This document shows positions 1-64,000 of a DNA stretch of 64,000 nt, one piece after another (position 1 is the first letter of the stretch; each line of letters opens with the position of its first letter). The stretch covers positions 6,262,001 to 6,326,000 of the forward strand of contig OX597834.1 of NCBI GenBank assembly GCA_951406725.2, read 5' to 3'. This stretch comes from Octopus vulgaris (lineage: Eukaryota). The notes beneath the pieces were generated by a model, which ran no database searches, was not told where the DNA came from, and was given only the letters and a program-made list of their open reading frames with translations. The position numbers were made by a program, and so were the translations under genes.

Positions 1-403
1 AAATTCCATTGTCTCGACCACGGTCGAACAATGATGTCAATCATTGCCCGGGTCTCACCAACAAATTCAGGAGTTCTTTCCTTAACAGAACAGAGTGAGT
101 TTTCTGAGTTGCTGTACCTTCATAATCACCATTAGACTCATCCAACTCTTTCTGAATCCTCTGCACTCTCCTCAGATCAACACCCAAACACTCTGAAATA
201 TTCATATTGGAGCTTTCGACATGAATGCCAGCATGTCATTTCCAAATTTCTGGCTGAGTGAATTATGTCATAGTGCTGTTTTTCTCACAGACAGTGCCCA
301 ACTGACCCTACTATACTGTGTAGTCAACAAAATTTAAAACAAACAATGCACATGCGTAAAATTAAAAATATAAGATGGCAACAATTTACCCATCACACCC
401 TGT
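1..403 (-). mobile_element. Tc1/mariner-type DNA transposon 5' end (TIR plus decayed N-terminal transposase)
   Basis: Minus strand starts TA-CAGGGTG, a typical Tc1/mariner terminus. It then gives a broken translation ...ISECLGVDLRRVQRIQKELDES...ERTPEFVGETRAMID resembling an HTH N-terminus. Confidence 0.55.
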
Positions 404-410
404 ATATATA

Positions 411-925
411 TCTATAATATAAATTGGATATTGGTGAACGTTGTATTCTTTCTTGTCTTGAGGTTCACAGCCGGCATATACCATTTCGCTAGCAACAAGG
501 GAAGTACAGGATGACAGTCAGCCAAAACTTTCGCTATGCTGGATCGCTTCTTTCACCGCTTTGTGGAGCTAATAATCTTCATCTTTAGTTACAGTTTCTC
601 AGTCAAACTACATAATAGGCAGAATTGTCAGATTAAGACAGTTGGGGTTTCTGAGGGAGATTTGGCTGCTATTTCTAACAGGTCTAGCTACGATGTAGAG
701 GTCTGAAGTTAATTTTCATTCACATATTTGCATTTCAAAAATTTAACATAATTTTTTCCATAAATCAACTACTGTAAAAATTTTCTACCATGACCTCGCA
801 TTTTCTATGTATGTGTGTGTACCTTAAAAGACGTGATTAGACAAAGTTCCAATAGAATAGCTCTCAGAAACAGACCACGTACAAATTCTTTCTTTACAAC
901 TCCTGAAGCTGTTTTCTGACAAGTT
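411..925 (+). mobile_element. Non-autonomous Helitron, 5' portion
   Basis: Begins A|TCTATAATATAAA (5'-TC). Segments 465-540 and 833-923 are near-identical to the reverse complement of 52295-52642, a copy that ends in hairpin plus CTAG. Confidence 0.55.
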
Positions 926-1182
926 GGGTGATTGGGGGCAGGAAATTATATCTGGAGGGAAATTTGTATGTATCTGCACAGGTATAAATACTCTTTTCTG
1001 GTATTCACATATATATACTCACTTCACTACTTTTTATGTGCAGTCCTACTGTGAAAATTTCCACATGTGAATACACGTACTGACCTGCTCTCATGCTTGC
1101 TCCTATTTTGTATGTGTTTATACACCTGTGTGTATGTTTATATATATACATATGCATATGAATATATTGCAATGTGTTTATG

Positions 1183-1223
<41 letters not shown>

Positions 1224-1228
<5 letters not shown>

Positions 1229-1470
1229 TAAATTAGGGTATCTACGAGATACCACCTTTCATCTTGTCTCTTTGTTTTCTCTCTGTGTTGATATGGAGAA
1301 TTAAGGTGGTTTTAGAATCAGATCATGGCTGCTATTTTCAGCATGGTGGTATCTCGTAGATACCCTAATTTATAATTTTAATAATTATTACCTTTGAAGG
1401 TTATTTTTTCCATGCTGACCACTTGATAAAATCGTTATTTTATTTTTAAATTACTGATCTTATCCTTATA
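1224..1470 (+). mobile_element. Penelope-like (PLE) fold-back insert in (TA)n
   Basis: Perfect 33-bp inverted repeat at 1224-1256 / 1345-1377 plus a 3' tail. The tail recurs at 7013-7090 and a related body lies at 34617-34800. Flanked by (TA)n. Confidence 0.5.
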
Positions 1471-1600
1471 CATATATATATATCATATATATATGTTGCC
1501 GGTATAGTTTGTGTCTGTGCAGAGGTTTGAAAAGTTAGGATTTACAAACCGTTAGATCTACATGTGGATCTAGCAGTCTGTGCGTCAGGATGATCAAGGC

Positions 1601-1673
1601 TGTCCCACTGAAGAAACTTGCCTTCAGCGAATATTTTTTGGTGGAAATAGTTAGGAACCGTCGGTCTGGGATA
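1601..1673 (+). ncRNA. Degenerate type I hammerhead ribozyme within a (TA)n-flanked insert (about 1495-1778)
   Basis: tgtccca-CTGAAGA-aact...agtt-a-GGAA-CCGTCGG-TC-tgggata. Stem I pairs with one G-U, stem III ACCGTCGGT is near-palindromic, GUC site present. GAAA is altered to GGAA. Confidence 0.55.
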
Positions 1674-1772
1674 TAGTTGAGATGGTAAATGTTTTTAATT
1701 TTCATTCCTTTTCTGAATGTATCTCTTTTTGTGTTCTAGCACAACGCTTTCCTATTTGGAAGCCTCTTATTG

Positions 1773-1825
<53 letters not shown>

Positions 1826-1829
<4 letters not shown>

Positions 1830-2675
1830 AGTGGTCTGGTTTATAAGTATCTGGACTGTTGCCATAGTAACAAAGCCTAAGCATGCAGAGTAAAGCCACT
1901 TGGCAGAGTCTGACATTGAAATCTGATGTGCATGTACACTAACTTTTAACATTCTGCTTCCTACCCCTGTTTACAGCAGTCTTTGGAAGGAAGGTGTGTA
2001 GTGTGAGATTGTCACATTGACGATGACTGAGCAAATTGAGCAGAGAATCTGCATACAGTTTCACCAAAAGCTTAGTGATACCTGCTCAGAAGCCTACACA
2101 AATTTTTCAAGATGTCTTCATCATTGTCAACACAATGAAGATCTTGAGTAACTGAAACCCGAATGTTTTTGGGTCAGCTGAAAGCAGTTTTTGGTACAAA
2201 CTTGGCTGACACTCGTCTCATACCCAAATTTTCAGTGATAATGGGTTGAACTGAACCGTAATTAATCTGCACATCCTCTGAATACTCACGGATGGCAATT
2301 CGATGATTTACCCACACAGCTGCATGCAAATCTGCAATGTTTTTCTCAGTTTTGCTGGCTGCAGGTCTCCTAGAACATTCGTCAATATCGACATTTTTCG
2401 GCTATCTTTGAAATGGCTGAACCACTTGTTAACTGGTGTGCAGCTCATACACTCCTCTCCATACTCTTTCTGCAACTATGGTCAATGCGACAATCACACG
2501 CTACACACGTTCCTTCCAAGCACTGCTGTAAACAGCAGAAGTGAGCTAGAATGTTAAAACCTAGTGTGCATACACAGCAGAGTTCAAGGTTAATCTTAGG
2601 CAAGTGGCTTCACTCTACGTGTTTTGGTCTCGTCACTATGGCAACAGTCTTGATACTTATTGATCAAACCTTGTA
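1826..2675. mobile_element. Mariner-derived fold-back element with long inverted arms
   Basis: About 1830-2020 is an inverted copy of about 2481-2675, which ends ...TGATCAAACCTTG-TA. Plus strand 2023 encodes MTEQIEQRICIQFHQKL. Minus strand encodes YGEECMS..KWFSHFK and IITENLGMRRVSAKFVPK, which are mariner transposase motifs. Confidence 0.75.
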
Positions 2676-2760
2676 CAACTTATTGCAATACACATATATA
2701 TGTAAGTGCATGTGTGTATGTATGTAGGTGTATTTATATGGGAGGAAGCACTTTTCTTTT

Positions 2761-3118
2761 TGCACTCCGTCGATTATGACGATGAGGGTTCTGGTTGATC
2801 TGAATCAACAGAACAACCTGCTCATGAAATTAACATGTAAGTGGCTGAGCACTCCACAGACACGTGTACCCTTAACATAGTTCTCGGGGATATTCAGCGT
2901 GACACAGAGAGTGACAAGGCCGGCCCCTTTGAAATACAGGTACAACAGAAACAGGAAGTAAGAGTGAGAGGAAGTTGTGGTGAAAGAGTACAGCAGGGAT
3001 CACCACCATCCCCTGCCAGAGCCTCAATAAGCACTCACAACGCCCGGTCTGGGAATCGAAACCGCGATCCTATGACCGCGAGTCTGCTGCCTTAACCACT
3101 GGGCCATTGCGCCTCCAC
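2761..3118 (-). mobile_element. tRNA-derived SINE, family C
   Basis: Head GTGGAGGCGCAATGGCCCAGTGGTT (A box) ... GGTTTCGATTCCC (B box). Near-identical copy at 31662-32048. Confidence 0.8.
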
Positions 3119-3325
3119 TGTATTTATATGAATATACATGTGGATCTGAATGCAGATACACACAGACCCACATGTATGTTTCTTTCCATGTGTGTGTATA
3201 TATGTGCAAAAACACACATACACACACACACACATGTGGGTATGTTGTAGGAGTGTTTATATTTGCATGCACAAGGCATATATACACATATATATATGTT
3301 TATATATTCACATATTGACTTCGAT

Positions 3326-3962
3326 ATAACTGACTTACCCCACTCTCTCTCTCTCTCTCTCCCTCTCATTCAAAACTGCTGGCCTTGTGCCAAAATCTGA
3401 AACCAATATTAATAAACAGGCAGGTGTAAATGGGCATTACAGCTTTTAGAAATTAGGGCATTAATATAGAATACTTTAAACACTGGAACTATATATTACT
3501 TTCTAATGTTCAAATTAAAATTACGTTTCCATCTTGCAATTCATATTTTTTTAACAAATTTCATGTTGAAAGGAAAATATTTAGCAAATAGACTGATAAA
3601 ATATTTATCTGGAAATGATATATAAGTATCGTAGATAACATATATTAGACATTGACACGAGAGATTTATGGAGAATAATTATTATACTAATTATAATTTA
3701 TATGAAAGACAAAATAATTTGAAACAAACATTACCGAAGAAGAAAACAAAATTCCGATTAAAACGGTTATCAACGAATTTTATATATGAATCCCTAGAAT
3801 TCTTCAGTTTATGAGCATTCCTCATGCAAATAGCTGAGCAAATTATACAGAGTAAATACGACATTAACTAAAATCTTGAAAGAAAATTATTTGAGGGATA
3901 AATGCTGTGATACACGATTTAAAACTATCAGAGATGCAATTACCGGCACTTTTAATATAATT
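3326..3962 (+). repeat. Local direct duplication, copy 1 (copy 2 at 19309-19941)
   Basis: About 570 bp (3390-3962) of unique-looking AT-rich DNA is almost identical to 19368-19941, with a shared SINE-remnant start. Confidence 0.85.
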
Positions 3963-4324
3963 CAATTATAGACAATTTGTTTACTTTGTGCAGATAAATA
4001 GTTCAATAAATGCTTGGTGAAATCATTAAGATCAAGTTTAGAAATATGTGATTTATAGTTTAACTGAACACACAGAAACACACAGAAACACACGCATATC
4101 TTCATATACTAAGGGCAACATATGTATTCTTTGATCTGTAGGCCACAGATTTGCACCAAAGTAACTGAAAATTTGTACAGGAGCACATCTTTTGATGGAA
4201 AATGTAACAGACTTTGTAGCAATTTTTTAATAACAATTATTAATTGATTTAAGTTCATTTTCTTTCTAGCTGTCATATAATTAGTAATTAGTATTGATAA
4301 TCATTGCCAATTTGTATAACTTTA

Positions 4325-4610
4325 TGCATATGTGTGCGTGTGTGTGGGGGGGGATGCATGTGTGTGTGTATGTGTGTGAGTGTGTGTGTGAGTGTGTGTG
4401 TATGTGTGTGTGTGTATGTGTATGTGTGTGTGAGTGTGTGTGTATGTGTGTGTGTATGTGTGTGAGTGTGTGTGTATGTATGTGAGTGTGTGTGGATGCG
4501 TGTGTATGTATGTGTGTGTGAGTGTGTGTGTGCGTATGTGTGTGTATGTGTGTGTGTGCATGTGTGTGTGTATGTGTGTATGTGTGTGGATGCGTGCGCA
4601 TGTGTGTGTG
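4325..4610. repeat. (TG)n-type compound microsatellite
   Basis: Directly visible. Confidence 0.95.
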
Positions 4611-4614
4611 TCCC

Positions 4615-5075
4615 CTCTCCATTCTCCTCTATGGGGCTGAAACATGGCCACTTTCAAAAACCCCGGTAAAGAGGATTAACAGCTTCAATAGCAGAGCCCT
4701 GAGAACCATTGGGAACATCAGATGACACCATCGCATTCCCGACAAAGATTTGCAGGCTCACAGGGATTATCCTGCAGCCTCCCACCTCACAGTAATCCAT
4801 CACATGTGCTCATACAGACATTTCCTCTGTCCCCTGCTAGATCATCCTACCAGAGCTTAACTCTCATTCAGTTCAGCAGCTGCAGGCTGGAAGAGACTTC
4901 ATGGCAGGCCCTGCCCCAGATGGCTGGATGTGATTAAGGAAGACCTCCAGAGGCTCTGCATCCCCTTGGAGCATGTAGAAGGGGTTGGCATAGGACTACC
5001 AGTGATGGAAAGCGCTAGCGGCCCTGGTTGGCTCTATGCATGATGATGCATCTGGGACCAGTAACCTGGGATGAC
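4615..5075 (+). mobile_element. RTE-clade LINE C-terminal remnant
   Basis: [32 protein letters not shown] followed by a decayed W.R..GRP..RWLD.IKEDL-like segment. Confidence 0.65.
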
Positions 5076-5478
5076 CTCAGCCCTACACATACATGCATTC
5101 CCCATGTTATAGCTATCTTGGGGTATGTGATTTGGGCCTTATGGAAGTTATAAAGTATAAATGCTTTTGGGGGGATATGGGTCTGTAAGTTCTGCCTTAC
5201 AAAAACTGAAATAAATTCTAAATGTTTAAAAACTTTCTTGTTAGCCAGAATGCTACTTCCCAGCATTTTTGCTACGATTAAATTAGTTAACAGTTTGAAA
5301 AATATATAATCCTGATACATAAATGTATGTGTGTGTGTGTGTGTGTGTGTTTCTGCACACATGCAGTTGTTGTATGTATTTATGTATGCTTGACTATGAA
5401 CACATTTGTGTGTTAGTGTATACTTTCCTGAGTAACAATATATATACGTATAGATGTAAGTATGTACATATACATATG

Positions 5479-5522
<44 letters not shown>

Positions 5523-5529
5523 TATATAT

Positions 5530-5918
5530 CTTTCTTTTACTTGTTTCAGTCGTCTGACCGCGGCCATGCTGGAGCACCGCCTTTAATCGAGCAACTCGAC
5601 CCCGGGACTTATTCTCTTGTAAGCCCAGTACTTATTCTATCAGTCTCTTTTGCCGAACCGCTAAGTAACAGGGACATAAACACACCAGCATCGGTTGTCA
5701 AACAATGCTAGGGGGACAAACACATACATGCATATATTTATATATACATATATACGACGGGCTTCTTTCAGTTTCCATCTACCAAATCCACTCACAAGGC
5801 TTTAGTCGACCCGAGGCTATAGTAGAAGACACTTGCCCAAGGTGCCACGTAGTGGAACTGAACCCGGAACCATGTGGTTGGTAAACAAGCTACTTACCAC
5901 ACAGCCACTCCTGCGCCT
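5530..5918 (-). mobile_element. tRNA/CORE-type SINE, family A, full length
   Basis: Head GGCGCAGGAGTGGCTGTGTGGTAAG...GGTTCAGTTCC, CORE-like GGCACCTTGGGCAAGTG, internal (TA)n, tail CCAGCATGGCCGC..ACTGAAACAAG. More than 15 copies in the window. Confidence 0.85.
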
Positions 5919-5942
5919 ATATATATATATACATATAATTTT

Positions 5943-6282
5943 ATCATCATCGTTTAACGTCCGTTTTCCATGCTAGCATGGGTTGGACGGTTCGACCGGG
6001 ATCTGGGAAGCCAGGAGGCTGCACCAGGCTCCAGTCTGATTTGGTAGTGTTTCTACGGCTGGATGTCCTTCCTAACGCCAACCACTCAATGAGTGTAGTG
6101 GGTGCTTTTTATGTGCCACTAGCACAGGTGCCAGACGAGGCTGGCAGCGGCCATGATTGGTTTGTGCTTTTTGTATGCCACCGGCACGGAAGCCAGTCAA
6201 GGTGGTGCTGGCATCGACCACGTGTGGATGGTGCTTTTTACGTGCCACCAGCACAGGTGCTAGGGGAGGCTGGCAACGGCCC
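5943..6282 (-). mobile_element. RTE LINE 3'UTR fragment (family D)
   Basis: Repeated GGCACGTAAAAAGCACC units, GGTTGGCGTTAGGAAGG, and a CGTTAAACGATGATGAT tail. Linked to an RTE C-terminal coding segment at 37255-37385. Confidence 0.75.
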
Positions 6283-6499
6283 CAGGAGGCTAGGGGGAGA
6301 GAGGGGAGAGAGAGGATGAGGGAGAGAGAGATAGAGTAAAGTGGAATGTTTTCTTAGTTCATATTAGAATTACAAGGGGTGTAGTGCTCATGATTCTGGT
6401 TGCCAGGTTCATATGAAATTAGTTTTCTGATAATGTGAACGTAGAATATATCCCAAGAAAGAAACCGGGTGGAGCAAAGAAGTTGTTCTTTGCTTTATC

Positions 6500-6720
6500 C
6501 AATAAATCAACTTCAAGCTGAAAACTTTCAAACAACTTAATTGACAGACAGGAAGAATATAGTAAAAGACTTCTGGAAGCCTTCTAGCATGATGGAATGC
6601 TGTGGATAACAGCTGAGTGATGGGATAAAATGAACCCCTCAACTTTAAATAATGCTTGGAAAAATATATGGCTAGACTGTATCCAGGATTTCATAAAGTT
6701 TGTAGAAAGAAATGATGTGG
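6500..6720 (+). mobile_element. pogo/Tigger-like transposase remnant
   Basis: WDKMNPSTLNNAWKNIWLDCIQDF resembles the C-terminal end of the Tigger/pogo DDE domain. Confidence 0.45.
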
Positions 6721-7086
6721 CTTAAGCATCAAAGAATTTTGGATAAGTTTTACGCCTTTCAAGTGTAGATGATGACTTATAAGATAGATGGCAGTTCTCT
6801 TCACAGTCCCAGTAACTCTCATTCCTTCACCATCATTCTTCACAAAGTAGTCAACTTTATTCATGGTAAGAATGTGCGCTATTACAATACTATGATTTTT
6901 GTTTACTCCTCAATGTATTTCTCATCAAATGCTTTTATATATACAGAGGGTGTGTAGATATATATATATATGTGTATGTATATACATATATATATATTAA
7001 AATTATTAAAAATTTTGAAGGTTATTTTTTCCATGCTGACCACTTAATAAAATCGTTATTTTATTTTTAAAATAACGATCATGTCC

Positions 7087-7135
<49 letters not shown>

Positions 7136-7140
<5 letters not shown>

Positions 7141-7645
7141 AAGTCAAATTGCGATAAAATAAAATTAATTATTATCGCTGGTATTTCTAGCACAAGCCAT
7201 ATATTATTCATATATCAGTACATTAAGGCGAAATATGTGCTAGAAACACAGAAGCTAGATAAATTTAGTGAAATGAAAATAAAAACATTTACTAACTCGG
7301 TTCCTCTTAGACTGCAGTTTCGTTCTTTTCAGCAATAAAGATAATTTATTTGCTCAGGGAGAATTCATCGGTAAGAGCCCTGTTGTTCTGAGATCCTAAC
7401 TCACTAGAAGCATGTGCTTCTAATGATTTGCTCTCTCTAACTAATCAGATCACTGCGCAGACTCAGAACGTCCCGACAAAACTAGGGATTTCTGGTATAT
7501 TGTCTAACGCTCAAAATTTATCGAGAAATATGTAAACAAGTCAAATTGCGATAAAATAAAATTAATTATTATCGCTGGTATTTCTAGCACAAGCCATATA
7601 TTATTCATATATCAGTACATTAAGGCGAAATATGTGCTAGAAACA
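7136..7645 (-). mobile_element. Retrozyme/PLE-like partial tandem: 397-bp monomer plus 113-bp terminal direct repeat
   Basis: 7136-7248 is identical to 7533-7645. Flanked by (TA)n. Contains a hammerhead at 7304-7377. Confidence 0.7.
7304..7377 (-). ncRNA. Type I hammerhead ribozyme (CCGAUGA core variant)
   Basis: Minus strand: ctctta-CCGATGA-attct..agcaa..ttgct..agaac-GAAA-CTGCAG-TC-taagag. 6-bp stem I, palindromic stem III ACTGCAGT, GUC site. Confidence 0.7.
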
Positions 7646-8099
7646 TATATATTAGGCTTTAAAAAGAGCCGTTATTGTTGGTTTCCTTGTCCTGTTTTTA
7701 TTCTTTATTTGTACTGTTTTTTTCTTCATTTGTATTGCTTTTACGTCCTGTTCTTGTCACTTTTTTTACCCCTCTGCAAAAGAATTTTATTTAATTCATT
7801 TTGCAGGAAGGACTGTTTCGGCCAGATCGTGTTCTGCCCTTACCTTCGAAACACGCATTGAGTCGAAACAGGGGCAGCTGAAGAAGGGGAATATTCCTTG
7901 TGTTGTTTGTCTTGTACTCTGTTTTTTTGTTGTTAAAAAAAGTCCTTTTCCTTGTTTGATTTTATGTTTTCATTTCTTGTTGTGTTCTACGTTTATTTGT
8001 GGTGTCCTGTACTCATATATGCATGTATATATATACATACAGATGTAGGTGTGTACATATATGTATGTATGTATGCATATGTTTTATTTATTAAATTGT

Positions 8100-8132
<33 letters not shown>

Positions 8133-8136
8133 TAGT

Positions 8137-8167
<31 letters not shown>

Positions 8168-8171
8168 TAGT

Positions 8172-8202
<31 letters not shown>

Positions 8203-9485
8203 ACAACTGGATTCTTTAAGTTTCCGTCTATCAAATCTACTCACAAAGCTTTGGTCAGCCCAAAGCTATAGCAGAAGACATCTGCCCTAGGTGCCACACT
8301 GTGGAACTGAACCCAGAACCATGTGACTGTAAAACAAACTTCTTATTACACACCTATCTTTGTAAACATAAAATATTTTGTTAAGAAAGTGTATTTTCTT
8401 TGAAAGAGAAGTAATTTTCATTTTGTACATTATTTATATGCAGGGGTTAGACAACAAGGTCGTACTTTTAATATATTTACATTTCATTTTAGCATGTAAC
8501 TCTAAAGCAAGAATGGTTTCTTCTTTCATGTGATCTGTCCCTAAGAGAAATTACTGCAAAAGTAAATAACTAGATAAAATAAGGAATAAAAAATAAGAAA
8601 TATTAAGGAAAAATATCTTAATGAGTGAATAAGAGAAAGAAAGACATTTCCACAAAACAGCTTAGTATCACAGGTAACAGCTTTGACAATAATAACAGGC
8701 ATATATATTCTTTGTTCAGTTTGGCGAACAATAACAAAATGCAATCACTTGCAAACGTTCTTTTCATAAAATCCCATTAATATGGAACATTTTGACGAGA
8801 GAAAGTAAAGCCTGGCAGAATTCTGTCCACAAGACAGGAGCCAGTGTGCCATAATCTATCTCACAGTGCATAAATGAGGAAAGGTAATTTACCTGTGTTT
8901 TGGCAAGGTTACAGAGGCTTTCCTTATTTTTTTTTTTTTCTTCCAATAGGAATTGAAGACATCCCTGTCAGACACTTCAAGTGAAATTTATACAGGAAGA
9001 GACGTGGGAGAAATGGGAAGAGAGATGGGTGGAGAGAGGGGAGAGAAAGAGAGAGGAGAGAGAGAGAGAGAGGGGGAGAGAGAGAGTATGGAATACATAT
9101 GTCATCTTTAGACTAGAGGATAGTGCTAAAGGGCCATCTCAAATTTCATGCAACACATCTGCTCATCAGCTGGTTCTGATGGACTTTTGTAGGAGAACCC
9201 ATAATGTCAATAAATTCAGTGATGATGGTGATCTCTGGCTAGGAATCATCTTTTAGACACGGTACTAGCAGATGGTCAATACCGAAATTTTCAAGTAAAT
9301 TTTTGTAAGTTGCCATGACCATACATAATCGTGAAATGATAACAAAGTTGTGTCTCATAGAGTGTGCTGAGAGAAAAGCCTTAAAACTTGGAATCCAGCA
9401 CAGAAGGCCCAGTGATTTATTTGTGCCTGTAAAAGCCATTTAAGAGCTTTCTGTTCAAAAGGAATAATAGGACAAAAACCATAAT

Positions 9486-9720
9486 ACCTATTTCTTTACT
9501 GCCCACAAGGGGCTACACACAGAGGGGAAAAAACAAGGACAGACAAACGGATTAAGTTGATTATATCGACCCCAGTGCATAACTGGTACTTAATTTATCG
9601 ACCCTGAAAGGATGAAAGGCAAAGTCGACCATGGCGGAATTTGAACTCAGAACGTAGCGGCAGACGAAATATCACTAAGCATTTTGCCCGGTGTGCTAAC
9701 GTTACTGCCAGCTCGCTGCC
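9486..9720 (-). mobile_element. tRNA-derived SINE, family B
   Basis: Head GGCAGCGAGCTGGCAG...GAGTTCAAATTCC and central GCCTTTCATCCTTTC.GGGTCGATAAATTAAGTACCAG. Other copies at 10529, 20200, 25170, 27301 and 35654. Confidence 0.8.
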
Positions 9721-9814
9721 ATAATACCAGCAACAAATCATGGAGGCTGATGGACCCCAGACAGTAGTGAGCAGAGCACAACACTTGAAAGAAATCCCTT
9801 TGTCTTCATAAGCA

Positions 9815-10225
9815 GGAGTTAGCACCAGTGGCACGTGACCTGCTGTGCTTGAGGATCCCTATTGAGTCAAGTACATCAACATCAAAATAAATATCAAATG
9901 GAAATTGTAGTTGTGATCCCTGTGCTGGTCGCATGTAAAAAGCACCATCCGAACGTGGCCGATGCCAGTGCCACCTTGACTGGCTTCTGTGCTGGCAGCA
10001 CGTAAAAAGCACCAACCGATCGTGGCCGTTTGCCAGCCTCCTCTGGCACCTGTGCCGGTGGCACGTAAAAAGCATCCACTACACTCACGGAGTGGTTGGC
10101 GTTAGGAAGGGTATCCAGCTGTAGAAACTCTGCCAGATCAGACTGGAGACTGGTGCAGCCTCCTGGCTTCCCAGACCCCGGTCGAACCGTCCAACCCATG
10201 CTGAGATGGAAAACGGATGTTAAAC

Positions 10226-10262
<37 letters not shown>
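9815..10262 (+). mobile_element. RTE LINE 3'UTR fragment (family D) with (GAT)n tail
   Basis: Same motifs as 5943-6282. Confidence 0.75.
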
Positions 10263-10263
<1 letters not shown>

Positions 10264-10528
10264 GGATGAACCTCAACTGACAAAGACAATAAGAATCATT
10301 GATAACAGCAACAATGGTGAGAACTGAATCACCAGGCAGCCCTTCTTCACAGTAACCCCACATCATTTAGTTATGATATGGTGCTACACATGGAAGTCAT
10401 AGGGAATCAGAGTGGAACTAGCAGACAAAACATTGGAAGATGTATATGAAACACATAAAATCATGAGGATGGATACATCTCACGTAAAGAGGAAACATTC
10501 TGCTGTGAGAAGACATTTGCCAAAGATA

Positions 10529-10760
10529 AGGCAGTGAGCTGGCAAAAACGTTAGTATGCCGGGTGAAATGCTTAGAGGTATTTCATCCGCCGTTGCGTTC
10601 TGAGTTAAAATTCTGCTGAGGTCGACTATGCCTTTTATCCTTTCGGGGTCGATAAATTAAGTACCAGTCACGCATTGGGGTCGATGTAATTGACTTAATC
10701 CGTTTGTCTGTCTTTGTTTGTCCCCTCTGTGTTTAGCCCTTTGCAGGCAATAAAAAACAA
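10529..10760 (+). mobile_element. SINE family B
   Basis: Full-length match to the family B pattern. Confidence 0.8.
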
Positions 10761-11049
10761 TAATAATAAGATGAGCACCTTTCTAGTGAGGAGAAGCCTG
10801 CCTCCTGTGAAAAGGACCCTGCTGTTACTGAACTGTAATCCATCTTCTTTTGCAAGTGAAATGACCTCCACATTCATTTGAAAGGCCAACAAGTGTGTAA
10901 TAGAAAATGTATATAAAAAATGCAAAAGAACGCTCACAAAGAAATGGTTGATTGGACAGGTGATGGGATCAAATTACAAAGGGAGAAGATGGAAGAATGA
11001 TTGACTGTTAGTGCAAATGTCCAAAACATATTATTGGGTTTTACATGTA

Positions 11050-11245
11050 TACTTCCGGGAGAAGGACATCATGCTCGGAATGGTCAGTAGCAAGAGAGGA
11101 AGAGGCCAACCAAGAACCTGCTGGCTTGACACCATCAAGAGTGATACCGGAATGGACATAGCCAATCTGAAAGAAGTGGCCCAGGATAGAACTGGCTGGA
11201 GGACACTGATCCAATGAGTGACCGAGAGTCGCCTTCGACTGAGCA
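11050..11245 (+). mobile_element. RTE (BovB-like) LINE 3' end
   Basis: EKDIMLGMVSSKRGRGQPRTCWLDTIKSDTG..LKEVAQDRTGWRTLIQ.VTESR, then a (GATA)n tail. Confidence 0.8.
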
Positions 11246-12055
11246 GATAGATAGATAGATAGATGTACACTATCCCAGAATAAAGGCCCTGCTTTAGTCA
11301 GTGAGCTCCTCACTGAGGATTCTGAAATCCCTAGCCAGGATTCTGAAATCTCTACCCAGGATTCTGAAATCTCTGCCCATAGGAGGTTGGTGATGAAATG
11401 GCTCGGGATAAAGTCTACAGGTATGGAAATACTGTCAGCTGATTCTGCACAAGTTGCACAGCCCCAAAACTGTTCTGCACACGCTCATCCAGTGTCCAAG
11501 CATTGTTGTCATGTGGAGTTAGGTTGAACACGTAATGTCGCATGCTGAATGGATCCAATTATCAGCTGAGTCCCTTGTGAAGATCACCTTTCTTCACTGC
11601 TTTCTTTTGGCCAGAGAGGACATGAAGGGTTCATCAGTCTGGCGGTTTTAGTAAAAGCGGTTGTGTGATGGCCTAGGTGGGGGCCAAACCCTCATTAACT
11701 TTTCCAAGCTTCACTTGAAAAAGAAGTGCTGCCACCTAGTAAATATTTTGAAAAGTGGATGCGAGTAACAAGAATGGACCAAATAAATGGACTTGTTCTG
11801 AATACACACCTGCAGATTAAAGAAGGAAGATGAGGAAAGGGCACTTGCACTAGTAATCAAGGTGAACATGGTTGAGTGGGGTTTGCATGATTGGTCCTCA
11901 GAGGTCTCCTTTCGTTGCAGGGAATTATTTCTTGTTTGAAATTTTTATTGTTCCTTTCTGTTATTTTACTGCTTAAATGCTTTTATGATATCCTACATTG
12001 TATTATTCTGTACTGGCCTCAATCTTTTTGTAAACCCACCGTGGTTAATAAAGAA

Positions 12056-12103
<48 letters not shown>

Positions 12104-12154
12104 TTTATTATTTTTATTATTATTTTTATTATTATATGCATACTTTCCTTCTAT

Positions 12155-12590
12155 GCATACCTTTCCTTCTTGGGACACAAAACTCTACGTGTGAAGACCT
12201 GTTGAGGTAAGTGAGAATCAAAATTAAAATCAAAATCGAAATCGATCAACATCAATGGAAATTGTAGCTGTGATACCAGTGTCGGTGGCACGTAAGAGAA
12301 CCATCCAAACGTGGCTGTTGCCAGCACCGCCTTGCCTGGCCTCCATGCCGGTGGCATGTAAAAAGCACCATCTGATTGTGGCCGTTTGCCAGCCTCATCT
12401 GGCTCCTGTGCTGGTGGCATGTAAAAAGCACCCACTACACTCACGGAGTGGTTGGCGTTAGTAAGGGCATCCAATCGTAGAAACATTGCCAGATCAGACT
12501 GGGCCTACTGCAGCCTCCTGGCTTCCCAGACCCCGGTTGAACCGTTCAACCCATGCTAGTATGGAAGGTGGATGCTAAATGATGATGATG
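12155..12590 (+). mobile_element. RTE LINE 3'UTR fragment (family D)
   Basis: Family D motifs and (GAT)n tail. Confidence 0.75.
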
Positions 12591-12608
12591 ATTATTATTA
12601 TTATTATT

Positions 12609-13304
12609 CAGTAGTTTTATTTTTATAGCGTGCTTTCACTTCACTACCGAGCGCAGCTCTGTGTGCCTTGGGTATGTGCTGTGATTTGTTGTGATGCTCT
12701 GATGGTTATTGAATGGAAAGTGTTCTGCGTAGGATGTGTGCAGTGCCTATTAGTGCAATTTTCTGTATGTTATATGTGTTTGTAAGTCCTGGTGTTTTTG
12801 TTATGTATTTGTCTGAATATTTTTTTATCATGCCTAATGCACCTACTATGATAGGAATTGTTTCTGTTTTTAGATTCCACATTCTGGTTACCTCCATTTC
12901 CAGGTCTTTGTATTTTGAAAGTTTCTCCATTTCTTTTAGAGACACGTTGTCATCCTCCAGTATTGATACATCAATTAGAAAGCATTTTTTTTTTCTTCAT
13001 GATCTCTGACAACTATATCTGGTCTGTTGGCCTTAATTTCTCTATCTGTGTGTATCGGCATATCCCAAAGTATGGTTGCTTTCTCGTTTTCTGTGACCTT
13101 TTCTGGTGTGTGCCTATACCATCTTTTTTCTGTTGTTATTCCATAATTTTGGCATAGTTTCCAGTGTATGTAGGTTCCAACTCTGTCATGTCTGTGAATA
13201 TATTCCTTCTTAGCCAGGACTGGGCAGCCAGAGATAATATGATTTATTGTTTCTTGTCCATCTCCACATATTCTGCAGTTACTTGTTATATTTCTTTTCA
13301 TCAC

Positions 13305-13305
<1 letters not shown>
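12609..13305 (-). mobile_element. R4/Dong-clade non-LTR retrotransposon 3' end (CCHC knuckle plus restriction-like endonuclease), frameshifted
   Basis: CRICGDGQETINHIISGC (CCHC), RHD, KANRPDIVV (PD..D), K..KYKDL, PIIVGALG, GTAHILRRTL*. Flanked on both sides by (TAA)n, the known Dong target. Confidence 0.9.
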
Positions 13306-13364
<59 letters not shown>

Positions 13365-13750
13365 CCTCATTATTATTATTATACTTTCTACTACAGGCAC
13401 AAGGCCTGAAATTTTGGGGCAAGGAGCAAGTCAATTACATCAACCTCGGTTGCTCAACTGGTACTTATTTTATCAACCCCAAAAGGATGAAAGGCAAAGT
13501 CGACCTCAATAAAATTTGAACTCAATACAATTTGGTGGCAGAGAGGTAGCAGTCACAGTTTGTTTGCACTAAATTTGACAATTTTTTTATATTTCCTTTT
13601 TTTTTTCAGGAACGGTTTGATATATCAAGGGACAGTCAACGGTGTTTGAGAGCATAAAAGATTAAAATTGTAGCTGAGGAAAAGTTAGCTGCTATGGAAG
13701 AGTGGAAGCCATCTGATTATTGGGAAAGAGTAACCTTTGATGTCCTATAT

Positions 13751-13832
13751 GGCAAGTGTCTTCTACTATAGCCTCAGGCCGACCAAAGTGTTGTGAGTGG
13801 ATTTGGTAAATGGAAACTGAAAGAAGCCCGTC

Positions 13833-13878
<46 letters not shown>

Positions 13879-14110
13879 GTGCATGTGAGTGTATGTGTAT
13901 ATGTTTGTGTGTCTGTGTTTGTTCCCTGCCATTGCTGACAACTGATGTTGGTGTGTTTACATACCCGTAACTTAGCAGTTCAGCAAAAGAAACCAATAGA
14001 ATAAGTACTAGGCTTATAAAAAATAAGTCCAGAGGTTGATTTGTTCAACTAAAGGCGGTGCTCCAGCATGGCCACAATCAAATGACTGAAACAAATAAAA
14101 GAATAAAAGA
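13751..14110 (+). mobile_element. SINE family A (5'-truncated)
   Basis: Family A body and tail. Confidence 0.8.
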
Positions 14111-15169
14111 ATATATATAAATATATGATAGGCTTCTTTCAGTTTCAGTCTACCAATTCCACTCACAAGGCTTAGGTCTTCTATAGCAAAAGACACTTGC
14201 CCAAGGTGTCACACAGTGGGACTGAACCCAAAACCATGTGGTTGGAAAGCAAGCTTATTACCACACACCTATATCAAAATATATACATGCAGGTGTGCCA
14301 TTGTTATTTTCAAGAACTTTTCACAGATAGATAGTTGGTTTTTTTAACCTTTTACACAGAAGATCTGCCAATTCTTATTTCTTCTTTGAATAAAGACCTA
14401 TCATGTTCTTTCAAGAGATACTCAGTTTAAGCATCACAAAAAAGAAAAAAAGAAAAAAGAAAAATAACAGAAGGAAAAAGGAAAACGGAAAACACAGTAA
14501 AGAGAATCTTCTAGAAATATATCTTTGACAACTTAACTTCTTTATGAAGTGACAATGAATATAGCTGTAGCTTAAAGACGAGAAATTGCCCATTACGTAA
14601 CAAATTCTTGAAGGACTTTGAGAGTAATGGATTCTGAGAAGAGGAAAGTAAGATTTCTTTCTGAATTGAACACTTCTTTCACGAGTGTTTCAAAAAGGCA
14701 TAAAAACACTAACAAAAGCCTCATTGAAAATATTTCTTCACCTGAGCAAAGAGGAGGGAAAAAAATTTTTTTGAAATTGACACATCTACAAATTCCAGAT
14801 TTTTTCTTTCCAGATTTTTTTTTCTTTCCCACCAAATCTGCACAGAGCAAGGCAAAAAAAAAAATAAATATCAAACAAAACACAAAGACCCTCTTGTATT
14901 TCAGTGAATTTTATTTGCTATTATTTGTAACTGCGATAAGGCACCAACCTGGCAGAATCGTTAATGTGTTGGACAAAAGTTATTACAGTCATGTTTTCTA
15001 ATCTCATATGTTCCGAGTTCAAATTCTGCCGAGGCTGACTTTGCTCTTTATCCTTTTAAGGGTTGATAAATCAAATAACAATTGAGCATGGGACCAATGT
15101 AACCGATTACCTCCCTCCCCTAAAATTGCTGGCCTTGTGCTTAAAATTTTAAGCTATTATTTATTACTG

Positions 15170-15505
15170 GGGTATGATTAAGTGGTTAGAATATTGGGTT
15201 CACGATTATGATGCTGTGAGTTCGATTCCCGGACCAGGCTGTGTGTTGTGTTCTTGAGCAAGACTCTTTATTTCACATTGTTCCAGTTCACTCAACTGTA
15301 GAAATGACTTGCAGTATCACTGGTACCAAGCTGTATCAGCATTTGTATTTTTTTCCTTGGATAACATCAGTTGTGTGAGAAGAGAAGGCTGGTATGCATG
15401 GGCGACTACTGGCCTTCCATAAACAACCTTGCCTGAATTTGTGCCTCAGAGGGGAACTTTCTAAGTGCAACCCCATGGTCAGTCATGACCGAAGGGGGTC
15501 CTTCA
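15170..15505 (+). mobile_element. Diverged tRNA-derived SINE
   Basis: A-box-like ATGATTAAGTGGTTAG and B box GAGTTCGATTCCC. Body similar to 43972-44220. Confidence 0.6.
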
Positions 15506-15580
15506 GTATGTTGAACTAGCATTGGTGCAGTGGATAAAAAGCTTGACATTTTTTTCTAACTCTTGACATTTTTTTCTATA

Positions 15581-16110
15581 GGCGCATGAGTGGCTGTGTG
15601 GTAAGTAGCTTGCTTAACAACCACATGGTTCCAGGTTCAGTCCCACTGCATGGCACCTTGGGCAAGCGTCTTCCACTATAGCCTTGGGCCAACCAAAGCC
15701 TTGTGAGTGTAATTGGTAGACGGAAACTGAAAGAAGCCCGTCGTATGTATGTATATATATATATATATATATGTATGTATATGTGTGTATATGTTTGTGT
15801 GTCTGTGTTTGTCCCCCTAGCATTGCTTGACAACCGATGCTGGTGTGTTTACGTCGTATATATGTATATATATATATATATATGTATATGTGTGCATATG
15901 TTTGTGTGTCTGTGTTAGTCATCGCTTGACAACCGATGCTGATGTGTTTACGTCCCTGTAGCTTAGCGGTTCAGCAAAAGAGACCAATAGAATAAGTACT
16001 GGGCTCACAAAGAATAAGCCCTGGGGTCAATTTGCTCGACTAAAGGCAGTGCTCCAGCATGGCCACAGTCAAATGACTGAAACAAGTAAAAGAGTAAAAG
16101 AGAGTAGAGT
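15581..16110 (+). mobile_element. SINE family A with an internal duplication
   Basis: Full head and tail. The (TA)n-GCTTGACAACCGATGCTG segment occurs twice. Confidence 0.85.
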
Positions 16111-16309
16111 AAAGCATTTCTTCTGAGACTGTCGATTCAACTAGATCGCTGCCTTACCCTTTCTAATTGTGGTCCCAGGCCAGTGATTTTTGAGGGGACA
16201 AATCAATTACAACAACCCCAGAACTTCATTAGTACTTTATTTCATCGTCCTTGAAAGGGAGTAAGGTGAAGTTGACCTAGGTAGAATTTGAAATTGGGTT
16301 GTTTTTTTT

Positions 16310-16715
16310 TTCTTTTACTTGTTTCAGTCATTTGACTGTGGCAATGCTGGAGCACTGCCTTTAGTCGAGCAAATCGACCCCAGGACTTATTCTTTGTAAG
16401 CCCAGTACTTATTCTTTCGGTCTCTTTTGCTGAACCGCTAAGCTACAGGGACGTAAACACATCAGCATCGGTTGTCAAGCGATGTTGGGAGGACTAACAC
16501 AGACACACAAACATATACACACATATACATATATATATATATACATATATACGACGGGCTTCTTTCAGTTTCCATCTACCAAATCCACTCACAAGGTTTT
16601 GGTCGGCTCGAGGCTATAGTAGAAGACACTTGCCCAAGGTGCCACACAGTAGGACTGAACCCAGAACTATGTGGATGGCATGCAAGCAACTTATCACACA
16701 GCCACTTCTACGCCT
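16310..16715 (-). mobile_element. SINE family A
   Basis: Full-length reverse copy. Confidence 0.85.
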
Positions 16716-16914
16716 TTGCAGTATTTCTTCTAACTCTTTAGATTCTGAGTTCAAACTCAGCTGTGGTTATCTTTGCCTTTCATCATTTCATGGTCAATAA
16801 AATAAAGCACAAGTCAAATAATGGGACCAGCGCAATAAATGTACACGCTGCCATCATTTTACTGGCCTTGTGCCAAAATTAGAAAGAGTTATTTATTACT
16901 AAGATACAACTGAA

Positions 16915-17476
16915 ATCACAATCACAATCAAAATCAAAATCAAATTCGATGACTGGCGTCCGTGCTGGCAGGGTGCAAAGAGCACCATACGAGTTTGATC
17001 ATTGACACAGCGGCTAACCGGCTTCAGTGCCAGTGGCACTTAAAAGGCACCATTCGAGCGCGATCGTTACCAGCATCACCTTGTTGGCACTTGTGCCCAT
17101 GGTAGTAGGGTGCCAAGAGCACCATCCAAGCATGATCGTTGCCAGAGCAGCTAACTGGCCTCCGTGCCGGTGGCATGCAAAAGACACCATTCGAGCGTGA
17201 TTGTTACCAGTATCGTCTTACTGGCACCTGTGCCAGTGGCATGTGTAAAAGATTCAAGTGAAGTCGTTGCCAGTACCGTCTGACTGGCCCCGGGCTGGTG
17301 GCATGTAAAAGCACCACTCTCGGAGTGGTTGGAGTTAGGAAGGGCATCCAGCTGTAGAAACTCTGCTAGATCAAGATTGGAGCCTGGTGCAGCCATCTTG
17401 TTTGCCAGCTCTCAGACATTCGTCCAACCCATGCTAGCATGGAAAGCGGACGTTAAATGATGATGATGATGATGAT
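16915..17476 (+). mobile_element. RTE LINE 3'UTR fragment (family D variant)
   Basis: Family D repeats and (GAT)n tail. Confidence 0.7.
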
Positions 17477-18534
17477 ACAACAATTTTAATAAAATTTAGC
17501 AAATCAAAGAGCATGCAATCAAATAGCACGAGGAAGTCCAAATTTGTCATCTCATAACATATACATAAGGAATACTGTGATTGAATAAATGCTTTTGTGT
17601 AAGGGAAAATACCAATATGCAAGATGTGTATGTGTGTGTGAGAGAGAGAGAGAGAGCGAGAGAGAGAGAGAGCATCATTTTGTGTTTTCCTTACAACTGA
17701 AATGGGACCCTCCCAATATTGAAATCTCTGGTGCAGGTAAAAACGCTACATGACTTCACACCAAAAGGGAAAAGATTGCCTTTTGACCTTGCTGTCAAGT
17801 AGACATCAAGATAAATGGGGGGTGGGTTGGCAGATGTAATTGGCTGTAATTCTGGTGTAGAAATGTGGTTGCCCAATGAAATTGGTTATTTGATTATCGA
17901 GTCAACCAAAAAATGAAAAAATCGTTGTGGACAACATATTTTGTGAATTAATAAATGTCTGGTTTGAATCTTGACAAGAACAAAACCTGCTACAGGAATT
18001 TCTCAGCTTTGAATATGTCCAGCAAAGCAAGAGTTGTTATGCTACATATAGAATTAACAAGGAAACCAAAATATCACCAGCAAACATACAAAAATTGATT
18101 AAAACATATGTTTGGGAACCACACACATCCTAAAACAACACAGAGATAATTCACTAATTAATCCAAGTGCAAGCTCATTAACTCATATAAAAAGCAAAAG
18201 CAAACTAGACATAATTAGTAAAAAAAATATTCTAGACATGATTATCTCAAACATAAGTCAAGTTACCAATTAATGAAACTGTCATGGGTTAATATTGCTG
18301 TGTTGTATCATATTGGATGTCATTACTGTGTTAATTGGATGTGAGATTAGACTGGCCGTGTACAAAAGTAAACTTGCAAACATTTAACAACAGATTTTAT
18401 TAAAGGAAGGCTAAGCATATATATATATACATGTATATATTTATTTCTTTACTGCCCACAAGGGGCTAAATGTAGAGGGGACAAACAAGGACAAAGAGTC
18501 TCTAGGATACATATCTATCTATATATATATATAT

Positions 18535-18925
18535 TCAATAAAGGGTGGAATATAATTAATTTAATAAAATTAATCAATTTCACCTAGTAGATTTGTCGGT
18601 ATGGAAAAGACCATATTTGGTAAGGGTTATAATAATTATAATAAAGGGTTAAATGCAACAAGTTGCTCAAAACCACATACCGAAAATATTAGAAATAGCA
18701 GCCAAAATTGGTCAGTATTTCCTCTACTAGTAAAAAGTCTCCACAAACAAACAGAATTTGTAAGCTGTATATGGCAAAAAAAAGCCATTTTTTTGCCATA
18801 TACAGCTTACAAATTCTGTTTGTTTGTGGAGACTTTTACTAGTAGAGGAAATACTGACCAATTTTGGCTGCTATTTCTAATATTTTCGGTATGTGGTTTT
18901 GAGCAACTTGTTGCATTTAACCCTT

Positions 18926-18932
<7 letters not shown>
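18535..18932 (-). mobile_element. PLE-like fold-back insert in (TA)n
   Basis: Near-perfect inverted arms of about 145 bp at 18637-18782 / 18788-18932, plus a tail of about 100 bp. Shares GGCTGCTATTT, ACCCT..TATAATT and TTTTCCAT.C.GAC with the 1224 element. Confidence 0.6.
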
Positions 18933-18970
<38 letters not shown>

Positions 18971-19308
18971 TATAGATATGTATCCTAGAGACTCTTTTAT
19001 ATGCCAGAGAGTGAAAAGCTTAAGGGCCCACTCAGGTAGCACATGCTCTAGCTATGGCACCAGTGGTTGGCATTGATGAAATCATCTTACCTCTCTCCCC
19101 CAAAACTGCTGGCCTTGTGCTAAAATGAAACCAATATTAATTAACAGGCATCAGGGGGTGAGCTGGCAGAATCGTTAGCACACCAGGTGAAATACTTACT
19201 AATATTTGCTCTGTTTTTATGTTCTCAGTTCTTAAACTTCTGAGGTCAACTTTGCTTTTATCCTTTAAGGGTCGATAAATAAGCACCAGTGAACATAATT
19301 GATTTTGA

Positions 19309-19941
19309 TATAACTGACTTACCTCTCTCCTTCCCTCTCTCTCTCTCATTCAAAACTGAAACCAATTCCAAAATCTGAAACCAATATTAATAAACAGGCA
19401 GGTGTAAATGGGCATTACAGCTTTTAGAAATTAGGGCATTAATATAGAATACTTTAAACACTGGAACTATATATTACTTTCTAATGTTCAAATTAAAATT
19501 ACGTTTCCATCTTGCAATTCATATTTTTTTTAACAAATTTCATGTTGAAAGGAAAATATTTAGCAAATAGACTGATAAAATATTTATCTGGAAATGATAT
19601 ATAAGTATCGTAGATAACATATATTAGACATTGACACGAGAGATTTATAGAGAATAATTATTATACTAATTATAATTTATATGAAAGACAAAATAATTTG
19701 AAACAAACATTACCGAAGAAGAAAACAAAATTCCGATTAAAACGGTTATCAACGAATTTTATATATGAATCCCTAGAATTCTTCAGTTTAAGAGCATTCC
19801 TCATGCAAATAGCTGAGCAAATTATACAGAGTAAATACGACATTAACTAAAATCTTGAAAGAAAATTATTTGAGGGATAAATGCTGTGATACACGATTTA
19901 AAACTATCAGAGATGCAATTACCGGCACTTTTAATATAATT
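19309..19941 (+). repeat. Local direct duplication, copy 2
   Basis: See 3326-3962. Confidence 0.85.
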
Positions 19942-20199
19942 TAAAATATACTTAGTGAGATCATTAAAATTATTGATGTTGGGATGAAAAATCTGCATTA
20001 TAGAGTGTAAATTTATCTGTGAATGTAAATAAGAGTACAGTTAAATAAACACACACATCTATCATCACCAAGTTACATCTAGATTCACATTTTTGCATGG
20101 GGTCAGCAGGTCTTGTCTTTTAGGGAATCTTACCATTTGTTGTGGTCCTTTGTCATCTCTGTTATAATATTCAGTATTATTGACAATTATCAACAATAT

Positions 20200-20610
20200 A
20201 TATTTCTTTACTGTCCACAAGGGGTTAAACATAGAGGGGACAAACAAGGACAGACAAAGGGATTAAGTCGAATATGTCGACCCCAGTGCATAACTGGTAC
20301 TTAATTTATCGACCCCGAAAGGATGAAAGGCAAAGTCGACCTAGGCGGAATTTGAACTCGGAACGTAACGACAGACGAAATACCGCTAAGCATTTCACCC
20401 GGCATGCTAACATATAGGCACAGGCATGGCTGTGTGGTAAGAAGCTTGCTCCCCTACCATATGTTTCCAGTTTCAATCCCACTGCATGGCACTTAGGGCG
20501 AGTGCCTTCTACTATAGCTTCAGGCTGACCAAAGCCTTGTGAGTGGGTTTGGTAGATGAAAACTGAAAGAAGCCCATCGTAAATATGTATGTGTGTGTGC
20601 ATGTATGTGT
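20200..20610. mobile_element. Head-to-head SINE B (minus, 20200-20412) and partial SINE A (plus, 20416-20610)
   Basis: Family motifs. Confidence 0.75.
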
Positions 20611-20820
20611 GTGTGTATAAATAATTCTAAGATAAGACAGTGATTTCAAAGTTTTGGCCAGGTATACTTTTATCAGCAGTCTAATGACTTATTTGGATGA
20701 AGCTTTGAAGTTACTGTCAACGACATTCTTGTTTAAGATTAATAAACTTGTACTCTACAAAAGTATTGAGTAACCCATCAGATTAACGTAAAATTGTTAT
20801 TATTATTATAAATGGTCGCA

Positions 20821-21651
20821 GGCACATGGCTCAGTGGCACATGGATCAGGAGGCACATGGCTCAGTGGCACATGGATCAGAAGGCACATGGCTCAGTGGA
20901 ACATGGATCAGAAGGCACATGGCTCAGTGGCACATGGCTCAGAAGGCACATGGCTCAGTGGAACATGGCTCAGAAGGCACATGGCTCAGTGGAACATGGC
21001 TCAGAAGGCACATGGCTCAGTGGAACATGGCTCAGAAAGCACATGGCTCAGTGGAACATGGCTCAGTGGTACATGGCTCAGAAGGCACATGGCTCAAAAG
21101 GCACATGTCTCAGTGGAACATGGCTCAGTGGAACATGGCTCAGAAGGCACATGGCTAAGAAGGCACATGGCTCAGAAGGCACATGGCAGGCACATGTCTC
21201 AGTGGAACATGGCTCAGTGGAACATGGCTCAAAAGGCACATGGCTCAGAAGGCACATGGCTCAAAGGCACATGTCTCAGTGGAACATGGCTCAGTGGAAC
21301 ATGGCTCAGAAGGCACATGGCTAAGAAGGCACATGGCTCAGAAGGCACATGGCTCAAAAGGCACATGGCTCAAAAGGCACATGTCTCAGTGGAACATGGC
21401 TCAGTGGAACATGGCTCAATGGTACATGGCTCAGAAGGCACATGGCTAAGAAGGCACATGGCTCAGAAGGCACATGGCTCAAAAGGCACATGTCTCAGTG
21501 GAACATGGCTCAGTGGAACATGGCTCAGAAGGCACATGGCTAAGAAGGCACATGGCTCAGAAGGCACATGGCTCAAAAGGCACATGTCTCAGTGGAACAT
21601 GGCTCAGTGGAACATGGCTCAATGGTACATGGCTCAGAACGCACATGGCTC
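20821..21651. repeat. 15/16-bp minisatellite (GGAACATGGCTCAGT / GGCACATGGCTCAGAA) with higher-order patterning
   Basis: About 50 units directly visible. The overlapping repetitive ORFs in all three frames are by-products. Confidence 0.95.
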
Positions 21652-21879
21652 TTTCAAATTACGAAGGAAATGAAGTGGAATGAAACAAAGTTATGTAAAA
21701 TAGAATGAAAGCCAAACATTTACATTATTACACTTAATAATCATTTATCTAAGGCTGGAGAATCCTTGCACTTCTACTGAATCGAACAAGTTGACGTTAA
21801 GCATTGAACATCTTTCCTTCTATAGAGACATAAGCATTTGCAAGTGTTTGATGAAAGATTCTAAATATTTTACTTTATA

Positions 21880-22156
21880 CTGTTGTGTCAGGTGAGAGTC
21901 ATTCTTTTTTAATGCCTTATTATTTAACACACTCACTGGTAAAATTTGCACTTTTTTCTTATTTTTATTGTCCTAAAATTTTCGTTGCATCTTGCGACTT
22001 TTTCAATAGTTTTGACTATTCAAAACTATTGAAAAGGTTGCAAGACGCAATGAAAATTTTAGGGAAATAAAAATTAAAAAAAAAGTGGAAATTTTACTGG
22101 CAAGTGTGTTATATTATAAGGCACAAAAAGAAAATGCCTCTCCCCAGACACAACAG
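21880..22156. mobile_element. PLE-like fold-back with a variant hammerhead in each arm
   Basis: Inverted arms 21880-22015 / 22020-22156. Plus arm 22026-22062 reads cta-TTGAAAA-g-gttgc-aagac-gcaat-GAAA-ATT-T-tag. A weaker outer inverted repeat lies at 21664-21690 / 22246-22271. Confidence 0.55.
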
Positions 22157-22504
22157 AATATGCTTCAACACACGAACTCATATAAAGAATCTTGCAAACC
22201 AAATTCAAAAACGAAATACTACTTTATTCTGTTCTATTTATTTTAGTTTATTTCATTCCATTTCATTCCTTGGAAAATCTGGAGATTTTCTGTACATTCA
22301 TATAAATTAACTAAGGGACAATTCCTTTAGCTCTTCCAACTAACATTATTATCATTATTATTGTTGTTACTATCAATATGCTATTCTGTACACCGCCAAA
22401 AACGTTTTACTGCTCTTTTTTTCTCTCATACATACATATATACATATATACATACATACATACATACATGCATGCATACATACATACTTACATACATACA
22501 TACA

Positions 22505-23055
22505 TGGTGGCTGCCCCCTCGTTATCGAGTATGGCCATTGCATGAAGCTTAATCAATGTTGTTATCGTGCAATGCCTGTGCAAGAAGATTTTTTTAAAGT
22601 GAGGAAAGGCTGTGCACTGAGTCAATCCCACTCACTAAGCAACAGCAGCCATAATCCGAAAAGAAGAACAAGTCAACATCATCGGTAACCACTGAGCCGC
22701 AAGTTTTATGTCGGAGTTATCCCAGTTACCTGAGTTACCTTCTCCTAGAAGGATGCCCTAACAAAGGCTGGGAGTCCTTCACTCCCAATGGTTTAACCGC
22801 GCGATCGGGTATTCAGTCCGATTATTTCTATGTCCCCGCGCATGATACAGCCTTAAGACATTTATTGGATGGCCGTTGACTCTCGAGAGTTCCTCTGCCC
22901 TTTGACAAGTTTTGTTTTTCATCCCGCAGAGTGTCCAATAAACACCATCCTCACCAAGCAAGCTTGGTGGGGTTGCCGGTTTAGTCGCCGACGACCCGAC
23001 CATGCAACAAGTTGTACTGGGTTACATGTTACCAGTAGCACTCGAAAGTGACCTG
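22505..23055 (-). mobile_element. Non-autonomous RTE-derived element in (CATA)n
   Basis: GC-richer insert flanked by (CATA)n. Minus strand contains CTAGGAGAAGGTAACTC (RTE 5'UTR-like) and ends CTCGATAACGAGGGGGCAGCCACC (RTE 3'-like). Recognised from memory of the family only. Confidence 0.45.
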
Positions 23056-23063
23056 ACATAAAC

Positions 23064-23099
<36 letters not shown>

Positions 23100-23177
23100 T
23101 GTTTATAAAAAGACATACAACCAAAAGAAGAAGCACAGTCTTAAGATGTAGAGCAGTTGATATAAAAAATTAGGAAG

Positions 23178-23399
23178 GCTGGTTTATGGGATTACCTTAG
23201 ATTCCACGTCAATAAAGGGTTTACCTTTATGGTGTATCATCAGATCCCAAAAACCTTTTAACACATGACCCTTTAAAATGGCATTTCCCCCTCCATATTT
23301 TTAAGAGGTCATGGGCCAATAGGTTTTGCAGATCTGATGATACACCATAAAGCTAAACCCTTTATGGACAGGAAACCTAAGGTAATCTCATAAACTGGC
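23178..23399. mobile_element. MITE-like fold-back (about 220 bp)
   Basis: GGTTTATGGGATTACCTTAG...TTTATGGTGTATCATCAGATC is mirrored by GATCTGATGATACACCATAAAG...CTAAGGTAATCTCATAAACT. Confidence 0.7.
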
Positions 23400-23790
23400 G
23401 TGGTAAGTAGCTTGCTTACCAGCCACACGGTTCCGGGTTCAGTCCCACTGTGTGGCATCTTGGCAAGTGTCTTCTACTATAGCCTCGGGCCGACCAAAGC
23501 CTTGTGAGTGGATTTGGTAGACGGAAACTGAAAGAAGTCCGTCATATATATATGTATATATATATATATATATATATGCGTGTGTATGTTTGTGTGTTTG
23601 TGTTTGTCCCCTAGCATTGCTTGACAACCGATGCTGGTGTGTTTACGTAGCCGTCACTTAGCAGTTTGGCAAAAGAGAGCGATAGAATAAGTACTGGGCT
23701 TACAAAGAGTAAGTCCTGGGTCGATTTGTTCGACTAAAGGCGGTGCTCCAGCATGGCCGCAGTCAAATGACTGAAACAAGTAAAAGAGAA
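23400..23790 (+). mobile_element. SINE family A
   Basis: Family motifs. Confidence 0.85.
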
Positions 23791-23979
23791 TATATATACA
23801 CACACATATAAATACATGGGCATACATATGTATATACATACTTAGACACACATGTGTGTGTATGTATATGTGTATACGTATGCAGTTATAAGTATGTATC
23901 TGTATATATGTGTATGTATGTATAAATATGTATATGTATATGTGTGTGTGTGTGTGTATACATATATATATAAGCATAT

Positions 23980-24826
23980 TCTTTTATTCTTTTATTTGTT
24001 TCAGTCATTTGACTGCGGTTATGCTTAATCGAACAAATTGACCCTAGGACTTATTCTTTGTATGCCTAGTACTTATTTTATTGGTCTCTTTTGCCGAACC
24101 GCTAAGTTACAGGTATGAGAACACACCAACATTGGTTGTCAGGCGATACACAAACATATATCATCATCATCATTGTTCAATGTCTGTTTTCCATGCTGGC
24201 ATGGGTTGCAGAGTTCGACTGGGGTCTGGGAAGCCAGGAGGCCGCACCAGGCCCCAATCTGATATGGCAGTGTTTCTACAGCTGGATACCCTTCCTAATG
24301 CCAACCATTCCGAGAGTGTAGTGAGTGTTTTTTATATGCCACTGGCACAAGGGGCCAGAGGAGCTGGCATTGACCATGATTGGATGGTACATTTTATGTG
24401 CCACCAGCATGGAAGACAGTCAAGGCAACACTGGCATCAGCCACATTCAGATGGTGCTTTTTACTTGATACTGGCACGGGGCTCACAACTATAATTTCTA
24501 TTTGATTTGATTTTGAGATTGCTGTTGATGTTGATGTACTTGACTCAATAGGTCTCCTCAAGCATGGCATGTTGCCCTACGATCCAAGATACTTTCGAGC
24601 AGGCTGGTTATGTGACACTGGTGTAGGTTACAGCTGTGGACTCACTTTATTTGCCAGGTCTTCTCATGCTTCTTTCAGTTTTGGTCTACCAAATCCACCC
24701 ACAAAGTTTTAGTTGGCCTAAGGCTATAGGAGAAAGCACTTGCCCAAGGTGCCACGCAGTGGAACTGAACCCAGAAACATGTGGTTGGTAAGCAAGCTAC
24801 TTAACACACAACTACTCCTGCACCTA
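23980..24826 (-). mobile_element. SINE family A split by an RTE 3'UTR insertion (24160-24665)
   Basis: A-tail at 23980-24150, family D insert, A-head at 24668-24826. Confidence 0.7.
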
Positions 24827-24853
24827 TATGTACTTCAAATCAGTCTGTATATA

Positions 24854-24895
<42 letters not shown>

Positions 24896-25002
24896 CACAC
24901 ATATATATCCATATATATAAATCTATATATATAAATATATTTCTGTTTGTCTGTCTCTTTCTCTCTCTATATACATACATATGTATATATATATATATAT
25001 AT

Positions 25003-25135
25003 TTTATTTAATGCAGCAGAAAATTCAACAAAATTTTGTTGAATTTTCTGCTGCTTTAAATAAAGCATATTACTCTACCACTGGTATTTGAGTACTCTTT
25101 TTTTCCACCTTGTTTCACATTTATGTGTTTACTCC

Positions 25136-25138
<3 letters not shown>
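25003..25138 (+). mobile_element. PLE-like fold-back, short copy of the 45207 family
   Basis: 31-bp hairpin arms plus a tail ending ACTCCGGTA-(TA)n that is essentially identical to 45366-45438. Confidence 0.7.
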
Positions 25139-25172
<34 letters not shown>

Positions 25173-25407
25173 CCCACAAGGGGCTAAATATAGAGGGAGA
25201 AACAAGGACAGACAAATGGATTAAGTCGATGACATCGACTCCAGTGCTTTACTTATTTAATCGACTCCGAAAGGATGAAAGACAAACTCAACCTCAGCGG
25301 AGTTTGAACTCAGAACGTAACGGCAAACGAAACACTGCTACACATTTTGGCCGCGCATTCATTTCTTTTTCTTTTTCTCTGTTTTTTTTTAATTGACTCT
25401 CTATATA

Positions 25408-25443
<36 letters not shown>

Positions 25444-25491
25444 TGTATATATATATATATGTATAAACCTCGCCAAGTTAAATATTTAAAC

Positions 25492-25555
25492 CACCTGAAG
25501 AATGACTGTAACTCGAAAATTTTAAGAATTGAACAGCCATGAAACGATCGTAGTG
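25492..25555 (+). ncRNA. Type I hammerhead ribozyme with intact core, in a (TA)n-flanked insert (about 25465-25770)
   Basis: cac-CTGAAGA-atgactgt...acagccat-GAAA-CGATCG-TA-gtg. Palindromic stem III ACGATCGT, GUA site. Confidence 0.75.
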
Positions 25556-25767
25556 TTATATTAATTATCTTTTTTAATAATTTTGATATATTTTTAAATA
25601 ATATAAATTAATTAATCTTAAGTATTGGCTTAAGTTTTTCATTGTATGATTTGCCTATAGTGGTTTTATCTCTAATTTAATATAATATAATATTTTACTA
25701 TAAAATTGGATTCAATCCTAAATCTGATTTTTCCTTGTAAGTTTGGATTTATTCCCTAATATTTTAT

Positions 25768-25848
<81 letters not shown>

Positions 25849-25849
25849 A

Positions 25850-25885
<36 letters not shown>

Positions 25886-26101
25886 TGTATGTATGTATGT
25901 ATGTATATATATAATAATGAATTTCTCTCAGTGAATCAGTATTCAGTGTGCACATATCCATAGCTACTTTATCAACCTCACTGCCAAAATGATTTTAAAA
26001 ATCATCTTATAACAATTGAGATAATAAATTTGAAACTCCACACTTAGATTCCTTTAAATTTATCATCTGTGTCTCAGTAGCTCCCTGCTGATACACACGA
26101 C

Positions 26102-26157
<56 letters not shown>

Positions 26158-26239
26158 GTATATATATCAGTGAGACTCATACATATATATCATTGTATGC
26201 TTGTTACTTTTCCAGTAATATCAAGTTATAATTATAAAC

Positions 26240-26333
26240 ACCATCACCATAGTCATCATCATCATTATCATTATCATTATTGTTGTTGTTATTGTTGTTG
26301 TTGTTGTTGTTGTTATTGTTGTTGTTATCATCA

Positions 26334-26385
<52 letters not shown>

Positions 26386-26435
26386 CATTGTTATAATCAT
26401 CATCATTATTATTATTATCATTATTATTATTATTA

Positions 26436-26499
<64 letters not shown>

Positions 26500-26543
26500 C
26501 ATTGTTATAATCATCATCATTATTATTATTATTATTATTATTA

Positions 26544-26607
<64 letters not shown>

Positions 26608-26676
26608 CATTATTATTATTATCATCATCATTATTATTATTATTATTATTATTATCATTATTATTATTATTATTAC

Positions 26677-26742
<66 letters not shown>

Positions 26743-26837
26743 TATTATTATTATTATTATTATTATTATCATTGTTATAATCATCATCATTATTATTATT
26801 ATTATTATTATTATCATTATTATTATTATTATTACTA

Positions 26838-26868
<31 letters not shown>

Positions 26869-26896
26869 TATTATTGTTGTTGTTGTTGTTGTTGTT

Positions 26897-26931
<35 letters not shown>

Positions 26932-26940
26932 CAGCATCAT
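26240..26940. repeat. (TAT/CAT/TGT)n trinucleotide array
   Basis: Directly visible. It explains the poly-Y/poly-I ORFs. Confidence 0.95.
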
Positions 26941-27300
26941 CGTATAAGCAATTTAAATTTTGACAACTGGAAAATAGATATAAAAATCTATTTTGCTCAG
27001 GTTTGATGATCTCAGACAGAAAGTATTTTCTTTATGATTTTGGCAATGCCAAACGTGTCATATTTCTATTAGATGATTCTTATGTAAAGTTCTGTTTACC
27101 AAATCAGCATTCCATTTCTCGTATTATATATCGTCATCTTCATCATCATCATCATCAACATTTAATATCCATTTTCCAAGCTGGCCTGGGTTAGATAGTT
27201 TTGATAGGAGTTGGCAAGCCAGGGCCTGTGCTGGGGGCCTATGCTGGGCCTTATTGTGTCTACTTTATCATGCCTTCTGCAGCTGCCCTTTTTATTTTCA

Positions 27301-27530
27301 GGTGGCGAGCTGGTGGAATCGTTAGCACGCGAGGCGAAAAGCTTAGCGGTATTTCGTCTGTCATTACGTTCTGAGTTCAAATTCTGCCAAGGTCAACTTT
27401 GCCTTTCATCCTTTTGGGGTCGATAAATAAAGTACCAGTTTCACAGTGGGGTCAATTTAATCGACTTAATCCCTTTGTCTGTCCTTGTTTGTCCCCTCTA
27501 TGTTTAGCCCCTTGTGGTCAATAAAGAAAT
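27301..27530 (+). mobile_element. SINE family B
   Basis: Family motifs. Confidence 0.8.
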
Positions 27531-27923
27531 ATATTTTTTACAGATGCCTGTTCCACTCTATAGAAAGTACAAGGTGCTTTTTACATGGCACCCACACTAG
27601 TGAGGTCACCATGTAACTTGAAAGGTGAAGGCCCCGCCTCAACGAAGAAGAAGAGTATTACTGAAGGAAGTGGCTTTGTGCCAAGGAAAGAGAGGTTAAA
27701 GTATCATAGGGGGATAGAAACAAGTGTCTTGCTGTGGAGGAGATACATGGCTACCTCTGTCAGAAAAGAGGGGAGACTGAGAGAGAAAGGAAGAGTAAAA
27801 TTGAGCAAGAAGATAGTGGTGGAGATATGTTGGGGTGTATATGTATGTGTATGTATAACTATCTGTCTATCTATCAATCTCTCTATCTATATTATATATA
27901 TATATATATTAAAAAATTCTATA

Positions 27924-28011
27924 TGTGGCTGAAGATTGCTTGACATTTTAAAACTGATGTAATACTTACAGTGTTTAATAAAATGAAGTAGCATGAAACG
28001 ATTGTACTACA
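27924..28011 (+). ncRNA. Type I hammerhead ribozyme in a (TA)n-flanked insert (about 27909-28043)
   Basis: tgtgg-CTGAAGA-t-tgct...agca-t-GAAA-CGATTG-TA-ctaca. 5-bp stem I, near-palindromic stem III. Confidence 0.7.
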
Positions 28012-28053
28012 CTACCTTGGATATCCTTGTTGCTTATTTTGATTATATATATA

Positions 28054-28566
28054 CTAGCAGTATCGCCCGGCGTTGCTCGGGTTTGTAAGGGAAATAACTA
28101 TATAAGCATTTTTAGAGAGTTACTTCCCTTATAGATGCTAATTCGGGCTTTCTTAGCCATTTCTGTTTTGGTGTCTTCAAGCCATGAAGTCGTTGTTCTA
28201 AAAGAACGCTGGTCTCCTTGACAACGCTTTACGACGTTGATTTCCTTACACTCCCTTCCCCACAGCTTCACGAGGGAGGGAATAAGGGGGAGAAGCAAAC
28301 AGGTGCAGGTGTGACCATGGACGCCAACTCCGCCACCATCGACACACGAAAAATTATGCATTAAAATGGAATAAAAAATGATGTTAAATTATTTTTAAAA
28401 TCGTAGACTCATTGTAGACGTGCGCTAATAGCCAGACGGGCTTGATATGAATCACGACTATAAGATACCCGAATTTGGTTAAACTGCACCGCAAAATGTG
28501 GGAGTAGTTAGGAATCTAAATCGAAGGGGACAGACACTCACACAACTACAGTTTTATATATATAGA
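28054..28566 (-). mobile_element. Non-autonomous Helitron
   Basis: Minus strand A|TC...CCCGAGCAACGCCGGG hairpin...CTAG|T. No TSD. Confidence 0.8.
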
Positions 28567-29754
28567 TATATATATATATGCATATATTTGTGTGTGTGTC
28601 CTTGTGACTCCACCACTGCTTGACAACTGATGTTGGTTTATTTACATTCTTGTAACTTAGCAGTTCAGCATAAGAAACTGTCAGAGTAAGTCCCAGGTTT
28701 AAAAATGAATAAATCCTGGAGTTGATTTGTTCAAATAAAATGTTTAAAGGCAGTGCCCCAGCATGGTCATGGTCCAGTGACTGAAACAAGGGAAAAACAA
28801 AAGATAAATAGAATTTAAACATAAAAACAAGGAATCTGTAAAGTCATTATTTTTATCTAATTCTCTTTTGTTTTTTTTCTTTGGTTTTTTTTTTTTTGGT
28901 TTCCTAGGAATGGAATTTCAAATTTATAGAAAATTATAATGTATTGGAAATGGTTGTATTTTGACTTTTTATTGAGAGAAATTAGTTATGCAAATGAATT
29001 GTGTTTGCTTGAGAACTGAAGCTTAGTCAAAGAATCAATTTAGCATTACCTATCTACCATCACACAATGGTGTCTGACTAAGAAATATTTCAAAGACTAA
29101 TTCTTAAAAAGGAATTCATGTGTCAGTGAGTTTGAAATTAATTGTGATTGGTTTCCGAAAACCAGAAACTATTAGGATATTATTGCGAAACCATATTCAG
29201 AACCTGAGCCTCAGTTCTCTAGCAGAATTCATTGTTTCTCTGGTCAGTTAACTTCCCTGAGATTATTGACATCCATCTACTGTTGCTTTATACCTCACTA
29301 AATCCAATCTACATAGTTAATTTCCTGTCAGAAAATCAAATTACTAAGGAATTTAATATATCTTTAGACCGATGTAGACCTTTTCTAAAGTTTAGGTCAG
29401 TGAAAGACATTTGTATATATTACACAAATTACTTTCTTCTTACAGTGAGAGACCCCATATGCCAATCACAGTTGCAGGCGCATGTATGCATAAACTCTAA
29501 CACATTCATTTTCACATAAACGCACATGCACACACACACGTACATATCCATGCAGTCTCATAGTGAAGGCACCATAGAATATGCTATAATGAAGGAATGG
29601 TATTTACAATTTATGAAGTGCCTGGAATAAACCTTCAAGTATTTTATGATGCAGGGTTCATTATACATTTCGCATTGCTGCTCATAAAGCAATTGGATTT
29701 ATTGGAGTCTGGTATGTCGACATTAGTAATGATTAAACGCTAATGATAATAATT

Positions 29755-29950
29755 ATCATCATCATCATCGTTTAGAGTCCGCTTTCCATGCTAGCACGGG
29801 TTGGACGGTTTGACCGGGGATCTGGGAAGCCAGAAGGCTGCACCAGGCTCCAGTCTTATCTGGCAATGTTTCTACAGCTGGATGCCCTTCCTAACGCCAA
29901 CCACTCCGTGAGTGTAGTGGGTGCTTTTTATGTGCCACCTGCACAGGTGA
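29755..29950 (-). mobile_element. RTE LINE 3'UTR fragment (family D)
   Basis: Family motifs. Confidence 0.75.
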
Positions 29951-30189
29951 GAAAGTTGGTGTGTGAAAGCACGTGGTTGGATGTATAAAAAAAAGAAAAG
30001 AATGAAAAAACTACAGAAGGTTTGTTTTAAAAATGTTGTTAGAAAAATGTTAGAAAATTTTGTGTATAGTAACATAGTTTTTTTGAGAAATAACCAGTTT
30101 CGTGTAAACTTTTCAAATTTCTCAAATTTCTTTACCTACATCATGTCATGTATTCGTTATGAAGTGCAATATATATATATGTATATATA

Positions 30190-30369
30190 GTAAATCCAAA
30201 AGAAGAAGAACAAACACAAAAAAAAACAACAATGCGAGGACGTGGTACATGTAAAGTATTAGCAGACATTCAGGGAAGGAAAGAAAGATGGTTTAATGAT
30301 TCGAGCAAAACTTTTCTTACAAAGCAGAAGAAAGTCCAATAGAAAAGGAAGATGGAGGAAGAAAATTGC

Positions 30370-30370
<1 letters not shown>
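30190..30370 (-). mobile_element. Decayed copy of the 59553 PLE-like family
   Basis: ACAACAATGCGAGGACGTGG..CAGGGAAGGAAAGAAAG aligns with 59586-59650. Lies in (TA)n. Confidence 0.55.
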
Positions 30371-30410
<40 letters not shown>

Positions 30411-31034
30411 TGCATGCATGCATATATATATATATGTATGAATGCATGCAAGTATGGCTGTGAGGTAAGAAGTTTGCTTAGCAACCACATGATTCCAGGT
30501 TCAGTCCCACTATGTGGCACATTAGACGAGTGTCTTCTGTACTTTTGAACCTACCAAAGCCTTGTGCATAGATTTGGTAGATGGAAAATGAAAGAAGCCC
30601 ATTGTGTGTGCGTGTGTGTGTGTCTCTTTGTATCTGTATTTGTCCAAGATCCACCTACCACTTGGTGACTGGTGTTGCTGTGTTTATATCCTTGTGACTT
30701 AGCGTTTCAGCTGAAGAGAACCAATAGAAATAAGTAGCAGGTTTAAAAATAAAATAAGTACTGGGGTAGATTAGTTTGACTAGAATTCCTTAAGGTAGTG
30801 CTCCAGCATGACCACAGTCTAATGACTTGTACTAGTGAAAGATAAAAGACGTACAAACACACATACACAAACACACATACATAAACACACAGGCTCACAT
30901 ACAAACACTCACACACACACACGCTCAAACATATACACAAGCACCACTAGATGCTTTCTCTTTTCTTAGTTTTCATCATGTAGCATCTCACATTTTGTAA
31001 TACTTACAATTTGTTTTTTTTTTACTGCTTATCT

Positions 31035-31431
31035 CTCTTTTTACTCTTTTACTTGTTTCAGTCATTTGACTGCGACCATGCTGGAGCACCACCTTTAATC
31101 AAGCAAATCGACCCCGGGACTTATTCTTTTGTAAGCCCAGCACTTATTCTATAGGTCTCTTTTGCCGAACCGCAGAGTGACGGGGACATAAATACACTAG
31201 CATCGGTTGTCAAGCAATGCTAGGGAGACAAACACAGACACACAAACATATACACACATACATATATATGACAGGCTTCTTTCAGTTTCCGTCTACCAAA
31301 TCCACTCAGAAGGTATTGGGCGGCCCGGGGCTATAGAAGAAGACACTTGCCCAAGATGCCATGCAGTGGGACTGAACCTGCAACCATGTGGTTGGTAAGC
31401 AAGCTACTTACCACACAGTCACTCCTGCGCC
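31035..31431 (-). mobile_element. SINE family A
   Basis: Full-length reverse copy. Confidence 0.85.
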
Positions 31432-31661
31432 TGAAAGATTTAATAAGTGTAAAGTTTACAAAAATGTGGGAGGGGTACTAAGAAAAGATGAGAAGAAACT
31501 ATTTCCAAGACCGTTTTTAAAGAGGCATAAGAGAGAAAGAACAAGAATACGAATAACAGAACTTTATAAAAGAGAAACGAGAGTGTTTACAAATATAGGA
31601 AACAGAAAATTCAAAAGATTATAAAATATGCAGTGGAAAATAGAGTGTGTAACAAACTTAT

Positions 31662-32048
31662 GATGGAAGCACTCCGTCGGTTACGACGACGAGGGTTCCA
31701 GTTGATCCAATCGACGGAAAAGCCTGCTCGTGAAATTAACGTGTAAGTGGCTGAGCACTCCACAGACATGTGTACCCTTAACGCAGTTCTCGGGGATATT
31801 CAGCGTGACACAGAGAGTGACAAGGCCGGCCCTTTGAAATACAGGTACAACAGAAACAGGAAGTAAGAGTGAGAGAAAGTTGTGGTGAAAGAGTACAGCA
31901 GGGATCACCACCATCCCCTGCCGGAGCATCGTGGAGTTTTAGGTGTTTTTGCTCAATAAACACACACAACGCCTGGTCTGGGAATCGAAACCGCAATCCT
32001 ACGACCACGAGTCCGCTGCCCTAACCACTGGGCCATTGCGCCTCCACA
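31662..32048 (-). mobile_element. SINE family C with a 13-bp TSD
   Basis: GTAACAAACTTAT at 31649-31661 and 32049-32061. A and B boxes present. Confidence 0.9.
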
Positions 32049-32159
32049 GTAACAAACTTATAGAGCTTTATAGATTATAGAGGTAAGAGCGAAAGAGGTA
32101 ATTCAAAAGATTGTAGAATATGCAGTGGAAAACAAAAGAAAGTTTGTAACAAAAAATAA

Positions 32160-33503
32160 GGAGTGGCTGTGTGGTAAGTAGCTTGTTTACCAACCACATG
32201 GTTCCGGGTTCAGTCCCACTGCATGGCACCTTGGGCAAGTGTCTTCTTCTATAGCCTCAGGCCGACCAAAGCCTTGTGAGTGGATTTGGTTGGCGGAAAC
32301 TGAAAGAAGCCCGGCGTATATATATATATGTATATATATACTAGCAGCGTAGCCCGGCGTTGCCCGTGTATGTAAGAGCCCCTAGTAGGCAACGACTATT
32401 CCCAATCTAGTCCTTTCCCTCTAGGGAATGAAGGCGCATGTGTAGGTTGCAATGTCTTCTCTTCACTCCCAAATAACTATCAAACAGCTATCGATAGTTC
32501 AACCCAACCAATTCCTACCAGGAAGAAATTACATTCGAGACTTTACCCCCAACACCGCCACTTCTGCTAATAGCTGCTGCAGCCGCAAGTTATTCGAATA
32601 CTTTTTTTGTTTACACTTTCTTTATAACTACCACCCCAAACGTTTTACCTTAAATTTTTTACGTACCCTAAGGGTCCTCGGACGCTACTTGCAAACTCTT
32701 GGTTTATTATAAACCGCTTTTGTCGTGTGCACCAAAAAAACCTTTTCCATTCGTTTGTTCAGTTTGGTCACTTTTGACTTTTTCGTTGTTGTCACTCACA
32801 TTGCTGCCCGCTTTTTTGCCGTTTTTGTACATTTTTATACATTTTGGGATACTAACCCCACGTGTTCTGAGAGTTAAAAAGGTCGAGTTGCGTCCCCTAG
32901 ACAGTCTGTAGAAAATGTGTTGCATATAAAAAGCGTAGATTCTCGACCTATGTCGAATTTATCGATTTCTTTTCAGAACTGGGGGAACTTTTCAAAATTT
33001 TCTCTGCGTTAGTTTAGAATTATGACATTGGGCTATGTGTGTGTCAAGTTTCATCAGAATCGGTTGAAAGCCGTGGTCAGGGTGAGGGTACAACCTGACA
33101 GACACACAGACAGACAAACTGCCGTTTATATATAACTAGCAGTATCGCCCGGCGTTGCTCAGGTTTGTAAGGGAAATAACTATAAAGCATTTTTAGAGAG
33201 TTATAGCCAAAAAATAGCAAAAAAATGATGGTAAATTTTTTTTTGAGTTAAAAAAGGTTGAGTTGCGTCCCCTAGACAGTCTGTGGTTTGTTTCTGATTC
33301 TCGACCCCATGTCGATTTTATCGATTTTTTTCAGAACTGGGGGAACTTTTCAAAATTTTCGCTGCGTTAGTTTTGAATTATGACATTGGGCTATGTGTGT
33401 GTCAAGTTTCATCAGAATCGGTTGAAAGCCGTGGTCAGGGTGAGGGTACAAGCAAACAGACACACAGAAACACGCACAGACAAACTGCCGTTTATATATA
33501 GAG

Positions 33504-33556
<53 letters not shown>

Positions 33557-33775
33557 TGTTTGTGTGTCTGTGTTTGTCCCCCTAGCATTGCTTGACAACC
33601 GATGCTGGTGTGTTTATGTCCCCGTCACCTAGCGGTTCAGCAAAAGAGATCGATAGAATAAGTACTGGGCTTACAAAAAGAATAAGTCCCGGGATTGAGT
33701 TGCTCGATTAAAGGCAGTGCTCCAGCATGGCCGCAGTCAAATGACTGAAACAAGTAAGAGAAAAGAAAAGAAAGA
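32160..33775 (+). mobile_element. SINE family A interrupted in its (TA)n by two Helitrons
   Basis: Head at 32160-32340, tail at 33505-33775. Confidence 0.8.
32341..33504 (-). mobile_element. Two tandem non-autonomous Helitrons (32341-33135 and 33136-33504)
   Basis: Each has a GC hairpin plus CTAG 3' end. They share about 250 bp of 5' region. 5'-TC at 33503-33504. Confidence 0.8.
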
Positions 33776-34317
33776 ATAAGGGAAAAGTGATGTTATGTGC
33801 CGAATCGAATTGGAATATTAAGACTGTTCAACGAGAGACTAAATAAAGGTGGAAGCTGTGATGTTTACGGAAACAGAAAGAAAAGGTGACTGTAGTTGTG
33901 AAACAGAAGTGAAATATTAAACTTTTAAGAATTTTCAATGAGGTACTTACTTGGAATGTATTAATGTTAGAATAAATTCGTCATGCCTTATATTCTAGTG
34001 AGAGGAAGGAGAAAACAAACTTAAGGAGAGGTACTCGTAAAAAAAAAACAACAACAAAAATAAACAATATTTCTTATACTATAGAAGCACTTGTTACCAG
34101 AAAAACAGTTTCCTTTTAGTGATATTAATGTTTAAAGATACCTGACAGAACACACTGAAGTTAAAATATCTTTATGTAATAAACTCCTTGTTATATAAGT
34201 TACTGAGACGGATCAAATTTTTCTCAACACATGCTGTCTGCAATTTTGTAGAGGGAATAAAACTAGAGAAAATATATGCTGTCCTACAATGCCACAATAA
34301 TTATTCATATATATATG

Positions 34318-34359
<42 letters not shown>

Positions 34360-34361
34360 AT

Positions 34362-34582
34362 TGGTAAAACGGTAAGATAACAAAAGAAAGAAAGAGACCT
34401 CAATATTAGTAAATAGAAAATTTCATTCAAATGAAATCATCAGGAATGAATCATTTGAATGAAACAACACCATTCTAGTCTTGTAGATGGCTCAGATCTA
34501 CCGAAAGATAAATGTTGTGGATTTACTCTGCTATGTATTGAGTACCTTATTTACTGTCTTAACTACCGACTAAAACGGGACC

Positions 34583-34590
<8 letters not shown>
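34362..34590 (-). mobile_element. PLE-like insert sharing its end with the 51776 element
   Basis: GGTAAAACGGTAAGATAACAAAAGAAAGAAAGAGACCTCAATATTA is identical to 51776-51821. Lies in (TA)n. Confidence 0.55.
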
Positions 34591-34617
<27 letters not shown>

Positions 34618-34794
34618 CTAAAAATAAGGATATCTCAGAGATACCCCATGCTGAAATAGCAGTCAAATCCCTGACTCTAAAGACCACCTTAAATGTTCAT
34701 ATCGCACCATGAGATAAGACAGAGGGACAAAATAGACTAGCAAAAAGATATTACTGAATAATTTTCCCACTTGATAATATCGATATTAAATATT

Positions 34795-34835
<41 letters not shown>

Positions 34836-35179
34836 TGCCCCAGCATGGCCACAGCTCGTGAGCTGAAACTAGAATCAATCAATCAATCATATATATATAC
34901 ACATACACACATACATACATATATATATATACACACACGCACACACAGAGGCGTGTTTGTGTGCTCATATATAACAATATGTCCTAAATCGCAGCAATTT
35001 CAGTGGGCTTCACCTGTGAAAACCCTTAAGTGTTCCCAACCTCCCAATACTTCCTCAGTAACACCCAGCAAGTAAAAGAAAATATGGAAAAATAAAAAAA
35101 CATATAATAATAAAATTGAATGCACTTATATAAGAATGGCTTTTATCTTGTATAAGAGAATTTCTTTATAAATGAGACA

Positions 35180-35653
35180 ACTGAATTATTTTGCATACAG
35201 TATTGCATGCAAATGAAAAAGCTGGAAAGAAATCCTCCACCCCTACGATGGGATCTTGAAGCCCTCATGAAAAAATACAAAATAGACATCAACAACAGAT
35301 TTCAAATTATACCGAAAATGCAAGAAGGGAAGAACCCAGACAATTTGGCAATTGATGGGAAAGAAAATTCTTGCATCTTCTGAATTACATTTACCAAAAG
35401 AGAATGAAAAAGCAACAATGGATATCTGTAGTAACCATGGATTTTGTGGAGAAAAGGAGAAAAGCAAGAACCTCAGGTGGTTCCAATTGCGAAGAATATA
35501 AAAAGATCAACAAAGACGTTATACAAGAGTGGCAGAAATACAAAAACGGTTACATAACAAATTTTTGTGAAAATCTAGAAGAACAGGCAAAATGCAATAA
35601 TTCAAAAGGTCTTTTCCAACAGGTAAAAGTACTCAAAGGAGAATATAGTGCAA
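35180..35653 (+). mobile_element. LINE (RTE-like) EN-RT linker remnant
   Basis: RWDLEAL..KYKIDINNRFQ...YKKINKDV..YITNFCENLEEQAKCNNSKGLFQQVKVLKG, frameshifted. Confidence 0.55.
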
Positions 35654-36252
35654 AGGCGGTGAGCTGGCAGAAACGTTAGCACGCTGGGCGAAATACTTAG
35701 TGGTATTTCGTCTGCCGCTACGCTGAGTTCAAATTCCGCTGAGGTCGACTTAGCCTTTCATCCTTTCGGGGTCAATTAAATAAGTACCAGTTACGCACTG
35801 GGGTCGATGTAATCGACTTAATCCGTTTGTCTGTCCTTGTTTGTCCTCTCTGTGTTTAGCCCCTTGTGGGTAGTAAAGAAATAGGTATTTCGTCTGCCGC
35901 TACATTCTGAGTTCAAATTCCGCCGAGGTCGACTTTGCCTTTCATCCTTTCGGGGCCGATTAAATAAGTACCAGTTATGTGCTGGGGTCGATGTAATTGA
36001 CTTAATCCGTTTGTCTGTCCTTGTTTGTCCTCTCTGTGTTTAGCCCCCTTGTGGGTAGAAAAGAAATAGGTATTTCGTCTGCTGCTACGTTCTGAGTTCA
36101 AATTCTGCCAAGGTCGACTTTGTCTTTCATCCTTTTGGGGCCGATTAAGTAAGTACCAGTTATGCATTGGGGTCAATATTATCGACTTAATCTATTTGTC
36201 TGTCCTTTTTTGTCCCCTCTGTGTTTAGCCCCCTTGTGGGTAGTAAAGAAAT
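35654..36252 (+). mobile_element. SINE family B tandem trimer
   Basis: One full unit followed by two headless units of about 186 bp, joined at GGTATTTCG. Confidence 0.85.
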
Positions 36253-36698
36253 CATTTGAATTAAAATTATAGATTGCTGCCCCACCCCTGTTGGTCACCC
36301 AGCCTCAGTTTTTACCCTAACAGTTTCTAATCTGTTTACTCCTGTATAAAGACTACCACCCTTAATATGTTAACACTCAACTGAATGATGACAGAGTTAG
36401 AAACCCAAGGCAACATCTAAATCTACCATATCTGGTTCTAAATGCAAGGAAATGATGTCTCTGAATACCTTTCTTTGCAGTCTGCTGCTTAATTAAATCT
36501 GGCAAGGCAGCTGGAGGAATCTAGCTTGATCAGGAAGACTTCTATTGTAATGTCATCAATGATACATGGCAATGAAGATTGGATGTGTGAATATATGTGA
36601 TTACATTTAACCCTCTTATACAAGAGAACTGTATTAGAATATTCACCGATTCCAGCATAGCTAAGTCTAAGTCCATGCCAGATCCTCTCTAGATACAC

Positions 36699-37728
36699 AA
36701 AATTAGTGTCATCAGAAAAATTAACAAAGCTAACTTACAAGAAGACCATCATCATCATCATCATCATCATTTAGCGTCCGTTTTCCATGCTAGCATGGGT
36801 TGGACGGTTCAACTGGGCTCTGGGAAACCAGAAGGCTGCACCAGGCCCAGTCTGATCTGGCAGTGTTTCTACGGCTGGATGCCCTTCCTAATGCCAACCA
36901 CTCCATGAGTGTAGTGGGTGCTTTTTACGTTCCACCGGCACAGGTGCCAGGCGAGGCTGGCAACGGCCGCAATTGGATGGTGCTTTTTACATGCCACCAG
37001 CACAGGGGCCAGGCAAGGCTGGCAATGGCCACGATTGGCTAGCGGTTGAGCTTACGTGCCACCGGCACTGGTACCACAGCTACAATTTCCATTGATGTTG
37101 ATTGATTTCGATTTTGATTTTGATTTTCACTTGCCTCAACAGGTCTTCACAAGTTGAGTTTTGTGTCCCAAGAAGGAAAGGTATGCATAAGTGGACTGGC
37201 TACATCCCATGTAGAGACCACAGGTTATGGTCTCACTTGTCCTGCTGGGTCTACTCATGCACAGCATACTTCCAAAGGTCTCGGTCTCTAGTCATTTGCT
37301 TGGTGAGACCTAAAGTTCGAAGGTCGTGCTTCACCACCTCTTCCCAGGTTTTCCTTGGTCTGCCTCTTCCACTGGTTCCCTCAACCGCTAGCCAATCGTG
37401 GCCATTGCCAGCCTTGCCTGGCCCCTATGCTGGTGGCATGTAAAAAGCACCATCCAATTGTGGGCGTTGCCAGCCTTGCCTGGCACCTGTGCCGGTGGCA
37501 CGTAAAAAGCACCCACTACACTCACGGAGTGGTTGGCGTTAGGAAGGGCATCCAGCCGTAGAAACACTGCCAGATCAGACTGGGCCTGGTGCAGCCTTCT
37601 GGTTTCCCAGAGCCCAGGTGAACCGTCCAACCCATGCTAGCATGGAAAGCGAATGCTAAACGATGATGATGATGATGCTGATCTTCTTGTAAGTTAGCTT
37701 TGTTAATTTTTCTGATGACAATAATTTT
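36699..37728. repeat. Inverted duplication around an RTE 3' end
   Basis: 36699-37050 is the reverse complement of 37380-37728. The centre encodes on the minus strand GRGRPRKTWEEVVKHDLRTLGLTK.MTRDRDLWKYAV. Confidence 0.85.
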
Positions 37729-38504
37729 TCACACAATTATCTTCATCCATTATAATTAAAGAAAGCATTTTATAAGATTCGAACTGAAGATTTAACTTGG
37801 GTTTACAATTCTAAATTCATTTACTCTTTGATTAGGTATACTTATATTAGTCCCTGCCAATTAGTCTCATATTTTAAAATTATTGAGTTAGGCTTGGGGA
37901 TACTGATTCTAATTGGTTTCAGCTTTGGAACCAATTAATACTTTGGAGTCATTAGGTTTAAGTTGTTAATCATTCTAAATTAAACCAGGTTCTAAAATTT
38001 TAATTTCTCAGCAGTTAGCATTTAATACCTCTGGATTTGTTGAATTCATATTATATTAACAGAAGAAAAAAACGCAAGAAAACAAAATCTTAAGATTCTT
38101 ATGTTGAAGAATAAAAAGATTTAGTTCAATTACAATTAACATATTTAATTCAATTAATTCTAAAAAGGTAAAAGTAAAAGTTATGCTGCGAGAAAAACAG
38201 TGTTAATAAATGGCTAATATTATTTTAATTATTTCAACAACTTCAGACTTATTCTGACCTTCTCAGCAAACATCAACAACTTGCACACACATACACACAC
38301 ATACATATGCAGATTCATGTGCATACCTTTATTATGAGACAGATTCACATAAACACGGTCAGTGCAGTTTTAGTTCATCTAACCAAGATATTTAATCGTT
38401 GGAAATGCCTACAAAATTTCAACATGCACTTAATTCAATAACCTTGTGTTTAAATGAGTTACACACATGCAACAATTACAAATGGTTATCAAGGATTACC
38501 TCAC

Positions 38505-39518
38505 GGGACATTTAGATGCTTTAGCGACCATTCACTTTATCAGCCACTGTTGAACTGAAAACAATTACTTGTACGCTACTACGGAACATTTAGATGCTTT
38601 AGTGACCATTCACTTTATCAGCCGCTGTTGAACTGAAAATAATTACTTGTACACTACCATGGGACATTTAGATGCTTTAGTGACCATTCACTTTATCAGT
38701 CACTGTTGAACTAAAAACAATTACTTGTACACTACCACGGGATATTTAGATGCTTTAGTTACCATTCACTTTATCAGCCGCTGTTGAACTAAAAACAATT
38801 ACTTGTACACTACCATGGGATATTTAGATGCTTTAGTGACCATTCACTTTATCAGCCGCTGTTGAACTGAAAACAATTACTTGTACACTACCACGGGATA
38901 TTTAGATGCTTTAGTGACCATTCACTTTATCAGCCGCTGTTGAACTGAAAACAATTACTTGTACACTACAACGGGATATTTAGATGCTTTAGTGACCATT
39001 CACTTTATTAGCTGCTGTTGAACTAAAAACAATTACTTGTACACTACCATGGGACATTTAGATGCTTTAGTGACCATTCACTTTATCAGCCGCTGTTGAA
39101 CTGAAAACAATTACTTGTACACTACCACGGGACATTTAGATGCTTTAGTGACCATTCACTTTATCAGCCGCTGTTGAACTGAAAACAATTACTTGTACAC
39201 TACCACGGGACATTTAGATGCTTTAGTGACCATTCACTTTATTAGCCGCTGTTGAACTAAAAACAATTACTTGTACACTACCATGGGATATTTAGATGCT
39301 TTAGTGACCATTCACTTTATCAGCCGCTGTTGAACTGAAAACAATTACTTGTACACTACCACGGGACATTTAGATGCTTTAGTGACCATTCACTTTATCA
39401 GCAACTGTTGAACTGAAAACAATTACTTGTACACTACCATGGGACATTTAGATGCTTTAGTGACCATTCACTTTATCAGCCACTGTTGAACTAAAAACAA
39501 TTACTTGTACACTACCAC
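38505..39518. repeat. 78-bp tandem repeat, 13 copies
   Basis: Unit GGGACATTTAGATGCTTTAGTGACCATTCACTTTATCAGCCGCTGTTGAACTGAAAACAATTACTTGTACACTACCAC starts at 38505, 38583, 38661 ... 39441. Confidence 0.95.
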
Positions 39519-40184
39519 AATGTAAAGTAATTGCTGACATGAAGAATGGATGGAATATAAAGTGATCAGGAGTGGACAAAGGAACGTTGCAGAAATTCTA
39601 TATATCACTCAGAAATAAACAGCAATGTCTTAGAAAGCTAGTAAAATATGATTTTAAATTGCTCTGCTGGGAAATATAATTCTGGACGCTTAAATACATA
39701 CGAGTAGCTATTCAGTTGATAGATGCACATGAACGTAGATAAATAAGTACTATTAGTTATATAATTAGTAGGAGCATATGAACGTAGGTAGTACAATTTT
39801 CATCAATAAGAGTACACAATAAATCAACAGGTAGCCAGTGCTATGACTTTATGTCTGTGTGAATTGAGCAAGTGGGAAAATGGACCTTACGTATGGTATA
39901 TAAAAGAAAATTTAGAGCATTTTGCCATAAGTTACTTTATGAGACACCTTGGTGTTTGGTTATTATTCACCTCATCATCCACTGTGCATATATATATATA
40001 TGCTTGTGTGTATGTGTGTGTGTGTGTGAGTAAGTATATATATATATATATATGAGTGTGTGTGTGTGTGTAAGTATACATTTATATATATATATATATG
40101 TGAATCTGTGTGTGTGTATATGTAAGTATACAAATATGTCTTTTTATCTATGCATATGTGTATATATATATATATATATATTCT

Positions 40185-40222
<38 letters not shown>

Positions 40223-40679
40223 TACATATATATATGTACGTATGTATGTCCTTGTATCTGCACATATGTATATGTGTGTATATATACATGTGTGTGTGTC
40301 TATGTATCTATACATATGTATATGTGTGTGTGTGTATGTGTGTGCGTGCGTGTGCGTGTGTGTGTATGCACACATACATCTCACATGCATATACAAACCC
40401 CTGTACACAACAGGCTTCTACAGGGTTACAAAACTTGTTGCTATGTGAATTGTTCATTGACATTAACACAGTGTATAATTGTACAGAATGCAGAGCTAGC
40501 AAAGTCAAGTTGACAGGAGTTCAAATGACCAGCAGAGAGGTTAGCATCTTATATCCTGCAAGGTACACTCAGTGGGGAACCAGTATAAGTGATGCTGTAT
40601 GTTCTTTCTTATGCTTAGGGAATAAGAAGAGTGAAAGGGAGAGATAGGGGGAAGGAGAGAGACAGACAGAGACTGAGAG

Positions 40680-40724
40680 ATAGATAGGTAGATAGGTAGA
40701 TAGATAGATAGATAGCTAGATAGG

Positions 40725-40793
<69 letters not shown>

Positions 40794-40868
40794 GGATAGA
40801 TAGATAGATAGATGGATAGACAGACAGATAGATAGGAAGGTAGGTAGATAGATACATAGATAGATGGA

Positions 40869-40908
<40 letters not shown>

Positions 40909-41122
40909 GACTGAGAGATAGGTAGGTAGGTAGGTAGGTAGGTAGGTAGGTAGATACATAGATAGATGGATAGGTGGAAAGATGGATAAGTTTCTTTATT
41001 GGCCACACAGGGCTGCACACAGATGGGACAGATTACAAGGTATAGATAGACAGACAGATAGATAGGTGGGTAGGTAGGTAGGTATGTAGGTAGGTAGGTA
41101 GGTAGGTAGGTAGGTAGGTAGG

Positions 41123-41209
<87 letters not shown>

Positions 41210-41224
41210 GTAGGTAGGTAGGTG

Positions 41225-41311
<87 letters not shown>

Positions 41312-41350
41312 GGGGAGAGAGATAGATAAGTAGGTAGGTAGGCAGATAGA
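40680..41350. repeat. (GATA)n/(GGTA)n microsatellite
   Basis: Directly visible. Confidence 0.95.
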
Positions 41351-41865
41351 TAAAGAGAGAGAGGGGGTAAGATTTATAATGAGAAAAGAATGATTAATAA
41401 TGAGAGAAAAAGTGTGACAGAGAATACTGAAAAGGAGAGAAAGAGAGCAATAGGAGATAGATGGATAGACAGACAGAAGAAGAGAGTGAGATTTATAATG
41501 AGAAGAGAAAAGAAAGATTAAATACTGAAAGTGAGAGAGAAAAAGAGAGAGGAAATGAGAGAGAAACATGATGAAAGATGAAAGGAAGAGGAAGTGAAAG
41601 AGTGAGAAGCAGAGAATGGAAAACGGAGGAAGGAACTAAGAGAGAAAATGTAAGAGAAGAGAAAGAGTGAAAAGAGAGAGAATGATTAATACTGAAGGAG
41701 AAACAGAGAGATTATTAATACTGAGAAAAAGAGAGACAGAGAAAAAGAGTGAGTGAGTGAGAGAGAGAGATTAATTATTCGTTAGAGCAATGTTTTATAA
41801 TTGCGAGAGCACCGATACATTGCGGGTTATGAATAAATAAATATATGGAGTCAATAAATATATTT

Positions 41866-42028
41866 AGTGGCTGTGTGGTAAGTAGCTTGCTAACCAACCA
41901 CATGGTTCCGGGTTCAGTCCCACTGCGTGGCATCTTGGGCAAGTGTCTTCTGCTATAGCCCCGGGCCGACCAATGCCTTGTGAGTGGATTTGGTAGACGG
42001 AAACTGAAAGAAGCCTGTCGTATATATG

Positions 42029-42063
<35 letters not shown>

Positions 42064-42296
42064 CTGTGTGTGTGTGTGTGTGCGTGTGTGTGTTTGTCCC
42101 CCTAGCATTGCTTGACAACCGATGCTGGTGTGTTTACGTCCCCGTAACTTAGCGGTTCGGCAAAAGAGACCGATAGAATAAGTACTGGGCTTACAAAGAA
42201 TAAGTCCCGGGGTTGAGTTGCTCGACTAAAGGCGGTGCTCCAGCATGGCCGCAGTCAAATGACTGAAACAAGTAAAAGAGTAAAAGAGTAAAGAGT
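41866..42296 (+). mobile_element. SINE family A (near consensus)
   Basis: Family motifs with a (TAAAAGAG)n tail. Confidence 0.9.
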
Positions 42297-43971
42297 ATAT
42301 CTCATTGTATTTAGTATTGTTACAAAATTGGGCCCCAGGAAGGGTTTATAGCCAATAGTGGATGGTTAGTCATCACTGTATGATGCTTGACAAACAGCTG
42401 TGAATCTGGTTGTTATCAATGTCCTGTTAATTAACCTTGTTAATGAAGGGGCGTGACTCAGTGATTAGGGAATTTGACTCATGATCGTAAAAGTTGCCAA
42501 ATTTGCTGCATGATAGAGACCAGGGAAAGCTCCCTCACATAAGGACCAGGCTTTAAAAAAAATTAAGTACTGGGGTCAGTATATTCGACACTTACCCAAG
42601 CTTCCATGCAGTGGGACGGACCCTGACCCGAGTGGCTGGCAAACGAATCCTGTGACAAGATTAGTTATTGTTGAGGAGCATAGTTTCTCACTCATGAAGC
42701 AGATGAACGATACATTTTTTTCTCTGAATAGGGCACCAGTGCATTGTAGGTAAGTTTTCCTGTGGGAGAAATTAATATTGCGAGCTGTTAGTAAATGTAA
42801 ATTTCACAGCAATAAAGAGAGAAAAGCACTTGGAGTTGATAGAGAATTGTTGCGGAACAGATGGAGTATCAGGTATAAGCCAACACTCGTAGGCATTTTG
42901 GTGTTAACAGGGCTTTTCATACTAAAACCTATTTAATACTAGATATGTGGATATTTTGAAAATACCTCTTAGAGTGACAACTGTGTCTTCCATAGCTATG
43001 GGCTGCCCTTAGGCAAGGTATAGCACCCATTCAGCAATAATGCCAGGGACACAGTGAAGTCATGGGACAGCAGCGTGGTGGTTTGTGAAGAGGTAGCAGA
43101 AGAGGATCTCAACTGAGTCAATGGTGCTTCTTACATTGATGCTGAGAATTGATGCTGAGCAGAGGAATCCTTGAAGATCAACGGCCAGGATCACCAAGTA
43201 ACTGCAACGTATCCATAGGTGTGATGTCCATGGTTGTTGTGTCATCAGCCAATGATTGATTCATTGTGACTCAAACTCCCAATTCAAATTCGTAATAACG
43301 GAACTGAATGGTGACAGAGAGTCATAGGAATCCACAAAAGCAGCGCAACTAAAGAAGAAGAAGAAGCAGAAGAAGAAGAAGAAGAAGCAGAAGATTACAG
43401 GTGTGAAGTGGAGAAGATTTGTCAAGATTCATCAAAGCAATTTGAGTTGAAGAAACAGAACAATAACAGAACAATATCCTGCTATCAACTAATGCATTTG
43501 TCCAAACCCACGCAAAATCAAAATCTTCATTATCTCCGTTGTGACTTCTTAGCAAAATCCATACCTAGATTCAAATTACATCCATTACAAATAAATTCAG
43601 CATCTTTTATTAAATCCTATTTTTTCTGTAAATCCTCTCCTTCAGACACTCATACGTTGAAATCAACAGGTGTGACCTTCATTCAAATGTTAGGGTTGAT
43701 GTCAATGAAGTGGCTTGAAGGAGCCAAGAATTGAAAATGTTCCTCCCTTTATATGCAACACCTTTATTGCATGAAAGCAATAAAGGTGTTATCTTGATGG
43801 CTCTAGTTATAAATATATGATTGGAGGGGGTCAGGGAAATATGACCTTGACACAGAGTGTAGCTTGACCAAGCTCTGTCGGATCACCTGAGTGAGAGCAA
43901 ATGTTGCAAGACTCCTAATAATCAGTGAGGCCAGGATACAATATTAATATTCTCAAGTATGTGTGTCTATG

Positions 43972-44220
43972 TGGAGGCACGTGGCTTAGTGGTTAGTGTG
44001 TCAGCATCACGATCATAAGTTTGTGGTTTCGATTCCTGGACCGGGCGACACATTGTGTTCTTGAGCAAAACACTTATTTTCACATTGCTCCAGTTCACTC
44101 AGCTGGCAAAAATGAGTAACGCTGTGATGGACTGGCGTCCCGTCCAGCTGGGGAACACATACACCATGGAAACTGGGAAATGGGGCCTATGAGCCTGGCT
44201 AGGCTTTAAAAGGGTGCATA
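43972..44220 (+). mobile_element. tRNA-derived SINE
   Basis: GGCACGTGGCTTAGTGGTTAG (A box) and GGTTTCGATTCC (B box). TGTGTCTATG at 43962-43971 and 44446-44455 brackets this SINE plus the adjacent PLE-like insert. Confidence 0.75.
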
Positions 44221-44332
44221 TATATATATATATAAATGGGAAGCTTTATGAAAATAAACAAAAGACGAAGGCAGGTGGAGTACAAACAAACAATTGTATT
44301 AGTATGGTGCTCAGGAATATAAATAAAACAAG

Positions 44333-44370
44333 TCTTTTACGTTTCGAGCCTACGCTCTTCAACAGAAAGA
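44333..44370 (-). ncRNA. Minimal type I hammerhead (CUGUUGA core variant) in PLE-like insert 44233-44445
   Basis: tcttt-CTGTTGA-a-gagc-gtag-gctc-GAAA-CG-TA-aaaga. Same geometry as 59803-59837. Confidence 0.6.
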
Positions 44371-44963
44371 TACAAAGAAAAGAAACACGGAGAGAAACAA
44401 GGAGAGAAAAAAATGCGTGCAGAAGCTAGTAATTCAACACGGCGATGTGTCTATGGGGAGGAAAATTTTTAATTCTTGGCTCCTTCAAGCCACTTCATTG
44501 ACATCAACCCTAACATTTGAATGAAGGTCACGCCTGTTGATTTCAACGTATGAGTGTCTGAAGGAGAAGATTTACAGAAAAAATAGGATTTAATAAAAGA
44601 TGCTGAATTTATTTGTAATGGATGTAATTTGAATCTAGGTATGGATTTTGCTAAGAAGTCACAACGGAGATAATGAAGATTTTGATTTTGCGTGGGTTTG
44701 GATAAATGCATCTGTTGATAGCAGGATATTGTTCTGTTATTGTTCTGTTTCTTCAACATCAAATTGCTTTGATGAATCTTGACACATTTTATCCCACTCA
44801 GATAGATCCAGGCAATAACTTCCCCAACATGTCAAATTAATACTTAAAGTTAAAATTAGGATTGTAGAAGGGGTTGTTTATATATACTGATCACTCTTAG
44901 TCTTGCAAAAATAAGAAGATAAAGAATAAAAGATAAAATGATATAAAAATAAAACAAGCTTTA

Positions 44964-44994
44964 CTGAGGAGGCATATCAAGACCAAAACATGTC
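44964..44994 (+). ncRNA. Decayed hammerhead in insert 44885-45157
   Basis: CTGAGGA-gg..cc-AAAA-CATG-TC with palindromic ACATGT. GAAA is altered to AAAA, which is consistent with CpG decay. Stem I is poor. Confidence 0.4.
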
Positions 44995-45154
44995 AGTCGA
45001 TTTTACTAAATGTCTTGAAATGAATTTAATGGTGTTATCTCTTCTTGCTCATTGTTTTAATTTAATTTTAATTTTTTAATTTTACCACCAAGAGAAAGAT
45101 TTTGCCAATTAATTGCATGGATAATTTTAGTTAATCAAGTTTTTCAATAAACTG

Positions 45155-45206
<52 letters not shown>

Positions 45207-45207
<1 letters not shown>

Positions 45208-45438
45208 TTTATTTAAAGCAGCAGAAAATTCAACAAAACCTGTTACTCTGAGTTTCACGTTGCCGTTCGTTGGACAGTTTTTTCTAGCAAAAACTGTCCG
45301 ACGAATGGGAACGTGAAACTCAGAGTTTCAGGTTTTGTTGAATTTTCTGCTGCTTTTAAATAAAGCATATTACTCTACCCCTGGTATTTGAGTACTCTTT
45401 TTTCCACCTTGTTTCACATTTATGTGTTTACTCCGGTA
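45207..45438 (+). mobile_element. PLE-like fold-back with a hammerhead in each arm
   Basis: Arms 45207-45282 / 45289-45365. Arm consensus ctgt-CCGACGA-acg-gcaa-cgt-GAAA-CTCAGAG-TA-acag. Tail of about 72 bp. Flanked by (TA)n. Confidence 0.75.
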
Positions 45439-46179
45439 TGTATATATATATATATATATACATGTGTGTGTGTGTGTGTGTGTGTATATGTATATATAAA
45501 TATGTGTATATATGTATATATATATATCATCATCATCATCATCGTTTAACGTCTGCTTTGTATGTATATATATGTGTGTGTGTATATATATGTATGTGTT
45601 TGGGTGTCTGTGTTTGTCCCCTCAACATCGCTTGACAACAGATGGCTGTGTGTTTACATCCCTGTAACATAGCGGATCGGCAAAAGCGACCAATAGAATA
45701 AGTACTAGGCTTACAAAGAATAAATCCCAGGGTCGATTTGCTCGACTAAAGGCGGTGCTCCAACATGGCTGCAGTCAAATGACTGAAACAAGTAAAAGAG
45801 AGAAAAGAAAGAGAGAGAGAGAGTATATGTATGTACATATGAAAGAGGTTTTGTCATATTTGTATTTTGTCCCCTGAATACAACCTCTTGGTATTTTCCT
45901 TTGGTCTTATTGTCTAGTATACAATTGTCTTGTGTTTCAAGAATCACTGTTCCAACATATTTTGCCTGCGAGTGCTTCAATACTTATGGAGTGCAGAATT
46001 GGTATTGCATTGAATTGCTGGATGGGAAACATTTCTGAATAATGATATTTTGTTGAACGATGTTTAACAATACTGTAATGGCTAAAATGGTATTAAAAGT
46101 GAAATGGTATTAGAGGGAAATAAACAACAATGAGAATGAATTAATATAATATAAGGATACATTTCTTGTGCAGAATTTA

Positions 46180-46244
<65 letters not shown>

Positions 46245-46434
46245 CCTATCTATATCTATCTCTATATCTATCTATCTATCTATCAATCATTCTATCTATC
46301 TATCGATCTATCTATCTATATATTTATATAAATATATATATATATATACACACACATATATATACAGAGAAAGTGAGAAAGACATAAATGAATATATATA
46401 TGTATGAATACTTATAAATATATTGATGAGCATA

Positions 46435-46480
<46 letters not shown>

Positions 46481-46559
46481 CACATACATTCACACATATT
46501 CGCACATGTGTGTGTATATATATATACATATATATACACATTTATATGCACAAATATAT

Positions 46560-47186
46560 TATCCGAAGACCCGGCAAGACTAGTCAGGCCATAACCCATG
46601 GCCCCTACCTGGGACGTAGTCAGTCCACCTGTGCATACCTTCCTTCTTGTGACACTTGTGAAGACCTGTTGAGGCAAGTGAAAATCAAATCAAAACAAAT
46701 CAAAATAGATGAACATCAATGGAATTTGTATCTTTGTGGTACCAGTGCCGGTGGCACGTGGCACACAAGAAAACCATCTGAACGTGGCCGTAGCCAGTAC
46801 CGCATCGACTGGCCTCCGTGCTGTGGGCACGTAACAAGCACCATCCGATTGTGGCCGTTTGCCAGCCTCATCTGGCACCTGTGTCGGTGGCACATAAAAA
46901 CACCATCCGAGTGTGGCCGTCTGCCAGCTCGTCTGGCACCTGTGTCGGTGGCACATAAAAAACACCGTCCGAGCGTGGCCGTTTGCCAGCCTCGTCTGGC
47001 ACCTGTGTCGGTGGCACATAAAATCACCCACTACACTCTCGGAGTGGTTGGCGTTAGGAAGGGCATCCAGCTGTAGAAACACTGCCAGATCTGACTGGAC
47101 TGGTGCAGCTTTCGGGCTCCCCAGACCCCAGTTGAACCGTCCAACCCATGCTAGCATGGAAAGCGGACGTTAAATGATGATGATGA
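46560..47186 (+). mobile_element. RTE LINE 3'UTR (family D) with about 60-bp internal tandem units
   Basis: Family motifs. GTGGCCGT.TGCCAGC.TC.TCTGGCACCTGTGTCGGTGGCACATAAAA occurs three times. Confidence 0.8.
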
Positions 47187-47231
47187 TATAAATATAGGTA
47201 TGTATATGTACTGTTTCTCTCTCTCTCTCTG

Positions 47232-47320
<89 letters not shown>

Positions 47321-47702
47321 GTATTTATGTATTTATGTATGTATGTATGTATATCTTATGGCACAGAACCATATTGCGTGTGAGGTTTCTTTGGTGTTGA
47401 AACATGCATGTGTTGTTCTGTTGAATATTAAACTCACGAAATTCTCATACAGCAAGACTAGAAATACTCTCTTATGTAGATCCAATTATTTCCTATGTTC
47501 TGCCATGTGTTATGTAATTAGGAATTACAATGACAATAACAACAACGACAACAACAATAGCAACAAGCATTAACTGCCGGATTTGCTGACAGATCTTTCA
47601 ACAGCTGTACCATTGAAATGAACACTACTACAACTGCTGTTGCTACTACTACTATTACTACTATTGCTAAGAAGTAATTCACCGTATATGTTATGTATAT
47701 AC

Positions 47703-47834
<132 letters not shown>

Positions 47835-47874
47835 AGATATATAGATAGATATATATATCTATATCTATATCTAT

Positions 47875-48481
47875 ATAAATTCAGGGTGAATACTTGATAA
47901 ATGTAAGCACCTGTATATGCCAGCTAGTAGCAGAGGTGAGAGGATATATGTATCAAATGAAATAAAAAACAGAACACAAAGGATGTTGCGGTACACGTGT
48001 TTCAAGCTTTATAAAACAACTTATTCTTACATCAATGCATAATCGACATAACAGATGTTTTAAAGCTCTCTTCAGCCGCATGCAATTGCTACACCAAAGA
48101 CCTGTATCACATTATGAAAAGTCCGAAAAGGAACATTTGGTATTATCTATAATGGTAGGTATATTGAGTTTCGCTGATACAGTATGGACGGATATTCGAA
48201 GTCCAATAATACTCTGCACACCTACTTCATTATGAAGATTTACAAACATACTTTCTCAGTGAAACTCAATATACCTACCATTATAGATAATACCAAATGT
48301 TCCTTTTCGGACTTTTCATAATGTGATACAGGTCTTTGGTGTAGCAATTGTATGTGGCTGAAGAGAGCTTTAAACCATCTGTTATGTTGATTATACATTG
48401 ATGTAAGAATAAGTTGTTTTATAAAGCTTGAAACACATGTACCGTGACATCCTTTGTGTTCTGTTTTTTATTTCATTTGAT
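47875..48481 (-). mobile_element. PLE-like fold-back with about 235-bp arms, each carrying a hammerhead
   Basis: Arms 47952-48186 / 48247-48481 plus tail 47875-47951. Flanked by (TA)n-like repeats. Confidence 0.8.
47987..48080 (-). ncRNA. Type I hammerhead ribozyme with fully canonical core
   Basis: tgcgg-CTGAAGA-gagcttta...taaagctt-GAAA-CACGTG-TA-ccgca. Perfect stem I, stem II with one G-U, palindromic ACACGTGT. A decayed mirror copy lies at 48353-48446 (+). Confidence 0.85.
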
Positions 48482-48558
48482 CTATATCTATATATATAAA
48501 TAGAAATACAGATATCTATATTTATATTTACAAGTATAAATATATATATACCTATATT

Positions 48559-48622
<64 letters not shown>

Positions 48623-48662
48623 TATACAGATATACACACACACACACACACACATATATATA

Positions 48663-49876
48663 CATCATCATCATCATCATCATTTATCATTTGTTGTCCA
48701 AGCTGGCATGGGTTGGATGGTTTGACCAGAGCTGACAAGCTGGAAGGCTGCACCAGACTCCAATCTGATTTGGCATGGTTTCTATGGCTGGATGCCCTTC
48801 CTAAGAACAACCACTCCGAGAGGATAATGGGTGCTTTTATATCTCACTGCCCATGTTTCACTGCTGTGTAGCACAGCTGTTTGCACACAAGCATCATACA
48901 ATCTGCCTTTCAATCTGAAGGAGAGGCCCTTTGTTGCCGGCAGAAGTAAGACCTCTCTAAACTGTGCTCAGTCTAATCTTATTCTCACAGCTATATCTCA
49001 GGGCATCCACCTCCGCTACTAACTTGGTCACATAGACAACAGAAGCTTCCTACTACCTCTAGCTTACTCCACTGGAAGTTGATGGAGTCTATTTTCTGTA
49101 CATTTTCTGTGTTTATTGTACCTGTGCATCTTCCATGCACAAAAGCTATGTTCCCTGTTAACCTTTCTCTGATATTGCTGCACATCTTATGTGTCCATAG
49201 CTTACACTGGGTACATCTTATGGAGTTTCTACCTACACCTTTTCTACTGATTGAGCAGGGACGTCTACCTCAAGGGATTTGATTTTTCAGCCTTCCTACT
49301 TACTAGGACTTTGGTTTTTACTAGGTTAATACTAAGGCCCTTCAATTCTAGAATTTGCTTCTACACCCGAAACTTCTCTAGTTCTGGCAGTGATTCAGCT
49401 ATAACAAGGTCATCAGCATAGAGGAGCCCTCAGGGGCAGCCTGTCTTAAATTCTTCTGTTATTGCCTAGAGGACTGTGATGAATAAGAGGGAGCTTAGTA
49501 CTGATCCTTAGTGAACCCCTACTTGTACCCTGAATTCTTCGCTGTACTCATTGCCAACCCTCACCTTACTGGTAGCATCCCTGTACATGGCTTATACAGC
49601 TCTCACCAACAACTCATCAATCTCTAGTTTCCTCATTGACCACCAAATAAGGGATTGGGGTACCCTGTCAAAGGCTTTCTCCAAGTCAACAAAAACCAAG
49701 TACACAGGTTTATCTTTGGCTGGATATTTCTCTTGCAGGTGCATTACCTGAAATATAGCATCAGTGGTGCTTCTCCCTGGCACAAAACCAAACAGTATCC
49801 CATCTAGACTAACTCTTTCCCTGATTAGTTGGGCTATGACCCTCTCCATAACTTTCATCATTTGATCCAGCAATTT
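48663..49876 (-). mobile_element. RTE-clade LINE remnant: reverse transcriptase fragment plus 3'UTR
   Basis: FGFVPGRSTTDAIF, FVDLEKAFDRVP, GVH.GSVLS.LLF, LLYADDL, with stops and frameshifts. Family D tail at 48663-48840. Confidence 0.9.
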
Positions 49877-49910
49877 ATATATATATAAGAAATATATATA
49901 TATATATATA

Positions 49911-50113
49911 CATTTTCAAAATGTGACCCGTTGGCGATTTTTTCCTCTGTCTTCCCTTCTCTGGATCTTTCCTTCTCCTATGTTTCCGACAAAGAGCTCC
50001 ACTCGAAACGTTAAACCTTCCTACTTTCCTTCTTTCCTGAGCATCCAATAATACTATATTTGTTCCACGTCCTCACGTTGTTGTGTTTTTTTGTGCTTTC
50101 TTGTTTGGAATAA
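49911..50113 (+). mobile_element. PLE-like insert (59553 family) with a decayed hammerhead at 49982-50016
   Basis: gttt-CCGACAA-a-gagc-tcc-actc-GAAACGTT-aaac. Flanked by (TA)n. Confidence 0.65.
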
Positions 50114-50162
50114 ATATATATGTATATATATATATATATATACATATATGTATGTATGTATG

Positions 50163-50202
<40 letters not shown>

Positions 50203-50207
50203 CATAC

Positions 50208-50279
<72 letters not shown>

Positions 50280-50297
50280 GTACATATGTGTGTGTGT

Positions 50298-51111
50298 GAA
50301 TTTATAAAACAAGATGATGGAATTAACAGGTTTTAATCACAAGTCATTAAATGTTTCTGTGCGAATTGATTACTATTACATAAAAAGTTATATTAACGAT
50401 GACATATAGAAAATATAATCCAACAGCAGCAGTCTACCAGAAAGTCATCAGGTGAATGGTTTTGCTAGCATTGTTAGATCACATTCAGTTTCCCATCGTT
50501 TTACACCCTGTTGTATATTCCGCATTCTCTCTATGCTGTAAGTCGTAAAAATACTCAATGACAAGTAAAGAGCAAAAAATATATATAACAAAACAAATAA
50601 ACCAAAAATTAGTTAAAGGAAATAAAAATCAGAAGTATAAATATAAATCAACTGAAGCTAAAATTCTGCCTTTTTTTTTTTCCTATATTTTATTATAGCC
50701 ATTTTTAGTTTTGGTTCATTTATATTTATATTTTTGATATTTATTTTCATTGACTAATTTTGACTATTTATTTTGAAATTTATATCTTTTAGTCTTTACT
50801 GTCATTAATTCATTTCGTATTTTTATGACTTATATTTATTTGAATCTATAAGTTACTAAGTGTAAAGAGAATGCTGAATATACCATAGAGCATAAAATGG
50901 TAGGGAACTGAACATAATCCAGCCATGTAAACCACTCACCTAATGAAGTGCTTGCATGCAATGGCTGCAAGATCATATTTATCTAATTATTTATGAAATA
51001 TTTTATGTAATGATAGGGAAAACTCAGCAACAGCTGTTACCATTGCACAGAAACAATTGTTGCGATTTGTGATTAAAGCCTGTTAATTGCATCTCCTTGT
51101 TTTATAAATTC
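50298..51111. mobile_element. Old fold-back/MITE-like element (about 810 bp)
   Basis: GAATTTATAAAACAAG..AATTAACAGG.TTTAATCACAA is mirrored at 51067-51111. Patchy inverted similarity continues to the centre near 50680. Confidence 0.65.
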
Positions 51112-51540
51112 TGCATACAGCAGTGAAGTTCCACATGTATAAAAGGAATAACCTTGCTGTATGATAGCATATGGTAACCAATAACTGTATAGGAGCTTTG
51201 AAATGCATGTTTTGAGGTTATTACCCAGATGATATTAAATAAATATATTTGGAGAGTGACTGCTTCTGCTAACATAATGCTAAGGAATTTGAATGGCTTA
51301 ATGGAACCTGTATAAGTAAACATTTCCCAGATTGTTTCTCTTGTGAGGATGGGCCTTTGTACCTGAAATATAAAGTTTTGTGAAAATTTTCACATTGTCA
51401 GAAGTTTTCCTATTTTCCATTTTTTCCCTTCTTCATTATTACAATACTTCAAATGAACTAAAACACTCTCTTATATATATATATATATATATATAGATAT
51501 AGATATATATACGGGTGTGTGTGATTGTGTATAGAAGAAT

Positions 51541-51724
51541 ATATTAATAAAAGGAATTCCAACCTTGTCTGATTTTCACGTTTTATTTACAATCTTATAA
51601 TGATATAAGATAATATAATATAATAAAATAAAATAAAATAAAATAAAATAATAGAATGTTAAATGTTCATTCTGATTGAACTAGTACTTTCATGCATGAA
51701 AGTACTAGTTTGGAATTCCTTTTA

Positions 51725-51731
<7 letters not shown>
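51541..51731 (-). mobile_element. PLE-like fold-back truncated inside a hammerhead
   Basis: 22-bp terminal inverted repeat at 51541-51562 / 51710-51731. The 32-bp palindrome at 51679-51710 contains GAAA-GTAC-TA, a hammerhead 3' half with palindromic AGTACT. Confidence 0.5.
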
Positions 51732-51775
<44 letters not shown>

Positions 51776-51777
<2 letters not shown>

Positions 51778-52001
51778 TAAAACGGTAAGATAACAAAAGA
51801 AAGAAAGAGACCTCAATATTATGTAAATAGAGGAAATTTATCTATAAAATAATATGTTACATTACTCAATAGTCAAGATAAAACTCTGAGTTTTGGATGC
51901 CGAATTGGGAATCCACAACACCATCTCTTCGGTTATCTGGCCAGATAACCGAAGAGATGGTGTTGTCTTGACTATTGAGTAATGTAACATATTATTTTAT
52001 A
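51776..52001 (-). mobile_element. PLE-like fold-back with a hammerhead (51876-51938, CCGAAGA core)
   Basis: Minus strand: agataa-CCGAAGA-gatg...catc-c-AAAA-CTCAGAG-TT-ttatct. 52-bp palindrome at 51915-51966. 51966-52001 mirrors 51843-51878. Confidence 0.7.
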
Positions 52002-52051
52002 TATATATATATATAAATTAAATATATATATATATATATATATGTATAGTT

Positions 52052-52089
<38 letters not shown>

Positions 52090-52110
52090 TATATATATAT
52101 ATATATGTAT

Positions 52111-52159
<49 letters not shown>

Positions 52160-52160
<1 letters not shown>

Positions 52161-52642
52161 TAGCAGTTAAGCCCGGTTTCACCCTGTCTGTTTGGATGAT
52201 GTGGCTGTGATCGTTTTCGGTTAGGGATAATCTATAACAGCATTTGTCAACCTAATCATTTCGGGTCCCCTGTTTTGATTGGAGCCTTCATCCCTTGTAA
52301 GAAAACAGCTTCAGGAGTTGTGAAGAAAGAATTTGTACGTAGTCTGTTTCTGAGAGCTATTCTGTTGGACACCTGTCTAATCATTAAAACATTGATTTAA
52401 TTATGAACATAGAAAGAATTTATACATTAATCCCTATTTTTGTAAGCAGTTGTTTCCGTAAAAATTTTATTTGCAGAGAGCAGAAATTGAAAGAAGATAT
52501 ATGAAATGGATGTGTGTGTGTGTATGTGTGCTTGCACGTGTGTATGTGAGAGAGAAGATGAGGGAGAGCATAGCGAAAGTTTTGGCCGACCGTCGTCCTG
52601 TACTCCCCTTATTGCTAGCGAAATGGTATATGCCGGCTGTGT
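52160..52642 (-). mobile_element. Non-autonomous Helitron, 3' portion
   Basis: CTAG|T end with a GC hairpin. Homologous to 411-925. Confidence 0.65.
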
Positions 52643-52909
52643 GGGCAACTGAGTTTTGAACTCAGAATGTAAAGGGGATCATAATTAATACAGATGCCTA
52701 TTTTGTTTGATACCTTGAAGACCTCTGCAATTCAGGCACCCAAATGGGTCCTGAACAAATTTTACCGGTTAAACATTCCCTTATAGGCCTCTCCCTCCTC
52801 CATGCCCATCCACCCTCTGCCACACATACTTTTCTCACTTTTTATTGCGTACATCTCACAATTGTTTACCTGCCCCACTTCTCATAGATTCTTAAAACGA
52901 ATGAAACTT

Positions 52910-53644
52910 GCATGCACACATATACACACAGACATACATACATACTTACATACACACATGTACACATATACACACCTGTACATACACAAACATATCTATA
53001 AGCAATTGTTCATAATTGCACTCATACGCTTACACATATGTGCACACGCACAGATATCTTTACATACACGAACATAGTTACAAGCAAAGAATCACACTGA
53101 ATCGCACACATGCATACACACACACACACAAACACACAGGCACACAAACATACTTATATACACAAACAAACAATAAACACACACGTTTACACATTCACAC
53201 ACACGTACAAATGTTTGTACAAATAGACATGCTTCCAGACAGACAGACAGACACACATACACACACACACACACACACATACATACATACACAAACAAAC
53301 AATCACACATAATTGTGCACATACGCACAAGTTTACACACATAAACAAGCTCTATCTCTCACACACACAAACATACCCACACAAAATTCTGCACATACCC
53401 ACATCACACACATATACATACACTCTCTCTTTCACACACACACACACACATATACACATACACACATACACAAACAAAGAATCACACTTAATTGTGCACA
53501 TACCCACATCACACACATATACATACACGCTCTCTTTCTCACACACACACACACATATACACATACACACATACACAAACAAAGAATCACACTTAATTGT
53601 GCACATACCCACATCACACACATATACATACACGCTCTCTTTCT

Positions 53645-53681
<37 letters not shown>

Positions 53682-53792
53682 ACACACACACATATACACA
53701 TACACACATACACACATACACAAACAAAGAATCACACAATTTTGCACATACGCACAAGCTTGCACACATAAACATGCTTTCTCTCTCTTTCT

Positions 53793-53828
<36 letters not shown>

Positions 53829-53870
53829 ACAAACAAACATACACACACAAACAAACAAACACACAAACAA
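52910..53870. repeat. (CA)n-rich low-complexity array with an internal higher-order unit of about 104 bp
   Basis: AAACAAAGAATCACACTTAATTGTGCACATACCCACATC is repeated at about 53472 and 53576. Confidence 0.85.
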
Positions 53871-54499
53871 GAAAAACAAGACATCATACAGAAGCTGTGC
53901 AAATGTATCCATATTCCAATCAAGAAATGCAAATTAGAAAAAAAAAAAAAAAAAAGAAAGATTTTTGAACTAAAAAAAAAAAAAAAAAAAACCAGCAAAG
54001 CTGAAACGAACAAACAAATATGAAAGTAAGTAAATAAAGCTAAGGTGTGGGTGGGCGAGGGTGGGGTGGGGTGGAATTATTAAAAATGAACAAGTTGAAG
54101 AAGTTATATCACTCCTATGTGTTCTCTATCTTGTGGTATATTTACTTTAAAGTGTTAAAGTGTTTTAACATACTCTACCCACGACCACCCCTCCTCGCTA
54201 TAATAATCATTACCATAATAATAAAGATCGTTGTTGCTGTTGTTGTTGGTGTTGTTGTCGGTGGTGGTGGTGGTGATGGTGGTGGTGTTGTTATTATTGT
54301 GCAATGAGCGACAACAATAATGGTAATAAAAATAATGATGGCCAGTAATAGTAATAATGATATGTGTTATAAATGGTGATGATGGTGATGATGGTGATGA
54401 TGGTGATGATGATGATGAGGATGAGGATGATAAGAAAAATTGAGGAGGAAGAACGGGAGGAGGACATCGAAGGGGAAAATAATAATTATTACTGTATAT

Positions 54500-54567
54500 A
54501 AATGCATATGTGTGTGTGTGTGTGTGCGTGAGTACACATATCTACCTCTCTCCCTGTGTAAATATAC

Positions 54568-54618
<51 letters not shown>

Positions 54619-54678
54619 TACATATATATATATATATGTATATACATATTTACATATACATACATATATAAATGTGTG

Positions 54679-54715
<37 letters not shown>

Positions 54716-54924
54716 CATATACATAAACATATATATATATATATAAATGTGTGTGTGTATATATATATATATACATATCTAAATGTACATATATATATAT
54801 ATATATATACATACATATATATGTGTATATATGTACATATATATATATAAATATACATATATATATAAATATATATTTATACATATATATAAATGTATAT
54901 ATACATATATACACACATACACAC

Positions 54925-54993
<69 letters not shown>

Positions 54994-55476
54994 CATATAT
55001 ATATTTATATATATATATATATATATATATACTGACACACACACATATGTAATAGTAATATAATAATGATAATGAGGGGGAGAGAGAGAGAGGGAGGAAG
55101 CGGAGAAGCAAAAATATAAAAATCGTAAAAATAGAAAACCTACAAAGTAATTACTATTTTTCAGTACAACATCAAAACACTAACTTGAGGAGACCAAAAT
55201 GCAATTATTTGATCTATTTCTTGATGAAATCATACAGAATACTGATTCCAGTCTGTAGAATTTGCCTTTCTGTTTATCAATAAAATTTTTGCCAGCCAAA
55301 ATTTTAAAGTAATATTGATTCACACATAATGAATATTTTGATGTTGAATTTCCGAGGCCAAAGTAAACGAAATGGTTAACCGAAATAGAGTCATGGCTTG
55401 TAATTTCATTTTATATCAAATATCTTAACAGATACCATACAAATTTGAAATATATATATATGTATGTATGTATGTG

Positions 55477-55527
<51 letters not shown>

Positions 55528-55718
55528 ATATGTGTGTATATATATATATACATGATGATGATGATATATATGATCTTCTGTGTCTGTTTTTTGAATTTCT
55601 CACCAATGGAAACAGAGCCGGTTTCTAACCCCAAAACAAAGTTGTTTTATTGGAATTTAGACATCAACTGCAAAAGGTGTTTGTGTGTGTGTTTGCACAT
55701 ATGCATACATGTATGTAA

Positions 55719-55769
<51 letters not shown>

Positions 55770-55771
55770 GT

Positions 55772-55835
<64 letters not shown>

Positions 55836-55858
55836 ACATATATATATGTATACATATA

Positions 55859-55924
<66 letters not shown>

Positions 55925-55932
55925 AATATATA

Positions 55933-55982
<50 letters not shown>

Positions 55983-56159
55983 CATACACACATCCACATA
56001 TACATATTCATATATAGATATTACATAGGCTAAATATATATGTTTACATATAAGCATGAGTTTATGTCTGTGTGTGTATGTGTATATATATATATAAATG
56101 TCGGTGCCCCAGCATGGCCACAGCTCATAAGCTGAAACTGGAAAAATCAAAATCAAAAT

Positions 56160-56242
<83 letters not shown>

Positions 56243-56270
56243 TATACATAGATAGATAGATAGATAGATG
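54500..56270. repeat. Extended (TA)n/(TATG)n microsatellite region
   Basis: Directly visible at 54500-55030, 55450-55570 and 55700-56270. Confidence 0.9.
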
Positions 56271-56497
56271 TGTGTCATGAAATGAAGTTAGGTCTTGTAA
56301 AGAGAATATATGGCTTTAATAATCAAATAAAACATACCAACCAACACATTTCATGTGTCCATGATCACACTCGAATGGTGCTCTTGACTTATGGATCCAT
56401 ACACATATCTTTGCCTGTCTACACATGTGTATATACACTTACAAAATACTTATCTTTTGTAATGTTTCACAATTAATCAACATAGCTTAAATGGTTT

Positions 56498-57925
56498 CAT
56501 CGTTTAACCTCCACTTTCCATGCTAGCATGGGTTGGACGAGGGCTGGCCAACCAGATGGCTGCACCAGGCTCCAATCTTGATCTGGCAGAGTTTCTACAG
56601 CTGGATGCCCTTCCTAACGCCAACCACTCCGAGGGTGTAGTGGGTGCTGTTTACGTGTCACCGGCACTGGGGGCCAGTCAGGTGGTACTGGCAATGACCT
56701 CGTAAAAATCTTTTTACACATACCACCAGCACAGGTGCCAGTAAGGCGACGTTGGTAACGATCACACTCGAATTGTGCTCTTTTACGTGTCACTGGGATG
56801 GAAGCCAGTTGGCTGCTCTGGCAACGATGTGCCATGTCTGTTGTGGTTTTGTGAAGTCCAGGTTCTCCATGTTGGAACTGAGGGAATTCGACCTCGAAAT
56901 GAGCAATTGGGTTATTTCAGTATAAAGTGAATGTGTGTGCCATAATTGCATATTTTCATTAGTTTGATTGGGGTGTTCGCTGATTTGTAATTAATTTGGC
57001 AGAGAGGGTTGCCTTTTCTCAATCTTTTGCTCTTTTACCTTTTACTTGTTTCAGTCATTAGACCGTGCCATGCTGGGGCACTGCCTCCTAGAATTCTTAG
57101 CTGAATGAATCGACCCCAGTACATCATTTTAAGCCTGTTACTTATTTATCAATTGCTTTTTAGTGAACTGCTAAGTTACCTGGATGTAAATACCAGCACC
57201 AGTTGTCAAGCAGTGGTAAGGGACAAACACAGACACTGACACACACACACACACACACAAGCCAAGTGAGATCGTAGGATTGTAGTTGTGGCCAATGCTA
57301 GTGTCATGTAGCTGGCGCACAAAAGCACCCTTCAAATGTTGGCCGATGTGCTGTGCTTGAGAAGTTCTGTCATGTCAAGTGAAATTGTAGTAGTGGCTGA
57401 TGCCAGAGCCTTCTGACTGCTACCTGTGCCAATGGCATGTAAAAAGCACCATTTGAGCATTGGGCCTCACGGAGGCAATGACAGGTGACTGAGACCTTTG
57501 GCGATATACTGTGCTTGAGAAAACCTGTCAAGCCAAGTGAGATCGAAGTCATGGCTACATAACTGCCAGTGGCATATAAAAAGCACCTGCTACACTCTTA
57601 GAGTACTTGGTGTTAGGAAGGGCATTCGGCCATAGAAACCATGCCAAAGCAGATTAGAACCTGGTGCAGCTCCCTGGCTTACCAACTTTCAGTCAAACTG
57701 ACCAATTCATGCCAGCATGGAAAATGGATGTTAAATGAAGATGGATGATGATGATGATGATGACAATAGTCTTCTTTCAGTTTCCATCTATCAAATCCAC
57801 CCACAAGGATTTGATTGGCCAAAGGTTATATTAGAAAACACTCGCCCAAGGTGTCACACAGTGGGGACTGAACCCAGAACCATGTGACTGGAAAGCAAGC
57901 TTCTTACCATACAGTCATGCCTGCC
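56498..57925. mobile_element. Cluster of RTE 3'UTR fragments (56498-56830 minus; 57260-57765 plus) and a split SINE A (minus)
   Basis: Family motifs. Confidence 0.7.
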
Positions 57926-58052
57926 CCTAACATTGAGTTAACGTCTGATGGTGTATGTGATTGCTACTATTCTACATAATTTCTTTCTTTTATCCTCGAT
58001 CACTATGTCCGGTCTCTTGTGCTTGTATTTTACTGTGGTGTATATATACCTG

Positions 58053-58084
<32 letters not shown>

Positions 58085-58085
<1 letters not shown>

Positions 58086-58815
58086 CCATGACCGACCAGG
58101 GTATCAGATGTTGCTACACATCGCTGGTCACAATGTGCTTCACATTGTTTTAGCCTTAAAATGACGCCACTTCGCTGGCTAAGCGAGCAGGCCAACAGAA
58201 GAAAAGGTGAGAGAAAGTTGTGGCGAAAGAGCACACCAGGGATCGCCACCATCCCCATACCAGAGCCTCGTGGAGATTTTAGGTGTTTTCACTAAATAAA
58301 CACACACAACGCCCAGTCTGAGAATCGAAACCGCGTTCCTCCAACTGCAAGTCTGCTGCCCTAACCACTGAGCCATTGTGCCTCCACATATATATAGGCG
58401 CAGGAGTGGCTGTGTGGTAAGTAGCTTGCTAACCAGTCACATGGTTCCGGGTTCAGTTCCACTGCGTGGCATCTTGGACAAGTGTCTTCTACTATAGCCT
58501 CAGGCCGACCAAAGCCTTGTGAGTGGATTTGGTAGACGGAAACTGAAAGAAGCCTGTCGTATATATGTATGTATATATATATATGTGTGTGTGTGTATAT
58601 GTTTGTGTTTATGTGTTTGTGTTTGTCCCCACCAACATCGCTTGACAACCGATGCTGGTGTGTTTACGTCCCCATAACTTAGCGGTTTGGCAAAAGAGCC
58701 CAATAGAATAAGTACTAGACTTACAAAGAATAAGTCCTGGGGTCGATTTGCTCAACTAAAGGCAGTGCTCCAGCATGGCCACAGTCAAATTACTAAAACA
58801 AGTAAAAGAGTAAAG
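58085..58815. mobile_element. Head-to-head SINE C-type (minus, 58085-58387) and SINE A (plus, 58397-58815)
   Basis: A and B boxes and family bodies. Confidence 0.8.
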
Positions 58816-59488
58816 AGAGACGGTAAGAGAGTATATGTAACTATATTGGCATATGTATTTGTATTTGTCTGTATATTCTTTGAAAATATATTCTTGAGAA
58901 TTCTTTCAAGGAAAAGAAAGCTGGATTTTAATCAAGAAGCAAAAACGCCATTGGTGGAATTTGAATAACAACGATAATTGTTACATATTGAATTTTAGGA
59001 AATCGGGAACCGAAAATGTATTGTGGAATTATGTTTTTTACATAAGAGGAAATCTCTGACAGATATATCGGTTTTAGTCTGCAATATTTCTCTAGTTACC
59101 TTCGTATGAGAAATTTTTATCAATATCTAGGTATTTATAGTGCTTGTTCTATGAGTGGAAATTGAAGGACATTGATACCAAAATTTGGGATTTGTGGAAC
59201 CATTTATCTACATTTAATTGCTAAATCTTTTATTGTTTACCTTTTGTGTGTTTCAGTCTGTGGTTATGTTGGGGCTCTGCTTTGAAGAATTTTTAGTTGA
59301 CTGAATTGACCCCCAGTAATCATTTTCTTTTAAGCCTAGTAATGATTCTATTGATCTCCCATGCTGAACCGTTACGTTACAGGGATATAAACACATCAAC
59401 ACACATTATCAAGCAGAAGTGGTGAGGGAGCAAATCCAGACACACAGTAATACACATGCACAAACACATATGTATGTATATATGTGTG

Positions 59489-59532
<44 letters not shown>

Positions 59533-59552
59533 CTTATATATATATATATATA

Positions 59553-59841
59553 TAGTTAATCCAAACATGAAAGTACCAAGAGAAAACAACAACGTGAGGA
59601 CGTGGATTAAGTATAGTGTTATTGGATGCTCAGAAAAGGAAAGAAAGAAGGAGGATTTAACACTTCGAGCAGAGCTCTTCGTCAGAAACCTAGAAAAAGC
59701 AACGGTCCAAGGAATGGAAAACAGAGGAAAAAATATCGCCAACGGTACACATGTGGTCACATTTTGTCCGTTTTCCCTTCTCTGGATCTTTCTTTTTCCT
59801 ATGTTTCTGACGAAGAGCTCCGCTCGAAACGTTAAACGCGG

Positions 59842-59843
<2 letters not shown>
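59553..59843 (-). mobile_element. PLE-like insert with an inverted segment and two hammerheads, nested in SINE A
   Basis: Minus hammerhead at 59655-59689 (GAAA altered to GAAG). Inverted plus copy at 59803-59837. Confidence 0.7.
59803..59837 (+). ncRNA. Minimal type I hammerhead ribozyme
   Basis: gttt-CTGACGA-a-gagc-tcc-gctc-GAAA-CG-TT-aaac. Loopless palindromic stem III ACGT. Confidence 0.7.
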
Positions 59844-59892
<49 letters not shown>

Positions 59893-60373
59893 ACAGGCCT
59901 CTTTCAGCTTCCATCAGTCAAATCCACTCACAAGGTTTTGGTCGGCCCATGGCTCTAGCGCAAGACCTTGCTCAAGGTGCCACGCAGCAGGATTGAACCT
60001 GGAACCATGCAGTTGAAAAGCAAGCTTCTTAGTACACGTAGACTTTTCAAAATTCTTTTGCACCAAACTTAATCTCTCTCCGTGGAAATTGTTGTGATTA
60101 AATCCAACTGTTTTTTTTAGCATTGTAAATATTTCAGACATCAATGTTTAGATCATTTGCTAAGAAATTATGGATAATAAATTAGCGTTTTTTTTTGGTG
60201 CTGTAGATGTCAGGATAAAACCAGTTGAATTTTGTAAAAAAACAAAATATGACTGTAGAATTTTCACCAAAGAAAATAAAAAAAGAGTAGACACTGTGTC
60301 ACCTTAGAATATTTTCTTTGAAATATTTTAAAACATCAAAGACATTTATTCCACATTCAGTTGTATGTATGTA

Positions 60374-60418
<45 letters not shown>

Positions 60419-60475
60419 GTTCAATTTTATTTCAAGATTTCTTGCCAATACAGAAAGAGCTGGTTTCTAACCTAG

Positions 60476-60476
<1 letters not shown>

Positions 60477-60527
<51 letters not shown>

Positions 60528-60567
60528 TAATAATAATAACAATAATAATAATAATAATAATAATAAC

Positions 60568-60612
<45 letters not shown>

Positions 60613-60688
60613 GATAATAATAATAATAATATTAATAATAATAATAATAATAATAATAATGATGATGATAATAATAATGATAATTATG

Positions 60689-60725
<37 letters not shown>

Positions 60726-60753
60726 TAATAATAATAATGATAATAATAATAAT
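60477..60753. repeat. (AAT)n microsatellite
   Basis: Directly visible. Confidence 0.95.
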
Positions 60754-61086
60754 AAGGTGACTACAGTGCCAGTGATTGTAGGATCTCTAGGAATGATAAA
60801 AAAAAAGGTACTGAAACCTATTTGAAAATGATTCCAGGCTTACCATCCCTACAGGAAGTGCAAAAAATTGTATTAACTGGAACGGCTCATGTACTGAGAG
60901 GAGCATTATCGCTGTGAAAATAACATCCATTCATGAATTTATTTATTTATTAATTCTTAAATACATATTTTATCTGTGAATTTGCGCATGTAATCTGGGA
61001 ATGCATACAATGCCCTTCTCTGCCCTAGGTGTATGGAAAACACTCGGTGAGAAATGGAAGAAAATTTAAAGAAAGAAGGAAAAGAC

Positions 61087-61087
<1 letters not shown>
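60754..61087 (+). mobile_element. R4/Dong-clade 3' end in (TAA)n
   Basis: KVTTVPVIVGSLGMIKK/..PGLPSLQEVQKIVLTGTAHVLRGALSL* is homologous to the C-terminus at 12706. (TAA)n on both sides. Confidence 0.85.
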
Positions 61088-61132
<45 letters not shown>

Positions 61133-61134
61133 TG

Positions 61135-61456
61135 ATAATGGAATTATTGTATACAGTGCTGAGGTGCACCACAATTTGTCAAAAAGTGCGTATAAAGTAT
61201 ATGCAGTAATGTACAAATGTCTGGAAAGCGAACAGTGTGTGAGTCTGATACATGCTTGTGTGTGTATGGAGGGGAGAAAATCAGGTGTAGTGTTGGCGAA
61301 TCTCAGGAAGCATGGAAGTTTTGAAGGATGCAGTGCTCCGACAATTAACAACTGATGCCGGCAGTCTGTTCCATGCTTCAGCAACTCTTAGCGTGAAAAA
61401 ATGTTTCCGAAAGTCATGGGAGCTGTTCTGTTTTCTGACTTTGTAAACATGTCCAC
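61135..61456 (-). mobile_element. CR1-clade LINE 3' end
   Basis: GHVYKVRKQNSSHDFRKHFFTLRVAEAWNRLPASVVNCRSTASFK. Confidence 0.8.
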
Positions 61457-61668
61457 ACAGACACACAAACATATACACACATACATACATATATATACAT
61501 ATATACGACGGACTTCTTTCAGTTTCCGTCAACCAAATCCACTCACAAGGCATTGGTCGGCCCAAGGCTATAGTAGAAGACACTTGCCCAAGGTACCATG
61601 CAGTGGGATTGAACCCGCAACCATGTGGTTGGTTAGCAAGCTACTTACCACACAGCCACTCCTGCATA
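61456..61668 (-). mobile_element. SINE family A 5' half
   Basis: Family motifs. Confidence 0.8.
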
Positions 61669-61689
61669 GGTGTTTTCTTTTTCACTGAT

Positions 61690-62510
61690 CTTCAGTTTCA
61701 TGTTAACATAATTTCCCCAGCTGGGCACAGTTTCTCTTCTCTATCCCAAATCATTATATCAGGTCATCTTATTGAGGTTTTCACTGAAACATTCCACCAG
61801 TATTCCTTTTTATTACGATTGGCTATGGCTTCCACCATACAGTGCATTCATATTTCTTTGTCTTCGGGGTTATCCTTTCAACAGATCTCATTATACAGTG
61901 TCCTAGTTACAACTTCATGTCTCACCAGCAGATAATACCATGATGAGATTTTGGGACAACTGTTTATGATGTGGGTGATATCTTCGGTGTTAATTCCACA
62001 AAGTCTGCATCGGTTGTCACATTTTACTGCTTTTCCTGCATCTCTATCCCTTTTGTGCATCAGCTATTTGGTTGATATTTCCAGTTCCTGAATTGCAAAC
62101 ATATACCCTTCAAAGTGGGAGGTAGTAATCCAGATATTCGTCTATGATAAACTGCTTTGAGGATCAATGTTACTATCATCATGGAGCTTTCTACTAACAT
62201 ATCCATAGATAGTCTTCTGCTCATACAGGCTCATCCTTTCATCTAATGATATGTTGCGGTAGAGTCATGCGACTTCTTTGGGCATGTCTTCTAGGTATCA
62301 GATAAGGAATGTTGCTCAAGGAGTTACCTTCCAAGTCTTATGATGTTATCAACCTCGTGTATTCAAACTCTGCCGAAGGATGCACTTCGACACTTGGTGG
62401 TTAAAAAGATGTTGCCAAAGGGATATGATGCAATATTCAAAGGCACTTTGGATTGATGTTAAGGCTTTGTCACCTTGTTTTCATTTTAGGTAGAGGTGGT
62501 CTACGTCACT
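61690..62510 (-). mobile_element. R4/Dong-clade remnant (thumb-CCHC region)
   Basis: SHFEGYMFAIQE..ISTK, CRLCGINTEDITHIINSC, RHEVV. Confidence 0.8.
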
Positions 62511-62989
62511 GTATGTATGTATGTATGTATGTATGTATGGATGGATTGATGGATTGATGGATTCATGCATGCATGCATGCATCCATTCATTCATGTTTTT
62601 AAGTGACAGTGGTAGTTATTTAGATGAATAAGATGATAAAAATATCATTCTTAAAGGATACCATTGTTGCTTAATCCCAGGTCATCTTCCATCAAGCAGG
62701 CTTCTGTCCAAATACGTTGAAGACGTGATTATACCATCATATTTTTGGATATAGGGATTTTAGGTCTACAACATCATATAAGGTTCATTCAAAGAGTATC
62801 CAATTATATTCTTTCCCCACCAAAACTAAAGCTACATGGGCAAAATCCTTTTTGTGGGAAGTGATATTATCCTCTTTGCACATTTCTGAAAATTTTCAGA
62901 CTGGTAGGCCACATCAGTTCCTGGTTGTTACACCTTGAGTACAGACGTGTAGCATGCACCCACTGGATTTTCGTTTTCACTCAGTAAAC

Positions 62990-63830
62990 TGAACTCATTG
63001 AGCAGAGACCATAAACCCATTTCTCGTCACCAGTGATAAAGGTCTTCATGAGGTCTGGGTCGTAATTTACTGTCCAGTATGTCCTTAGTGATTTCCATGT
63101 AGAGTTCTGTTCACTCTCTCCACATGGACAAATCCTCTATAAAATGGAATCCACTGATTCTGCACTTCTTCCAACTTCAAGAACAATTTCCTGGATTGTT
63201 ACATGACAGTCTTCCATGACTACCATAAATCCTCGAGTATAATCCGCATTTTTTACCCAACATTTAAAGGTCAAAATCCCTAGTGCGTACTATATACGAG
63301 GTTGAAAATGAAAAATATTTTATAAGCTATGTCCGTTTGCATTATGTTATATATACAATAATAATAAAGGATGTTACCACATACATTTTTACAAACCAAG
63401 GACGTTATATAGACCTCCTTGACTCAGGTTAGAGAAGGGGTGATATTATACACAAGGTTTAGGTTTTTCAGAGGTACAGCCCCCTAAAATCCCCTGCGTA
63501 TTATACACAAGGTTTAGGTTTTTCAGAGGTACAGCCCCCTAAAAATCCCCTGCGTATTATACTCAAGGACAGACTATACTCGAGGATTTACGGTATTTGC
63601 TGAATCATCTCAATTGGTTCCTCATTTTAGCTGTTGGATGGCCTGCCTGAGCATGCCTCACTCTTCACTGAGAGATGGCCATGTTTGAAGTGGCTGTACC
63701 ATTCCTTGATCTAAGTTTTTGCCCATGGCATCATCGCCAAAAGCCTGCTGAATCTTCTGGAAGGTTGAGTATCACCAAGTTTTTGGCAAAACTTTATGCA
63801 ATATCTCAGATTGATGCATTTGATGAAAAT
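62990..63830 (-). mobile_element. Mariner transposase pseudogene interrupted by a MITE
   Basis: RYCIKFCQKLGDTQ, KIQQAFGDDAMG, KEWYSHFKHG..SGRPS, MEDCHVTIQEI, FITGDEKWVY. Confidence 0.85.
63223..63593. mobile_element. Tc1/pogo-type MITE with TA TSD
   Basis: TA-CCATAAATCCTCGAGTATA ... TATACTCGAGGATTTACGG-TA, with internal tandem units of about 55 bp. Confidence 0.85.
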
Positions 63831-64000
63831 AAAAAATCTGGCGAGTACACTCTATACATCTGTACTCTAAATGTAAGAGCAAGAAACTGATGTGGTGTTC
63901 TGGCATGAAAATTTTCAATTTCACTTTCACAGGAAAGATGGTGTCACCTCCCATCTAAAGGATCTTGCTTACACAGCATTAGTTTTTGGTAGGAAAAAAA

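What the first reader, a model, noticed from the sequence alone, without database searches (positions are those of the whole stretch)
7136..7645. 397-nt monomer plus 113-nt terminal repeat with one hammerhead: candidate circular-RNA retrozyme
Seen: an exact 113-bp direct repeat with period 397, one hammerhead per monomer (minus strand 7304-7377), no ORF, and (TA)n on both sides. An 11-bp hairpin (TTTCTAGCACA/TGTGCTAGAAA) lies inside the repeat. Established: metazoan retrozymes are tandem units of a few hundred nt that self-cleave to monomers and circularise. Inference: a 1.3-mer is what reverse transcription around a 397-nt circle would leave. Identity of the two repeat copies suggests a recent insertion.
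Basis: partly seen in the sequence, partly recalled or inferred. Interest (0 to 1): 0.75.

Follow-up and report, generated by a model that had tools for sequence, protein, structure and literature searches.

The report
Young hammerhead retrozyme with self-cut footprint
This is one young copy of a protein-free jumping repeat, a known kind in animals, that carries a predicted self-cutting RNA; its copies all start at one fixed point in TA microsatellites and unusually often stop at the predicted cut site, which likely records the RNA cutting itself before a borrowed Penelope-type enzyme copied it into DNA.

Summary
In detail: an exact 113-bp repeat at period 397, one type I hammerhead on the minus strand, no gene. 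The locus is a 1.28-unit copy of a dispersed family with at least 201 exact end-junctions, from about 20 nt to 28 units long. It is a new member of the animal non-LTR retrozymes.

Ends are not circularly permuted. The RNA 3' end is fixed in (TA)n and the 5' end varies, as Penelope-type internal priming would leave. 5' ends pile up in the 9 nt ending at the predicted cut: 15 of 76 against about 2.5 expected, and 3 of 23 against 0.7 in held-out loci. Units within one insertion match each other (1281 of 1295 diagnostic sites) and the cut junction is always precise, which fits a circular template without proving one.

This copy has one hammerhead, with a U4C core variant, so it cannot release a monomer alone. 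A young intact TA-targeting Penelope-like element is a candidate helper but shares no DNA with it. No RNA evidence was obtainable. The scan has noted similar families on other DNA, in this and other genomes.

The parts
7136..7645 (-). Retrozyme insertion, 1.28 units (510 bp); RNA sense is the minus strand
7136..7532 (-). Full 397-bp unit; 7136 is the family-wide fixed RNA 3' end (inferred start of reverse transcription)
7533..7645 (-). Partial second unit (113 bp, identical to 7136-7248); 7645 is this copy's own 5' truncation point; 7533 is the internal unit junction
7304..7377 (-). Type I hammerhead: stem I 7377-7372 with 7309-7304; core CCGAUGA 7371-7365 (U4C variant); stem II 7363-7360 with 7326-7323 around a long loop; GAAA 7321-7318
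7311..7318 (-). Palindromic stem III/loop III, predicted to pair between two ribozymes (dimeric hammerhead)
   Evidence: intermolecular duplex -12.5 kcal/mol, no stable single hairpin
7309..7310 (-). Predicted self-cleavage site (after C of GUC; unit phase 174|175)
   Evidence: GUC in 110 of 113 distinct hammerhead contexts
7301..7309 (-). Unit phases 166-174, where the 5' ends of family copies pile up
7184..7246 (-). Hairpin with 11-bp arms (7184-7194 / 7236-7246); the inner 8 pairs are largely kept across the family, the outer pairs are not
7094..7137 (.). (TA)22 microsatellite at the fixed end (inferred target)
7646..7652 (.). 7-nt TA remnant at the variable end
7653..8099 (.). Neighbour, not part of the element: truncated copy of an older, abundant repeat with DNA similarity to sequence beside Penelope-like ORF remnants

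Best explanation
The locus is a young, 5'-truncated 1.28-unit copy of a dispersed 397-nt hammerhead repeat family (an animal non-LTR retrozyme) that was likely inserted into a (TA)n microsatellite by a borrowed Penelope-like reverse transcriptase/endonuclease, priming at one fixed internal site of an RNA that the hammerhead likely cuts in vivo. Steps: (1) inferred: multi-unit loci are transcribed on the minus strand. (2) Inferred from the pile-up of 5' ends: the hammerhead, probably as a dimer through its palindrome, cuts after GUC and gives linear monomers and oligomers. (3) Inferred from the literature and from within-insertion homogeneity: some monomers are ligated into circles. (4) Inferred: the helper nicks (TA)n and primes at unit phase 1, which lies 174 nt from the cut on the template, not at an RNA end. 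(5) Shown as a pattern: synthesis stops at variable points. Cut linear templates would end it at or just short of the cut, and circles would let it run past one unit, giving 1.x-mers like this one and multimers. This copy has one hammerhead and cannot release a monomer by itself.
For: Fixed end with a dinucleotide repeat (TA in nearly all rows) in 166 of 169 independent insertions; (TA)3 within 30 nt of the variable end in 155 of 168. Lengths of the 94 subfamily-A junction copies: 67 under 1 unit, 23 of 1-2, 3 of 2-3, 1 over 3. 5' ends in phases 166-174: 15 of 76 ends at phase >=100 among 141 junction-selected insertions, against 2.3-2.6 expected; scan P 0.0005. Held-out set with the window fixed beforehand: 3 of 23 against 0.69, P 0.033. 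Four copies end exactly at 174. No gap at the cut site in 0 of 114 full units. Units within 2-3-unit loci agree at 1281 of 1295 diagnostic-site comparisons, and 9 of 12 multi-unit loci form their own clade or identical pair. Stem I has one compensatory change, U-A in 43 and C-G in 24 of 67 loci; sister subfamilies have the canonical CUGANGA core. Fourteen intact 771-781-aa RT + GIY-YIG frames were found among the loci fetched, 95-99.7% identical to one another, with elements ending in (TA)n. Internal priming at AT-rich targets is shown in vitro for a lizard Penelope-like element (PMC11167929). Circles are shown for coral, mussel and axolotl retrozymes (PMC7229834).
Against: No RNA, cleavage or circle was observed. 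The pile-up could be RT pausing at the folded stem I: 10 of the 18 ends lie at 166-168, just before the stem, and these are also TA-microhomology positions. The held-out replication is weak (3 events), and 6 further ends lie at 175-185, past the cut. L116 carries GUG in place of GUC in both units, which a circle made by hammerhead cleavage cannot give. Two 'private' alleles shared within arrays turned up in other loci once more were sampled, and some dispersed units are identical to array units, so linear array transcripts remain possible templates. The candidate helper shares no detectable DNA with the family, and no convincing hammerhead was found in it. The window's core is U4C, reported to lower activity considerably in vitro (PMC3088659 passage). 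The hammerhead fold is not the predicted minimum-energy structure of the circle.
Confidence: 0.7

Rival explanations
1. No covalent circle. All templates are linear (array transcripts, or 1.x-mer transcripts), and multimers arise by homology-guided template switching between the terminal repeats or by later DNA-level duplication and conversion. The hammerhead only trims 5' ends.
For: L116 has a dead cut site plus three other private changes in both units. The 28-unit array shows block duplication, with identical or sister units 10 apart. Array units are identical to dispersed units (L155/L298/L314; L154/L339). Ends at the cut also occur in the second unit, where a circle's ribozyme would already be paired with cDNA (pooled 8 of 33 second passes against 10 of 110 first passes, P 0.034). 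L003 jumps from phase 170 to 262.
Against: After discounting undersampled or doubtful cases, about 11 variants in 8 of 60 short multimers are still shared by both units and unseen elsewhere, plus 3 in L304. The cut junction has no indels in 114 units. The 28-unit array carries an allele found in no dispersed copy, so it is not their master.
Confidence: 0.2
2. The hammerhead is a passenger. It folds and stalls the reverse transcriptase but rarely cuts, at least in the U4C lineages, and the family spreads on uncut transcripts.
For: U4C core and an A-C mismatch at the base of stem II. The pile-up is weaker in the U4C set (6 against 1.6) than in the mostly CUGA set (9 against 0.7). Hammerhead mutants did not affect insertion by the lizard element in vitro (PMC11167929). 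Eight of nine predicted frog retrozymes did not cleave in vitro (10.64898/2026.07.22.740005).
Against: Eight of 18 pile-up ends lie inside stem I up to the cut, four exactly at it. The compensatory change in stem I. GUC is kept in 110 of 113 contexts. Only one of 40 subfamily-diagnostic sites falls in phases 175-231.
Confidence: 0.08
3. The copies are 5'-truncated terminal repeats of an unsampled coding Penelope-like element, or plain satellite DNA moved by DNA recombination.
For: Retrozymes resemble Penelope pseudo-LTRs in frogs (10.64898/2026.07.22.740005). Only 40 of 695 candidates were scored in the DNA search.
Against: No contiguous Penelope-like ORF in 176 family loci; the three with ORF remnants have them 0.9-1.8 kb away. 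Long copies continue only head-to-tail. A single fixed end in (TA)n with variable 5' truncation is not what unequal crossing-over leaves.
Confidence: 0.02

Closest known systems
Animal non-LTR retrozymes (Cervera and de la Pena 2020, PMC7229834; mussel 350-390-bp repeats, axolotl 330/350-bp repeats)
   Same: Non-coding, low-GC tandem unit of a few hundred bp, one type I hammerhead per unit, monomers to long arrays, co-occurring Penelope-like elements; weak palindromic stem III as in amphibian ribozymes that work as dimers.
   Different: Circular and linear RNAs were shown there, not here. This family has a long stem II loop, a mismatch at the base of stem II and a U4C core in several subfamilies. 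The fixed priming site, TA targeting and 5'-end pile-up at the cut were not described in the parts I read.
Vertebrate non-LTR retrozymes as non-autonomous Penelope derivatives (Li, Clavereau and Pollet 2026, 10.64898/2026.07.22.740005)
   Same: Dispersed monomers plus dimers and multimers; co-occurrence with endonuclease-bearing Penelope-like elements. By their definition (two hammerheads) this locus is an inactive 'solo' copy of an active family.
   Different: There many families match a pseudo-LTR of a known element; here no DNA similarity to the young helper candidate was found.
Penelope/Poseidon element PAc of the green anole (Frangieh et al. 2024, PMC11167929)
   Same: AT-rich target, reverse transcription starting inside the RNA at a fixed site, variable 5' truncation, hammerhead near the start site.
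   Different: PAc encodes its protein and has two start sites that give the optional tail. This family has one start, no tail and no inverted arm in 170 rows checked. For PAc no RNA reads began or ended at the hammerhead cut; here genomic 5' ends cluster there.
Neptune/Nematis-type Penelope-like elements (Craig et al. 2021, PMC8557442, passages)
   Same: The helper candidate in this genome has the DKG motif, a C-terminal GIY-YIG domain, a CX4CxxC linker and (TA)n ends.
   Different: Clade assigned from motifs only, no tree. The link to this family rests on shared target and similar age, not on sequence.

Membership tests
Animal non-LTR retrozyme | Short (150-450 bp) non-coding unit, GC under 50%, in head-to-tail repeats | tested here: met
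   397/396-bp units, arrays of up to 28
Animal non-LTR retrozyme | One type I hammerhead per unit | tested here: met
   Rfam RF00163 E 5.9e-5, below gathering score; 236 pattern hits; stems 96% paired with one compensatory change
Animal non-LTR retrozyme | No LTR-type fixed ends at both sides | tested here: met
   One fixed end, one variable end; PBS/PPT not searched for
Animal non-LTR retrozyme | Dispersed multi-copy family showing retrotransposition | tested here: met
   94 + 107 exact end junctions on many chromosomes; 5' truncation; re-copied bits at the 5' junction in 16 of 168
Animal non-LTR retrozyme | At least two hammerheads at a locus able to release a monomer | tested here: not met
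   Not met for this locus (one hammerhead); met for the family in 19 of 169 insertions
Animal non-LTR retrozyme | Self-cleavage of the RNA | tested here: inconclusive
   Only indirect: 5'-end pile-up at the cut
Animal non-LTR retrozyme | Expression as linear and circular monomer RNA | not testable with these tools
   No run on record as RNA, contigs only
Autonomous Penelope-like element | RT + GIY-YIG ORF contiguous with the repeat | tested here: not met
   None in 176 loci or in the window
Penelope-type insertion footprint | Fixed internal 3' start at an AT-rich target with variable 5' truncation | tested here: met
Penelope-type insertion footprint | Optional 30-40-nt tail and inverted 5' arm | tested here: not met
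   No real opposite-strand arm (4 weak hits, internal palindrome or AT-rich) and no alternative start in 170 rows; junction-selected sets cannot show a second start, the hammerhead-selected loci could and did not
Plant LTR retrozyme | Type III hammerhead in two LTRs with fixed ends | tested here: not met
   Type I fold; repeat length varies between copies

The most novel reading that the evidence does not exclude
The 5' ends of the genomic copies are a fossil record of hammerhead self-cleavage in vivo, U4C variant included. The working template is a self-cut or nicked circle whose two ends are held together by the ribozyme's stem I, so the Penelope-type enzyme either stops at the cut or crosses it precisely and goes round again. 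That would explain at once the single-monomer multimers, the indel-free junction and the stops at the cut in both the first and the second pass.
Probability: 0.25. Interest if true: 0.62.

Novelty: new member of a known kind. Interest (0 to 1): 0.38.

Why it matters
Animal retrozymes are known, but how they return to DNA, and what the hammerhead does during Penelope-type mobilisation, is proposed rather than shown: PMC7229834 hypothesises circles as templates, and PMC11167929 found the hammerhead dispensable in vitro. This family gives exact, testable coordinates: one priming site, one cut site 174 nt away, a pile-up of insertion ends at that cut, subfamilies with canonical and U4C cores for comparison, and a young intact helper candidate in the same genome. 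If confirmed, insertion ends could serve as a general genomic read-out of ribozyme activity in vivo. The locus itself is an ordinary truncated copy.

Tried and rejected
RNA evidence: no RNA holder listed. The laid runs were contigs with guessed labels, so they show neither strand, ends, level nor circularity. One contig that 'goes back 399' (run X7) fits a tandem transcript, a circle or DNA equally. The empty-site test in other individuals failed because contigs break at the TA runs.

Circular permutation of ends: rejected. The 113-bp repeat as a functional LTR: rejected, its length varies between copies. Two-armed or twin-start insertions, a lead from earlier scan notes: not found.

The 11-bp hairpin as a conserved element: only the inner 8 pairs persist, and one outer pair is intact in 24 of 67 loci. 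My first count of it was one base out of register and was redone. A highly folded circle as a family trait: z -3.0 for the window unit but -1.1, -0.4 and -2.7 for three others (60 shuffles), so not relied on. A higher stop rate on the second pass: 7 of 26 against 8 of 81 but only 1 of 7 against 2 of 29 in held-out loci, so treated as weak. My quick lineage labels misassigned several loci and are not used.

Sequence link to the helper candidate: none. An exact parent locus: the closest cut-to-cut monomer differs from the window unit by 1 base (L007); none is identical. One search used a mis-registered structure string and was redone. The second region was not the array intended, so the array at L328 (5 or more units) was not extended. 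The scan's earlier findings by sequence gave nothing.

Paper searches (listings only unless named) showed no cephalopod retrozyme and no report of insertion ends at a hammerhead cut. The library lacks many subscription papers, and supplements, which may list such families, were not seen.

Full report
Observation. The 113-bp repeat is exact at 7136-7248 and 7533-7645, period 397. Rfam finds a type I hammerhead on the minus strand at 7377-7304 (29.4 bits, E 5.9e-5; under the gathering score of 34, so absent from the gathering scan). Its core is CCGAUGA...GAAA...GUC, a U4C variant, with an A-C mismatch at the base of stem II and a palindromic stem III that is predicted to pair only between two ribozymes (-12.5 kcal/mol as a duplex). 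The predicted cut is between 7310 and 7309, unit phase 174|175 counted from 7136. No gene lies in the element. The left flank is (TA)22; the right flank has only 7 nt of TA before another repeat.

Family. A search of the window's own genome (G000, 2.8 Gb) gave 63 matches from 40 scored of 695 candidates, one of them identical over 510 bp on another chromosome. Exact patterns found 94 end-junctions of the window's subfamily, 107 of a sister group and 236 hammerheads, with reversed controls at 0. From 175 rows I dropped 3 duplicates and 3 rows whose first unit was missed, and re-entered 1 false chain by hand, leaving 169 independent insertions. The RNA-sense 3' end is the same base in essentially all, abutting a dinucleotide repeat in 166 of 169. 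The 5' end varies from about 20 nt to 28 units and is followed by (TA)3 in 155 of 168. No copy continues into a coding element (176 loci). No inverted arm or second start was found. So the 113-bp repeat is this copy's truncation point, and the ends are not circularly permuted.

Ribozyme across subfamilies. Units fall on a ladder of subfamilies up to about 10% apart. Of 67 loci with a full unit, stem I has U-A in 43 and C-G in 24 at one pair, a single compensatory event. The C-G subfamilies carry canonical CUGANGA. A divergent group with CCGA joins the tree at the CCGA subfamilies, so U4C may be the older state, but the tree is unrooted. A passage in PMC3088659 reports a natural U4C variant with much lower activity in vitro that still permits viroid infectivity. 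GUC is kept in 110 of 113 distinct contexts.

Footprint of cutting. Among 141 junction-selected insertions (94 + 47), 15 of the 76 5' ends at phase 100 or more fall in phases 166-174, against 2.3 expected by life table or 2.6 with microhomology weights; scan P 0.0005. The window was chosen after seeing data, so I fetched 55 further loci as a held-out set. Of these, 52 were usable (1 irregular, 2 ran off the edge), and 3 of 23 ends fell in the window against 0.69 expected, P 0.033. Over all 169 insertions, 18 ends lie in 166-174 (10 at 166-168, 8 at 171-174, 4 exactly at 174) and 6 at 175-185. The simplest reading is a template whose 5' end was made by the hammerhead, trimmed by a few bases at TA microhomology. 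Pausing at the folded stem I is the alternative. The excess is 3.7-fold in the U4C set and 13-fold in the mostly canonical set. An apparent higher stop rate on the second pass did not replicate clearly.

Circle or not. For a circle: units within 60 loci of 2-3 units agree at 1281 of 1295 diagnostic-site comparisons, 9 of 12 multi-unit loci group by locus, and no unit of 114 has a gap at the cut junction. Sixteen variants were shared by the units of one locus and seen nowhere else. Discounting one found later in other loci, three from an undersampled group and one likely alignment shift, 11 in 8 loci remain; the added loci test the window's own lineage poorly. Against a circle-only model: L116 has GUG in both units, the 28-unit array shows DNA-level block duplication, and some dispersed units equal array units. 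A mixture of templates is the best fit. Only 19 of 169 insertions have two hammerheads; the window copy has one and cannot release a monomer alone.

Helper. A GIY-YIG search gave 148 matches (150 scored of 6136). Among the loci fetched, 14 hold intact 771-781-aa frames with RT and C-terminal GIY-YIG domains, 95-99.7% identical to one another. They have DKG and CX4CxxC motifs that PMC8557442 passages assign to Neptune/Nematis, and they end in (TA)n with or without a tail of about 40 nt. This element shares target and youth with the family but no DNA, so the partnership is inferred.

RNA. No run on record as RNA holds the sequence; the contigs laid cannot decide expression or circularity.

Comparison with what is known. 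The family meets the sequence-level definition of animal non-LTR retrozymes (PMC7229834, parts 2-4 of 6 read; 10.64898/2026.07.22.740005, parts 1-3 of 5 read). Its ends match the internal priming shown for PAc (PMC11167929, parts 1-2 of 4 read). PMC8557442, PMC3088659 and PMC7761336 were seen as passages only. No supplements were seen. The searches named under Tried and rejected showed no report of insertion ends at the hammerhead cut, but the library is incomplete. Earlier notes of this scan describe other hammerhead retrozyme families in this and other genomes, several with two-armed insertions and one with the same U4C core. They are unchecked AI notes and are not counted as support. That the host is a cephalopod comes from my recall of its repeats and from those notes, not from a call that names it.

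Verdict. A real feature and a new member of a known kind; the locus is an ordinary young truncated copy. What lifts it is the family-level pile-up of insertion ends at the ribozyme cut, which makes the role of the hammerhead in mobilisation directly testable. Interest 0.38.

Noticed in passing
window 7653-8099; loci L219-L238: Truncated copy of an older, abundant non-coding repeat (3915 candidates, best relatives about 95%), tandem in some copies, with DNA similarity to sequence beside Penelope-like ORF remnants (L255, L283). Its orientation and any ribozyme were not resolved.
   Followed up: partly
L264-L279, e.g. L267:344-5590: Young, intact, about 5.2-kb two-ORF Penelope-like family (479-aa ORF1, 781-aa RT-EN, about 500-bp pseudo-LTR) ending in (TA)n with or without a tail; no convincing hammerhead found in it.
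   Followed up: partly
run X5 contig 17; L151:1501-1528: A 1425-nt, high-depth contig joins element 7243-7528 to host sequence that occurs once in G000 with no element beside it: an insertion polymorphism near a gene start or a chimeric contig.
   Followed up: partly
L152-L153 (G000:C5, 112.64-112.65 Mb): 28-unit array with canonical cores and signs of block duplication at 6- and 10-unit spacing.
   Followed up: partly
L116: 1.95-unit copy with four private changes in both units, including GUC to GUG at the cut site.
   Followed up: partly
L003, L168, L166, L305: Copies with internal jumps or deletions (e.g. phase 170 to 262 in L003), and 16 of 168 insertions with short re-copied element pieces at the 5' junction.
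   Followed up: no
window 35702-36252, 38502-39518, 20820-21651: Three-copy 185-bp array (resembles a common SINE-like repeat, recalled), 13-copy 78-bp minisatellite and a 16/31-bp array.
   Followed up: no
window 6093-6281, 9919-10074, 16970-17243, 36917-37513, 46826-47023: Several short arrays of a 62-67-bp dispersed repeat unit.
   Followed up: no
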